From IMG/VR virus record IMGVR_UViG_3300043409_000116, positions 1 to 53,267 of that record: a stretch of DNA of 53,267 nt. One strand, written 5' to 3'. Below, in pieces: positions 1 to 53,267 of this stretch. The notes beneath the pieces are model-generated. The model searched no databases and was not told the origin of the DNA. It saw only the letters and a program-made list of their open reading frames with translations. Numbering within the stretch: the stretch's first letter is position 1; each line of letters starts with the position of its first letter. This stretch comes from a virus. Its lineage: Duplodnaviria; Caudoviricetes. Position numbers and translations under genes: made by a program.

Positions 1-77
1 GCGAGTTGGTGCATCGTTCTGTCAACATGGTTTTGAAACGCTCCGTTTTTGCTCAAGGCGAAACGCAACAAATTTAA
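1..77 (+). CDS. 3' fragment of 62-aa hypothetical protein (same as 38353..38541)
   Basis: Identical to 38465..38541. Confidence 0.8.
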   Translation, partial: ELVHRSVNMVLKRSVFAQGETQQI

Positions 78-86
78 GGAACTGCT

Positions 87-542
87 ATGGCAAACACTCA
101 GGCGATGTGTACCAGCTTCAAGGGTGAGCTGCTGGTGGGACACCACAACTTTGGTACTGGCGTAACCCGCGGGTCAACCGCTGCCGACACCTTCAAGGCT
201 GCGCTGTACCTGGCCTCTGCCACCGTCAACGCAAGCACCACGGCATTCAGCGCAACCAATGAGGTATCAGGCACTGGCTACACATCAGGCGGCGTCACTG
301 TGACCTTTGGCACTGCGCCAAGCACCAGCGGTACAACTGCCTTTGTCACGCCAAGCGCCAGCATTACCTACACGACTGTCACGTTGTCCACAGCGTTTGA
401 TGCGGTCCTGATTTACAACAGCACCCAGAGCAACAAGGCAGTCAGCGTCCACACCTTTGGCAGTCAGACAGTCACTGCCGGGACATTCACGCTGACTATG
501 CCAACTAATGATGCAAGCACTGGCCTGATCAGGCTGGCGTAA
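87..542 (+). CDS. Putative virion structural protein (Thr/Ser-rich, beta-rich)
   Basis: 151 aa, AAGGA RBS, position after adaptor, conserved in copy 2. Confidence 0.7.
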   Translation: MANTQAMCTSFKGELLVGHHNFGTGVTRGSTAADTFKAALYLASATVNASTTAFSATNEVSGTGYTSGGVTVTFGTAPSTSGTTAFVTPSASITYTTVTLSTAFDAVLIYNSTQSNKAVSVHTFGSQTVTAGTFTLTMPTNDASTGLIRLA

Positions 543-555
543 GCAAGGGGGCAGC

Positions 556-1245
556 ATGGCTGCTTATGGGTCAGGCTATTACGGGCTTGGTGTTTATGGC
601 ATAGGCAATGTTGTCATCAGCGGCAACACGGCTACTGGTGATGTTGGTACGCTGCTGGCAGACAGGTCCATCCAGGAGGATGGGACGATTGCCACAGGCA
701 ATGTTGGCACAGTAACGCTCACGTTGTCGGTTGGCATCACAGGCAACCAGGCTACAGGTGCGGTTGACTCGGTAACGCCATCAGCAGCCCTGGCTGTGAC
801 AGGCAATGCGGCAACCCTGGCGGTTGGCAGTGTCAATCACAGCAAGGCGGTTGACGTTAACGGCAACCAGGCTGCTGGTGCGGTTGGTTCTGTTGGTGTT
901 GGTGTGAGCATTTCTGGCAACACGGCAACGGGTGCTGTGCAGACGATTGCCTTTGAAACTTCTAAGGCCATCACGGGTAATGCGGCAACGGGCAATGTTG
1001 GCAGTTTTGGTCACAGCAAGACGATTGAGATAAGCGGGAATGCAGCCACTGGTTCGGTGGGCATTGTCTTTGGATTTGGCTGGGGCGCTATTCCCAACAC
1101 GGCAGAGAGTTACACGGCAATTAGCGACACTGCAGAGACTTGGACCTCGATTGGCAACACGGCAGAAACGTACACGGCGATAAGCGATACAGCAGAGACT
1201 TGGACTGCAATCGCAGATAATTCTGAAACTTGGACACCTGTTTGA
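556..1245 (+). CDS. Putative virion/tail-associated protein with GN.A.G.VG repeats and C-terminal 10-aa ETW/YT repeats
   Basis: 229 aa, repeat structure, conserved in copy 2 with small in-frame indels. Confidence 0.7.
   Translation: MAAYGSGYYGLGVYGIGNVVISGNTATGDVGTLLADRSIQEDGTIATGNVGTVTLTLSVGITGNQATGAVDSVTPSAALAVTGNAATLAVGSVNHSKAVDVNGNQAAGAVGSVGVGVSISGNTATGAVQTIAFETSKAITGNAATGNVGSFGHSKTIEISGNAATGSVGIVFGFGWGAIPNTAESYTAISDTAETWTSIGNTAETYTAISDTAETWTAIADNSETWTPV
1096..1245 (+). repeat. 5 x 30-nt coding tandem repeat (N/D)TAE(S/T)(Y/W)T.I.
   Basis: Visible 30-nt periodicity; also at 39572..39721. Confidence 0.85.
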
Positions 1246-1257
1246 TAGGAGCGAAAA

Positions 1258-3357
1258 ATGGCAGATACCACAACAACCAACCTACTGCTGACTAAGCCAG
1301 AGGTTGGAGCCAGCACCGACACCTGGGGTACAAAGGTCAACACTGACCTGGACCTGGTAGACGCACTGTTTGCAGCGGCTGGCACAGGCACCAGCGTGGG
1401 ACTCAATGTCGGCTCTGGCAAGACGTTAACTCTTGCGGGTACAGTCAAGTTTGCTGGTTCTACGTCAGGCACTACGACAGTTGCTGCAACTGCTGTGGCT
1501 GGGACTACGGTGCTTACACTGCCTGCTGCAACTGACACTTTGGTGGGAAAGGCAACGACTGACACGTTGACCAATAAGACGCTGACGGGTGCGGCAATGA
1601 ACGGCACTGTCGGCGCTACGACCCCGGCTGCTGGTTCATTCACCACCCTCGGCGCATCGTCCACGGCTACGCTCAACACGCTTGTCTCAAGCGGTGCAAC
1701 GCTGACAGGCGGGTCAATCAACGGCATGACTGTCGGCGCTACGACTGCGACTACGGGTGCGTTTACTACGGTGACTGCAACTGGGCGGTCAGGCGTAACT
1801 ATGTCGGGACAGACTTCTGCCGTAAGTTTTGGTCAGGTAAGCAGTGACCTAACATATGGATTGATATCATTTAATGGAGCATTTGCGGCAACTACATTAA
1901 CGGGTATCTGGGGAGGTGCAGGTAGTCCAGATATGATAATTGGCGTCCCTACTGGCGGCAGCATATACAGCAGAGTAGCTAATAGCACTGTCACTGTTCT
2001 TTCCTCCACCGGCCTAGCAGTAACCGGGACGCTGAGTGCTACGGGAAATATCTCAGCTACAGCAGGAGGATTTTTTAGCACTAAGGCATCTGGAAATTCT
2101 CCAATACTCGATTTAACGCAAACAGGTGTTTACACTTGGGATTTGATTAATACAGCAACGACTGGATTATTTTCAATTAGGGGAAATACCACTCCATTCT
2201 TATCTATAGCTAGTGCAACAGGTGCAGTAACCATACCCCAAACCCTCGGCGTAACAGGTGTCTCCACGCTCACCGCCGGTGCAATTGTGCAAGGCTTGAC
2301 CGTGGGCCTTGGTGCTGGTGCTGTGTCTACCAACACTGCGGTGGGTGTGAGTGCTTTGGCGGGTGCAAATACAGGTGTTGGTAGAAATACAAGCGTAGGG
2401 TATCAGGCGGGGTATAACAACACTACGGGCAATAAAAATACATTTTTAGGGATGTATACAGGTTTTGAAGTAAGCACTGGCGCAGAAAATACATTTGTTG
2501 GATATGCCACTGGGCCAAATGGAATTGCATCTACAGGTTCATATAACACTGGTTTGGGTTCGCAAGCCCTCTACTCCAACACCTCAGCATCATACAACAC
2601 CGCATTAGGTTATCAAGCTGGGTACACGAATGTCACGGGGGCATTTAATGTTTTTATTGGGGGGTTAGCAGGACAGGGCAGCACAGGTAGCGGGAATACA
2701 TTTATTGGCGGTGGAAATAATAGCGCAGGATACCCCGCTGGCTTTTTTATGACGGGCAACAATAGTGTTGTTATTGGTGGATATGGCGGCAACCAAGATA
2801 GCCTAGACATTCGCACATCAAACAACTACGTTGTGTTAGCTACTGGTAATGGTGATAGACAGATTACGATGGCTGAAGGGCAGACCCTTGCGCTTGACTC
2901 AGCAGTACCAAACTCCGGCACAGGCATCACCTTCCCCGCAACTCAATTCGCATCGTCCAACGCCAACACGCTGGATGACTATGAGGAGGGGATTTGGACG
3001 CCTAGTGTTGGCGGTACGGCTACATACAATAATCAAGCAGGTCACTATACAAAAATAGGTAATTTGGTTAAGTTAAGGTTTGTTATTCATATAAATGTAT
3101 TAGGTACTGGGAGTACAACAACCATTACTGGAGCGCCGTTTACACCAGCCAGTACTGACCCAACTATTGTGGGCGGCGTAGTTTGCTATGCCTCAGGTCT
3201 TGCTGTTGCCGCTTTATCTTTAGGTGTTTATATTGGCCCCAGTACTCCTATCAATTTTTTTACTAGAGATACAAGTAGCACGGGGGCAACAACTCAAAAT
3301 CCCGCAGTTATTGGTAATGGATTTCAGGCTTATTGCGAAATAAGTTATCTAGTTTAA
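1258..3357 (+). CDS. Tail fibre / receptor-binding protein, allele A (699 aa)
   Basis: N-terminal [24 protein letters not shown] anchor, G/T/S-rich shaft, NT.VGY.A beta-solenoid-like repeats, LDDYEEG.W motif before C-terminal domain. Confidence 0.85.
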
Positions 3358-3407
3358 TTAACTCGGCCATATTAGCCAAGTCGGACACTTAACTTAAAAG
3401 GAAAATC

Positions 3408-3716
3408 ATGTCACTCACCAAAACCACAGCCGTTGACCAAATCACCGTCACTGAGAACGGCATCGTTCTCTATCGTGAGGCTACAAAGATTCTTGAAAAT
3501 GATGTTGAGATTAGCAAGCAATACCATCGTTCAAGCCTCATACCGGGTCAAGACCTGACAGGCGTCCCTGCTAATGTTGTTGGTTATTGCAACATGGCAT
3601 GGACAGCGGATGTGGTTGCGGCGTATCAGGCGGTACAGGCGGCTGCGGCTGCTGAACGTGAAGCACAACGCTTGGCGGCTGAAGCGGCACAACAATCAGC
3701 GGAGCAACCAGCATGA
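3408..3716 (+). CDS. Putative tail fibre assembly chaperone
   Basis: 102 aa directly after fibre; homolog follows the fibre in copy 2. Confidence 0.6.
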   Translation: MSLTKTTAVDQITVTENGIVLYREATKILENDVEISKQYHRSSLIPGQDLTGVPANVVGYCNMAWTADVVAAYQAVQAAAAAEREAQRLAAEAAQQSAEQPA

Positions 3717-3868
3717 CCCTAGAACTCGACATCAACGAAATCAACTTTGTCCTCCAGACGCTTGGGCAGTTACCCTCCTCCAGCGGCGTGTGGCCTTTGA
3801 TTGTCAAAATCAAAGAGCAGGCCGAAGCGCAAGTGCAAAAAGCCAATCTGCTTGAGGAACTGAGATGA
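3713..3868 (+). CDS. Hypothetical protein (51 aa, MTLELDINEINFVLQTLGQLP...), absent from copy 2
   Basis: Translated by hand; ATGA overlaps at both ends. Confidence 0.7.
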   Translation: MTLELDINEINFVLQTLGQLPSSSGVWPLIVKIKEQAEAQVQKANLLEELR

Positions 3869-4032
3869 GCCTTGAAGCACAATTCAGCAGCCATGAGGCC
3901 GTCTGCGCCGAGAGATATGAGCAAATCAACGCACGGCTAAAGCGGCTTGAGGGCATCCTCATCAAGACTGCCGGGGTGCTTATCTTTAGTATGTCTGCCA
4001 TCGTCTATGCCAGCCTCACTTTCCATCGTTGA
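3865..4032 (+). CDS. Small membrane protein (55 aa, HEAVCAERY coiled coil + C-terminal TM)
   Basis: Translated by hand; conserved at 41079..41246. Confidence 0.75.
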   Translation: MSLEAQFSSHEAVCAERYEQINARLKRLEGILIKTAGVLIFSMSAIVYASLTFHR

Positions 4033-4034
4033 TC

Positions 4035-4181
4035 GTGGACTTCTTCGACGTTTTGTCAAAGGCATGGCCTATATTGCTGGCGATCATCACCTTGATAATC
4101 GTCCTGGCAAAACTCGACTTGCGGGTTGCAGTCCTGGAGGAGAAGGTCAAGCAGCTATTTGAAATGTGGAACAAGAAATGA
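4035..4181 (+). CDS. Small membrane protein (48 aa, N-terminal TM + coiled coil)
   Basis: GTG start here, ATG in copy 2 (41249..41395); ATGA overlap with next gene. Confidence 0.75.
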   Translation: MDFFDVLSKAWPILLAIITLIIVLAKLDLRVAVLEEKVKQLFEMWNKK

Positions 4182-4657
4182 TTGACCCGCTAACCGCCTT
4201 TGCAGTGGCGCAGGGTGCAATCAAAGGAGTGCAAGCCGCCATCAAGATGGGCAAGGACATCAACGCTATCTCAGGCGATCTGATGAAGTTCTTCGAGGCC
4301 AAGGATGTAGTTGCAAAGGAAGCGGTAAAAAAGAAACCCAAGGGGTTTGGACAGAGCGATACGGCAGTGGCATTTGAAACGGTGATGCAGCTCAAGCAGT
4401 TGCAGGACGCAGAGGCAGAATTGAAACAGATGCTGATATGGTCAGGTAACGACGATGTGTGGAACGCCATCATGCTGGAGCGCAACCGCATGGTGACAGA
4501 GAGAAAGAAGGCAGAGGCTGAAGCAGCTCACGCCAAGGCGGTGAGAGCAGAAGAGATCAGCGACATTGTTAACTTTGGTTTATGGTCCGCGCTGGTGTCA
4601 TCCATAGTGGGCCTGGTGGCCTGGTTGACTTGGCAGATTGTTGGAGATGGAAGATGA
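4178..4657 (+). CDS. Hypothetical coiled-coil protein with C-terminal TM (MIDPLTAF...)
   Basis: Start moved to ATG 4178 (overlap with upstream stop); 1 aa difference from copy 2. Confidence 0.75.
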   Translation: MIDPLTAFAVAQGAIKGVQAAIKMGKDINAISGDLMKFFEAKDVVAKEAVKKKPKGFGQSDTAVAFETVMQLKQLQDAEAELKQMLIWSGNDDVWNAIMLERNRMVTERKKAEAEAAHAKAVRAEEISDIVNFGLWSALVSSIVGLVAWLTWQIVGDGR

Positions 4658-4956
4658 ATGACGACAAAGGCGCATTGATTGAGAAGGCTACGTTTGCGAT
4701 ACTGCCGCTGCTGTTTAGCTGCGTTGTGTATCTGATGAGCGCCCTGTCCAACTTGAGCCATGAAGTGACTATCCTCAACAGCAAAATCAGTCTGGTGGTG
4801 ACCAGCGACAACAAGCAAGCCAGCAACAGTGGGGCTGAGTTGGCAAGGGAAAAGCTGCGACAGGACTTGGAAAAAGAGATTCAGAAAAACCGCGATGACA
4901 TCATGCACAACCGACAAGAGATTGCTGTGATCAACACCAAGCTGGAGAAGAAATAA
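4654..4956 (+). CDS. Membrane-anchored coiled-coil protein (spanin-like position)
   Basis: N-terminal TM then heptads; protein identical in copy 2. Confidence 0.65.
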   Translation: MNDDKGALIEKATFAILPLLFSCVVYLMSALSNLSHEVTILNSKISLVVTSDNKQASNSGAELAREKLRQDLEKEIQKNRDDIMHNRQEIAVINTKLEKK

Positions 4957-5441
4957 TGGATTGGCTCAAACAAATCGCACCAACGATTGCCACCGCATTA
5001 GGCGGTCCCCTGGCTGGTATGGCGGTAAGCGCCATCTCCAAGGCCATTGGTGTTGACCCCGAAAAGGTTGGTGACCTGATCTCCAGCAACAAGTTAAGCG
5101 CAGACCAGATTGCCCAGGTCAAACTCGCTGAGATTGAACTGCAAAAGCAAGCGCAGGAGCTGGGCCTCAACTTTGAGAAGCTGGAGGTGGAGGACAGGAA
5201 ATCCGCAAGGGATATGCAGTCAGCCACCCGGTCCATGATGCCGCCAATCCTGGCTGCTGCTGTGACCCTGGGATTCTTCAGCATCATGGTGATGATGTTC
5301 TTCCAGAAGATTGACTCCAACAACCCCGCTATCCTGATGATGCTGGGCAGTCTTGGCACAGCTTGGACCGGGATAATTGCCTATTATTTTGGCTCCAGTG
5401 CCGGGAGCCAGGCCAAGACAGATTTACTCTCAAGGAAATAA
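4956..5441 (+). CDS. Putative holin (GTA-type 3TM-like)
   Basis: DRKSARDMQ motif, two TM helices, YYFGSS C-terminus, near endolysin. Confidence 0.65.
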   Translation: MDWLKQIAPTIATALGGPLAGMAVSAISKAIGVDPEKVGDLISSNKLSADQIAQVKLAEIELQKQAQELGLNFEKLEVEDRKSARDMQSATRSMMPPILAAAVTLGFFSIMVMMFFQKIDSNNPAILMMLGSLGTAWTGIIAYYFGSSAGSQAKTDLLSRK

Positions 5442-5443
5442 CT

Positions 5444-5590
5444 ATGAAACCAGGACTCTACGCAAACATCAACGCCAAGCAGGAGCGCATCAAAGCTGGC
5501 TCTAAGGAGAAGATGAACAAGGTCGGCAGCAAGGCAGCGCCAAGCGCCAAAGACTTTAAGCAAGCCGCCAAGACTGCAAAGAAGAAATGA
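5444..5590 (+). CDS. Small basic protein (MKPGLYANINAK..., 48 aa)
   Basis: AAGGA RBS, Lys-rich, conserved in copy 2. Confidence 0.75.
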   Translation: MKPGLYANINAKQERIKAGSKEKMNKVGSKAAPSAKDFKQAAKTAKKK

Positions 5591-5874
5591 AGACTCCAGC
5601 CTGGCAGCGCAAGGAAGGTCAAAACCCCAAGGGTGGGTTAAATGCTGCTGGACGCGCAAGCCTCAAGGCGGCTGGGCAAAACATCAAGCCACCCGTCAAG
5701 TCTGGTGACAACCCTCGACGCGCCAGTTTCCTGGCACGAATGGGCAATATGCCTGGCCCCGAGCGCAAGGACGGTGAACCCACCCGGCTGCTGCTGAGTC
5801 TCAATGCCTGGGGTGCCAGCAGCAAGGCAGACGCCAAGGCGAAGGCCAAGGCAATCTCAGCGAGGAACAAATGA
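5587..5874 (+). CDS. Small basic protein (DUF6321-like)
   Basis: AWQRKEGQNPKGGLNAAGRAS...RRASFLARM motif. Confidence 0.7.
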   Translation: MKTPAWQRKEGQNPKGGLNAAGRASLKAAGQNIKPPVKSGDNPRRASFLARMGNMPGPERKDGEPTRLLLSLNAWGASSKADAKAKAKAISARNK

Positions 5875-6299
5875 CACCGCACTTTTCCCTCGATGAGTTG
5901 ACGCACACTGACCACCGGAAGCTGGACAACACACCCAATGCACAAGAGTTGGCAAACCTGCAGCGCCTGGCTGAGTTTCTGGAGACAGTCAAGACAGCAC
6001 TTGGCGGCAAGCCTGTGATGATCAACTCAGCCTTTCGCTCCAAGGCCGTGAATGACGCTGTAGGCTCCAAGGACAGCAGTCAGCATAGGCAAGGCTTGGC
6101 TGCTGACTTCAAGGTGCCTGGGATGATTCCTGATGCTGTGGTAAGGACGATCATTGCGGCTAACCTGCCGTTTGATCAGATCATCAGAGAATTCTCAGAC
6201 CCAGTGGCTGGTGGTGGCTGGACGCACATCAGCATTGCTGACAAGCCAAGAGGCCAAAGGCTTATCATTGACAAACTAGGCACCCGCCTTTTTGTCTGA
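5871..6299 (+). CDS. Endolysin, peptidase M15A family
   Basis: HFSLDEL, S.FRS, SQH..G.AAD and W.HIS Zn-ligand motifs. Confidence 0.85.
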   Translation: MTPHFSLDELTHTDHRKLDNTPNAQELANLQRLAEFLETVKTALGGKPVMINSAFRSKAVNDAVGSKDSSQHRQGLAADFKVPGMIPDAVVRTIIAANLPFDQIIREFSDPVAGGGWTHISIADKPRGQRLIIDKLGTRLFV

Positions 6300-6308
6300 A
6301 AGAACACC

Positions 6309-7787
6309 ATGTTGATGCCCTTAAAGATACCAGCAGGCGTGTACCGCAACGGCACCGAGTACCAGAGCATGGGCAGGTGGTTCAACGCCAACCTGGTGAG
6401 ATGGTTTGAGGGTACGCTCAGACCAGTTGGCGGCTGGCGCAAGAGGTCATCAAGCCAGGTGACAGGCAAGTGCCGGGGAATCATCAACTGGCGGGATGAC
6501 AGTTCAGCGCGATGGATTGTTGCCGGGACAAACACCAAGTTGTTTGTGATGAACCAAACCGGGACACTGAAGGACATCACGCCAACAACCTTCACACCTG
6601 GCAATGCTGATGCCACCCTGCTAACGGGTTACGGCTACAACAACTATGGCAACTATGCTTATGGTGTAGCCAGGCCAGACACTGGAGCCATCATCAACGC
6701 TGCCACCTGGTCAATGGACACCTGGGGACAGTATTGGGTGGGTTGCTGCACCAGCGATGGGCAGTTGCTGGAGTGGCAGCTTGGATTCACAACACCCACG
6801 AAGGCAGTTGCCATTGTCAATGCACCCACAGGCTGCGCGGCGGTGATGACAACCTCTGAGCGTTTTGTGTTTGCTCTTGGTGCCAGCAATAACCCGAGGC
6901 TGGTGGCATGGAGTGACCAGGAGGACAACACCACCTGGACGCCAGCCGCCAACAACCAAGCAGGCAGCTTTGAGTTGACAACTGTCGGCTCAATCGTGGC
7001 GGGGAAGAGGGTGCGTGGCGTCAACCTCATATTCACTGACGTTGATGTCCACACCAGCAGCTACATTGGTCAGCCGTTCGTGTTCTCATTCGAGAAGGCT
7101 GGCTCTGGTTGCGGCTTGATTGGACCCCAGGCTGTAGCGGCAATCGACACTGCCGCCATCTGGATGAGCAGGTCTGGATTCTGGATTTACGATGGCTACG
7201 TCAAGCCACTGCCAAGCGACATTGGTGACTTCGTGTTCAGCAATATGAACTTTGAGCAGGCCAGCAAAGTCTACGCTGTCCACAACAGCAAGTTCGGTGA
7301 AATCTGGTGGTTCTACACCAGTGCAGCATCCACCGAGAATGACTCTTACTGCATCTACAACTACCGCGAGAATCACTGGAGTCTGGGAACATTGTCCAGG
7401 CTGGCTGGTGTTGACAAGGGCGTGTTCAACAGCCCATTGATGGTCAGCTCTGACGGGTTTATTTACGAGCATGAGGTTGGATTTGCGTATGACTCGCAGA
7501 CTATCTTCGCTGAGTCTGGTCCAGTGGAGATTGGCAATGGTGAGCAGATTATGAAGGTTCGGCAGGTGATACCTGACGAGTCTAACCTTGGTGATGTCAG
7601 CATCAGTTTCAGCAGCCGCCTCTATCCCACCGGGACAGAGACTAGCTTTGGACCCTTCACCAGTGCCAACCCGACAGATGCCAGGTTTAGTGGACGCCAG
7701 GTCAAGATGAAGGTGACAGCAGACAGCCTGACTGATTGGCGGGTGGGGGTGATGCGCTTGGATGCAGTGCCAGCCGGGAAGCGGTAA
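6309..7787 (+). CDS. Tail nozzle / DNA stabilisation protein (P22 gp10 / T7 gp12-like)
   Basis: 492 aa beta-propeller-like; WSDQED and G.G..GP motifs; podoviral synteny. Confidence 0.7.
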   Translation: MLMPLKIPAGVYRNGTEYQSMGRWFNANLVRWFEGTLRPVGGWRKRSSSQVTGKCRGIINWRDDSSARWIVAGTNTKLFVMNQTGTLKDITPTTFTPGNADATLLTGYGYNNYGNYAYGVARPDTGAIINAATWSMDTWGQYWVGCCTSDGQLLEWQLGFTTPTKAVAIVNAPTGCAAVMTTSERFVFALGASNNPRLVAWSDQEDNTTWTPAANNQAGSFELTTVGSIVAGKRVRGVNLIFTDVDVHTSSYIGQPFVFSFEKAGSGCGLIGPQAVAAIDTAAIWMSRSGFWIYDGYVKPLPSDIGDFVFSNMNFEQASKVYAVHNSKFGEIWWFYTSAASTENDSYCIYNYRENHWSLGTLSRLAGVDKGVFNSPLMVSSDGFIYEHEVGFAYDSQTIFAESGPVEIGNGEQIMKVRQVIPDESNLGDVSISFSSRLYPTGTETSFGPFTSANPTDARFSGRQVKMKVTADSLTDWRVGVMRLDAVPAGKR

Positions 7788-7993
7788 TGAAGGTTCCGAC
7801 TCCACCGCAAAACTACACGCCAGTGGCAGAGGCCCAGCGTAACTTCCTGCTGGAGTCTGCCGACAGGCAAAACCGAAAGATCAATGCGGACATTGAAATC
7901 AGCAACAGCAAGCTGATCTTGACCTCACCGAATGGGAGCAGGTTCTCTGTGGTGGTCAGCAACGCAGGGGCATTGTCGGCAACGGCGCTATGA
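7787..7993 (+). CDS. Small tail-associated protein (68 aa)
   Basis: ATG overlaps nozzle TAA; LILTSPNGSRF motif; conserved in copy 2. Confidence 0.65.
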   Translation: MKVPTPPQNYTPVAEAQRNFLLESADRQNRKINADIEISNSKLILTSPNGSRFSVVVSNAGALSATAL

Positions 7994-8349
7994 CAGATAT
8001 TGAGAGATTGAGGCCAGAGATCGAAAAAGCCTTAAAATATTCTTTGAACACTCACACATTTGATGATGTCGCTGAGTTGGTCCAGCAAGCCAAGATGCAA
8101 CTCTGGCCTGGAAAGAGTTCGGTGATTGTGACGGAGATTGTTCTCCACCCACAACAGAAATGCCTAAACTACTTTTTAGCAGCAGGCGAGATGAACGAAT
8201 TAGCAATGATGACGCCAATGATCGAGTCCTGGGGCAAGGGACTTGGATGCACTCGCGTCACACTTGCTGGACGCAAGGGCTGGCAGCGAACATTCCTGGC
8301 GAAGACGGGTTACACACCACAGTGGTGGATTATGAGCAAGGAGCTATAA
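7990..8349 (+). CDS. GNAT-like protein (T7 gp13-like position)
   Basis: LAGRKGW.R motif; between nozzle and ejection genes. Confidence 0.55.
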   Translation: MTDIERLRPEIEKALKYSLNTHTFDDVAELVQQAKMQLWPGKSSVIVTEIVLHPQQKCLNYFLAAGEMNELAMMTPMIESWGKGLGCTRVTLAGRKGWQRTFLAKTGYTPQWWIMSKEL

Positions 8350-8350
8350 C

Positions 8351-9649
8351 ATGGCCTATACAGCAGATCAAATTGCAGAAGCAATTCGAGTATCCAAAGA
8401 GCAGGGTTTCAATGAAGCTGACATTCTCAAAGGACTTGCCAGTTATGGCGTCACGGCACAACAGGCGGCTGCTGCTTTAGCACCACCAGTAAGCTACACG
8501 CCTGCTCAAGTTACTCAGGCAATTGCAAGCTCCAGGGCAGCAGGGTTCAGCGATGCTGACATTGCCACTGGACTTGAGCGTTACCGGGTGCCTGTGGCAC
8601 AAACTGCTGGTGCCTTTACGCCAGCAGCAACAACCTATACGCCAGCTCAAGTTACTCAGGCCATTGAAACCTCTAGGGCGCAAGGGTTCAGTGATGCTGA
8701 CATTGGCACAGGACTGCAGCGTTACCTGCCAACTCCTGCCGCTGTCACCACGGCTCTGACGGCTAACCCAAGGCCAGCTACAACCCAAACACCGTTTGCT
8801 CCAATTGTTAGGCCAACTGCGCCAAGGCCGCCAACCTACACCCAGGCAACACCTGCATCGTTCACGCAAACAGCCATTGCCAATACGCCTTACCAAACTG
8901 TCTACACGCCTTCGACAATGCAGCAGGCAACTGACGCGCAGATTCAAGCGGCAATGCAAACCTCAAACCCATATCAATCGCTGATGTCCCTGACGCCACA
9001 GCGCACGATGCCAATGAGCTATGCAGGACCAGCAGGCGTCACACCAGCCAACACCAACCTTGGTGGCTTTGACGCCAGCATCTACAACCCGGCGGCGGCT
9101 ACTGGGCTGCTCACAACACCTAGCGCTGGTGTAGGCGGTGCTGGTGGTGTACCAGGCGGTGCTGAACGTGGAGCTGGCAATACTGCTGATGGTACTGGTC
9201 AAACTGCATATGGAATGCTTGGCAATTTGGCTGGAGAGGCTAATCGAAGAGGGTTTACTGGCCTCGGCGGTTTCTTAGCGTCTGGAATACCAGTTGGCGC
9301 AGAGTACAACAGAAGAAATTTAGACACAGGACTTATGGAAAAAGGAACTGTGACATTAGCTGATTTAGCTGCTCTTAGCAGCTATGGTGGTCAACCCGAA
9401 GGTTTTACAGGCGCAGATACTTTAGGTGGATTTGGACCAGCTACTAGCGGTGGAATGGCTAAAGGCGGTATGGTCAACATGAAACCCCAAATGCATAACC
9501 CACCTGGTCCTGATGATGGCTATGCTGCCCTGGACAACGGCGAGTACGTCATTCGCAAGAGTGCAGTCAAGAAGTACGGCGCAAACATTTTCGAGCAAAT
9601 CAACGCAGGACGAATCCCAGCCCAGCGTCTGAAATCTTTGTTGGAGTAA
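8351..9649 (+). CDS. Putative internal virion/ejection protein 1, allele A (3 N-terminal helical repeats)
   Basis: 3x YT..Q...AI..S...GF..ADI..GL..Y; C-terminal AKGG.V...GPDD..A.L.NGEYV motif shared with allele B. Confidence 0.65.
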   Translation: MAYTADQIAEAIRVSKEQGFNEADILKGLASYGVTAQQAAAALAPPVSYTPAQVTQAIASSRAAGFSDADIATGLERYRVPVAQTAGAFTPAATTYTPAQVTQAIETSRAQGFSDADIGTGLQRYLPTPAAVTTALTANPRPATTQTPFAPIVRPTAPRPPTYTQATPASFTQTAIANTPYQTVYTPSTMQQATDAQIQAAMQTSNPYQSLMSLTPQRTMPMSYAGPAGVTPANTNLGGFDASIYNPAAATGLLTTPSAGVGGAGGVPGGAERGAGNTADGTGQTAYGMLGNLAGEANRRGFTGLGGFLASGIPVGAEYNRRNLDTGLMEKGTVTLADLAALSSYGGQPEGFTGADTLGGFGPATSGGMAKGGMVNMKPQMHNPPGPDDGYAALDNGEYVIRKSAVKKYGANIFEQINAGRIPAQRLKSLLE

Positions 9650-9653
9650 AAAC

Positions 9654-10805
9654 ATGAGCAAAAGCGGCGGCAGCCAAACCAGCACAACATCAATTGACCC
9701 GCAGATCAAGCAAGCCTACCTGCAGAACTTGCAGCAGGCGCAAGGCGTAGCCTCGGCATTGCCTGTCAGAGAGTTTGCGGGATTCAACCCCATTTACCGC
9801 GCTGGTGAGCAGCAACTGGTGAACACTGGCCTGGCTGGGCGTGGCATTGACACTACCAACATTGCAGCCGAGTACGCCAACCAGGCAGCGCAGTTCCAGC
9901 CGTACTACACGGGCAATGTCAATGCCGGGATGTCCAACCAGTTTGGTGCTGTCGGCTACACGCCAACTGATGTCACATCAGCTCAGGCCAAGATGAGCGA
10001 CATCAGCAACTACATGAACCCCTACACCAGCCAGGTGATCGGCGGCTATGACGCTGCAACCGGGAAATCCACTGGTGTCCTGGGTGACATTGAGGCCGCA
10101 CGGCAGGCGGCTGTGCAGCAGATGGGTGAGGCTGCAACCAGGGCCAAGGCGTATGGCGGCACACGCCAGGGGGTTGCAACAGCCGCCACCAACCAAGCCT
10201 ATGCTGATAAGGCAGCGCAGATGTCAGCGCAGCTCCGACAGCAAGGGTTTGACACCTCTGCCAACCTGATGCAGCAAGACCTAAATCGTGCCCAGCAAGC
10301 TGCTCTGCAGACAGCGCAGCAAGGCACTGGTGCCATGCAGTTTGGCGCTGCTGCAACCAACCAGGCCATGATGCAGAACGCAGCAGCGCAGAACGAGATG
10401 GCACGCTACAACGCATCAATTGCCCAGCAGAGCGATCTTGCCAACCAGCAAGCCTACGCTGCCGCCAATGCACAGCGGCTGGCCGCTGCAGGCCAGCTAG
10501 GTGCCTTTGGGCAGCAGCAACAGAACCTTGGTCTTGGCGGCGCACAGGCCGTGATGGGCGCAGGACAAGCACAGCAGCAATTTACTCAGCAGCAGCTGGA
10601 TGCACTGCGCGGGATTGGCGTTGAGAAATTGGGCATTGCTCAGTCTGGATTGTCAGCATCACTGCCCAACCTTGGTCAGACTGCTACACAACCAACCTAC
10701 AAGAACCCACTGGCGTCAGCGGCTGGCGGTGCTGGATACGGTTACCAATTTGGTGGACCTACTGGGGCGGCTATTGGCGCGTTCTTGGGTTTGCTTAGCA
10801 GCTAA
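9654..10805 (+). CDS. Putative DNA ejection protein 2 (P22 gp7-like), allele A
   Basis: Q/A-rich, MSKSGG start, Gly-rich hydrophobic C-terminus. Confidence 0.65.
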   Translation: MSKSGGSQTSTTSIDPQIKQAYLQNLQQAQGVASALPVREFAGFNPIYRAGEQQLVNTGLAGRGIDTTNIAAEYANQAAQFQPYYTGNVNAGMSNQFGAVGYTPTDVTSAQAKMSDISNYMNPYTSQVIGGYDAATGKSTGVLGDIEAARQAAVQQMGEAATRAKAYGGTRQGVATAATNQAYADKAAQMSAQLRQQGFDTSANLMQQDLNRAQQAALQTAQQGTGAMQFGAAATNQAMMQNAAAQNEMARYNASIAQQSDLANQQAYAAANAQRLAAAGQLGAFGQQQQNLGLGGAQAVMGAGQAQQQFTQQQLDALRGIGVEKLGIAQSGLSASLPNLGQTATQPTYKNPLASAAGGAGYGYQFGGPTGAAIGAFLGLLSS

Positions 10806-10818
10806 CGGAGAATCAATC

Positions 10819-12336
10819 ATGGCTGACTTTAATTTAGAAGGACTGCTGGGCAACGTCTTTGGCGGCGGTGGCGGTAACTACCTGGACGAGTACCTGACGG
10901 AAGATCAAAGGCGAATGATGCAGCGCAACGCAATGCTGGCAGCGTCTGCAGCCTTGCTCAAGGCTGGCGGGGAAAGCACCAGGCGCATAGGCATTGGCGA
11001 GGCACTGGGTGGAGCGTTTGAGGCAGGACAAGCCGGGTACGAGAAAGCGCAGACGGGTGCATTGACCCAGATGGCGCTGAAGCAGAAGTTGAAAGACGCA
11101 GAAACGGAAAGAGCAACCAAACTTGCGTTTAAAAACTTTTTAACCCAACAGGGTGGAGGGGCTGCGCCGCCAGCAGTTGACGCCGCGCCCCCCACGGTTA
11201 CTCAAACAAACCTAAATGCAACGGGGCCGCAAGTGCCTCCTAGCTTGGCAGCGCCAGCACCTAGCAGACAAACTAATCTTTCTCAGAACCAGCTTCAGTT
11301 GTTATCCATGATGGACATGAAAACAGCAATACCTGAGTTAATGAAATCCATGCAACAGCCTAAAACGGCTGGCGATCCATTTAGGGGCGCGGACGGGAAA
11401 ATTTACATCAGAACTGAATATGGTGGAGCTATCCCGTTCACTACAGGAATGGCACCCAAGCCCGTTGGGCAACCGCAAGCAGTGATGATGGACGGCAAGC
11501 CAACTTTAGTGCAAGGGTTTGACGATGGCTCAGAAAAAATACTTTCTGATCGACAGCCCTACGAAGCACTGTCATCAGATATACGGGCTGTAGAATATCT
11601 CAAAGGAGCGCCGCTTGGAGGAACAGGCCAAACAGGAATCCAACAGGTAGGCCAATATCGTCAACAAATTGCGCCGAGAACTGATGTCAGAGTAGGTGGC
11701 CCAATACTAGAGAATGCTGAACAAAAAGGCATGGGCGAATTCAACATAGAAACATTTAAAAACGTAAGCACTGCAGCGGGTTTAGCACAAAAGACTTTGC
11801 CGTCTTTGGATATTCAGTCTCAAATTCTTAACAAAGGATTTACAACTGGTTTTGGTACGGAAGTTCAAAAAGCAGGAGCATCAGTATTGGCTGCGCTAGG
11901 TGTTCCAGAGGCAAATAGATTTGCTACCGACGCGCAAACATTTTTGGCCGCTACTCAGCAAGCTGTGCTACAAAAACAGCTTGAGCAGAAAGGACCGCAA
12001 ACTGAGGCTGACTCTAGACGTGTCACGCAAACCGGCGCTCAGTTAGGCAATACGGTAGACGCCAACCGATTCCTTATTGATGTTGCTAGAGAGCAACTTA
12101 AACGCGATATCGAACGCAAGACATTTTTGGAAAGCTGGTGGAACACAAACAAAACGCTTCGGGGTGCTGATGATGCTTGGTACACAGGCGCTGGCGGTCA
12201 ATCGCTGTTTGATAGACCGGGGCTTAAAAAGTACGTTGCGTCAACAGCGGCAAATCAAATACCAACCGACGCTCCCGTATTGACGCCTGCTCAACAAGCA
12301 GAATTAGACAACCTCCGTAAAAGATTTAAGAGGTAA
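10819..12336 (+). CDS. Putative ejection protein 3, allele A (505 aa)
   Basis: GGAG RBS before ATG 10819; N-terminal ~90 aa shared with 49037..50368. Confidence 0.65.
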   Translation: MADFNLEGLLGNVFGGGGGNYLDEYLTEDQRRMMQRNAMLAASAALLKAGGESTRRIGIGEALGGAFEAGQAGYEKAQTGALTQMALKQKLKDAETERATKLAFKNFLTQQGGGAAPPAVDAAPPTVTQTNLNATGPQVPPSLAAPAPSRQTNLSQNQLQLLSMMDMKTAIPELMKSMQQPKTAGDPFRGADGKIYIRTEYGGAIPFTTGMAPKPVGQPQAVMMDGKPTLVQGFDDGSEKILSDRQPYEALSSDIRAVEYLKGAPLGGTGQTGIQQVGQYRQQIAPRTDVRVGGPILENAEQKGMGEFNIETFKNVSTAAGLAQKTLPSLDIQSQILNKGFTTGFGTEVQKAGASVLAALGVPEANRFATDAQTFLAATQQAVLQKQLEQKGPQTEADSRRVTQTGAQLGNTVDANRFLIDVAREQLKRDIERKTFLESWWNTNKTLRGADDAWYTGAGGQSLFDRPGLKKYVASTAANQIPTDAPVLTPAQQAELDNLRKRFKR

Positions 12337-12341
12337 AAATA

Positions 12342-14777
12342 ATGGACCCGCTTGAAGAACTAACGGCACTGCGGCGGCTGGCTGAATTGGAGGATATGGC
12401 CTCTGGGCAAACTGTTGCGCCAAGTCTTATGACGCAACTAGGCCGAGGCGCAGCGTCTTTGGCTGACGTTACCCTTGGCAGTTTGATCCCCGGCGCGGTG
12501 CAGTTTGGAGCCTATCCATTAGCCCGAATGGGCCGGTCGCCAGAAGAAGCACAAGCAGCGGCAAAAAGAATTGCCGCGCCTTTTGAACAGCCGTTTGGTA
12601 GGACGTTTGGTGTTACCGAGACTCCTCAGTACCAACAGGAAAGTAGCCGTCAACTGATGGATTTCATTGGGCAAAATTTCCAGAAGGGTGCTAAATTTAT
12701 TTCTGAAAAAACAGGCTTGCCCCAGGCAGACGTTGAAAACATGATCGGCAGCGCCACTATCGCGGCGCCTAAAGTTGCTCAAGCTGCACAGCCCTATGTT
12801 GCGCCGGTCATAGAGCAAGCCGCCATTGGCGCAAGACTACCCTTTGCCGACCGACTCCAAGCAAGAGCAGAAGCGGCTTCGGCAAGAGACTACGCCCGTG
12901 GCCCTCAAATTGATGCTGCAGCTAACGCGCAGCGGCTCAAACTTGCCATTGACCCGTCCAACATTGAGCCGTCAGTATCTTCTAGGCTTTACTCGGGTAT
13001 GGCCGGGCCTCGCGGTCCAGAAGCATTAGCGGCGGCTAACCGTCCTCGCGTAAATGAAATTGCGATAAATGAACTGGGCCTTGACCCGACTACGCCATTG
13101 ACCAGCACCGCCCCATACAAACAAGCGCGTGCTAACTTAGCTGGGCCGTACGAAGAAGTAAAAAAACTTTCTGTATTGACGCCTGATCAAACAACTATTG
13201 CAAACTTAAACGGCATTCGTAAAAACGAAAAAATAATTGGCGGCGAAGGCGTCCTCAAGAAAGTAAACAAATTAGTAGATGATGCCGTAGCTAAAACGCA
13301 ATCTGGATTGACAGGGGCTGAGTTATTAGAAAACGTGCGGACGCTGCGCGCCGACGCTAAAAAGATTTATAACAGCCCAAGTGCTACGCCAAAGCAAACG
13401 TCTGTTGCTGACGCAAATTTAGCCATAGCAACAGAATTAGAGACGATGATCGACTCTAATATTTCCAACCCTAAATTGTTGGGGGAATGGCGCGACGCCC
13501 GTCAAAAGATGGCGCGCACATATGCGTATGAGGGTGTGACTGACTTTAATACCGGCATGATAGACGTAGCTAAACTGGCGCGAATCACATCTAAAGACAA
13601 CGCGCTTACCGGGGATATCGCCGCGCTAGGCAAAATTGCTGGTAACTTCCCTGAGGCGTTTACAACTCAAGCAGCGTCAAAATTTTATGAGCTACCCCGG
13701 GCCACTAGGTCTGGTTTAGCTGGCGGCGCAGGCGCGTTGCTTGGCGCAAGCGTAGCCCCACTCCTTGACCTAACCGGCATAACTGGGTCTATTCTCGGCG
13801 GCGTGGGAGGCGGTTTGTTAGGTGAGTTCGGTGGGAAAATGGCCGCTAACCGCATGGCAAACCCCAACTACCAAGCTGGGCTAAAACTAAGCGACATGCG
13901 TATTCCGGTCAATCAAATGGCGGCAACGGTTGCGCCCATTCCACAGAGCCGCGCTGTTGTGCCGTACCAAGCCCCGGTTGAAGTGCTGCAGCCAGGTGAG
14001 GGTACTTACTTCCCAGATTTTGTCATGCGCCCAGGTGGCCCCGGCCCCCTTACTACTCCCGGCGTTGCGCCTGGGCCTGCCCAGCTAGGACTGTCTCAAG
14101 GCCCGGTCGGTGGTCAAATGGGCGCCCTGCGCATGGAGGACGCCCGTGCTAGAGATTTGAGTATGCAGCAGGGCGCACAAGCTGAACTCCAGCAGGCAGC
14201 GGCGGCGGCTGCAGCACGGCAACCCACAGGCATGGGCGCAGTGTTAGATTTTGACCCCATCACCGGCACGTACAAGGTCGGCGGGGCCGGTGTTAAGGGC
14301 GCGACACCAGAAATCTTCATGGAGAATTTAGGCAAGTCGTTAGCGACCGCCACTGAAAAAGTTGCTGCTGGAAAATTGTTTGACCTGACAGCGGCTGAAA
14401 AAGTAGCTTTTGACAAAACCAAGATAGACCTTGCTACCGCTGCGCCAGAACTTAAAAAGTTGACTAACAAAGACATTGCGTCAAAAATGATGGACCGGCA
14501 ATGGATTGAAGAGACAATTTTAAAAGCCCAACAAAAAGCGCAAGGGTATGATGACCTTGCCGTTCGCGGTGCTACCGATACAATTCGCCGCGAGGCTGCA
14601 AAAGAAAGAGAAAAAATGCAAGCCGGGCTAGACGCGCTAGAAGAGAAGTTGCGTCAAAGCAGGCCAGTGTCTGGCACTGGACAAGGCCCAAAAACTAGGG
14701 CGTTTAGGTCTAGTCAAATGTTGCCGCCAGAGATCACTAACGCGATGGACATGTTAAGCGGTTTACCGCGCCGATAA
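12342..14777 (+). CDS. Putative large ejection protein 4, allele A (811 aa)
   Basis: Ala-rich helical protein with Gly-rich hydrophobic segment; last large gene of virion operon. Confidence 0.6.
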   Translation: MDPLEELTALRRLAELEDMASGQTVAPSLMTQLGRGAASLADVTLGSLIPGAVQFGAYPLARMGRSPEEAQAAAKRIAAPFEQPFGRTFGVTETPQYQQESSRQLMDFIGQNFQKGAKFISEKTGLPQADVENMIGSATIAAPKVAQAAQPYVAPVIEQAAIGARLPFADRLQARAEAASARDYARGPQIDAAANAQRLKLAIDPSNIEPSVSSRLYSGMAGPRGPEALAAANRPRVNEIAINELGLDPTTPLTSTAPYKQARANLAGPYEEVKKLSVLTPDQTTIANLNGIRKNEKIIGGEGVLKKVNKLVDDAVAKTQSGLTGAELLENVRTLRADAKKIYNSPSATPKQTSVADANLAIATELETMIDSNISNPKLLGEWRDARQKMARTYAYEGVTDFNTGMIDVAKLARITSKDNALTGDIAALGKIAGNFPEAFTTQAASKFYELPRATRSGLAGGAGALLGASVAPLLDLTGITGSILGGVGGGLLGEFGGKMAANRMANPNYQAGLKLSDMRIPVNQMAATVAPIPQSRAVVPYQAPVEVLQPGEGTYFPDFVMRPGGPGPLTTPGVAPGPAQLGLSQGPVGGQMGALRMEDARARDLSMQQGAQAELQQAAAAAAARQPTGMGAVLDFDPITGTYKVGGAGVKGATPEIFMENLGKSLATATEKVAAGKLFDLTAAEKVAFDKTKIDLATAAPELKKLTNKDIASKMMDRQWIEETILKAQQKAQGYDDLAVRGATDTIRREAAKEREKMQAGLDALEEKLRQSRPVSGTGQGPKTRAFRSSQMLPPEITNAMDMLSGLPRR

Positions 14778-14794
14778 CTTTTGAAGGAACCACA

Positions 14795-15109
14795 ATGAGC
14801 AAACTCTCTCGGGACGACAACGGTCAGATCACAATCTTTGGCGCACTTGGCACCACCCAGGTGATGACGGTCACAGCCACCAGCGTGCAGTCCACGGCAG
14901 TGGCAACTGGCGTCACCATACTGCGCCTGGCGAATGGCTCTGCAGCGCACTGCCACTTTGCCATTGGCTCTAACCCTACCGCCAGCATCACAACCTCGCC
15001 AATGCTGCCAGCAAATGCCGTGGAGTACGTGGCCTGCGCCTCTGGTGACAAGGTGGCTGTCATTCGTGGCGCTACTGCCACCGATGTGTCAATCACGCAG
15101 ATTTCGTAG
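14795..15109 (+). CDS. Small beta-rich putative virion protein (104 aa)
   Basis: AAGGA RBS; homolog at 52589..52903. Confidence 0.65.
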   Translation: MSKLSRDDNGQITIFGALGTTQVMTVTATSVQSTAVATGVTILRLANGSAAHCHFAIGSNPTASITTSPMLPANAVEYVACASGDKVAVIRGATATDVSITQIS

Positions 15110-15247
15110 CCGGTACGCCTCAATGGCGTCCTTGAGGTCGCCGCGCAGTTGCTCAAGCTGGTCCTGCTGCTGCTGGAGCCGCAGGTAAGCCTCAAGTGCG
15201 AACTTGTCCAGAGTCGCCCGGTCCCAAGTGCTAAAGGTAGGCGTCAT
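15089..15247 (-). CDS. Hypothetical coiled-coil protein (52 aa), absent from copy 2
   Basis: ATG overlaps upstream TGA. Confidence 0.6.
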   Translation of the reverse strand: MTPTFSTWDRATLDKFALEAYLRLQQQQDQLEQLRGDLKDAIEAYRLRNLRD

Positions 15248-15471
15248 GGGTGTGGGCAATCCTCTGGCACAAACGCCAGGCAGTGGACACCAGCGTACTT
15301 GGTAGCGGTACGCACCCACCTGTCAATGTAAGTATCTGGCATCAAGGCCAGGCTGCGACTGATGGCTGATGGCTGGGCATTGAGCGCAAGAGCCAGCTCA
15401 CTGGCTGTCATGCCATCAGGCGCTGCAGCCAGGGCGTCCCTGATGCGTTTACTCATCACTGTGATTGTCAT
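15244..15471 (-). CDS. Putative HTH DNA-binding protein (75 aa)
   Basis: GMTASELALAL....SAISRSL HTH pattern; homolog at 52900..53127. Confidence 0.65.
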   Translation of the reverse strand: MTITVMSKRIRDALAAAPDGMTASELALALNAQPSAISRSLALMPDTYIDRWVRTATKYAGVHCLAFVPEDCPHP

Positions 15472-15959
15472 GCGTTGCGCCTCCTGAGTTGATTTGCTGC
15501 CCATGCAGCGCCTTGATCGAAAGTGTCTAAGGATGTTCCTTTACTATCCTTAACATACTCCCAATCCTTATCCGTCAGCCCCTGCCACGGGCGCTGTGCT
15601 GCAAAGTGGTCAGCCAACTCCCGCGCCCGGTGCTTGTTGATGCCCTCGCGGACTAGGGTAGCCACTATCATGTCACGCCACTGGGTTGGCTCTGGCTGTG
15701 CTACTGGCACTGGCAATGCCTTCGTATCCCCGCAGTCTTTGTAATGACACGCATCACCATCTTGACAGGGGCATCGCGGGTCTTTTCCGACGCATGGCTC
15801 GGCTTGCTGCTCCTGCTCTATCTCTTGCCCAAGCCGCGCCAATTCGTGCATAGCGTGTTCACGCTCCAGTGCTTCGCGCAAAATGGTAATGGCTTTGTTG
15901 GGTTTGCCGTATTGCAACGCCTCCAGCGCCTGCTGCATGGTTTCTCTGTTAGTCATCAC
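15468..15959 (-). CDS. Hypothetical mosaic protein with CPC..GDACH segment
   Basis: ORF track, start trimmed to overlap with upstream stop; C-terminal QRPWQGLT shared with partial ORF at window end. Confidence 0.6.
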   Translation of the reverse strand: MMTNRETMQQALEALQYGKPNKAITILREALEREHAMHELARLGQEIEQEQQAEPCVGKDPRCPCQDGDACHYKDCGDTKALPVPVAQPEPTQWRDMIVATLVREGINKHRARELADHFAAQRPWQGLTDKDWEYVKDSKGTSLDTFDQGAAWAANQLRRRNA

Positions 15960-16309
15960 ATCCCCTCGTCGGCCAGTGCTTCGGCCAAGATTAATAAAAA
16001 CAGCGAGTGCGTCAGCCCGTTGCATCGCAGTACCTCAAGCAACTCATTCTCGCTTGAGGCAAAAATCGTAAACCCAAAATGAGGGAGGTTAACTCCCTTG
16101 TGATCAATTGTTTTGGGCTGCTTTGACATCTCCCGCAGCGCCGTGCTGATCGGGCCGTACTGGAGATGCGCGTCATTGGGGTGGATGCGGTAATAGCGCA
16201 TATCGTCAACCAAAACAAGTTGTCCGGTTGCTTGCCACGAGTCTCCTGAGTCCACCCATTTCGTTTGTATCCTCGCCCCTCTCGCGGCAGCGTGTAGTAG
16301 TCGGCTCAT
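15956..16309 (-). CDS. Hypothetical protein
   Basis: 117 aa, coupled overlaps at both ends. Confidence 0.6.
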   Translation of the reverse strand: MSRLLHAAARGARIQTKWVDSGDSWQATGQLVLVDDMRYYRIHPNDAHLQYGPISTALREMSKQPKTIDHKGVNLPHFGFTIFASSENELLEVLRCNGLTHSLFLLILAEALADEGM

Positions 16310-16524
16310 GTGTTTCCCCTTGCTCTGATGGCGGCGGCAAAATGCAGTCGTGACGGGTAACGCACATGGCTTTCACACAGCTTTGCACATTCTTCGCGCT
16401 CGGCAGCAGCGACAAGGTTGGCAAAGGCTTCAAGGTAGTGGATAAACTTCTTTCTGTCCTTGCCCATGCCGTAATACGACAGACCGGAGGCGTCTGCCAT
16501 GAGGATAATTTCATCTTTGGTCAT
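16306..16524 (-). CDS. Hypothetical protein (AAAEREECAKLCE...AAAIRARG family)
   Basis: 72 aa, RBS AAGGAG. Confidence 0.65.
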   Translation of the reverse strand: MTKDEIILMADASGLSYYGMGKDRKKFIHYLEAFANLVAAAEREECAKLCESHVRYPSRLHFAAAIRARGNT

Positions 16525-16666
16525 TCAGTATCTCCTTCTCAAGCACTGCCACCGCAGCGTCAATCTGCCCAAACAAATAGTCGGGCAGCGTTGCCCTATG
16601 GATAGACATTGCGCTCTCAATCGCTGAGAGAAGCTTGAGTAAATTCAACATTTCTTGCTTAGTCAT
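16511..16666 (-). CDS. Hypothetical protein (51 aa, MTKQEMLNLLKLL...)
   Basis: Translated by hand; fills operon gap. Confidence 0.55.
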   Translation of the reverse strand: MTKQEMLNLLKLLSAIESAMSIHRATLPDYLFGQIDAAVAVLEKEILNDQR

Positions 16667-16785
16667 AGCATTCCCCACAAGTAACCCGCCAGCCCTGCAA
16701 CGCCAACCAGGGCAAACAGCGCCAGGATGCAGGTGGCAATCAGGTGCATCCAGTTCGCCAATTCATAGTCTTCGTTGTCGTTCAC
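16663..16785 (-). CDS. Small membrane protein (40 aa)
   Basis: Translated by hand; GTG start overlapping upstream stop, single TM. Confidence 0.55.
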   Translation of the reverse strand: MNDNEDYELANWMHLIATCILALFALVGVAGLAGYLWGML

Positions 16786-16991
16786 AATGTCACCTTCCGA
16801 GTTTTGAATCCTCGGTGCGTGTAGCACTGCACCGACCCGTCTGCCAGCAGCTTCCAGGCTGCGTTCTCACCGCACATCTTTTGAATCTTTTCCTCTGCTG
16901 TGTCCACCCTGGCGTCATGCTCAGAGGGACCGTCCAGCAGGTAAGCTGCCGACATGACCAAGGCCACCAGCCCTGCCGCCAGCCAGTTCAT
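16782..16991 (-). CDS. Small membrane-anchored protein (69 aa)
   Basis: N-terminal hydrophobic helix, Cys pair. Confidence 0.6.
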   Translation of the reverse strand: MNWLAAGLVALVMSAAYLLDGPSEHDARVDTAEEKIQKMCGENAAWKLLADGSVQCYTHRGFKTRKVTL

Positions 16992-17176
16992 GGTTGCCTC
17001 CCAAACTTGAGCAGCTCCAGCCGTTCCCGGCTGGTGCGTAGGGTGCAGTAGCGTTGGTGGATGCGCTCCAGCATCTTCACGCGCTTGTGCACCAGCTTCT
17101 CCTCCTCCAACATAGCCAGCAGTTGCTCCTCGCTGTACTCGTTAGCTTCCTGATGAAATTTTCTCCAGCTCTTCAA
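16988..17176 (-). CDS. Hypothetical protein (62 aa)
   Basis: TTG start, operon continuity. Confidence 0.55.
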   Translation of the reverse strand: MKSWRKFHQEANEYSEEQLLAMLEEEKLVHKRVKMLERIHQRYCTLRTSRERLELLKFGRQP

Positions 17177-17312
17177 TTCTCTTCTCCAGTTCGGCGATGT
17201 GGGCCACCACCTTGTTGTAGACCCGAGACGCGCTGTTGTGCGTCCGGGTGCGGATGATGAGTTCAGCCTGCGCTGCCCTCAGTCTTGCCTTCAGTTGTGT
17301 GAGTCGGGTCAC
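17142..17312 (-). CDS. Hypothetical coiled-coil protein (56 aa)
   Basis: Translated by hand; GTG overlaps helicase stop. Confidence 0.55.
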   Translation of the reverse strand: MTRLTQLKARLRAAQAELIIRTRTHNSASRVYNKVVAHIAELEKRIEELEKISSGS

Positions 17313-18610
17313 TTTAACGCCTCCAGTGCGATGTCAGAAATGGCGCGTTTGTCATGGAGCGCCGCCCATATCTTTTCGTCAACCGTTTTGTTTGCCACCA
17401 TGACGTAGCACCACACGTCATGCCGCTGGCCGCTGCGGTGCAGGCGCCCGATGGTCTGCTCGTAGAGTTCCAGCGACCAGGGCAGCGACAAGAAGATGAT
17501 CTTGCTGCCGCCGTGTTGCAGGTTAAGGCCGTGCCCGGCAGACTTAGGATGGGCCAGCAGCAGTTCGACCTTGCCAGCGTTCCAGCGTTCGATGGCGTCT
17601 GGCGCGTCCAGCGTCACGGCGCGAGGGTAGCGGCGCTTGAGTTCGGCCAGCTCCTCCCGGTAGGTGTAGGCGATGATGGTGTTGGCGTGTTGGTTCTCGG
17701 CCAGCAGGTCGTCTAGGGCGTCGAACTTGGTCGAGTCGAACCAGACGGTCGAGTCGCCGTACACGAACCCAGACGCCATCTGTTGCAGTTTGGCCGTGAC
17801 TACGCCAGCGTTGACGGCCACCGCCTGGGCGTTGGGGAACTGCGCCACAAACTCCTTCTTCATCTGGTCGTAGGGCTGGCGGTTGACTAGGTCGAACCGC
17901 ACCGGCACAGTGTGCAGCGGGGGCAGCTTGTCCTTGTACTCGCCCGGCTCCAGCACGAACGTGGCTGGCTTGATCCGCGCCATGACCTGCTCCAGTGCGC
18001 CTGGGCGCGGCTCCCACTGGTTGAAGTCTTTGTTGACCAGGAAGAAGTACTGCTGCTGGAACGCGCCCTTGCTGCGGCCCAGCAGCGCCTGATCGACGAT
18101 CTTGCACTGGCCGAACACGTCTTCTAGGCCGTTGCTGGTGAAACTGCCGGTCAGACCCCAACGGGTACGCACCTCGGTGATGACCTTGTTGAAAGCCTTA
18201 AATCTGGCGCCAGAGGGGTTCTTCAGCCGGGTCAACTCGTCGAACACGACGGCGTCAAAGCCCCACCATCTGCTCCAATGGTCGGCCAACCATTGCAGGT
18301 TGTCGTAGTTGGTCACCACAATCTCAGCGTCTGACCCATCAATCGCAGCCAGCCGCTGCTTGGGCGTTCCGACCGCCACCGCTAGGCTGCGGTGCACGGC
18401 CCACAGCTTGGCCTCGGTCGGCCAGACGCTGACGGCCACACGCAGCGGCGCCACCACCAGGAACCGGCCCACAAGACACTTGCTGATAAGTTCGTCCATA
18501 GCCGTCAGGGCGATGGCGGTCTTGCCTGCGCCGACCGGGGCGAGGATCATGGCCCGGTCGTTCTCATACAGGAAGTCAACTGCCTGTTCTTGGTAGGGTC
18601 GTAAATTCAT
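17309..18610 (-). CDS. SNF2-like SF2 helicase
   Basis: LRPYQ, GAGKT, FDE, GLTGS, GHGLNLQ, Q.IGRL.R.GQ motifs; start at MNLRPYQ. Confidence 0.9.
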   Translation of the reverse strand: MNLRPYQEQAVDFLYENDRAMILAPVGAGKTAIALTAMDELISKCLVGRFLVVAPLRVAVSVWPTEAKLWAVHRSLAVAVGTPKQRLAAIDGSDAEIVVTNYDNLQWLADHWSRWWGFDAVVFDELTRLKNPSGARFKAFNKVITEVRTRWGLTGSFTSNGLEDVFGQCKIVDQALLGRSKGAFQQQYFFLVNKDFNQWEPRPGALEQVMARIKPATFVLEPGEYKDKLPPLHTVPVRFDLVNRQPYDQMKKEFVAQFPNAQAVAVNAGVVTAKLQQMASGFVYGDSTVWFDSTKFDALDDLLAENQHANTIIAYTYREELAELKRRYPRAVTLDAPDAIERWNAGKVELLLAHPKSAGHGLNLQHGGSKIIFLSLPWSLELYEQTIGRLHRSGQRHDVWCYVMVANKTVDEKIWAALHDKRAISDIALEALK

Positions 18611-18851
18611 CCACCTGCTCCTTTGTCCACAGCACACAGTACCGTTGGTTCAGCCGCGCCATGTCGGCGGCAAAGACTTTCTGTAGCGCGGACAGCCGAC
18701 CGCCGAGGGTCTTGACTTCCACGAACCACACCACGCCGCCGGGCAGCACCACGATGCGGTCGGCTGCGCCGCCGTGGCCGCGCCACTTATAGGCTACACC
18801 GCCCAGCGCCTTAACGCGCTTGACGAGGTAGGCTTCGATGTGTTTTTCCAT
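18576..18851 (-). CDS. VRR-NUC domain nuclease
   Basis: EK.IE..L, ADRIV, FVEVK, G.LSALQ motifs next to SNF2 helicase. Confidence 0.85.
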   Translation of the reverse strand: MEKHIEAYLVKRVKALGGVAYKWRGHGGAADRIVVLPGGVVWFVEVKTLGGRLSALQKVFAADMARLNQRYCVLWTKEQVDEFTTLPRTGS

Positions 18852-18948
18852 GCACCAAACTTTAACACAGAAAAAAAGTTTGTGCAGCTTTATTTTTATG
18901 TGCTATGATGGCATCACCCAATTCCGGGTAACAACGAAAGTAGAGTCC
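18852..18948. promoter_or_regulatory. Divergent sigma70-like promoters
   Basis: AT-rich gap between divergent operons; extended -10 TGCTATGAT (18901-18909, +) and TGTTAAAGT (18859-18867, -). Confidence 0.5.
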
Positions 18949-19239
18949 ATGAAGATCAAAGCCACAGTCCACCTCCACTTTATAAAACACTCGTGGGAAC
19001 GTGAGGGCAAGTTCCAAGTGTTTTATTGCCAGCTTGACGACTCTGAGTACCGTACTTACGTCGGCGAGCAAGAAGTCGAGATTGAAATCCCAGACGACTA
19101 CGACCCACGCGCACAACAAGTCGCTGCGCTGGAAAAGCAAAAGCAGAAAGTTATGGCCGACTACCACAAGTCTGTGATGGAAATCAACGACCGCATCAGC
19201 AAACTGCAAGCCCTGGAGTACGACAATGCAGCACAGTAA
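18949..19239 (+). CDS. Hypothetical protein (96 aa)
   Basis: Start at MKIKATV; C-terminal coiled coil. Confidence 0.65.
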   Translation: MKIKATVHLHFIKHSWEREGKFQVFYCQLDDSEYRTYVGEQEVEIEIPDDYDPRAQQVAALEKQKQKVMADYHKSVMEINDRISKLQALEYDNAAQ

Positions 19240-20350
19240 GATTGTCGGCGGCTCGACCGCCAAGCGGGTCATGCACTGCCCCGCAAGTGTGGCCCTGGTG
19301 GCGCAGATGCCGCCACAGGCTGAGAACAAGTTCATGGCCGATGGTACGGCCCTGCACTCTGCCGTTGACCTGTTGGTGAACGACGGCGACGCCAGCGCCT
19401 ACAGCCTGCTGGGCAAGACCTTCAACGGCGTCACGCTGGATGAAGACCACTGCGAGAAACTTAAGACGGCGCTGGCGCTGCTTGACGAGATCGACCCGCT
19501 GGAGCAGATGAACTTCAACACGGAACAGCGGGTTGGCTTTGGCGACCTGCTGCCGGGCGTGTTTGGCTCGACCGACCTGATTGGCCGCATTGGCCCAAGA
19601 GCCATCGTGCTGGACTGGAAGTTCGGAGATGGCGTGATTGTGACCGCCGAGGAGAACGAACAACTCATGTTCTACGCTGCTGCTGCTATGCGGACGCCTG
19701 AGTCATCCTGGGCGTTTGAGGGTGCGACCGAGGTGGAGTGCGTCATCATCCAACCCCCGGCGGTGCGGCGGTGGGTGACCACGCCCGAGCGTATTCGGAC
19801 GTTCGAACGTGATCTGGTGCAGGCCGTCAAGCAGTCGGCCCTGCCTGACGCGCAGCTGTCGGTGGGTGACCACTGCCGGTTCTGCCCGGCCAAGCCCATC
19901 TGCCCACAGATGACAGGCGCTGCCGACCGGGCGCTGGCGACTACGCTGGACAACCTCGACAAGAACCTGATTAGCGACTACCTCAAGAACGCCGACCTGC
20001 TGGAGACTTGGATCACCAGCCTGCGTGAGTTGGCCCTGTCAATGCTGGAGTCGGGTGCTAGACTGCCCGATTACAAGCTGGTTGCCAAAAGGGCAATCAG
20101 ACAATGGACTGACGAGGACAAGGCCAAGGTCGCCCTGTTCGCGTTGGGCCTTGAAGAATCTGAAGTGATGGAGACATCCATACTGTCACCGGCCAAGGCT
20201 GAAAAGGCGCTCAAAAAGCGCAAGATCGCTTTGCCGACTGATTTGGTTGTTGCCGTCAGTTCGGGTAGTACCCTGGCAAGCGCGGATGACCCGCGCCCCG
20301 AGGTGCTTTTGCTGGGCAAACAACTTGCCCGTCTTTCTAAACTAAGTTAA
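19226..20350 (+). CDS. DUF2800-like / Cas4-like PD-(D/E)xK exonuclease
   Basis: GT.LH, FGSTD, DWKFG, QL.FYA, HCRFCPAK..CP motifs. Confidence 0.85.
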   Translation: MQHSKIVGGSTAKRVMHCPASVALVAQMPPQAENKFMADGTALHSAVDLLVNDGDASAYSLLGKTFNGVTLDEDHCEKLKTALALLDEIDPLEQMNFNTEQRVGFGDLLPGVFGSTDLIGRIGPRAIVLDWKFGDGVIVTAEENEQLMFYAAAAMRTPESSWAFEGATEVECVIIQPPAVRRWVTTPERIRTFERDLVQAVKQSALPDAQLSVGDHCRFCPAKPICPQMTGAADRALATTLDNLDKNLISDYLKNADLLETWITSLRELALSMLESGARLPDYKLVAKRAIRQWTDEDKAKVALFALGLEESEVMETSILSPAKAEKALKKRKIALPTDLVVAVSSGSTLASADDPRPEVLLLGKQLARLSKLS

Positions 20351-20358
20351 GGTAAAAA

Positions 20359-20979
20359 ATGTCTAATCTCTCAGTGTTCTCCAAGGCTGGTCTGCCAGCT
20401 ATTAGTACTCTCTCCTCCGCTCTCAAGAGCATCAGCGCAAGCGCAGGCCCGGTGGGTGTCGTTATCCTTAAAATGGATAAGGGCGGTCATTGGGTCTTCG
20501 GCGCAGACCAGACCGAGGTCGAGGACGACTCGACCTGGGCCGTCAATCCTTTCTCCTTTGTCCACGGCTTTATCGCCTGGGGCGACGGTGAAGTGCTTGG
20601 CGAGAAGATGGTCGCGGTCAGCCAGCCGCTGCCCGAGATCGACGAGCCGCCACCCGGCGCCAAGAAAGGCTGGGAGCAGCAGATCGGCATGAGCCTCAAG
20701 TGCTTGACCGGCGACGATGCTGGCATGGAAGCGCGGTTTACGACCACTTCGGTGGGCGGCAAGCGCGGCGTCCAGACCATCGCCGCTGCGCTGGCCGAGC
20801 AGGTTGACGTTGATCAGACGAGGCCAGTGCCGGTGGTCCGGCTGAAGAAGGACCATTACCAGCACAAGTCCTACGGCAAAATCTACACGCCAATCTTTGA
20901 GATTGTCGAGTGGATCAGTATGGAAGGTGAGCCAGAGGCGCCGCCAGCCGGGCGCCGTCGTCGCGTAGCGGCAGCGTAA
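20359..20979 (+). CDS. Putative ssDNA-binding/annealing protein
   Basis: Between DUF2800-like nuclease and PolA; Y.HK.YGKIYTP.F motif. Confidence 0.55.
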   Translation: MSNLSVFSKAGLPAISTLSSALKSISASAGPVGVVILKMDKGGHWVFGADQTEVEDDSTWAVNPFSFVHGFIAWGDGEVLGEKMVAVSQPLPEIDEPPPGAKKGWEQQIGMSLKCLTGDDAGMEARFTTTSVGGKRGVQTIAAALAEQVDVDQTRPVPVVRLKKDHYQHKSYGKIYTPIFEIVEWISMEGEPEAPPAGRRRRVAAA

Positions 20980-21020
20980 GCCGTTTTCTGATGCCCATTC
21001 GCAAGAGTGGGCATTGGAAA

Positions 21021-22892
21021 ATGATCTGGCTTGATTTTGAAACCCGCTCCCACTGTGACCTAAAGAGTCGCGGCGTCTACAACTACGCGCAAGACCTCAC
21101 GACCGAGGTGCTGTGTATGTCCTACGCCGTCGATGATGGTGAGGTGCAGACGTGGACGGCAGGCCCACTACCTGACTTCACCGGCCACCGCATCATGGCG
21201 CACAACGCTGCCTTTGAGCGGTTGATCTGCTGGTACGTCTTGCAGGTCAACATCCCGTTGGAGTCTTTCTACTGCACCGCCGCGCAGGCCCGTGCCAACT
21301 GCGCGCCAGGGTCGCTGGAGGACGTGGGCCGGTTCATGGGCGCGTCCATGAAGAAGGACCACCGGGGCGCTGCCCTCATCCGCAAGATGTGCGTCCCGCC
21401 CTTCCAAGAGTCGGCTGAGCTGACCGCCGAGATGATCCAGTATTGCGAACAAGACGTTCGCGCCATGAGGGCCATCAGCCAGGCCATGCGCCCCCTGTCC
21501 GAGGAGGAGCTGGCCGACTACCACGTCAACGAGCGCATCAACGACCGGGGCGTCCTGGTCGATGTGCCGCTCTGCCGCGCAGCGGTGTCCTACGCCGCCA
21601 CAGAGGCCGCTGAGATCGCCGAGATCGTCAAGGAGGTGTCCAAGGGTGAGCTGACCTCGGTGCGCTCGCCTAAGATGCGCCAGTGGGTCTGGGACCGTGT
21701 CGGCCCCGAGGCCCGTGCCCTGATGACCAAGGACGACAAGGTCAGCATCGACAAGACCGTGAGAGCCAACCTGCTTAACTGTGACGGAGTACCGCCAGAT
21801 GTCCAAGAAATCATCCAGTGCGCCGACGACCTCTGGGCCTCTTCCGTTGCTAAATTCGGACGCTTGGCGAGCCTTGCAGATCAAGAAGATGACCGAGTAC
21901 GAGGCGCGTTTGTCTTTGCTGGAGGTTCAGCTACAGGTCGGGCCTCAAGTTATGGGGCGCAAGTCCACAATTTCACTCGGGAGTGCGCTGAGAGTCCTCA
22001 AGATGTTAGGGATGCAATCGTCCGAGGCCACCAGATTGTTCCCAAGTACGGACGACGAATCACCGACGTACTGCGGGGGATGCTACGGCCCTCACTGATC
22101 CCGGCCAAGGGCCAGCAGTTCGTCGTTGCCGACTGGTCATCCATTGAGGCTAGGGTCAACCCTTGGTTGTCTGGTACGGGTCAGGCCAAGCTAGACGTGT
22201 TCACCTCGGGCCTCGACCCGTACATTGTCAACGCTGCTGCCACGTTCAACTGCGACTATGCGGCGGTTGTCCCCGCCCAGCGTCAGATCGGCAAGGTGCA
22301 GGAGTTGGCCTGCGGGTTCGCTGGTGGGATCGGCGCCTTCGCCGCGATGGGCCGGGTCTATCGGGTTGACCTGCCCGAGTCGGATGCGAGGCGCATGGTG
22401 GACGCTTGGCGCCGCGCCAATCAGTGGGCCGTGGGCTTCTGGCAAGCGCTTGAGCAGCAGTACACCAGGGCCATGCGGAACAAGGGGCAGGAGTTCACCG
22501 CCGGGCGGGTAACGTACCTGTTTGACGGGCGGCATCTCTGGTATTCTTTGCCTTCGGGCCGAGTGCTTTGCTACCCGTTTGCCCGGCTGGAGGACGACGG
22601 CATCAGCTATGCCAAGTCAGCTTGGAAGCCTGCCCAGGACGCCACCGAGTGGCCCCGCGCCCGGCTGTGGCGCGGTCTGGCTTGCGAGAACGTCACTCAG
22701 GCGGTTGCCAATGACCTGCTGCGCTACGCGCTGCGGCAGCTTGATGGTGTGGTGCTGCACGTCCACGACGAGATCGTCGTTGAGGGCGGTTCAGAAGATG
22801 AAGTGCGTAGGGTGATGACCACGCCGCCAGCTTGGGCCACTGGCCTGCCGTTGGCAGTTGGAATCAAATCGATGCCGCGATACGGCAAATAA
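21021..22892 (+). CDS. polA: DNA polymerase family A (APSE-like) with 3'-5' exonuclease
   Basis: LDFET, AHNAAFER, YC.QDV, ATGR, DWSSIEAR, RQIGK, VHDE motifs; start at ATG 21021. Confidence 0.92.
   Translation: MIWLDFETRSHCDLKSRGVYNYAQDLTTEVLCMSYAVDDGEVQTWTAGPLPDFTGHRIMAHNAAFERLICWYVLQVNIPLESFYCTAAQARANCAPGSLEDVGRFMGASMKKDHRGAALIRKMCVPPFQESAELTAEMIQYCEQDVRAMRAISQAMRPLSEEELADYHVNERINDRGVLVDVPLCRAAVSYAATEAAEIAEIVKEVSKGELTSVRSPKMRQWVWDRVGPEARALMTKDDKVSIDKTVRANLLNCDGVPPDVQEIIQCADDLWASSVAKFGRLASLADQEDDRVRGAFVFAGGSATGRASSYGAQVHNFTRECAESPQDVRDAIVRGHQIVPKYGRRITDVLRGMLRPSLIPAKGQQFVVADWSSIEARVNPWLSGTGQAKLDVFTSGLDPYIVNAAATFNCDYAAVVPAQRQIGKVQELACGFAGGIGAFAAMGRVYRVDLPESDARRMVDAWRRANQWAVGFWQALEQQYTRAMRNKGQEFTAGRVTYLFDGRHLWYSLPSGRVLCYPFARLEDDGISYAKSAWKPAQDATEWPRARLWRGLACENVTQAVANDLLRYALRQLDGVVLHVHDEIVVEGGSEDEVRRVMTTPPAWATGLPLAVGIKSMPRYGK
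21799..22098 (+). CDS. Candidate overprinted gene (+1 frame inside polA), 99 aa
   Basis: GGAG 9 nt upstream of ATG; polA codon usage shifts to A/T-ending codons over this interval. Confidence 0.45.
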   Translation: MSKKSSSAPTTSGPLPLLNSDAWRALQIKKMTEYEARLSLLEVQLQVGPQVMGRKSTISLGSALRVLKMLGMQSSEATRLFPSTDDESPTYCGGCYGPH

Positions 22893-22917
22893 AAACGCCG
22901 CCCGGTCAGGGGCGGCG
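22891..22917 (-). terminator. GC hairpin with U-tract on minus strand
   Basis: CGCCGCCC-ggtcag-GGGCGGCG preceded by AAAAA on plus strand. Confidence 0.45.
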
Positions 22918-22930
22918 CAAAGGAGGCAAC

Positions 22931-25207
22931 GTGCAATTTTTAGAGTTTATCACGGCTCTCGCGCCCGTGGGCGAGACAATGCTGTTTGTGCGCCAAAAAC
23001 CACAGATGCGTGGCGGCGAGATGCAGTTCCATCTTGACGGGGCCGTCAAGGCCACTTGGCCGTCGTACTTGCCCTCGCACGGCGTTCGTGCTGGCGAGGC
23101 GTGGTATGGCAACACCGCCTCGTTCATTCTCGACCGCTTTGAAGATGGCCGGGTGTCAGCCAGCGCGGCCAATTGTGAGTACTGCGCCGTCATGGTGCTG
23201 GACGACATTGGTTCCAAGAGCAAGACCCCGCCGCTGCCGCCGACGTGGATCATGGAAACCTCGGCAGGCAACTTCCAGTACGGCTACGTCTTCAGCGAAC
23301 AGCCGCCCAAGGGCGAGTTCGCCGCCGCCATCAAGGCCATCGCCGCTGCGGGTTACACCGATTCCGGCGCCTGCAACCCCGTCCGCAACTTTCGACTGCC
23401 GGGGTCGGTCAACCTCAAGCCGGACAAGGCCAAGTTTGCTTCTGCTTTAGTCGAGTTCCACCCCGAGCGCGAGTTCGTACTGGCCGACATCTGCGCCGCC
23501 CTGGACGTGGAGCCTGGCCCGGCTGAGTCTGGTGGCCCCCGCCCGATTCGTATGGCCGACGACGGTGCCGATGATGTGCTGGCGTGGCTCTCTGGCCAGG
23601 GTCTGCTGCTCTCGCGCCCGAATGCCGAGGGCTGGGCCGGTGTGGTCTGCCCCAACAGCGCGGAGCATACCGACGGCAATCCCGAGGGCCGCTACATGCC
23701 GCTGAACCGGGCCTACTGCTGTATGCATGGCCACTGCGTCGATCTGGACAGCAACACCTTTATGACGTGGGTCGCCGACCAGGGCGGTCCCCGTCACGCC
23801 CCCGGCCTGCGCGACGACCTGATGGCTGCGCGTCTGGAGCTGGCCTTGGCCAAGCTCAGACCCAGCACCGAGTTCCCCGACGCCGCCGCCGAGGTCATCG
23901 CCGAGGTCGAACGCAAAGAATTAGGCCGGGTCGAGAAGTCGGGTTGGTATTCCCGCTTCGCATACCTCCAAGACGATGAGGCTTTCTTTGATATGCAGGA
24001 CCGCCGTGAGCTGTCCCGCAACACCTTCAACGCCTTGTTTCGCCACATCAAGTGCGTCTCCATCCACTCCACCGGCAAGGCACCCCGCCGAGTCGAGGCC
24101 AGCGTCTGCTATGACGAGAACCGCCAGGCGGCTGGCGCCCGGTCCTTGGTCGGCGTCACCTACGCTGCGGGTGAGCCGGTGCTGGTCACCAGGGACGGGC
24201 TGGTGTACGGCAACCGCTGGCGCAACTCGCGCCCGGCGCCTGTGGCTTGTGACGTGAGCCGCTGGCTGCGTCACGCCGAGCGGATGCTGCCGATTGAGTT
24301 CGAGCGTGAGCATCTTCTGAACGTGTTGGCCCATAAAATTCAATACCCCGGCCACAAAATCAACCACGCCGTCCTATTGGGTGGCAAGCCAGGCTCCGGC
24401 AAGGACAGCCTCTTCGCCCCCTTTTTCTGGGCCATTGGCGGCGCCGCCAAGCTGAACTGCGCCGTCGTCAAGAATGATGACCTCACGTCGCAGTGGGGCT
24501 ACGGGCTAGAGTGCGAGGTTATGGAGATCGCCGAGCTACGCCAGGCCGAGGCCAGGGACCGCCGGGCGTTGGAGAACCACCTCAAGCCCATCATCGCCGC
24601 CCCGCCCGAGTACCTGCCCGTCAACAGGAAGGGCTTGCACCCATACATGGCCCTGAACCGAGTGCTAGTGGTCGCCTTCTCGAATGAGCGCGTGGCGATC
24701 AGCTTGCCCTCGGACGACCGCCGATGGTTCGTCGCGTGGGCCGAGGCCGGGCGCCTGCCGGAGAGTGAGGCCGTCGCCTTGTGGAACTGGTATCACCACC
24801 GGGGCGGCTTTGCAGGCGTGGCGGCGTGGCTGACTGCGCGTGATGTATCCGCTTTTAACCCGTCGGCCCCGCCGCCCATGACCGAGGCCAAGGCCATTTT
24901 GGTCGAGGCCGGTATGTCAACCGCCGAGTCGGTGCTGGTCGAGATGCTCCGCGACCGCCGGGGGCCGTTCGCGGCTGGCGTGATCGGGTCGCCCTTCCAC
25001 GTCATCTGCGACCGGGTGCAGGGGTCGGGCGCAGCCCCGCCCGGCATTAAAATCGTCCAGGGCGCCCTCTTCCATGCCCTGCGTGAGGCCGGTTGGCTAG
25101 ATATGGGGCTAGTACACTCCCGCGAGTTCAACGCTAAAAAACACGTCTTCGTGGCGCCCGAGATGGTCAACATGACCCGGTCGGAGATGCGTCGCGCCGT
25201 GGCATGA
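22931..25207 (+). CDS. Primase-helicase (RepB-like primase + Zn finger + DUF5906-like NTPase)
   Basis: AAGGAGG RBS + GTG; VLDD, ETSAGNFQ, RLPGS.N, CP...H...C.HGHC, Walker A GKPGSGKD. Confidence 0.85.
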   Translation: MQFLEFITALAPVGETMLFVRQKPQMRGGEMQFHLDGAVKATWPSYLPSHGVRAGEAWYGNTASFILDRFEDGRVSASAANCEYCAVMVLDDIGSKSKTPPLPPTWIMETSAGNFQYGYVFSEQPPKGEFAAAIKAIAAAGYTDSGACNPVRNFRLPGSVNLKPDKAKFASALVEFHPEREFVLADICAALDVEPGPAESGGPRPIRMADDGADDVLAWLSGQGLLLSRPNAEGWAGVVCPNSAEHTDGNPEGRYMPLNRAYCCMHGHCVDLDSNTFMTWVADQGGPRHAPGLRDDLMAARLELALAKLRPSTEFPDAAAEVIAEVERKELGRVEKSGWYSRFAYLQDDEAFFDMQDRRELSRNTFNALFRHIKCVSIHSTGKAPRRVEASVCYDENRQAAGARSLVGVTYAAGEPVLVTRDGLVYGNRWRNSRPAPVACDVSRWLRHAERMLPIEFEREHLLNVLAHKIQYPGHKINHAVLLGGKPGSGKDSLFAPFFWAIGGAAKLNCAVVKNDDLTSQWGYGLECEVMEIAELRQAEARDRRALENHLKPIIAAPPEYLPVNRKGLHPYMALNRVLVVAFSNERVAISLPSDDRRWFVAWAEAGRLPESEAVALWNWYHHRGGFAGVAAWLTARDVSAFNPSAPPPMTEAKAILVEAGMSTAESVLVEMLRDRRGPFAAGVIGSPFHVICDRVQGSGAAPPGIKIVQGALFHALREAGWLDMGLVHSREFNAKKHVFVAPEMVNMTRSEMRRAVA

Positions 25208-25226
25208 AAAAAGCCCCTCGCGGGGC
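25207..25226 (-). terminator. Intrinsic terminator ending leftward early operon
   Basis: GCCCC-GCGA-GGGGC-TTTTTT on minus strand at convergence point. Confidence 0.65.
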
Positions 25227-25283
25227 CTATAGGTTGAAGAGCACCGCTATCAGCGCGGCGAGCAGCGCGGCCGCTAAGAGCAT
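25227..25283 (-). CDS. Candidate 18-aa hydrophobic peptide MLLAAALLAALIAVLFNL
   Basis: Translated by hand; fills gap between last ORF and terminator; weak RBS. Confidence 0.35.
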   Translation of the reverse strand: MLLAAALLAALIAVLFNL

Positions 25284-25492
25284 GGGCGCCCCCAGGCGTC
25301 GGCTAGGGCCGTGAAGGTGACGCCCGGCCCGGCTGGCTGGCCGAACAGGCCCGGCCCTCGCCGGATGCGCCCCCAGGCGTCGAGCCGGTTAAGGTTGACT
25401 AGGTCGCCGCGCTTGACCGCGCCGTACACTTGATCGCGAGTCCAGCCGTCGGCCAGCAGTTCCTGCATGGTCTTAGGGTCGGTCAGGCGCAT
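25274..25492 (-). CDS. Hypothetical protein (72 aa)
   Basis: GGAGG RBS. Confidence 0.6.
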   Translation of the reverse strand: MRLTDPKTMQELLADGWTRDQVYGAVKRGDLVNLNRLDAWGRIRRGPGLFGQPAGPGVTFTALADAWGRPCS

Positions 25493-25659
25493 AGTCCCTC
25501 CGCATAGGCCAGGGCGTCGGCCTTCAGGGTGAAGAGCCGCGCCGGGCCTACTAGCTGGCCGGAGTCGTCGTCGCGCAGCAGGACGCGCCAGCGCCCGTCG
25601 TCGGTCTGCATGACCTCGCTGGTGATCATAAACTCGACGTTGAAAAATTCAATCCTCAT
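25483..25659 (-). CDS. Hypothetical protein (58 aa, MRIEFFNVEF...)
   Basis: Translated by hand; GGAGG RBS. Confidence 0.6.
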   Translation of the reverse strand: MRIEFFNVEFMITSEVMQTDDGRWRVLLRDDDSGQLVGPARLFTLKADALAYAEGLCA

Positions 25660-25972
25660 AGCAGACCTCCATGCTATCTTCGCCCTCGGGCAGGGTCAGG
25701 CGGTCGCTGAGTGAATCGTAGAACCCGGCCAGGGTATTGTCGAGGCCGTATGGTGACCCTTGCAGTCTGGGCCAGCGGCCAGAATTCAAGGCGTAGTACT
25801 GCGCGACATAGTCGGCGGTGCTAACCGCGCCGTCGGTAGGGTACAGGCGCCGCTCCGGCCCCTTTGATTTGACCGGCTTGTGCTTGCCGGTCAGTTTGAG
25901 AATGTCACTTAGGAATGAGTGCCGGTCATCGCGCACGACATACCGGGCGCGGTTGAGGGTGATGGTTTTCAT
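25649..25972 (-). CDS. Hypothetical protein (107 aa)
   Basis: GGAG RBS, overlap coupling. Confidence 0.65.
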   Translation of the reverse strand: MKTITLNRARYVVRDDRHSFLSDILKLTGKHKPVKSKGPERRLYPTDGAVSTADYVAQYYALNSGRWPRLQGSPYGLDNTLAGFYDSLSDRLTLPEGEDSMEVCYED

Positions 25973-26181
25973 TGTGTGTTCTCCAAAAAATAGTTAGGGT
26001 GACGGCCAGTGATAACGATATCCTCATGCTGCCAAGCGCGGTCGATGAACGCGCGCGCGGCGTCGGGCGGCGCTGATTTGTAGACGTACCGTTTCTGATC
26101 GTGCCAGATATCCACGGTCCCGCGCTGGTGCGCGTCGGTGTAACCGGGCGCCCCCGCCCGGTAAGTGATGATGTGTTTCAT
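25969..26181 (-). CDS. Hypothetical protein (70 aa, MKHIITY...)
   Basis: ATGA overlap, GGAGG RBS. Confidence 0.6.
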   Translation of the reverse strand: MKHIITYRAGAPGYTDAHQRGTVDIWHDQKRYVYKSAPPDAARAFIDRAWQHEDIVITGRHPNYFLENTQ

Positions 26182-26486
26182 GCTTCCTCCACACTGAAAT
26201 ATTGAGCGATAACGTCGGCGTCGATGCCTGAGTCTTCGCACCACGCTAGGGCTTCAGTCGGGGTCATGGCCTGAATGCCGTGGCCGCCAGACATACCATT
26301 ACTCCCGCATGGTCGCGACCAGCGACTGTATGCGCCGCCCGTGCCTTGGACAAAAAATGCCCCTTTAGGGGTGCGATATAAGTCTGTATCCTCAAAATGG
26401 AAGTCGCCTCGATGGCTGTGGACGTGGCTGCCGATGCGCGTGGCGGTGTCGGTGTTGTAGATTTTGCCGTTGATAATTTTCTTCAT
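26178..26486 (-). CDS. Hypothetical protein (MKKIINGKIYNTDTA...LYRTPKGAFF)
   Basis: 102 aa; family motif recalled from phages/MGEs. Confidence 0.7.
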   Translation of the reverse strand: MKKIINGKIYNTDTATRIGSHVHSHRGDFHFEDTDLYRTPKGAFFVQGTGGAYSRWSRPCGSNGMSGGHGIQAMTPTEALAWCEDSGIDADVIAQYFSVEEA

Positions 26487-26549
26487 AGTGTACTTTCTAG
26501 GTTATTGGCATGAGTGCCCATGAGCGGTCGAGCGGCCGCTCATAGTCCA

Positions 26550-26639
26550 TCACGGCATGAGCACGTCAAAATAGTGTAGGGCGCCAGCCAGTAACCACGC
26601 CAGCATGAGCAGGGCCAGCATGAGGGTAGCGGCCCTCAT
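26550..26639 (-). CDS. Small membrane peptide (29 aa)
   Basis: ATG overlapping upstream stop; single TM. Confidence 0.5.
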   Translation of the reverse strand: MRAATLMLALLMLAWLLAGALHYFDVLMP

Positions 26640-26968
26640 GCCCGTTCGGCGATATCGCCCCAGCAGCCGATCCGATAAGACGAGCCGTAGCGCACCAGCG
26701 TCGGCGTGTAGGTATCGCCAGCGTTGAGGTACAGGCACTCGCCGCGCCGAGTAGTAAACCCTTCCACGCCGTGAAACCCGCCGAGCGCGTTTAAACACTC
26801 CATGCGGATATCTTGCGTCGTCGGCGCGTGGTAGCACTCGGCCAGCCGCGCAGCGCCTACGGGCGTTCGCAGTAGCTGCTCGCGTGACATTTTCAGTAGC
26901 GCCTTGGCCTGGGCGGCGTCGGCGCCGAATAGTTGGCGCAGTGCGCGGGTTGATGGTGAGCGGATCAT
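26636..26968 (-). CDS. Hypothetical protein (HGVE...YLNAGDTYTPT...WGD)
   Basis: GGAG RBS before MIRSPST. Confidence 0.7.
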   Translation of the reverse strand: MIRSPSTRALRQLFGADAAQAKALLKMSREQLLRTPVGAARLAECYHAPTTQDIRMECLNALGGFHGVEGFTTRRGECLYLNAGDTYTPTLVRYGSSYRIGCWGDIAERA

Positions 26969-27234
26969 GCTGTTATCTCCATTTTGCTTAACCACACGCG
27001 AATTTCACGCATATCTGCTTGGCTAACAGTCCATTCGTCTACGCCGCCGTATAACCATAAGCCGCCCGTGTGATCTAAAATTGTGCTGACGTTATAACGG
27101 GAGATAAATTGTCCATGCGGAGTATGCTGATAGCGTGGATCATAGAATTCGATCATAGGTTCGTCATGGTTAGTCAGGCAATCGTCGCGCCCGTAGGCGC
27201 CGCCCGTGGGGATTATTTTGGTATTGAATCGCAT
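26965..27234 (-). CDS. Hypothetical protein (89 aa)
   Basis: AAGGA RBS; YGRDDCLT...IEFYD...GQFISRY. Confidence 0.7.
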   Translation of the reverse strand: MRFNTKIIPTGGAYGRDDCLTNHDEPMIEFYDPRYQHTPHGQFISRYNVSTILDHTGGLWLYGGVDEWTVSQADMREIRVWLSKMEITA

Positions 27235-27245
27235 GGTGTTAGTCC

Positions 27246-27569
27246 TTAAAAACTTGAAACGTAGACAATCAAACCGGCAGACGTGATGCCGACCACTGAG
27301 GTGCGATCCTCAAGGTATTGCATGGCGACCGGGATAGCATCCTCTTTTTCGTCGTCGTTCAATTCGACGCCGTGGCTCTCAAGTATCTCTACGGGCGTCG
27401 ATTCAGCATAGTCGCAACATAGGCCGATAACGTCGAGTTCGTAATCTGGCTGCGCGTCTTCCAGATAGTCGAACAGCAGGCCGAGCGCCTCATAGCTGAA
27501 CTGGTCTTGACGCCCGGCGGCGCGGAAGGCGTCGCGGAACTGGCTGGCGTGGCTGATAGTCTGTTTCAT
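27246..27569 (-). CDS. Acidic early protein (FSYEAL..LFDYLE...ELDVI.LCCDY)
   Basis: 107 aa, GGAG RBS. Confidence 0.7.
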   Translation of the reverse strand: MKQTISHASQFRDAFRAAGRQDQFSYEALGLLFDYLEDAQPDYELDVIGLCCDYAESTPVEILESHGVELNDDEKEDAIPVAMQYLEDRTSVVGITSAGLIVYVSSF

Positions 27570-27763
27570 GCTGACACTCCCACAATCGGCGCCATATCGG
27601 TGCAGATGCAGAGCACGCGCCGAAAGCGCGGCGCGTCTGGTAGTGTGATGGCCTCAAGATTGCGGCCGGAGTGAGTGAAACTCTCCACGCGCATCGGCGC
27701 GCCATGCACTTGGATGATCTGGCCGATTTTGTATGCGGCTTTAGGGATAAACGCGAATGTCAT
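27566..27763 (-). CDS. Hypothetical protein (65 aa)
   Basis: TAAGG RBS, overlap coupling. Confidence 0.6.
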   Translation of the reverse strand: MTFAFIPKAAYKIGQIIQVHGAPMRVESFTHSGRNLEAITLPDAPRFRRVLCICTDMAPIVGVSA

Positions 27764-27837
27764 ATCGTGTACCTTACTTTATTGCCGGGACAATTCCCGC
27801 CACTGCCCATATTTACATGGGCAATAGCTGGCACTGT

Positions 27838-28407
27838 TTAAACGCTCTGCATCTCGCCATGATCTGGGCAGTGAGGCGCGCCCATATCGTTTAGCCACTT
27901 GCCAGCTACGCGCACTGTGTAGCCACACTCCCGGCATACACACTTCAACATTCTGGTGCTTTGCTTTTTCTGCGCGTTTGCGGGGACTAGATCAGCATGA
28001 GGATACGCGCCGAGCCGAGCCAGCACTGGTGAGGCCCACGCAGTGAACTGTGGCCCGGCTACAGTAGCCGTCATCTTGCCAGTGAGGCCAATGGCAAGGG
28101 CAGTACGTTTAAACGCTTTGCCGTGGCCGTCATTCGGGTGTGATGCGTGAATCATCTCATGCGCCAAAATGTCTAGCACTCGGGCGCTTTCGCTGATTGT
28201 GGGCGAGATGAAAATTTCGGCGTGTTTGTCAGCACTGGCACGGGCTGACCAACATTCGCCGATTCTGCGATTCTTGCTTGCCAATGCTGATTTTGAGGGA
28301 AAGCCGCATGAGGCGCGCACTTGCAAGGGTAGGTCAACGCCACACTGTTTAAACAGTGCGCGCAGTTCAATGGTAGCTTGAGAGAGCCAGTTTTCGCGGG
28401 TTTGCAT
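27838..28407 (-). CDS. SprT-like zinc metalloprotease with C-terminal Zn ribbon
   Basis: HEMIH zincin motif, GHGKAF, C.C..C...CPDH. Confidence 0.75.
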   Translation of the reverse strand: MQTRENWLSQATIELRALFKQCGVDLPLQVRASCGFPSKSALASKNRRIGECWSARASADKHAEIFISPTISESARVLDILAHEMIHASHPNDGHGKAFKRTALAIGLTGKMTATVAGPQFTAWASPVLARLGAYPHADLVPANAQKKQSTRMLKCVCRECGYTVRVAGKWLNDMGAPHCPDHGEMQSV

Positions 28408-28465
28408 GGTGTACTGTCCTTTACTGTATTGTGAGAGGGCGAGAATTCGACCCTCTCACATAGTA

Positions 28466-28550
28466 AGCATAATAGATTCGTGCCAGCACATGGGCGCGTG
28501 CGCTAAGTGCTTGATTCGTAACAATATTTAGCACACTAGGGGAAACCCTA
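28466..28550 (-). promoter_or_regulatory. Early promoter region: sigma54-like -24 box, IHF consensus site, palindrome
   Basis: TGGCACG (28479-28485, -), AATCAAGCACTTA (28504-28516, -), TAGGG-GAAA-CCCTA (28537-28550). Confidence 0.4.
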
Positions 28551-28556
28551 ATAGAT

Positions 28557-28767
28557 TGTGTGTCAGCGTGGGTGACGTGTGGGTGTCGTTGTGGGTGATG
28601 GTGCAAAGGGGCGCGCGCCTCTCAAAATGCCCTCTGTGTGTCATGTGTGTCATCATTTTACTAAGTCTAATATATAGATATATATATGTATAGTAGGGCG
28701 CAGATCGCGGGAGTTGGCGCGACTACGAAGTGTAAAATAACTGCCCACACTGCCCACACTGCCCACA
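28557..28767. repeat. Ori/pac-like short repeats flanking an AT-rich core
   Basis: GTGGGTG x3, TGTGTGTCA x3, TA-rich tract, CTGCCCACA x3 tandem in opposite orientation. Confidence 0.65.
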
Positions 28768-28779
28768 AATGGAGATGAT

Positions 28780-29205
28780 ATGGCCGGAACGAAAAAGAAA
28801 CGCTCGGACCTAGAGCTGCTTGATGCGATTGACCCTGAATTGATCACGGGCATGCTAGAGCACGGCAAAAGCATAGCGGATGTTTGTCTTGCCCTGGGCA
28901 TCAGCAAGCGGGCCTTGGACATTTGGATAGACCAAACGGGATTCAGTGACGCTATACTACGTGCGCGCGTGCGCGCCGCTGATATGATGGCTTGCGAGAC
29001 GTTGACGATAGCGGACAACATACCGGATGACAATCCTTCCCGGCCACTGCACCGCATCCGTACACGCCAGTGGCTAGCCGAGCGATGGGATCCAAAGCTC
29101 TACGGCACCAAGCAAACCGAAGTGAGCATTAACATCGGCAGCCTGCGCCTGGATGCACTACGGCAAATCGAAGTGAGCACTAACTTAGATGCTGACACTG
29201 TATAG
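28780..29205 (+). CDS. terS: Terminase small subunit
   Basis: N-terminal HTH, RI.TRQW.A.RW.PK.YG motif, upstream of TerL. Confidence 0.8.
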   Translation: MAGTKKKRSDLELLDAIDPELITGMLEHGKSIADVCLALGISKRALDIWIDQTGFSDAILRARVRAADMMACETLTIADNIPDDNPSRPLHRIRTRQWLAERWDPKLYGTKQTEVSINIGSLRLDALRQIEVSTNLDADTV

Positions 29206-29303
29206 ACATACAGCCCCCCCCTTGACAAAAACCTGGGGGGTGTAAACTGCAGCACCAAACACCTACCAAACTGCCCACATTGACCACAAAAATTTTTTAA
29301 AAA

Positions 29304-30710
29304 ATGAGTGAAAATCCGTTTGTTGCTTTTGCACAACTCTACCGAAACAACCCAGTGCTGTTTGTCAAGGAGGTGCTTGGTGTTAAGCCTGACCCCTGGC
29401 AGGAGGAGTTCTTGGGGCACATTGCGGCAAACAACCGCCGCATCAGCGTTCGGTCCGGGCATGGCGTAGGGAAGAGTACGGCAGCGTCCTGGGCAATCAT
29501 CTGGTACCTGCTGTTGCGGTTTCCCGTCAAGATTGTGGTCACAGCACCTACCAGCAGCCAACTCTACGATGCCCTGTTCGCTGAGTTGAAACGCTGGGTG
29601 AAGGCGCTACCGCCGACACTGCAGGAGCAACTGGAGGTGAAGCAGGACCGGATTGAGGTGAAGGAGGCTCCCACTGAAGCCTTTGTCAGCGCCAGGACAT
29701 CACGCGCAGAGCAGCCAGAGGCATTGCAGGGGGTACACAGTGAGAATGTGATGCTGGTGGCTGACGAGGCCAGCGGTATCCCCGAGCAGGTATTTGAGGC
29801 TGCAGCGGGAAGTATGTCGGGCCACAAGGCTGTAACTTTGTTACTAGGTAACCCGGTACGCAGCAGCGGTTTCTTCTTTGACACCCACAACCGCCTCAAG
29901 GATGATTGGGTGACCATGAAGGTGAGCTGCGCCGACAGCCCCAGGGTGAGTGAAGCCTACATGGATGAGATGAAGAGCAGGTACGGCGAGGAGTCCAACG
30001 CCTACCGGATACGGGTGCTGGGAGACTTTCCGAGGAGCGATGACGATACGGTGATTCCTATGGAATTGCTTGAGGCTGCTACCAACCGAGATGTGGCGGT
30101 CAGCCCCATTGCCCAAGTGGTGTGGGGGTTGGACGTTGCGAGGTTTGGCAGTGACAGAAGCGCACTGTGCAAGCGCCAGGGGAATGCCATCATTGAGCCA
30201 GTGAAGACTTGGAAGAACCTGGACCTAATGCAACTCACTGGTGCGGTGATGGCAGAGTACCAGGCACTGCCACCAAGCCAGCGTCCCCATGAGATCATGG
30301 TGGACAGCATTGGCTTGGGGGCTGGGGTGGTGGACAGGCTGCGTGAATTAAAGTTACCAGCGATTGGCATCAATGTGGCAGAATCCCCGGCATTGGGGAG
30401 TACCTACAGGAATCTGAAGGCTGAACTGTGGCACAAGGCCAAGGCTTGGCTGGAGAAGCGAGACTGCGTTATTCCCAAGGATGAGAGTTTGATTGCCGAG
30501 TTAGCCACAGTGCGGTACTTTTTTACTTCCAGCGGCAAGATTCAGATTGAGGGCAAGGACGAGATTCGCAAGCGTGGCCTGGCGTCACCAGACAAGGCTG
30601 ATGCATTCTGCTTGACCTTTGCCAGCGATGCCGGGACAGCGATGTATGGCAGCTTTGGCGGCAGCAAGTGGGGTCAGGGGCTTAAACGTAACTTAACGAG
30701 GGCAGCATGA
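29304..30710 (+). CDS. terL: Terminase large subunit
   Basis: SGHGVGKS Walker A, ADEASG Walker B, GNP, GLDVARFGSD and SPDKADA nuclease motifs. Confidence 0.93.
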   Translation: MSENPFVAFAQLYRNNPVLFVKEVLGVKPDPWQEEFLGHIAANNRRISVRSGHGVGKSTAASWAIIWYLLLRFPVKIVVTAPTSSQLYDALFAELKRWVKALPPTLQEQLEVKQDRIEVKEAPTEAFVSARTSRAEQPEALQGVHSENVMLVADEASGIPEQVFEAAAGSMSGHKAVTLLLGNPVRSSGFFFDTHNRLKDDWVTMKVSCADSPRVSEAYMDEMKSRYGEESNAYRIRVLGDFPRSDDDTVIPMELLEAATNRDVAVSPIAQVVWGLDVARFGSDRSALCKRQGNAIIEPVKTWKNLDLMQLTGAVMAEYQALPPSQRPHEIMVDSIGLGAGVVDRLRELKLPAIGINVAESPALGSTYRNLKAELWHKAKAWLEKRDCVIPKDESLIAELATVRYFFTSSGKIQIEGKDEIRKRGLASPDKADAFCLTFASDAGTAMYGSFGGSKWGQGLKRNLTRAA

Positions 30711-30865
30711 AACTTACAGACGCGACAAAGAAAATTGCAAAGGTCATGGGCGAGTACAAGGACAAGAAGCTGATGAGCAGCTCCGGTCAGAAGGTGAAGA
30801 CCCGTGACCAGGCCGTGGCAATTGCTATGTCCGAGGCGCAGAAGATGAAGAAGGGCATGAAATGA
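30707..30865 (+). CDS. Small basic protein, DUF6496-like (52 aa)
   Basis: Translated by hand: KIAKVMGEYK.KKL.SSSGQKVKTRDQAVAIAMSEA; ATGA overlaps at both ends. Confidence 0.7.
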   Translation: MKLTDATKKIAKVMGEYKDKKLMSSSGQKVKTRDQAVAIAMSEAQKMKKGMK

Positions 30866-31293
30866 GAACCATACCCAAAGAGATGAAACACGCCGTGATG
30901 ATTATCATGGGCGGCAAAGAGCCTGGCGACAGTTGTCCAGAGGCAACTCAGGATGTGACGTTGAACTTGAAGAACCGCGACAAGGCCATCAGCAAGGCGG
31001 CATACGGTCCCGAGAATCCCAAGCTGCCCAACACCGAGTTCTGGATGCGTAAGGCAGAGAAGTGGGACGTGGCCATTAAAGATGCAAAGATGAGCAGATG
31101 CGGTAACTGTTCTGCGTTTAACCAGGATGAGGAGATGCTGGAGTGCATTGCCGAGGGTATTGGCAATGATGATGTAGTTGAGGCTGGTGATCTAGGGTAC
31201 TGCGAGATATTCGACTTCAAGTGCGCGTCAAGCAGAAGTTGCGATGCCTGGATTGTTGAAGACGAGGAAGTGGACACCGAGCTGGAAGAATGA
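30862..31293 (+). CDS. Cys-rich protein with HiPIP-like motif
   Basis: CGNC..F ... GYC..F ... C..W. Confidence 0.6.
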   Translation: MRTIPKEMKHAVMIIMGGKEPGDSCPEATQDVTLNLKNRDKAISKAAYGPENPKLPNTEFWMRKAEKWDVAIKDAKMSRCGNCSAFNQDEEMLECIAEGIGNDDVVEAGDLGYCEIFDFKCASSRSCDAWIVEDEEVDTELEE

Positions 31294-31976
31294 ACCCTCC
31301 CATTGTCATCAGCACCGTCCACGGCAGGGGTTTACCCGTGTTACTTGAGAGCATCAAGCAGTATGCGCCTGATGTCCAGGTGTATCTCAAGGGTCCAGAG
31401 CGAGTGATTGAGGGCTACAACTGCACACTGGTGTTTGGTGAGGCCACCAACTTTGGTGATGATTACAACGCCGTGATCAGCAGGGCATTGAGTGACGGGC
31501 ATGGGGCGGTGGTGATTGCCAATGATGATATTGTGCTGACGCCCAGCAGTTACCGGGTGCTGCTGGATGATGTGGAAATCTGCAAGGAGCTGAACCAGAA
31601 CCCTGGCCTGGTGGCATCCAGGTCCGATGCCGTGAGGCCAATCCAGAATGTCAGGTTTAGCGATGGCGAGAAACTCAATGGCATGAAGTTCAGCCATGAG
31701 TCATTTGTCAAGCAGTTGCCTGTGCTGAGTCCAATATTCGCCTGGATGTCTGCAGAGGCATTTGAGGATTGTCAGTTCCCGCCTATCAATTACTTCAGCG
31801 ATGACGTTATCTGCATTGACTTGGCGAAGAAGGGCTACAGGCATTTTCTGAGTGCCAGTTATGTGCATCACATTGGCAGCAGCACCATAGGACGAGATGC
31901 ACAACAACTGACGCTGGCGGCTAAACCTTGGATTGAGCAACATCGTCCAAACTACGCAAAAGAATGGTTTCAATGA
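31290..31976 (+). CDS. Glycosyltransferase, GT-A/GT2-like
   Basis: LLESI, NFG..YN, IANDDIV (DxD-like), YFSDD, VHH.GSST. Confidence 0.75.
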   Translation: MNPPIVISTVHGRGLPVLLESIKQYAPDVQVYLKGPERVIEGYNCTLVFGEATNFGDDYNAVISRALSDGHGAVVIANDDIVLTPSSYRVLLDDVEICKELNQNPGLVASRSDAVRPIQNVRFSDGEKLNGMKFSHESFVKQLPVLSPIFAWMSAEAFEDCQFPPINYFSDDVICIDLAKKGYRHFLSASYVHHIGSSTIGRDAQQLTLAAKPWIEQHRPNYAKEWFQ

Positions 31977-32491
31977 GCCACCAGGCGCAATCAGATTTTG
32001 TGAGTAGAGTGAAAGCGCGATACCCTGAGATGTTTACAGGGACTCGGGTGCTGGAGGTAGGTTCCTTGAACATTAACGGCAGCGTCCGACAGTTTTTTGA
32101 TAATTCAACAGAGTATGTTGGGTGTGATTTGGGTGAGGGTCCAGGCGTTGACTTGGTTTGCTTGGCGCATGAGCTGCCGTTTGCTGATGGTTATTTTGAT
32201 GTGGCGATTAGCTGCGAGTGCTTTGAGCATGATAGGCACTGGCAGAAGACATTTCAGAAGATGATTGATTTGGTGCGTGATGGTGGCCTGGTTTTGTTCA
32301 GTTGCGCCACCACCGGGCGGCATGAGCATGGCACCACCCGCACCTCACCAGCCGATGCGCCATTCACAAATGATTATTATCGGAACCTTGAAAGTTGGCA
32401 CTTTATGCCAATGGTCAAAAAAATGGTTCAATTTGAGTTTAGCGAAAATCAATCCCCAAGAGATTTGTACTTTTGGGGTATCAAGGAATGA
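31973..32491 (+). CDS. Class I SAM-dependent methyltransferase
   Basis: VLEVGS, YVGCD, GPGVD, FDVAIS.ECFEHD. Confidence 0.85.
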   Translation: MSHQAQSDFVSRVKARYPEMFTGTRVLEVGSLNINGSVRQFFDNSTEYVGCDLGEGPGVDLVCLAHELPFADGYFDVAISCECFEHDRHWQKTFQKMIDLVRDGGLVLFSCATTGRHEHGTTRTSPADAPFTNDYYRNLESWHFMPMVKKMVQFEFSENQSPRDLYFWGIKE

Positions 32492-34560
32492 GCATGGAAA
32501 CTTTGAACACTGACACCCAGGCCGTAGAGGTCATGGACCTGGATGAATTGCAGGGCATCATCAGCATGGAGTTGACAGATGCCATCAGCTACATTGACAC
32601 CGACCTGAGTCCCATCCGTGCCAAGGGCACCGAGTATTACAGGGGTGATTTGTTCGGCAGCGAGGAAGATGGGCGCAGCCAGGTGGTGGCAATGGAGGTG
32701 CGCGATACCGTATCAGCCATGATGCCCAGCCTGATGCGGATATTCTTCAGCACCGAGAACACCGTTGAGTTTGTGCCCACGGGTCCAGAGGACGTTGCCA
32801 ATGCACAGCAGGCTACTGATTACTGCAACTTCATCTTCAACAGCGACAACAACGGTTTCCTGACCACCTACGCCACCTTTAAGGATTCACTGGTGCGGAA
32901 GTGCGGCATTATGAAGTGCTGGTGGGAGGAGGATGAGACTGTTCGCATCGAGGAATACTCTGGCCTCGATGACCAGACGCTGCAGATACTGATGCAGGAG
33001 CAGGATGGGGTGATGGTGATGAACACCTACCCCGACCAGATGATGGGTCAGCTGCACGATGTCCAGATCAAGCGGAAGATCAAGGGTGGACGGGTGCGAA
33101 TTATGTCGGTGCCGCCCGAGGAATTGCTGCTGGACCGTAGGGCCAGGTCATTTGATGACAGCGCCATCATTGCCCACCGCCAGATGGCGACTGTGGCGCA
33201 ACTGATTGAGTTGGGCTACGACGAGGACGAGGTGCGGGAGAACATCACCAGCAGCGACCTGGACACCAACGAGGAGTTCCTGGCGCGTCAGCCCATGAGC
33301 AGCTTTGGTGTTTCTGTTGAGAGTGCCAACCCGATGATGGAGCGAGTGCTGTACGTTGAGGCGTACCTGCGAGTGGACTACGACAAGGACGGGATTCCCG
33401 AGTTGCGGAAGGTCTGCTGCATTGGCAGCGGCTACAAGATTCTGAGGAACCTGCCAGCGTCCTACATTCCGTTTGTTGATTTTCCCTGCGACCCTGAGCC
33501 TCACACAAGCCCACTTGAGGCAATGTCAATATTTGACATTACCCACGACCTGCAGGAGATCAAGAGCGAGATTCTCAGGAACACGCTGGACTCCCTGGCG
33601 CAGAGCATCCACCCAAGGACTGCAATTGTTGAGGGCCAGGTCAACATTGACGATGTGCTGAACAACGAGACAGGCGCAATTATCAGGATGAGGGCACCCG
33701 GCATGGTTCAGCCGTTCTCCACACCATTTGTGGGCCAGGCCGCATTCCCAATGCTGGACTACATTGACCAGATTCGTGAGGACCGCACTGGCATGAGCAA
33801 GGCGGCTATGGGGTTGAATGCTGATGCCCTGCAGTCCAGCACCAAGGCGGCGGTGGCAGCAACTATCTCAGCCAGCCAGGGCCGCATTGAGTTGATCAGC
33901 AGGCTCATGGCAGAGGGCATGAAGAAACTGTTCAAGAGCATTTTGTTCTTGGTGACCACCCACCAGGACAAGGCTCGCATGGTGCGCTTGCGGAATGAGT
34001 TTGTGCAGATTGACCCTCGGGCCTGGGACGCTGCGATGGACTGCTCAATCAACATTGGCCTGGGCAATGGCGACACCAACGAGCGCATTGCGGCTCTGAT
34101 GCAGATTGCAGCCAAGCAACAGGAGGCCATCACCCAACTGGGTCCAGTGAATCCCTTGGTGACACCAGCCCAGTTCAGCAGCACGTTAAGAAAAATTGTG
34201 GAGTTAAGCGGTTTCCGCGACCCCAGCCAATTCTTCAACCAGATACCCGCCGACTACCAGCCGCCACAGCCACCAGCACCCAAGCCAACACCAGAGGAGG
34301 TGCTGGCGCAAGTGCAGGCGCAGAGCATCCAGGCCGACATCCAGAAGAAGGCAGCAGAGCTTGAGTTAAGCCGCCAGAAGATGATGATGGACGATGACTT
34401 TGCCAGGGACAAGATGTACCAGGAGATGGCTCTGAAGAAATACGAGCTGGAGTTGAAGTACAACACCCAGATCAACACGGCAGAAATCACGGCAGCGCAG
34501 AATGTTGACCGTGAAATGATCAAACAACAGATGCAACAACAACGAGGACCATTTCAATGA
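32488..34560 (+). CDS. Portal protein
   Basis: ~690 aa; YYRG...GRSQVV, D.Q..KS...R..LD motifs; Q-rich barrel-like C-terminus. Confidence 0.88.
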   Translation: MSMETLNTDTQAVEVMDLDELQGIISMELTDAISYIDTDLSPIRAKGTEYYRGDLFGSEEDGRSQVVAMEVRDTVSAMMPSLMRIFFSTENTVEFVPTGPEDVANAQQATDYCNFIFNSDNNGFLTTYATFKDSLVRKCGIMKCWWEEDETVRIEEYSGLDDQTLQILMQEQDGVMVMNTYPDQMMGQLHDVQIKRKIKGGRVRIMSVPPEELLLDRRARSFDDSAIIAHRQMATVAQLIELGYDEDEVRENITSSDLDTNEEFLARQPMSSFGVSVESANPMMERVLYVEAYLRVDYDKDGIPELRKVCCIGSGYKILRNLPASYIPFVDFPCDPEPHTSPLEAMSIFDITHDLQEIKSEILRNTLDSLAQSIHPRTAIVEGQVNIDDVLNNETGAIIRMRAPGMVQPFSTPFVGQAAFPMLDYIDQIREDRTGMSKAAMGLNADALQSSTKAAVAATISASQGRIELISRLMAEGMKKLFKSILFLVTTHQDKARMVRLRNEFVQIDPRAWDAAMDCSINIGLGNGDTNERIAALMQIAAKQQEAITQLGPVNPLVTPAQFSSTLRKIVELSGFRDPSQFFNQIPADYQPPQPPAPKPTPEEVLAQVQAQSIQADIQKKAAELELSRQKMMMDDDFARDKMYQEMALKKYELELKYNTQINTAEITAAQNVDREMIKQQMQQQRGPFQ

Positions 34561-34823
34561 CCGAAGAGGACGTTATCCGTAAAGGAAACAAGTCAGAGCT
34601 ACTGCTCCAAGACGAAGTTTTCACCAATGCTTTGCAGCAGCTCCAGGATATGCAGATTTACAAGTGGAAGACAAGCCTTCCCGATGAAACTGTAAAGCGT
34701 GAACAGGCGTGGCTGATGATTCAAGTCATTGACAACCTGCGAACTGAGTTGAAGAAGATGGTGGATAACGGCTGGATTGAGCGCAAGAAAATTGAGCGTT
34801 CCGGAAAATTGAAAGGGGTCTAA
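34557..34823 (+). CDS. Hypothetical head-module protein (88 aa)
   Basis: Between portal and scaffold; GAGG RBS. Confidence 0.7.
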   Translation: MTEEDVIRKGNKSELLLQDEVFTNALQQLQDMQIYKWKTSLPDETVKREQAWLMIQVIDNLRTELKKMVDNGWIERKKIERSGKLKGV

Positions 34824-34824
34824 C

Positions 34825-35769
34825 ATGGAAAATTTAAATATTGCTAACGCAGCAACTGCTATCAACGCGATGTTGCCACCTGATGAGGGTGGGGACCAGC
34901 AGGACGTTGAGATGCAGGATGAGTTGACGCAAGTTGACTCAGCGGCTCCAGAGGAGGAATTGCAAGACTCCGATGGGGAACAGTCTGATGAGGTTGAGGC
35001 CGAGGAGGAGGAGGACAAGCCACCTTCGTTCACCGTCAAAGTTGACGGCAAGAATGTTGAGGTCACGCTTGAAGAACTCCAAAAGGGCTACAGCCGAGAG
35101 GCAGACTACACCCGCAAGACTCAGCAAGTGTCCGAGGAACGAAGAGCGTTCCAGGCAGAGGCTGAACTTGTGAGGACGGAGCGCCAACAGTATTCCCAGT
35201 TGCTGGGTTCACTCCAGGCGCAACTTCAGCAAAACGCTGCACCACAGATTGACTTGGATCGTCTTTACAACGAAGACCCAATCGAATGGGTGCGGCAAAA
35301 GGAACTTGCAAGAGATGCCGAGAAAGTAAACGCAGCTATTCAGTCTGAACAGCAGCGACTCTCTCACATCCAGGCGCAAGAGCAATATCAGTCTATGCAG
35401 GCACACCTTGCACAACAACAAGATGCCATGCTCAAAGCCATTCCCGAGTGGGCTAACCCCGACAAGGCGAAGGCTGAAAAGACGTTGCTGATTGAGTGGG
35501 GGCAGAAGCTAGGCTTTTCCTCTGACGAGCTGAAGAATATTTTTGACCACAGGGCTGTCGTTGCGCTGCGTAAGGCGGCGCTGTACGACCAGATGATGAC
35601 CAAAAGAGGCAACATCAGGCCAGCGGTTAACAATGGGCCTAAACCCGCCAAGCCAGGTGCAGCGGGGAGAATGGACAACACAACTGATTCAAGAAGGTCG
35701 CAACAAAGACTTGCTAAAACTGGTCGCGTCAACGATGCGGCTTCCGCAATTGAACATCTTTTGAGGTAA
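34825..35769 (+). CDS. Head scaffolding protein
   Basis: Acidic N-terminus, VKVDG...VTL.EL..GY....DYTRKTQ motif, coiled coil, upstream of MCP. Confidence 0.8.
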   Translation: MENLNIANAATAINAMLPPDEGGDQQDVEMQDELTQVDSAAPEEELQDSDGEQSDEVEAEEEEDKPPSFTVKVDGKNVEVTLEELQKGYSREADYTRKTQQVSEERRAFQAEAELVRTERQQYSQLLGSLQAQLQQNAAPQIDLDRLYNEDPIEWVRQKELARDAEKVNAAIQSEQQRLSHIQAQEQYQSMQAHLAQQQDAMLKAIPEWANPDKAKAEKTLLIEWGQKLGFSSDELKNIFDHRAVVALRKAALYDQMMTKRGNIRPAVNNGPKPAKPGAAGRMDNTTDSRRSQQRLAKTGRVNDAASAIEHLLR

Positions 35770-35774
35770 TCAAA

Positions 35775-36737
35775 ATGGCTATCGTAACTAACACTTTCAC
35801 GACATTTGCCGCCAAAGGCATTCGTGAAAATCTTGCAAATATTATCTACAACATCTCACCAGAGGAGACACCGTTCCAATCCAACATTGGAAAAGACAGC
35901 GTGCAAAACACGCTATATGAATGGCAAACGGACTCATTACAGGCAGCTCAAACTAATGCTCAGCTTGAAGGGGACGATATTGGAACCTACGACCCTGTTA
36001 CCGCAACGGTGCGGATGCAGAACTATGTGCAGATCAGCCGCAAAACGGTTGTGCTGTCAGCCACTGAGGAGATTGTCAACAAGGCTGGACGTAAGTCTGA
36101 GCTTGCTTATCAGTTGGCAAAGAAGGGCGCTGAGTTGAAGCGTGATATGGAATTGGTGATGGTGCAAAGCCAGGTTGCAAGCGCAGGTAGCACCAGTGCC
36201 GCACGAACTACCGGATCTGTCTTGGCTTTCATCAAGACCAACACTGATGTTGGCGCATCTGGAGCTGACCCGTCCTACACAACGCTGCCAAACAGCTTGC
36301 GTACCGATGGCACTGTTCGGGCCTTCACTGAAACCATTCTCAAAAATGTAATTCAAAAGACCTGGACCTCTGGCGGTACACCGAAAATCCTGATGACGGG
36401 TCCGGTGAACAAGCAGCGCGTAAGCGGATTTGCAGGTATTGCTGCAACCCGCTACAACATCGAAGGTGGCGCTAAACCCGCTACCATCGTTGGCGCTGCT
36501 GATGTCTACGTCAGCGACTTTGGCAATGTGACAGTGGTGGCGAACAGGTTCCAGCGTGAGCGCGATGCGCTAGTGCTGGACCCCGAGTACGCATCAGTTG
36601 CGTACTTGCGTCCTTTCCAGCAGATTGAGCTGGCGAAGACGGGTGACGCTGAGAAGCGTCTGTTGATTGTTGAATATGGCCTCAAGATCACCAGTGAGAA
36701 TGCTCACGGTCTTGCTGCTGATTTGACAACGTCCTAA
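35775..36737 (+). CDS. Major capsid protein (DUF5309/SU10-like)
   Basis: G.RE.L...I.NISP.ETPF, EWQTD, NY.QI, ELKRDME, LAKTGD motifs. Confidence 0.9.
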   Translation: MAIVTNTFTTFAAKGIRENLANIIYNISPEETPFQSNIGKDSVQNTLYEWQTDSLQAAQTNAQLEGDDIGTYDPVTATVRMQNYVQISRKTVVLSATEEIVNKAGRKSELAYQLAKKGAELKRDMELVMVQSQVASAGSTSAARTTGSVLAFIKTNTDVGASGADPSYTTLPNSLRTDGTVRAFTETILKNVIQKTWTSGGTPKILMTGPVNKQRVSGFAGIAATRYNIEGGAKPATIVGAADVYVSDFGNVTVVANRFQRERDALVLDPEYASVAYLRPFQQIELAKTGDAEKRLLIVEYGLKITSENAHGLAADLTTS

Positions 36738-36742
36738 AAGGA

Positions 36743-36772
36743 GGGGTGGGCCAGGGCAACCTGGTCCACCTT
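36743..36772 (+). promoter_or_regulatory. 13-bp GCAA-capped hairpin after MCP stop
   Basis: GGGGTGGGCCAGG-GCAA-CCTGGTCCACCTT. Confidence 0.7.
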
Positions 36773-36778
36773 AAAAAG

Positions 36779-37093
36779 ATGGAAACACGAATCTTTGACA
36801 GAAACGATGCCACAGGCATCACTAGGCTCTGGCACTACGACCCAGAGACTGACGAGGCGACTATTGAGACTCAGCAGGATGTCACCAATATTGTGGAAGA
36901 AAACAAAAATCTGTTCAACGCCACCGATAACAAGGCGAACTGGACAGGCGAGTGGCACTGGGTGGCAAAAATTCCACTGAACATCTACTACGAGCTGCAG
37001 GCCAGCGGCAAGATCACAGATCAAGCCTACATGAAACGCTGGCTTAATGACCCCAACAACCGATTCTTCAGAACAAGGCCAGGAAAAGTATGA
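36779..37093 (+). CDS. Hypothetical head-module protein (104 aa)
   Basis: Start at METRIF; WLNDPNNRFFRT motif. Confidence 0.7.
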   Translation: METRIFDRNDATGITRLWHYDPETDEATIETQQDVTNIVEENKNLFNATDNKANWTGEWHWVAKIPLNIYYELQASGKITDQAYMKRWLNDPNNRFFRTRPGKV

Positions 37094-37725
37094 CAATCAT
37101 TGCGGTTTGCACTCCAGCGCGGGATATGGTTCACACCCAGTACGCCTATTGCCTGGTGAACATGGTGGCCTATCACGCCTGCAACACCGATGACCGCATC
37201 GACCTCAAAATCATGCAAGGTACGCTGATACAGAACCAGAGGGCAGAGCTGGCGCTGGACGCTATGCGAGGTGGCTGCACCCACATCCTGTTCATTGACA
37301 GCGACATGACCTTCCCACAGGACATGATTCAGCGGCTGCTGGCGCATGACCTTGACATTGTGGCAACCAACTGCGCCAGGCGCCGGATGCCAACAGGCCC
37401 AACTGCCAAGATTGGCAACAGGCTGGTGTACAGCACGATGGAGGACCACGGGCTGCAGGAGGTGGACACCATTGGCATGGGCGTCATGCTGATCAAGGCA
37501 GACGTATTCCGCAAGATGTCCGAGCCTTGGTTTGAGACTCCCTGGCGCAATGACAAGCGCGGCTATGTCGGCGAGGATGTCTTCTTCTGCCTCAAGGCCA
37601 AGGAAATTGGGTATAAAATCTACATCGACCACGATGTCTCCCGAGAGATAGGCCACATTGGAACCTTTGAATTTCGGCACGAGCATACATGGGTGGTCAA
37701 GGATTTGCAGGACCAGGAGGCGTAA
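37090..37725 (+). CDS. Glycosyltransferase, GT-A fold
   Basis: THILFIDSDM (DxD), GMGVMLI, GEDVFFC, IGHIG. Confidence 0.8.
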   Translation: MTIIAVCTPARDMVHTQYAYCLVNMVAYHACNTDDRIDLKIMQGTLIQNQRAELALDAMRGGCTHILFIDSDMTFPQDMIQRLLAHDLDIVATNCARRRMPTGPTAKIGNRLVYSTMEDHGLQEVDTIGMGVMLIKADVFRKMSEPWFETPWRNDKRGYVGEDVFFCLKAKEIGYKIYIDHDVSREIGHIGTFEFRHEHTWVVKDLQDQEA

Positions 37726-38349
37726 ATGGCTCTCACGACCTACACCGAACTGAAGTCATCAGTTGCTGATTGGCTCAATCGTTCTGACCTCACAGCGGCA
37801 ATTGCCGACTTCATCAGTCTCGCCGAGGCTCAGATGGAGCGCGTCCTACGCACCCGGCAGATGATTGTTCGCTCTAATGCATCCTTCAATGTTGCGTTTG
37901 GGGCAACGCCTTCCGACTTCCTAGAGGTCAGGACATTCAAGCTCTCAGGCACCAACCCGCCGACTCCATTGACATTCTTGACTATTGACGAAATGGACCA
38001 GGAGTCCACCAGGCTCAGTTCCAGTGGCAGGCCAAGATTCTTCACTGTGGTGGGAGGTCAATTTAGGCTTGCTCCGACACCCGACACCAATTACGCAACC
38101 GAGTTGACCTACTACGCAAAGTTGAGCAAGTTGTCTAGCTCTGTCGCTTCCAACTTCATCTTGGAATCTAGCCCAGACGCCTACCTCTACGGCAGCTTGC
38201 TGCAGGCCGCACCCTACTTGCAGGACGATGCCAGAATCCCTGTCTGGGCTGGGCTGTACGAGCGTGCCTTGACCGACTTGCAGGTGGCTGATGACCGTGC
38301 ATCCACCTCTGGTGGCAAACTGTTGACTCGCGCAAGAACCTTGGGGTAA
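37726..38349 (+). CDS. Head-tail adaptor protein
   Basis: YTELKS.VADWLNRSDLT..I.DFI.LAE, PDAYLYGSL motifs; position after MCP. Confidence 0.75.
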   Translation: MALTTYTELKSSVADWLNRSDLTAAIADFISLAEAQMERVLRTRQMIVRSNASFNVAFGATPSDFLEVRTFKLSGTNPPTPLTFLTIDEMDQESTRLSSSGRPRFFTVVGGQFRLAPTPDTNYATELTYYAKLSKLSSSVASNFILESSPDAYLYGSLLQAAPYLQDDARIPVWAGLYERALTDLQVADDRASTSGGKLLTRARTLG

Positions 38350-38352
38350 TCA

Positions 38353-38541
38353 ATGATTGTGACCACGACAAAAGGCGAGATGGATGACTCCTTGCTGGAC
38401 AAGCGCGAGGGGTCTGTGGACACCAGCAATGAATCAACCAACTGGGTTGAGTATTGGCATGAGGGCGAGTTGGTGCATCGTTCTGTCAACATGGTTTTGA
38501 AACGCTCCGTTTTTGCTCAAGGCGAAACGCAACAAATTTAA
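38353..38541 (+). CDS. Hypothetical protein (62 aa)
   Basis: ORF track, operon continuity. Confidence 0.7.
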   Translation: MIVTTTKGEMDDSLLDKREGSVDTSNESTNWVEYWHEGELVHRSVNMVLKRSVFAQGETQQI

Positions 38542-38550
38542 GGAACTGCT

Positions 38551-39006
38551 ATGGCAAACACTCAGGCGATGTGTACCAGCTTCAAGGGTGAACTGCTGGT
38601 GGGACACCACAACTTTGGTACTGGGGTAACCCGAGGTTCAACCGCTGCCGACACCTTCAAGGCTGCGCTGTACCTGGCCTCTGCCACCGTCAACGCAAGC
38701 ACCACCGCATTCAGCGCAACCAATGAGGTGTCAGGCACTGGCTACACCACAGGCGGCGTCACTGTAACCTTTGGCACTGCGCCAAGCACCAGCGGCACGA
38801 CTGCCTTTGTCACGCCCAGCGCCAGCATTGCATTCACCTCTGTCACGTTGTCCACAGCGTTTGATGCGGTCCTGATTTACAACAGCACCCAATCAAACAA
38901 GGCAGTCAGCGTCCACACCTTTGGCAGTCAGACAGTCACTGCCGGGACATTCACGCTGACCATGCCAACAAATGATGCAAGCACTGGCCTGATCAGGCTG
39001 GCGTAA
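38551..39006 (+). CDS. Putative virion protein, allele B of 87..542
   Basis: 4 aa differences. Confidence 0.7.
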   Translation: MANTQAMCTSFKGELLVGHHNFGTGVTRGSTAADTFKAALYLASATVNASTTAFSATNEVSGTGYTTGGVTVTFGTAPSTSGTTAFVTPSASIAFTSVTLSTAFDAVLIYNSTQSNKAVSVHTFGSQTVTAGTFTLTMPTNDASTGLIRLA

Positions 39007-39019
39007 GCAAGGGGGCAGC

Positions 39020-39721
39020 ATGGCTGCTTATGGGTCAGGCTACTACGGGCTTGGTGTTTATGGCATAGGCAATGTTGTCATCAGCGGCAACACGGCTACT
39101 GGTGATGTTGGTACGCTGCTGGCTGACAGGTCCATCCAGGAGGATGGGACCATTGCCACTGGCAATGTTGGCACAGTAACGCTCACGTTGTCGGTTGGCA
39201 TCACAGGCAACCAGGCTACAGGTGCGGTTGACTCGGTAACGCCATCAGCAGCCCTGGCTGTGACAGGCAATGCAGCAACCCTAGCGGTTGGCAGTGTTGA
39301 TCACAGCAAGGCGGTTGACGTTAACGGCAACCAGGCTGCTGGTGCGGCTGGTTCTGTTGGTGTTGGTGTGAACAGGGCTTTGACAGGCAACACGGCAACA
39401 GGTGCTGTGCAGACGATGCCTTCTGAAGTCCTGGTGTTCCAGGCCATCACGGGTAACGGCGCAACGGGCAGTGTTGGCAGTGTGGGTCACAGCAAGGCGG
39501 CGGCGATCAGCGGGAATGCAGCCACTGGTTCGGTGGGCATCGTCTTTGGATTTGGCTGGGGTGCTATCCCCAACACGGCAGAGAGTTACACGGCAATTAG
39601 CGACACTGCAGAGACTTGGACCTCGATTGGCAACACGGCAGAAACGTACACGGCGATTAGCGATACAGCAGAGACTTGGACTGCAATCGCAGATAATTCT
39701 GAAACTTGGACACCTGTATAG
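39020..39721 (+). CDS. Repeat-containing virion protein, allele B of 556..1245
   Basis: Near-identical with in-frame indels. Confidence 0.7.
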   Translation: MAAYGSGYYGLGVYGIGNVVISGNTATGDVGTLLADRSIQEDGTIATGNVGTVTLTLSVGITGNQATGAVDSVTPSAALAVTGNAATLAVGSVDHSKAVDVNGNQAAGAAGSVGVGVNRALTGNTATGAVQTMPSEVLVFQAITGNGATGSVGSVGHSKAAAISGNAATGSVGIVFGFGWGAIPNTAESYTAISDTAETWTSIGNTAETYTAISDTAETWTAIADNSETWTPV

Positions 39722-39730
39722 GAGCTAAAA

Positions 39731-40819
39731 ATGGCAGATACCACGACGACCAACCTACTGCTGACTAAGCCAGAGGTTGGAGCCTCAACTGACACGTGGG
39801 GTACAAAGATAAATACGGATTTGGGGTTGGTTGACTCAGTGTTTGATGCGGGTGGCACAGGCACCAGCGTGGGACTCAATGTCGGCTCTGGCAAGACTCT
39901 GGCAGTCACCGGGACGCTGACCAGCACAGGCACCACCAACCTGACATCACCAGCAGTCACCACGGGACTCACCACGCCATCAGCAACCTTTGCCCTGGTC
40001 AACACCACGGCAACCACCGTCAACCTGGCTGGCGCTGCTACCGCTCTAAATGTTGGTGCTGCCACTGGTACTCTCACTGTTGCCAACACCACCCTGGCGG
40101 CGAAGGCCATCACAGCCAGCACAACCTTGGGCGTGACAGGAGCAACCACACTGTCAGCGGCACTGACCTACGGCGGGGTTACGCTGACCAATGCCGTGAC
40201 AGGCACAGGCAAGATGGTGCTGGACACCACCCCTACCTTAGTCACCCCGGCACTCGGTGCAGCCACAGGCACAAGCCTTGCACTTACGGGCACATTAAGC
40301 GGCGGCACAAGCGGCACAGCGTACAGCTTCTCAGGCAGTGCGCCAGCGACCAGCTTGACATTGGATAGCAGCGGTAACTTGCTGGTGGGGGTTGCCACTG
40401 CAAACGCAAACGGCGGTGTGTTGCAACTGAAAAGCGGGATTACATTCCCCGCCACTGCGGTTGCTGCGACAGACGCCAACACGCTGGATGATTATGAGGA
40501 GGGGACTTGGACTGCAACGGTTGTTGCTGGTGGAACTTTTTCTAGCTTAACTGAAGGTCGTTACACAAAAATTGGCAGACAAGTTTTTGTCATGTTAACT
40601 CCCACCACAACAGCGATTACAGGGCAAATAGAGTTTTCTGGTTTGCCTTTTGCAGCATCAGGCGCAAGGTCTGCATTAGTAACTGCCGCCTCCCCTCCAA
40701 CTGGTGTTATATATGCCCCTCTTTTTGTGGATTCAAGCAGTATTTATATCAATGTTACCGGAACTTATGCGGGTAGTTCGGTATCCACATATTTTGCCGC
40801 AGTTTATCAAACATCTTAA
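39731..40819 (+). CDS. Tail fibre / receptor-binding protein, allele B (362 aa)
   Basis: Shares N-terminal anchor and GITFPAT...LDDYEEG with allele A; different shaft and tip. Confidence 0.85.
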
Positions 40820-40833
40820 TTAAGGAAATTATC

Positions 40834-41082
40834 ATGCCACTTACGAAAACTACAGTCATTGACCAAATTACAGTAACCGAAGATGGTTCTATCTTTTATC
40901 GTCAGGCTACAAAAATTTTTGAAAATGATGTTGAGATTAGCAAGCAATACCACCGCAACAGCCTCACACCGGGGCAAGACCTGACAGGCGTCCCTGCCAA
41001 TGTCGTGGCAATCTGCAATGCGGCATGGACAGCGGATGTGGTTGCAGCATATCAAGCAGCACAACTTGAAAGCCAGTCGTGA
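40834..41082 (+). CDS. Putative tail fibre chaperone, allele B
   Basis: Homolog of 3408..3716 with shorter C-terminus. Confidence 0.6.
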   Translation: MPLTKTTVIDQITVTEDGSIFYRQATKIFENDVEISKQYHRNSLTPGQDLTGVPANVVAICNAAWTADVVAAYQAAQLESQS

Positions 41083-41246
41083 GCCTTGAAGCACAATTCA
41101 GCAGCCATGAAGCCGTCTGTGCTGAAAGGTACGACCAGATCAACGCACGGCTCAAGCGGTTGGAGGGCATCCTCATTAAGACTGCTGGGGTGCTTATCTT
41201 TTCCATGTCGGCTATTGTCTATGCAAGCCTCACACTGCATCGTTGA
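41079..41246 (+). CDS. Small membrane protein, allele B of 3865..4032
   Basis: GTG start, homologous. Confidence 0.7.
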   Translation: MSLEAQFSSHEAVCAERYDQINARLKRLEGILIKTAGVLIFSMSAIVYASLTLHR

Positions 41247-41248
41247 TT

Positions 41249-41395
41249 ATGGATTTCTTCGACATCCTGTCGAAAGCATGGCCTATATTGCTGGCGATCA
41301 TCACTTTGATAATCGTCCTGGCAAAACTCGACTTGCGGGTGGCAGTGTTAGAGGAGAAGATCAAAACGCTGTTTGAAATGTGGAACAAGAAATGA
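41249..41395 (+). CDS. Small membrane protein, allele B of 4035..4181
   Basis: Homologous. Confidence 0.7.
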   Translation: MDFFDILSKAWPILLAIITLIIVLAKLDLRVAVLEEKIKTLFEMWNKK

Positions 41396-41871
41396 TTGAC
41401 CCGCTAACCGCTTTCGCAGTGGCGCAGGGAGCAATCAAAGGCGTCCAGGCGGCAATCAAGATGGGCAAGGACATCAACGCCATCAGCGGCGACTTGATGA
41501 AGTTTTTTGAGGCCAAGGATGTTGTAGCAAAAGCGGCAGTGAAAAAGAAACCCAAGGGGTTTGGGCAGAGCGATACAGCGGTGGCATTTGAGACAGTGAT
41601 GCAGTTGAAACAACTTCAAGATGCAGAGGCAGAGCTAAAGCAGATGCTGATCTGGTCAGGTAACGATGATGTCTGGAACGCCATCATGCTGGAGCGCAAC
41701 AGGATGGTGACAGAGCGAAAGAAGGCAGAGGCTGAAGCAGCTCACGCCAAGGCGGTGAGGGCAGAAGAGATTAGCGACATTGTGAATTTTGGTTTATGGT
41801 CCGCGCTGGTGTCGTCCATAGTTGGCCTGGTGGCCTGGTTGACTTGGCAGATTGTTGGAGATGGAAGATGA
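41392..41871 (+). CDS. Hypothetical TM protein, allele B of 4178..4657
   Basis: Homologous. Confidence 0.75.
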   Translation: MIDPLTAFAVAQGAIKGVQAAIKMGKDINAISGDLMKFFEAKDVVAKAAVKKKPKGFGQSDTAVAFETVMQLKQLQDAEAELKQMLIWSGNDDVWNAIMLERNRMVTERKKAEAEAAHAKAVRAEEISDIVNFGLWSALVSSIVGLVAWLTWQIVGDGR

Positions 41872-42170
41872 ATGACGACAAAGGCGCTTTAATCGAAAAG
41901 GCTACGTTTGCGATACTGCCGCTGCTGTTCTCCTGCGTTGTGTATCTGATGAGCGCCCTGTCCAACTTGAGCCATGAGGTGACCATCCTCAACAGCAAGA
42001 TCAGTCTGGTGGTGACCAGCGACAACAAGCAAGCCAGCAACAGTGGGGCTGAACTCGCAAGGGAAAAGCTGCGTCAGGACTTGGAAAAAGAGATTCAGAA
42101 AAACCGCGACGACATCATGCACAACCGACAAGAGATTGCCGTGATTAACACCAAGCTGGAGAAGAAATAA
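41868..42170 (+). CDS. Membrane coiled-coil protein, allele B of 4654..4956
   Basis: Homologous. Confidence 0.65.
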   Translation: MNDDKGALIEKATFAILPLLFSCVVYLMSALSNLSHEVTILNSKISLVVTSDNKQASNSGAELAREKLRQDLEKEIQKNRDDIMHNRQEIAVINTKLEKK

Positions 42171-42655
42171 TGGATTGGCTTAAACAGATTGCACCGACTA
42201 TCGCCACAGCAATGGGTGGCCCTTTGGCTGGCATGGCGGTGTCTGCCATCAGCAAGGCCATTGGCGTGGACCCCGAGAAGGTGGGCGACTTGATCAGCAG
42301 CAACAAGCTCACTGCCGACCAAATCGCAATGGTCAAGCTGGCTGAGATTGAGTTGCAAAAGCAAGCGCAGGAGCTTGGTCTCAATTTTGAGAAGCTGGAG
42401 GTCGAGGACCGCAAGAGCGCAAGAGATATGCAGTCAGCAACCAGGTCCATGATGCCGCCCATCCTGGCTGCTGCTGTGACCCTAGGATTCTTCACCATCA
42501 TGGTGATGATGTTCTTCAACAAGATTGACAGCGCCAACCCGGCTATCCTGATGATGCTGGGCAGTTTAGGCACAGCTTGGACCGGAATAATCGCCTATTA
42601 TTTTGGCAGTTCTGCTGGAAGCCAAGCAAAGACAGATTTACTCTCAAGGAAATAA
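42170..42655 (+). CDS. Putative holin, allele B
   Basis: Homologous to 4956..5441. Confidence 0.65.
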   Translation: MDWLKQIAPTIATAMGGPLAGMAVSAISKAIGVDPEKVGDLISSNKLTADQIAMVKLAEIELQKQAQELGLNFEKLEVEDRKSARDMQSATRSMMPPILAAAVTLGFFTIMVMMFFNKIDSANPAILMMLGSLGTAWTGIIAYYFGSSAGSQAKTDLLSRK

Positions 42656-42657
42656 CC

Positions 42658-42804
42658 ATGAAACCTGGACTTTATGCCAACATCAACGCCAAGCAAGCAC
42701 GTATCGCCGCTGGCTCCAAGGAAAAAATGAACAAGGTCGGCAGCAAGGCAGCGCCTAGCGCCAAGGACTTTAAGCAAGCCGCCAAGACAGCCAAGAAGAA
42801 ATGA
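42658..42804 (+). CDS. Small basic protein, allele B
   Basis: Homologous to 5444..5590. Confidence 0.75.
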   Translation: MKPGLYANINAKQARIAAGSKEKMNKVGSKAAPSAKDFKQAAKTAKKK

Positions 42805-43088
42805 AGACTCCAGCCTGGCAGCGCAAGGAAGGACAGAACCCCAAGGGCGGGTTAAATGCTGCTGGACGGGCAAGCCTCAAGGCGGCTGGGCAAAACATCA
42901 AGCCACCCGTCAAGTCTGGTGACAACCCTCGACGCGCCAGCTTCCTGGCACGAATGGGCGGCAACGATGGGCCAGAGTACAAGGACGGTAAACCCACCCG
43001 GCTGCTGCTGAGTCTCAACGCCTGGGGTGCCAGCAGTAAGGCAGACGCCAAGATGAAGGCCAAGGCCATCTCAGCGAGAAACAAATGA
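42801..43088 (+). CDS. DUF6321-like basic protein, allele B
   Basis: Homologous to 5587..5874. Confidence 0.7.
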   Translation: MKTPAWQRKEGQNPKGGLNAAGRASLKAAGQNIKPPVKSGDNPRRASFLARMGGNDGPEYKDGKPTRLLLSLNAWGASSKADAKMKAKAISARNK

Positions 43089-43513
43089 CACCGCACTTTT
43101 CCCTCGATGAGTTGACGCACACCGACCACCGAAAGCTGGACAACACACCCAATGCTGCTGAGTTGGCAAACCTTCAGCGCCTGGCTGAGTTTCTGGAGAC
43201 AGTCAAAACAGCACTTGGCGGCAAGCCTGTGATGATTTCGAGTGCCTTCCGCAGTAAGGCCGTAAATGACGCTGTGGGCAGCAAAGACAGCAGTCAGCAT
43301 AGGCAAGGCTTGGCTGCTGACTTCCGAGTGCCTGGGATGGTTCCTGACGCTGTGGTGAGGGCAATCATTGCGGCTAACCTGCCGTTTGACCAGATCATCA
43401 GAGAATTCTCAGACCCAGTGGCTGGTGGTGGCTGGACGCACATCAGCATTGCTGACAAGCCAAGAGGCCAAAGGCTTATTATCGACAAGTTAGGCGTTCG
43501 CCTTTTTGTCTGA
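43085..43513 (+). CDS. Endolysin M15A, allele B
   Basis: Homologous to 5871..6299. Confidence 0.85.
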   Translation: MTPHFSLDELTHTDHRKLDNTPNAAELANLQRLAEFLETVKTALGGKPVMISSAFRSKAVNDAVGSKDSSQHRQGLAADFRVPGMVPDAVVRAIIAANLPFDQIIREFSDPVAGGGWTHISIADKPRGQRLIIDKLGVRLFV

Positions 43514-43522
43514 AAGAACACT

Positions 43523-45001
43523 ATGTTGATGCCCCTCAAAATCCCAGCAGGCGTTTTTCGTAACGGCACCGAGTACCAATCGATGGGCAGGTGGTTCAAC
43601 GCCAACTTGGTGAGATGGTTTGAGGGTACGCTTAGACCTGTTGGCGGCTGGCGCAAGAGGTCATCTAGCCAGGTGACAGGCAAGTGCCGGGGAATCATCA
43701 ACTGGCGGGATGACAGTTCAGCGCGATGGATTGTTGCTGGGACAAACACAAAGTTGTTTGTGATGGACCAGACGGGAACCCTCAAGGACATCACGCCAAC
43801 AACCTTCACCACTGGCAATGCTGATGCCACTCTGCTGACGGGTTACGGCTACAACAACTACGGCAACTTTGCTTATGGCGTAGCCAGGCCCGACACTGGC
43901 GCTATCACACCAGCAGCCACCTGGTCAATGGACACCTGGGGCGAGTACTGGGTGGGCTGCTGCACAAGCGATGGGCAACTGTTGGAATGGCAACTTGGAT
44001 TTACAACACCCACCAAGGCCGTTGCGTTAGTCAATGCACCCACCAGTTGCGCTGCGGTGATGACAACCTCTGAGCGTTTTGTCTTTGCTCTTGGCGCTAG
44101 TGGCAACCCTCGCCTGGTGGCATGGTCAGACCAGGAGGACAACACCACCTGGACGCCAGCCAGCAACAATCAGGCAGGCAGCTTTGAGTTGACCACTGTC
44201 GGCTCTATCGTAGCTGGCAAGCGGGTGCGCGGCGTCAACCTGATATTCACTGACGTTGATGTCCACACCTCAAGCTACATTGGTCAGCCGTTTGTGTTCA
44301 GCTTTGAGAAGGCTGGCTCTGGCTGCGGCTTGATTGGACCCCAGGCTGTAGCGGCAATTGACACTGCCGCCATCTGGATGAGCAGGTCAGGCTTCTGGAT
44401 TTACGATGGCTACGTCAAGCCACTGCCAAGCGACATTGGCGACTTCGTGTTCAGCAACATGAACTTTGAGCAAGCCAGCAAGGTGTATGCGGTCCACAAC
44501 AGCAAGTTTGGGGAAATCTGGTGGTTCTACACCAGTGCAGCCAGTACCGAGAATGACAGTTACTGTATATACAACTACCGGGAAAACCACTGGAGCCTGG
44601 GAACATTGTCCAGGCTGGCGGGTGTTGACAAGGGCGTCTTTAACTCGCCCCTGATGGTCAGCTCTGATGGGTTCATCTACGAGCATGAGGTGGGCTTTGC
44701 CTACGACAGCCAAACCATCTTCGCTGAGTCTGGTCCAGTGGAGATTGGCAATGGTGAGCAGATCATGCAGGTCCGGCAGGTGATACCTGACGAGTCCAAC
44801 CTGGGTGATGTCAGCATCAGCTTTAGCAGCCGCCTCTATCCAACGGGGACAGAGACTAGCTTTGGCCCATTCACCAGTGCCAACCCGACTGACGCCAGGT
44901 TCTCAGGACGCCAGGTCAAGATGAAGGTGACAGCAGACAGCCTGACCGATTGGCGGGTGGGGGTGATGCGTCTGGATGCAGTGCCAGCCGGGAAGCGGTA
45001 A
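43523..45001 (+). CDS. Tail nozzle protein, allele B
   Basis: Same length, near-identical to 6309..7787. Confidence 0.7.
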   Translation: MLMPLKIPAGVFRNGTEYQSMGRWFNANLVRWFEGTLRPVGGWRKRSSSQVTGKCRGIINWRDDSSARWIVAGTNTKLFVMDQTGTLKDITPTTFTTGNADATLLTGYGYNNYGNFAYGVARPDTGAITPAATWSMDTWGEYWVGCCTSDGQLLEWQLGFTTPTKAVALVNAPTSCAAVMTTSERFVFALGASGNPRLVAWSDQEDNTTWTPASNNQAGSFELTTVGSIVAGKRVRGVNLIFTDVDVHTSSYIGQPFVFSFEKAGSGCGLIGPQAVAAIDTAAIWMSRSGFWIYDGYVKPLPSDIGDFVFSNMNFEQASKVYAVHNSKFGEIWWFYTSAASTENDSYCIYNYRENHWSLGTLSRLAGVDKGVFNSPLMVSSDGFIYEHEVGFAYDSQTIFAESGPVEIGNGEQIMQVRQVIPDESNLGDVSISFSSRLYPTGTETSFGPFTSANPTDARFSGRQVKMKVTADSLTDWRVGVMRLDAVPAGKR

Positions 45002-45207
45002 TGAAGGTTCCGACTCCACCGCAAACCTACACGCCAGTGGCAGAGGCCCAGCGTAACTTCCTGCTGGAGTCTGCCGATAGGCAAAACCGCAAGATCAATG
45101 CTGACGTTGAGATTGCCTCAAGCAAGCTAATCTTGACATCACCCAATGGAAGCAGGTTCTCTGTGGTGGTCAGCAACGCAGGGGCATTGTCGGCAACGGC
45201 GCTATGA
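45001..45207 (+). CDS. Small tail-associated protein, allele B
   Basis: Homologous to 7787..7993. Confidence 0.65.
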   Translation: MKVPTPPQTYTPVAEAQRNFLLESADRQNRKINADVEIASSKLILTSPNGSRFSVVVSNAGALSATAL

Positions 45208-45563
45208 CAGATATTGAAAGACTAAGGCCAGAGATAGAAAAAGCCTTAAAATATTCGTTGAACACTCACACATTTGATGATGTTGCTGAGTTGGTCCAGC
45301 AAGCCAAGATGCAACTCTGGCCTGGAAAGAGTTCGGTGATTGTGACGGAGATCGTTCTCCACCCACAACAGAAATGCCTCAACTATTTTTTAGCAGCAGG
45401 CGAGATGGACGAACTAGAACTGATGACGCCAATGATTGAGTCCTGGGGCAAGGGACTTGGATGCACTCGCGTCACATTAGCTGGGCGCAAGGGATGGCAG
45501 CGTACATTCCTGGCGAAGACGGGTTACACGCCACAGTGGTGGATTATGAGCAAGGAGCTATAA
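45204..45563 (+). CDS. GNAT-like protein, allele B
   Basis: Homologous to 7990..8349. Confidence 0.55.
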   Translation: MTDIERLRPEIEKALKYSLNTHTFDDVAELVQQAKMQLWPGKSSVIVTEIVLHPQQKCLNYFLAAGEMDELELMTPMIESWGKGLGCTRVTLAGRKGWQRTFLAKTGYTPQWWIMSKEL

Positions 45564-47843
45564 ATGGCAACAATAAACGATGCAGTACGGCAGATGTACC
45601 TGACGCAAACTGGCAGGGAAGCTGACCCTGGCGGCTTGGAGTACTTTGTCAATCGTTTTGGTTCAGACATTGACCCAGAGGAGTTGGCTATTTTTCGGCA
45701 GATGGCGGCGGCTGAAGTTGCGGGACACGAAGCACGACAAGCCGCAGCCGCTGCACAACAGGCCGCTGTTGTAAATCAATTGACAGCGCAACTGACCGCC
45801 GCAGGAATTTCGGCTGCTGACTTTTTTGCGTTAGGAGGACAGTTGCCTGCCGGAATTGGGGCCACTATCGGCACTACTACTGGAACTGGCACTACGGCTG
45901 GAACTGGTACTACGGCTACAGGCGCTACCACTAACCTTACAGGTACAGGCACTACGGGTACAGGCACTACGGGTACAACTACTGCTAAAACAGGGGCTAC
46001 CACTGGCCTTTTAGGCACCGGAACCACCACAGGTACTACAGGTACAGGCGCCACCACTAACCTTATAAACACAGGCACCACTGGAACTGGCACCACTGGT
46101 ACTACTACTGGAACTGGTACTACTACTGGAACTGCTACTACTACTGGAACTGGTACTACGGCTGCTACCGCTGAAGCCGCACAACAGGCAGCAGCACAAC
46201 AGGCAGCAGCACAGCAAGCAGCAGCACAGCAAGCAGCAGCACAACAGGCAGCAGCACAACAGGCAGCAGCAGAAGCAGCAAGAGTCTTAGCCGCACAACA
46301 GGCCGCAGCCGCTACTGGTAATACAGGTATGGCTGGAACTGGCACTACGGGTACAGGCACTACGGGTACAACTACTGCTACAACAGGGGCTACTGCAACG
46401 GGGATGTCCATTGCACAAGCGTATCAGCAAGTATTAGGCAGGGCGCCATCTGCATCTGAAATCGCCTACTGGACAACTCAATATGGTAACAGCGTTGATG
46501 CAACAGAACTATCCAACTTTAACGTAGCGGCTCAACCAGAATTGACTGCAAGAACAACTACTGCTGGTACAGCTACAGCAGGAACTGGCGCTACTGCTGG
46601 GACAACTGGAATGTCCATTACACAAGCCTATCAACAGGTATTGGGTAGGACGCCAAACGCTCAAGAGATTGCCTACTGGACAACTCAGTTTGGGGACAGC
46701 GTTGATGCAAAGGAACTATCCACCTTTAGTGTGGCGGCTCAACCAGAACGGGCGGCAGTGCCCACAACGAATAACGCTGTTCGGCAGATGTATCTGTCAG
46801 TGCTGGGCCGTGAGCCTGATGCTGCTGGGTTAAAGTATTTCTCTGACCGTTTTGGGGCTGACGTTGACGCATCTGAACTAGGCATTTTTCGCGGAATGTC
46901 AACGCAAGAGTTAGCCGCCAATGCTGTTAGGAACGCTGGCACTACAGCAGGCTCTACCGCTGGTGCAATCAACAGGCCAACAACACCAACGCAAGTTACA
47001 GGCAGTCAGCTTGCACCAGCTCAAGTGACTAACACCGCTATCACAGGGACGCCATTCACGAACCTCTACCAGCCAGCAACTTACCAGCAAAATGCACCTA
47101 CGTTGGCAAGCATCCAAAGTGCAGCGCAGTCGGCTAACCCTTACCAATCGCTGATGGCAATGTCACCGCAGCGCACACTGTCACCATCCTATGCCGCCCA
47201 GGCTGGACAGACAGCCGCCAACACCAACCTTGGTGGCTTTAACCCAGCCATCTACAACCCGGCGGCGGCAGCGCCACTGACGGGTCTTTTGGCTGCTGGT
47301 AGTGATGGTAGTGGTGGTAGCAACGCTGGTGATGCGCGTGGGCCGGGGACTGGTAACACGGGCGATGGTCAAACATTTTACGGCGGGCTTGCTAATTTGG
47401 CTGGAGAGGCTAATCGAGCAGGGTTTACTGGACTTGGTGGGTTTTTAGCGTCTGGACTACCTGTAGGTGCGGCGTATAAAGGTGGTACGCTGACTGCTGC
47501 AGATATAGCTGCGTTAACAGGAAAAGTTGACACAGGTTCATCAGTGTCGCTTGGTAATCAAGGCTACGGCGGTGGTTCTGATGCGCCGGGTGCAAACGCT
47601 GATGGATATGGAGGTGGTGATGCTGGTTTTGGCGGTGGCAGTCAAGCGTTTGCCAAAGGCGGCAAGGTAAACATGGCCCCGCAGATGAACAATCCACCTG
47701 GCCCTGATGATGGCTATGCTGCCCTGGACAACGGCGAGTTTGTCATTCGCAAGAGTGCAGTGAAGAAATACGGCGCAAACATTTTCGAGCAAATCAACGC
47801 AGGCAGGATTCCCGCCAAGCGTTTGAAATCTCTGTTGGAGTAA
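45564..47843 (+). CDS. Putative internal virion/ejection protein 1, allele B, with 4 DUF4214-like repeats
   Basis: Y...LGR.PD..G..Y(F/W) repeats, T/G-rich and (AAAQQ)n linkers, C-terminus shared with 8351..9649. Confidence 0.7.
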   Translation: MATINDAVRQMYLTQTGREADPGGLEYFVNRFGSDIDPEELAIFRQMAAAEVAGHEARQAAAAAQQAAVVNQLTAQLTAAGISAADFFALGGQLPAGIGATIGTTTGTGTTAGTGTTATGATTNLTGTGTTGTGTTGTTTAKTGATTGLLGTGTTTGTTGTGATTNLINTGTTGTGTTGTTTGTGTTTGTATTTGTGTTAATAEAAQQAAAQQAAAQQAAAQQAAAQQAAAQQAAAEAARVLAAQQAAAATGNTGMAGTGTTGTGTTGTTTATTGATATGMSIAQAYQQVLGRAPSASEIAYWTTQYGNSVDATELSNFNVAAQPELTARTTTAGTATAGTGATAGTTGMSITQAYQQVLGRTPNAQEIAYWTTQFGDSVDAKELSTFSVAAQPERAAVPTTNNAVRQMYLSVLGREPDAAGLKYFSDRFGADVDASELGIFRGMSTQELAANAVRNAGTTAGSTAGAINRPTTPTQVTGSQLAPAQVTNTAITGTPFTNLYQPATYQQNAPTLASIQSAAQSANPYQSLMAMSPQRTLSPSYAAQAGQTAANTNLGGFNPAIYNPAAAAPLTGLLAAGSDGSGGSNAGDARGPGTGNTGDGQTFYGGLANLAGEANRAGFTGLGGFLASGLPVGAAYKGGTLTAADIAALTGKVDTGSSVSLGNQGYGGGSDAPGANADGYGGGDAGFGGGSQAFAKGGKVNMAPQMNNPPGPDDGYAALDNGEFVIRKSAVKKYGANIFEQINAGRIPAKRLKSLLE
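45870..46400 (+). repeat. Low-complexity coding repeats (Thr/Gly tracts; 15-nt AAAQQ units x6)
   Basis: ACTACTGGAACTGG-type and GCAGCAGCACAACAG units. Confidence 0.85.
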
Positions 47844-47847
47844 CACC

Positions 47848-49023
47848 ATGAGCAAAAGCGGCAGCAGCCAAACCAGCACAACATCAATTGACCCGCAGAT
47901 CAAGCAAGCCTACCTGCAGAACTTGCAGCAGGCGCAGGGTGTGGCCTCGGCATTACCCGTCAGGGAGTTTGCTGATTTCAATCCTGTCTACAGGGCTGGT
48001 GAACAGCAGTTGGTAAACACTGGTCTAGCAGGCCGGGGCATTGACACTACCAACATTGCAGCCGAGTACGCCAACCAAGCGGCTCAATTCCAGCCCTACT
48101 ACACGGGCGGCGTCAATGCCGGGATGTCCAACCAGTTTGGTGCTGTGGGCTACACGCCCACCGCTGCTACTGCTGCACAGGCGCAGATGTCAAACATCAG
48201 CAACTACATGAACCCCTACATCAGCGATGTTATTGGTGGGTATAACGCTACGACCGGGAAATCCACTGGTGTGCTGGGTGACATTGAATCCGCACGGCAG
48301 GCGGCTGTGCAGCAGATGGGTGAGGCTGCAACCAGGGCCAAGGCATTTGGTGGTACACGCCAGGGTGTAGCAACAGCAGCCACCAACCAAGCCTATGCCG
48401 ACAAGGTGGCGCAGATGTCAGCGCAGCTCAGACAGCAGGGCTTTGACACCAGCTCCAACTTGATGCAGCAGGATTTGAACCGCACCCAGCAGGCCAACCT
48501 GCAAACGGCAGCGCAGGGCACTGGAGCGGCTCAATACGGCGCAGGCGCCATCAACGCTGCAATGGGCGGCAACGCAGCAGCCATGAACGAAATGCAACGC
48601 TATAACGCAAGCCTGGCCCAGCAGAGCGACCTTGCCAACCAGCAAGCCTACGCTGCCGCCAATGCACAGCGGCTGGCTGCTGCAGGCCAGCTAGGTGCCT
48701 TTGGGCAGCAGCAGCAGAACCTTGGCATGAGTGGCGCACAGGCCGTGATGGGCGCAGGACAAGCGCAGCAGCAATTCACGCAACAGCAGCTGGATGCACT
48801 GCGCGGGATTGGCGTGGAGAAGCTGGGCATTGCTCAGTCTGGATTGTCAGCATCATTGCCAAACCTTGGTCAGACTGCTACACAACCAACCTACAAGAAC
48901 CCTGTGTCGTCTTTATTTGGCGGTGCCTTGGGTGGTTACCAGCTTGGTGCTTTACCAGGCATGACAGCAATTGGCGGTCCAATGGGTGCTGGCATTGGTG
49001 CATTGCTTGGCCTGCTAGGTTAA
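47848..49023 (+). CDS. Ejection protein 2, allele B
   Basis: Homologous to 9654..10805, divergent C-terminal tail. Confidence 0.65.
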   Translation: MSKSGSSQTSTTSIDPQIKQAYLQNLQQAQGVASALPVREFADFNPVYRAGEQQLVNTGLAGRGIDTTNIAAEYANQAAQFQPYYTGGVNAGMSNQFGAVGYTPTAATAAQAQMSNISNYMNPYISDVIGGYNATTGKSTGVLGDIESARQAAVQQMGEAATRAKAFGGTRQGVATAATNQAYADKVAQMSAQLRQQGFDTSSNLMQQDLNRTQQANLQTAAQGTGAAQYGAGAINAAMGGNAAAMNEMQRYNASLAQQSDLANQQAYAAANAQRLAAAGQLGAFGQQQQNLGMSGAQAVMGAGQAQQQFTQQQLDALRGIGVEKLGIAQSGLSASLPNLGQTATQPTYKNPVSSLFGGALGGYQLGALPGMTAIGGPMGAGIGALLGLLG

Positions 49024-49036
49024 CGGAGAATCAATC

Positions 49037-50368
49037 ATGGCTGACTTTAATTTAGAAGGGTTGCTGGGCAACGTCTTTGGAGGTGGTGGCGGTAACTACC
49101 TGGACGAGTACCTGACACCAGAGCAGAAAGCTGCTATGCAGCGCAACGCAATGCTGGCAGCGTCAGCAGCCTTGCTCAAGGCTGGTGGGGAAAGCACCCG
49201 GCGCATTGGCATTGGTGAGGCACTAGGTTCAGCGTTTGAGGCAGGTCAAGCCGGGTACGAGAAAGCGCAGACGGGTGCATTGACCCAGATGGCGTTGAAG
49301 CAGAAGCTAGGTGAGGCAGCAAACTTGAAAAAGATGCGTGACCTGATTCCAACTTTATTTTCACAAGCACCTGCAACTGCTGCTGTTCCAACAACTGACC
49401 CAGGGGTGACATTTGGATATGCTCCTGATAGCACAGCAGCAACTCAACCAAAACCAACTATAAATTTGGAGTCATTGAGACAGCTTGCTGCTTTGTCACC
49501 AGACCCACTAGCAACATTAACCAGTATTTCAGATTTGATTCCCAAAATGAGAACGGCAGGTTTTATGGGAGTCTCTGGCTCTCAAGATAACCCATTTGCA
49601 ATCTATGTTAATGATGAGACACTTCCAAACACTGTTAGGAACATTGCAAGACAGTATGCCTCTAGTTATTCATCTGGTGTGCTTGACCAAGCAAAAGTAG
49701 ATGACAGGATTAAATCTCTTGGAGAGATGGCACAACGCGCTTTAACTAGTAAATCAGCAGCAGACGCTCTTGAGGAACAAAGAACAATGATGAATAATTT
49801 ACGTTTACAGGGACTAGAAAATTCACAGCAAGGTAGAGCATTAACAGCACAAATTGCTCAAGGAAATCTAGATTTGAGGAGAGCTCAATTAGCGGCAGAG
49901 CCTCCAAAATATAGCTACATTCAAAGGCAAGAAATTGACCAAATTCGTGACGAGAAAAAAGCAGCCGAAAAAGCTCAAAACTCAGCTGACTTAGCTGCTA
50001 GAGCAGCTCCATTACTTGAAAGAGCATATGGTAGTGCATTAGAGGCTGGAGTAAAAGGTCTTGCAGGTCTTGTATTCCCCAGCACAGATGCTAAAGATGC
50101 AAATGACAAATTAGTACAAATAAATCAACAACTAGCATTAATGACGCCAAAATTTGGTGGTCCTACATCTGATGCAGATGCCAAAAGATATGACACTGCT
50201 GTGGGTGACTTAGCAAACCCAAGAAAATCAATTGAATCTAAAAAAGATGCCTTGAAAACTATTCAAGAGTTAGCGGCAAAACAAAGTGCTTTTGCAACGC
50301 AAAAAGAAAACTATTTTGATGAGAAGAAAACCCTTAAAGGATTTACACCAAATCCATTTGGAAACTAA
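49037..50368 (+). CDS. Ejection protein 3, allele B (443 aa)
   Basis: N-terminal ~90 aa shared with allele A; remainder not visibly related and AT-richer. Confidence 0.65.
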   Translation: MADFNLEGLLGNVFGGGGGNYLDEYLTPEQKAAMQRNAMLAASAALLKAGGESTRRIGIGEALGSAFEAGQAGYEKAQTGALTQMALKQKLGEAANLKKMRDLIPTLFSQAPATAAVPTTDPGVTFGYAPDSTAATQPKPTINLESLRQLAALSPDPLATLTSISDLIPKMRTAGFMGVSGSQDNPFAIYVNDETLPNTVRNIARQYASSYSSGVLDQAKVDDRIKSLGEMAQRALTSKSAADALEEQRTMMNNLRLQGLENSQQGRALTAQIAQGNLDLRRAQLAAEPPKYSYIQRQEIDQIRDEKKAAEKAQNSADLAARAAPLLERAYGSALEAGVKGLAGLVFPSTDAKDANDKLVQINQQLALMTPKFGGPTSDADAKRYDTAVGDLANPRKSIESKKDALKTIQELAAKQSAFATQKENYFDEKKTLKGFTPNPFGN

Positions 50369-50370
50369 TC

Positions 50371-52572
50371 ATGGCAACTAAAGAACCCACGCTAAAAGAC
50401 ATCACTTTGTTGGCTCTAAATCCATCTTTAGCTTCAAAGTTTGATGAGGTTTATGGGCCTGGAGCAGCAAATCAAGTTCTTAGCAGTCAAGCTAAAACTA
50501 ATTTGATGACAGAAACCCGTCTGTTGCAACCAGCACGGGCATCTTCCGCAAGCAATTATGCAGGCGCTGTTGCTAGGGGGTTAGTCGGTCCCGCTGCGGG
50601 TGCAGCAATGGGTGCTGCTGGTGGACCCGTTGGGATGTTAGCGGGACAGTTAGCACTTCCTGCGTCTGATGCTTTAACCAATTTGATAAATATAGCACTT
50701 GCTGGAACTGAAAAACTGACAGACGCAAGAATGCCGCGCATGATGTCAACATCAGAAGGGCTGCAAAATCTGTTAACTGCAATGGGAGTTCCACAAGCAG
50801 AAACGCCAATGCAACGGGCGGTCCAATCAGGAGCAGGTACATTGGGTGGAGTAACTGCCAGCATTCCAGGTTTAACACGCATGGCAACAACAGCCGTGAC
50901 CCCAATGGGCAGAGCTTTGTCAGCGCAGGCGGCACAACAGCCTGCAGGTCAGTTAGCTGTAGCTGCACCAGCCGGGGCTGCTGGTCAATTGACTGCTGAA
51001 TTGTCTAAACCCTATCTTGGCGATGTAGGGTCTACGGTTGCTGGTATGGGGTCAGGTATCTTTGTTGGTGGATTAGGAATGCCAAAGCAACAACGACCAC
51101 CAGCCCAAATGTCTCAAGCAGACATGAGGGCGGCGGCTGTTGCACAAAAAGCCAAAGACCTTGGATTCACTGGAGATTTGTCATTAACGCCTGGTCAAGC
51201 TGGAACGAATAAAACAGCTCAACTTTTTGAGGCGGTTGCATCTACGTTGCCAGGGTCCGCTGGACAATTTAGAAAGAAATATGCAAAGCAATCAGATTAT
51301 GCAGAAGCTCTTATCAATCAAATTTCAAATCTGTTTGGTGGTATGCCAAAAGAGCCAGACGTTGCATTTTCATCTAGCGCACAAGCAATTAAAAACGCAA
51401 CGTATAGAAACAAAGAATCAATTGGGAGCAAAATCAGAAATGTTGCATCTCAATCAGATATTGATTTGATGCAGACTCCAGACTTTCAAAATCAGATTTT
51501 GGCTGCTAGAAAAAAATTGCAGTCTTTGCCGCCAATTATGCGTAAAGAAGAATTATTTCAGCAATTTGAAGAATTTTATTTTGGCAAACCAAATGATGAT
51601 TTACTAGGAAAAATCAAAGAGACAATGAAAGATACGGGCATGAGCCCTACCAATGCCAATTACAAAAAGACAGAAGCACAAGTTCGCCAGGCTCTTATAG
51701 ACTCTGGAATTCCAGAGTTTGAATACTTTGGTTATCAGCAAAAAGGATTGCTGCCTGGAGCAGACTATCAAGACCAACGTGTTCTGTTTAGTAAGTTGGC
51801 CTATGCCAATAGGGGTACAAAAATTGGAGAGGCTTTTAAAACTTTAGAAAATGCTTTGGATAACGCTAGAGATCAAGGTTTTATAAAAGATGGCATGATA
51901 GATCAAGTTGCAGAATTAAAAAGACTAAGGGCGTCTTATGGTCAGGCAAAGGAATTGAATGAGAGATTGGAGGTTGCTGGTGACAAAACAGCAGTGAATT
52001 ACATCTCCAACAATCAAGACAACATCGCAAATCTAGTTATTCCTTTGATGACAGCAGAGGAAAAACTTGCCTTGACTCAAGGGATATTGGCAGACATAAA
52101 GCTAAAGTCTCAAAACAACGCTGGTGACTTAGACATTACAAAGTTTGGCAAAGCTGTGATACAAACAAATGAGAGAACTCCATCTACATTTGGAAATATC
52201 CTAGGACAAGAGCAGGCAACAAACTTAGTCAATCTTGCTGATATTGCACAATCAGCATTGAAATCTAAAGTCCCAACATCAGCGACTGCTGAACGATCAA
52301 ACATGATTAATTTGTTGACATCAACACCAGCAAAAATTGGTGCTGCAATGGCAAGCGGAACAGCATTGACAGGAGAGCCTATTCTTGGTACTGCCCTGGC
52401 TCTTGGAACACCTGCCTTGGCGTCAAAGATGTATTTGTCACCAACAGTACAAAATTTATACGACAGGTTGCGTATCAGAGACCCATTGTTAAATTACATG
52501 GCAAACCCGCTAGACCCAATGAGTCAGTATATGCAAACTCCAGGTCTTTTGTATTCAGACTACGGCAATTAA
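50371..52572 (+). CDS. Large ejection protein 4, allele B (733 aa)
   Basis: Syntenic with 12342..14777 but no visible similarity; AT-richer. Confidence 0.6.
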   Translation: MATKEPTLKDITLLALNPSLASKFDEVYGPGAANQVLSSQAKTNLMTETRLLQPARASSASNYAGAVARGLVGPAAGAAMGAAGGPVGMLAGQLALPASDALTNLINIALAGTEKLTDARMPRMMSTSEGLQNLLTAMGVPQAETPMQRAVQSGAGTLGGVTASIPGLTRMATTAVTPMGRALSAQAAQQPAGQLAVAAPAGAAGQLTAELSKPYLGDVGSTVAGMGSGIFVGGLGMPKQQRPPAQMSQADMRAAAVAQKAKDLGFTGDLSLTPGQAGTNKTAQLFEAVASTLPGSAGQFRKKYAKQSDYAEALINQISNLFGGMPKEPDVAFSSSAQAIKNATYRNKESIGSKIRNVASQSDIDLMQTPDFQNQILAARKKLQSLPPIMRKEELFQQFEEFYFGKPNDDLLGKIKETMKDTGMSPTNANYKKTEAQVRQALIDSGIPEFEYFGYQQKGLLPGADYQDQRVLFSKLAYANRGTKIGEAFKTLENALDNARDQGFIKDGMIDQVAELKRLRASYGQAKELNERLEVAGDKTAVNYISNNQDNIANLVIPLMTAEEKLALTQGILADIKLKSQNNAGDLDITKFGKAVIQTNERTPSTFGNILGQEQATNLVNLADIAQSALKSKVPTSATAERSNMINLLTSTPAKIGAAMASGTALTGEPILGTALALGTPALASKMYLSPTVQNLYDRLRIRDPLLNYMANPLDPMSQYMQTPGLLYSDYGN

Positions 52573-52588
52573 CTTTAGGAGCATCACA

Positions 52589-52903
52589 ATGAGCAAGCTA
52601 TTTCGGGACGACAACGGGCAACTGACCACCTTTGGCGCACTTGGCACCACCCAGGTAATGACGGTGAGCGCCACCAGCGTACAGTCCACGGCAGTAGGTG
52701 CTGGCGTCACCATGCTGCGCCTGGCAAACGGTGGAGGGGCGCACTGCCACTTTGCCATTGGCGCCAACCCCACCGCCAGCCTGACCACCTCACCCATGCT
52801 GGGGACAAATACCATCGAGTATGTGGCCTGCGCTGGTGGTGACAAGGTGGCTGTGATTCGGGGCGGTACTGCCACCGATGTGTCAATCACGCAGATCAGC
52901 TAG
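52589..52903 (+). CDS. Small beta-rich protein, allele B of 14795..15109
   Basis: Homologous, same length. Confidence 0.65.
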   Translation: MSKLFRDDNGQLTTFGALGTTQVMTVSATSVQSTAVGAGVTMLRLANGGGAHCHFAIGANPTASLTTSPMLGTNTIEYVACAGGDKVAVIRGGTATDVSITQIS

Positions 52904-53127
52904 GGATAAGGGCAATCATCTGGCACAAACGCCAGGCAGTGGACACCAGCGTACTTGGTCCTGGTCTTGATCCAGCGGTCAATGTAGGTGTCAGGCATCA
53001 ACGCCAAGCTGCGGCTGATTTGCGAGTTAGGCACGCTGAGAGCAATTGCCAGCTCACTGGCGGTCATGCCGTCTGGAGCCAGAGCCAGGGTGTCTCGGAT
53101 GCGTTTTGAGAGTACTGTGATTGTCAT
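52900..53127 (-). CDS. HTH protein, allele B of 15244..15471
   Basis: Homologous. Confidence 0.65.
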   Translation of the reverse strand: MTITVLSKRIRDTLALAPDGMTASELAIALSVPNSQISRSLALMPDTYIDRWIKTRTKYAGVHCLAFVPDDCPYP

Positions 53128-53267
53128 TTGTTGCGCTCTTTTAAAATGGACTCCGCGCTCATTGCGGCTTGAAATTTGGTTAGGCAAGACTGATTGATTG
53201 CTGGAATGTCTTCTTCCGTCAGCCCTACCCACGAACGCTGTGGCGGCTCGGTGTAAAGGGCAAAAGC
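53124..53267 (-). CDS. 3' fragment of hypothetical protein (..QRSWVGLTEED..ERNK)
   Basis: Open to window end; motif similar to C-terminus of 15468..15959. Confidence 0.5.
   Translation of the reverse strand, partial: AFALYTEPPQRSWVGLTEEDIPAINQSCLTKFQAAMSAESILKERNK

Follow-up and report, generated by a model that had tools for sequence, protein, structure and literature searches.

Does a stretch of unusual codons inside a viral DNA polymerase gene betray a second gene in another frame, or does it have a different origin? This question is raised by a 53,267 nt stretch of DNA from a tailed virus (hereafter, the window), which encodes a family A DNA polymerase of 633 aa (polA, positions 20991–22892, plus strand; assigned from the list of open reading frames and the translation). 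The polA product scores above the gathering threshold of Pfam DNA_pol_A (PF00476: 40.6 bits, cut-off 34.3, E = 2e-10) and matches PHROG 17 'DNA polymerase' (E = 1.7e-84). Its translation contains VVADWSSIEARV and LHVHDEIVVE, both conserved in the alignment of relatives, which we take to be catalytic motifs A and C of family A DNA polymerases. For comparison, relatives were drawn from 80 of 313 and 80 of 223 tblastn-confirmed IMG/VR matches in two scans; INPHARED phages yielded a single match (67.8% over 51% of the query) that was of no use here. A previous interpretation made from the letters of the window (hereafter, the sequence-only reading) had proposed that polA conceals a working gene of 99 codons and that dual coding accounts for its local switch in codon usage.

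A divergent low-GC3 segment in polA

The codon switch itself is borne out. In 30-codon windows, GC3 falls from 0.87–1.00 to 0.33–0.57 over positions 21771–22010, a dip far beyond chance. Within 21810–22050, 40 of 81 third positions are G or C, compared to 437 of 552 in the remaining polA (Fisher P = 5.7e-8), and A3+T3 is 0.51 vs. 0.21 elsewhere in polA. The window has 11 ORFs with high GC3, of which polA shows the deepest dip (minimum 0.30; others at least 0.47). GC3 over the equivalent stretch is at least 0.70 in 16 of 36 close relatives. An Rfam search returned no RNA family anywhere in the whole window, RNA folding of the low-GC3 segment was no better than that of shuffled sequences (z = +1.57), and nothing relevant was found in the way of an internal promoter or terminator.

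The anomaly coincides with a sharp break in relatedness. We delimited, from GC3 and the drop in identity, a divergent mosaic segment of ~240 nt (approximate edges 21810–22050, plus strand; hereafter, the patch) that occupies the best-conserved portion of polA, around ATGRASS and ahead of motif A. When polA is compared to that of L009, the nearest relative, third positions agree at 37/81 sites in the patch and 438/552 elsewhere (P = 1.4e-9), and amino acids at 69/81 and 509/552, respectively. In a sliding profile, third-position identity drops from 0.8–1.0 to 0.15–0.5 within the patch and is back up by about position 22120. In FastTree phylogenies, the window adjoins L009 in the flanks; in the patch tree it sits on a long branch but still falls among low-GC3 alleles from its own clade, not inside another clade (support values were not read). 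Two other contigs, L090 and L091, carry the same patch in window-like flanks (91–93% identity over 1.1–4.2 kb), and third-position identity between the window and L091 alternates along the entire polA in blocks of 0.97 and 0.57–0.8.

Phage genomes are generally mosaic, and the patch resembles known mosaic segments in that its edges are abrupt, its composition is foreign, and its synonymous divergence, over a short stretch of an otherwise closely related gene, is far above that of its flanks. We infer that recombination is the cause of the patch, whose source would be an unsampled, lower-GC3 relative and whose entry would have been by homologous recombination or gene conversion. The segment recurs in two metagenome contigs that are independent of the window and come from very close relatives. 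The patch differs from known mosaic or co-conversion tracts in that no donor was found. An IMG/VR peptide-pattern scan with the +1-frame protein of the window returned only four known loci, and a scan of JGI metagenome contigs returned nine loci, two of which have the patch but also the flanks of the window; across both scans, the matches either had the window's flanks as well or were alleles 48–51% identical in the +1 frame. We consider it reasonably likely that the codon anomaly is a recombined mosaic segment, that the open frame across it in the window is nonfunctional, and that a longer counterpart of this frame in a sister clade is probably real.

A position near the patch centre that is an intein site in other clades

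A narrower version of recombination, and one compatible with it, is that the patch arose through the activity of an intein or homing element, either as a co-conversion tract left after homing and intein loss or as recoding selected to escape endonuclease cleavage. In other clades, L085 and seven viral contigs (L180–L186) carry an in-frame insert of 258–260 aa at ATGRA/SS, the equivalent of which falls at 21944–21945 (plus strand) in the window. All eight insert junctions read ATGRA^C...HHN^SS, with that of L184 shifted by one residue; the insert thus has C as its first residue and HN as its last, and is followed by S in a conserved motif. In the only copy scanned, that of L085, the Pfam matches Intein_splicing (27.7 vs. 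a cut-off of 35.8) and Hint_2 (20.6 vs. 28.4) fall below threshold, and no homing endonuclease family was reported.

In favour of this version, all eight intein-bearing polA genes found use exactly this site, about 15 nt or less from the patch centre, and the patch in this respect resembles homing-site co-conversion tracts. Synonymous divergence in the window's clade is also highest around it (21861–21975, obs/exp 1.37–1.50), and the two Ser codons just past the site are AGY or TCN depending on the allele. A published study (PMC10643990) describes how an invading intein co-converts neighbouring extein residues. The coincidence of sites nevertheless carries little weight because conserved motifs are preferred sites for inteins and recombination junctions alike. 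Moreover, the intein-bearing genes all belong to other clades (63–73% amino acid identity to the window), their alleles are unlike the window patch (10–20 of 45 third positions matching on either side of the site), and the inserts have no recognised endonuclease domain. Neither the window nor its clade contains an intein or endonuclease. Because no high-identity tract was seen to be common to the intein-bearing alleles and the window's clade, we rejected the former as patch donors and as sources of the high-GC3 alleles. A homing origin is a secondary possibility that we regard as doubtful, and the anomaly is best described as marking a probable recombination tract within the best-conserved portion of polA, at a site where relatives carry an intein.

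The +1 frame of the window

All sequence elements of the proposed nested gene are present. From 21763, the +1 frame runs without a stop as far as the TGA at 22096–22098, giving an ORF of 99 codons plus TGA from the ATG at 21799 (21799–22098, plus strand), with an optional GTG start at 21781, a second ATG at 21889, and CGGC at the C-terminus; GGAG (21786–21789, plus strand) precedes the first ATG with a 9-nt spacer. These elements are built from polA codons: the ATG is the pair GAT/G of Asp-Val, and the TGA is formed by CTG/ATC. The GGAG is not specific to the ORF because the GGA-G codon pair is also retained in relatives without the ATG. The TGA at 22096 is present in 36/36 close relatives and in 0/42 members of the sister clade, which have CTC, CTT, or ATC instead. 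A second stop, TAG (22192–22194, plus strand), evident from the +1 translation and the sequence, precedes the part that encodes a hydrophobic hairpin in the sister clade.

The length of the open frame is within chance expectation. Whole-gene shuffles of synonymous codons (n = 1000) left the interval open in 14% of cases, and shuffles within the interval (n = 2000) gave P(open) = 0.11 with no excess of hydrophobicity. About 1.4–1.5 stops are expected in the +1 frame given the polA amino acid sequence, few enough for an open frame to arise by chance. The longest +1 run in the gene (111 codons) is shorter than the shuffled mean (143), and long alternative frames are ordinary in this polA because its antisense frame has a stop-free run of 252 codons.

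Signs of selection on the +1 protein are likewise missing from the alignment. Over 318 nt, the window differs from L090 and L091 at 10–11 positions, 9–10 of which are polA third positions; all of the third-position changes leave polA intact but alter the protein of the +1 frame, with Q>P, L>P, S>C, and D>G among the replacements. Against the next alleles, the +1 protein is 48–51% identical, compared to 85% for polA. Of 36 close relatives, 21 have the ATG and an open frame, 15 have no ATG, and nine have internal +1 stops. Synonymous variation, predicted to be reduced in a dual-coding region, is normal to raised in the window's clade (obs/exp 1.0–1.5 over the interval; 1.06–1.50 across 21771–21981). 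These stops and normal synonymous rates among relatives are what the sequence-only reading had associated with a recombined patch. Compared to L091, third-position differences number 6/80 in the patch and 87/553 elsewhere (P = 0.06), and other blocks of the gene are equally conserved. In the window's clade, sites at risk of forming a +1 stop are too scarce over the 105-codon interval, and vary too little, for a stop-avoidance test. Pfam has no family for the +1 protein, and its best PHROGs match has E = 0.36.

Several observations are nonetheless in line with a working gene whose dual coding keeps the polA codons unusual. Besides the ATG and its upstream GGAG, the frame and start region match those of the probably real nested ORF in the sister clade. 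Low GC3 occurs together with the ATG and an open frame in 20/20 alleles of the window's clade, and 1 of 16 high-GC3 alleles has the ATG. The persistence of low GC3 against a background GC3 of 0.78 could alternatively be read as continuing constraint. GC content by position in the +1 frame is also gene-like, an effect that arises because position 3 of polA is position 2 of the ORF. Against this, the window ORF is devoid of the hydrophobic C-terminal part, the only segment of the sister-clade ORF that is clearly constrained in composition. Given the stops and missing ATGs in relatives, the synonymous rates, the sharp edges of the patch, and the substitutions that alter the +1 protein, dual-coding constraint fails to account for the codon switch. 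A functional nested gene at 21799–22098 is thus unlikely, and in the phage of the window the ORF most likely has no function; the sequence-only reading fails on this point, although its idea of a nested gene in this frame probably holds in the sister clade. As the polA of the window warns, a local codon anomaly combined with an open alternative frame is insufficient for calling a nested gene.

Two further explanations of the patch have little to recommend them. A cluster of rare codons that slows polA translation at a domain boundary for co-translational folding would fit the position of the A- and T-ending codons directly before motif A; it is very improbable, however, because the same stretch has high GC3 in almost half of the close relatives noted above, third positions vary freely with no fixed slow-codon positions across clades, and the edges resemble recombination junctions. 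The window is a metagenome-derived virus record and many related strains occur together in similar samples, but a chimera assembled from reads of two co-occurring strains is hardly credible because the separately assembled L090 and L091 share the patch within the same kind of flanks.

The same frame in a sister clade

In a sister clade with 73–76% polA identity to the window, the same +1 frame is open for 222–253 codons from the same start region in all 62 sampled members (stop to stop, 224–253 codons in 42/42 and 226–253 in 20 further contigs). In window-equivalent coordinates this ORF extends from 21784/21799 to 22474, and it overlies the pre-motif-A, A, and B parts of the polymerase domain. 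By eye, all 62 start regions have an ATG 7–9 nt after GGAG, with GGGA in L066 and GGAA in L166. The long ORF is confined to this one clade, the 16 newly fetched members that were compared having at least 85% polA identity.

Here the open frame exceeds chance expectation. Whole-gene shuffles predicted 5.5–7.2 stops, with P(open) ≤0.001 in 5/5 members tested, and local shuffles gave P(open) of 0.0000–0.031 in 11/11. Leu, Val, and Ile codons before A end in C or T in 363/363 instances, with toggling between C and T, whereas outside the interval the stop-making purine is used in this Leu/Val/Ile context at 70%, 41%, and 21%. Similarly, 5/5 strict risk sites are free of purines, compared to 6/41 four-fold control sites (P = 3.4e-4). 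Despite an equal GC3 (0.53), four stops interrupt the interval in L160, the nearest outgroup. Synonymous obs/exp ranges from 0.73 to 1.43 across the ORF, with no overall reduction.

The C-terminal part of the sister-clade frame has the clearest signature. Two hydrophobic helices, recognised from T3 and the translation, map to 22287–22449 (plus strand), where T3 is 0.40–0.42 in the sister clade (gene 0.20–0.23) and 0.15 in the window (gene 0.16), whose +1 frame reads SARCRSWPAGSLVGSAPSPRW... and is not hydrophobic. Across the hairpin part, T3 reaches 0.38–0.51 vs. 0.19–0.26 gene-wide in this clade only. Hydrophobic windows of the sister-clade protein beat local shuffles in all 11 members (P ≤0.0055 in nine; 0.018 and 0.044 in two). 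The protein has conserved islands (e.g., LGMESALPM) and a pI of about 10, and its AF2 model (mean pLDDT 52.7) places helices at residues 166–198 and 204–224.

Database searches identified no relatives outside the locus. The +1 proteins encoded at three sister-clade loci matched no family in Pfam or PHROGs, nothing usable came from the ESM Atlas, and a search of 5.8 billion proteins (126–403 aa) returned three gene calls, all of the same nested frame, with no free-standing homologue. A literature search by title and abstract found no nested gene in a phage DNA polymerase gene, which, given its limited coverage, is not proof of absence.

The sister-clade +1 ORF is probably a real overprinted gene, judging from its stop avoidance and composition. 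We lean towards the view that an uncultured freshwater phage clade carries an unannotated +1 gene of ~222–250 codons in polA, and that its product would be a basic protein with a transmembrane hairpin at the C-terminus and little ordered structure elsewhere. The window ORF is the positional homologue of the first ~45% of this 222–253 codon ORF; in the window's clade, the frame has stops at 22096 and 22192 and is without the T-rich third positions that make the hairpin. Because the window, L160, and other sampled clades have the frame in a shorter, unconstrained state, i.e., before or without the overprinted gene, the polA family may capture gene birth by overprinting within an essential replication gene, with the window in a pre-gene or truncated state. 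As a candidate for a long gene overprinted on the same strand of a tailed-phage DNA polymerase gene, the sister-clade ORF is well supported. If confirmed, it would offer a rare case in which the birth of an overprinted dsDNA phage gene can be dated, and it would add an unannotated membrane protein to a freshwater phage group that is widespread.

In phage lambda, the short lipoprotein gene Rz1 is embedded in the +1 frame of the lysis gene Rz. In terms of arrangement, Rz1/Rz is the nearest analogue of the sister-clade ORF, sharing same-strand +1 nesting, a tailed dsDNA phage genome, and a membrane-associated product (predicted for the ORF). The two differ in that the sister-clade ORF comprises 222–253 codons in the polymerase domain of polA and ends in a two-helix hairpin, no lipobox was noticed in it, and there is no sequence similarity (Pfam, PHROG); the version of the ORF found in the window is truncated. 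Small phages also have overprinted lysis genes, such as E, nested in D of phiX174, and the single-gene lysis genes nested in the replicase gene of ssRNA phages. These encode about 35–90 aa with an N-terminal or single transmembrane segment, reside in tiny genomes, and have an experimentally shown role in lysis. Like them, the sister-clade ORF would encode a young, fast-evolving membrane protein from a second frame of a gene that is itself conserved and essential, with weak amino acid conservation except in the hydrophobic segment, but it is much longer and has its putative transmembrane hairpin at the C-terminus.

Long alternative-frame ORFs in high-GC genes, as discussed for overlapping ORFs in Pseudomonas, reportedly arise without function. 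The 252-codon antisense and 111-codon +1 runs of the window are of this type, being within the range expected from composition, whereas the sister-clade ORF exceeds shuffled expectation at a GC3 of only 0.53–0.60.

The polA locus and its switch in codon usage

In this complete virus record of 53,267 bp, polA (20991–22892, + strand) encodes a family A polymerase of 633 aa and sits in a replication module that also comprises an exonuclease, a nucleotidyltransferase, and a primase. The primase ORF as listed (TTG at 22832) overlaps the 3′ end of polA by 61 nt (22832–22892), and the real primase start may lie downstream of this TTG. Within polA, a stop-free +1 run extends from 21763 to a TGA at 22096–22098 (+ strand). 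The open frame, ATG (21799), GGAG (21786–21789), second ATG (21889), and CGGC end (...TYCGGCYGPH) described by the sequence-only reading were all found, together with a GTG at 21781. The codon switch that it reported is also borne out and exceeds chance. In 30-codon windows, GC3 (the fraction of G/C third positions) falls from 0.87–1.00 upstream to 0.33–0.57 between 21771 and 22010 and reaches 0.73–0.83 thereafter. The low-GC3 patch (21810–22050) has 40/81 G/C third positions compared to 437/552 in the remaining polA (P = 5.7e-8), and the minimum dip in all other high-GC3 ORFs of the window is at least 0.47.

The open +1 frame in the window is not beyond chance. In whole-gene synonymous-codon permutations (1000 shuffles), the interval was open in 14% (mean 1.35 stops), and the longest observed +1 run (111 codons) was shorter than the shuffled mean (143). 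When the permutation was confined to the interval (2000 shuffles), P(open) was 0.11. The polA antisense frame has a stop-free run of 252 codons, and an antisense ORF (21168–21884, − strand; 238 aa) carries no sign of function; both are as expected for a high-GC3 gene.

The +1 frame among close relatives

The comparison used 80 of the 313 IMG/VR loci confirmed by tblastn, plus five genome contigs. One locus (L085) was excluded from the codon alignment because of a large insert in its polA, leaving 84 loci in three groups: the window's own clade (L001–L036; 86–91% amino acid identity to the window, GC3 ~0.78), a sister clade (L039–L080; 73–76%, GC3 ~0.58), and six others (L037, L038, L081–L084). 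The +1 ORF interval is the best conserved stretch of the polA protein in this alignment.

Among the 36 close relatives, the ATG and open frame occur together in 21, whereas the ATG is missing in 15 because GAC-GTN replaces GAT-GTN; nine have internal +1 stops, and the stop at 22096 is present in every one of the 36. All 20 low-GC3 alleles (<0.70) retain the ATG and open frame, and the 16 high-GC3 alleles include one with the ATG and nine with internal stops. In high-GC3 alleles of the L006 type (GC3 ~0.85), these stops fall at window-equivalent 21846, 21864, and 21873; the rare A-ending codons that create stops before G are GTA in 8/13 distinct high-GC3 alleles, TTA in three, and CTA in one. 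A pairwise profile of 21 thinned sequences from this clade gave synonymous differences that were raised, not lowered, over 21771–21981 (observed/expected 1.06–1.50). Low values occur at 21501–21561 (0.46–0.54), outside the +1 ORF. The sequence-only reading had attributed the codon switch to dual-coding constraint from a nested gene and had named +1 stops and normal synonymous rates in relatives as evidence to the contrary; by that standard, its interpretation fails for the window.

Origin of the divergent patch

A tract of recombination or gene conversion accounts best for the codon anomaly. Third-position identity between the window and its nearest flank relatives drops from 0.8–1.0 to 0.15–0.5 at ~21816–22040 and has recovered by ~22120. 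Against the nearest relative (L009), 37/81 third positions match within the patch and 438/552 match in the rest of polA (P = 1.4e-9); for amino acids, the counts are 69/81 and 509/552, respectively. In FastTree topologies, the window adjoins L009 in the flanks, whereas in the patch it lies on a long branch among low-GC3 alleles. Searches for an Rfam family, unusual RNA folding, or a promoter signal gave nothing that explains the patch.

Scans with the +1 protein as query recovered no closer allele from IMG/VR, but two contigs from JGI metagenomes (L090, L091) with 90–91% identical +1 proteins. Both contigs match the window across the whole region (91–93% nucleotide identity over 1.1–4.2 kb) and are therefore close kin rather than patch donors; because they carry the patch, it is real, and an assembly artefact is ruled out. 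They differ from the window at 10–11 of 318 nt, 9–10 of these at polA third positions (8–9 synonymous, one D>E), and each third-position change alters the +1 protein, often radically. Between the window and L091, third positions differ at 6/80 in the patch and 87/553 in the remaining polA (P = 0.06), but other polA blocks are as conserved as the patch, with identity alternating between 0.97 and 0.57–0.8. This pattern is one of pervasive mosaicism, with the patch under no special constraint. The L038 polA is chimeric and adds a further mosaic junction to the family: its first ~400 nt (window-equivalent 20991–21400) are just 56% identical to the window, and the remainder is 70–85% identical and groups with high-GC3 alleles of the window's clade.

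As a lead, the patch may be tied to an intein, through co-conversion of its flanks. The L085 polA carries a 258-aa in-frame insert (L085:1406–2179) between ATGRA and SS that starts with C, ends with HHN, and precedes an S. Its matches to the intein and Hint families of Pfam are weak and below the cut-off, and no endonuclease domain was recognised. Seven viral contigs (L180–L186) have related inserts at the same site (42–79% identity), and the inserts span 258–260 aa overall. The site corresponds to the window junction 21944/21945, close to the patch centre and near the synonymous-divergence peak of the window's clade; serine codons 3′ of it alternate between AGY and TCN among alleles, and passages of PMC10643990 describe how intein invasion co-converts flanking residues. 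However, the intein-bearing polA genes all belong to other clades (63–73% identity to the window), and none resembles the window patch or the high-GC3 alleles.

A sister-clade ORF as a candidate overprinted gene

The value of the window observation lies in the intein site to which it led and in a sister-clade ORF that is a candidate overprinted gene. In all 42 sister-clade members, the +1 frame is open for 224–253 codons (window-equivalent 21724/21778 to 22450–22510). Whole-gene shuffles predict 5.5–7.2 stops (P(open) ≤0.001 in 5/5 tested), and local shuffles gave P(open) of 0.0000–0.031 in 11/11 tested. Based on 34 sequences thinned at 97%, Leu, Val, and Ile codons before A within the interval all end in C/T (102, 226, and 35 instances) and often switch between the two, whereas stop-making endings comprise 70%, 41%, and 21% outside it. 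Strict risk sites were purine-free in 5/5 cases compared to 6/41 control four-fold sites (P = 3.4e-4). By eye, an ATG lies 7–9 nt past GGAG in 62/62 start regions (GGGA or GGAA in two).

Third positions at 22287–22449 are T-rich (0.38–0.46 vs 0.21) and A-poor, so that the +1 frame encodes a pair of hydrophobic helices and then GRRLR. The hydrophobic windows beat local shuffles in 9/11 sequences at P ≤0.0055 and in two at 0.018 and 0.044. The T bias is specific to this clade (T fraction 0.02–0.27 in the hairpin region of every other clade). A second scan returned 80 loci (37 new, 43 duplicates): 20/20 further sister-clade contigs keep an ORF of 226–253 codons (T fraction 0.38–0.51), and 16 loci of other clades have +1 ORFs of just 70–146 codons. 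The nearest outgroup (L160; 79–80% identity vs at least 85% among 16 new members compared) has the same GC3 and +1 stops at 22072, 22120, 22156, and 22399.

The product is basic (predicted pI 9.7–10.6) and has no relative in Pfam, PHROG, or Atlas; among 5.8 billion predicted proteins, searched at lengths of 126–403 aa, only three copies occur, each the same nested frame. AF2 (50-sequence alignment; mean pLDDT 52.7) places helices at 25–54, 96–107, 166–198, and 204–224, with block-mean pLDDT of 61–85 for the last two. Counting against a gene, synonymous variation is not reduced overall across the ORF (observed/expected 0.73–1.43), and stronger dips lie outside it at 21261–21411 (0.59–0.75) and 22521–22641 (0.44–0.75). 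Dips outside the +1 ORF in both clades possibly reflect recent homogenisation by recombination or a different embedded element. On these sequence patterns, the sister-clade ORF is a candidate overprinted gene.

The window ORF shares the ATG and frame of this sister-clade ORF; the frame is shut at 22096 and again at 22192, and the hairpin-equivalent region of the window reads SARCRSWPAG... (T fraction 0.15). The long form occurs in a single clade, so parsimony across the sampled lineages favours reading the window as ancestral and non-genic over reading it as a gene that decayed; in either case, the window ORF is without support as a working gene. In an intermediate clade (L037, L081; 77% identity), a 150-codon +1 ORF (window-equivalent 21778–22228) shares an LESALPMF island with the sister clade and lacks the hydrophobic tail. 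For L037, P(open) was 0.002 in whole-gene shuffles, and a 143-aa protein from this frame (P0004) was predicted once by a gene caller.
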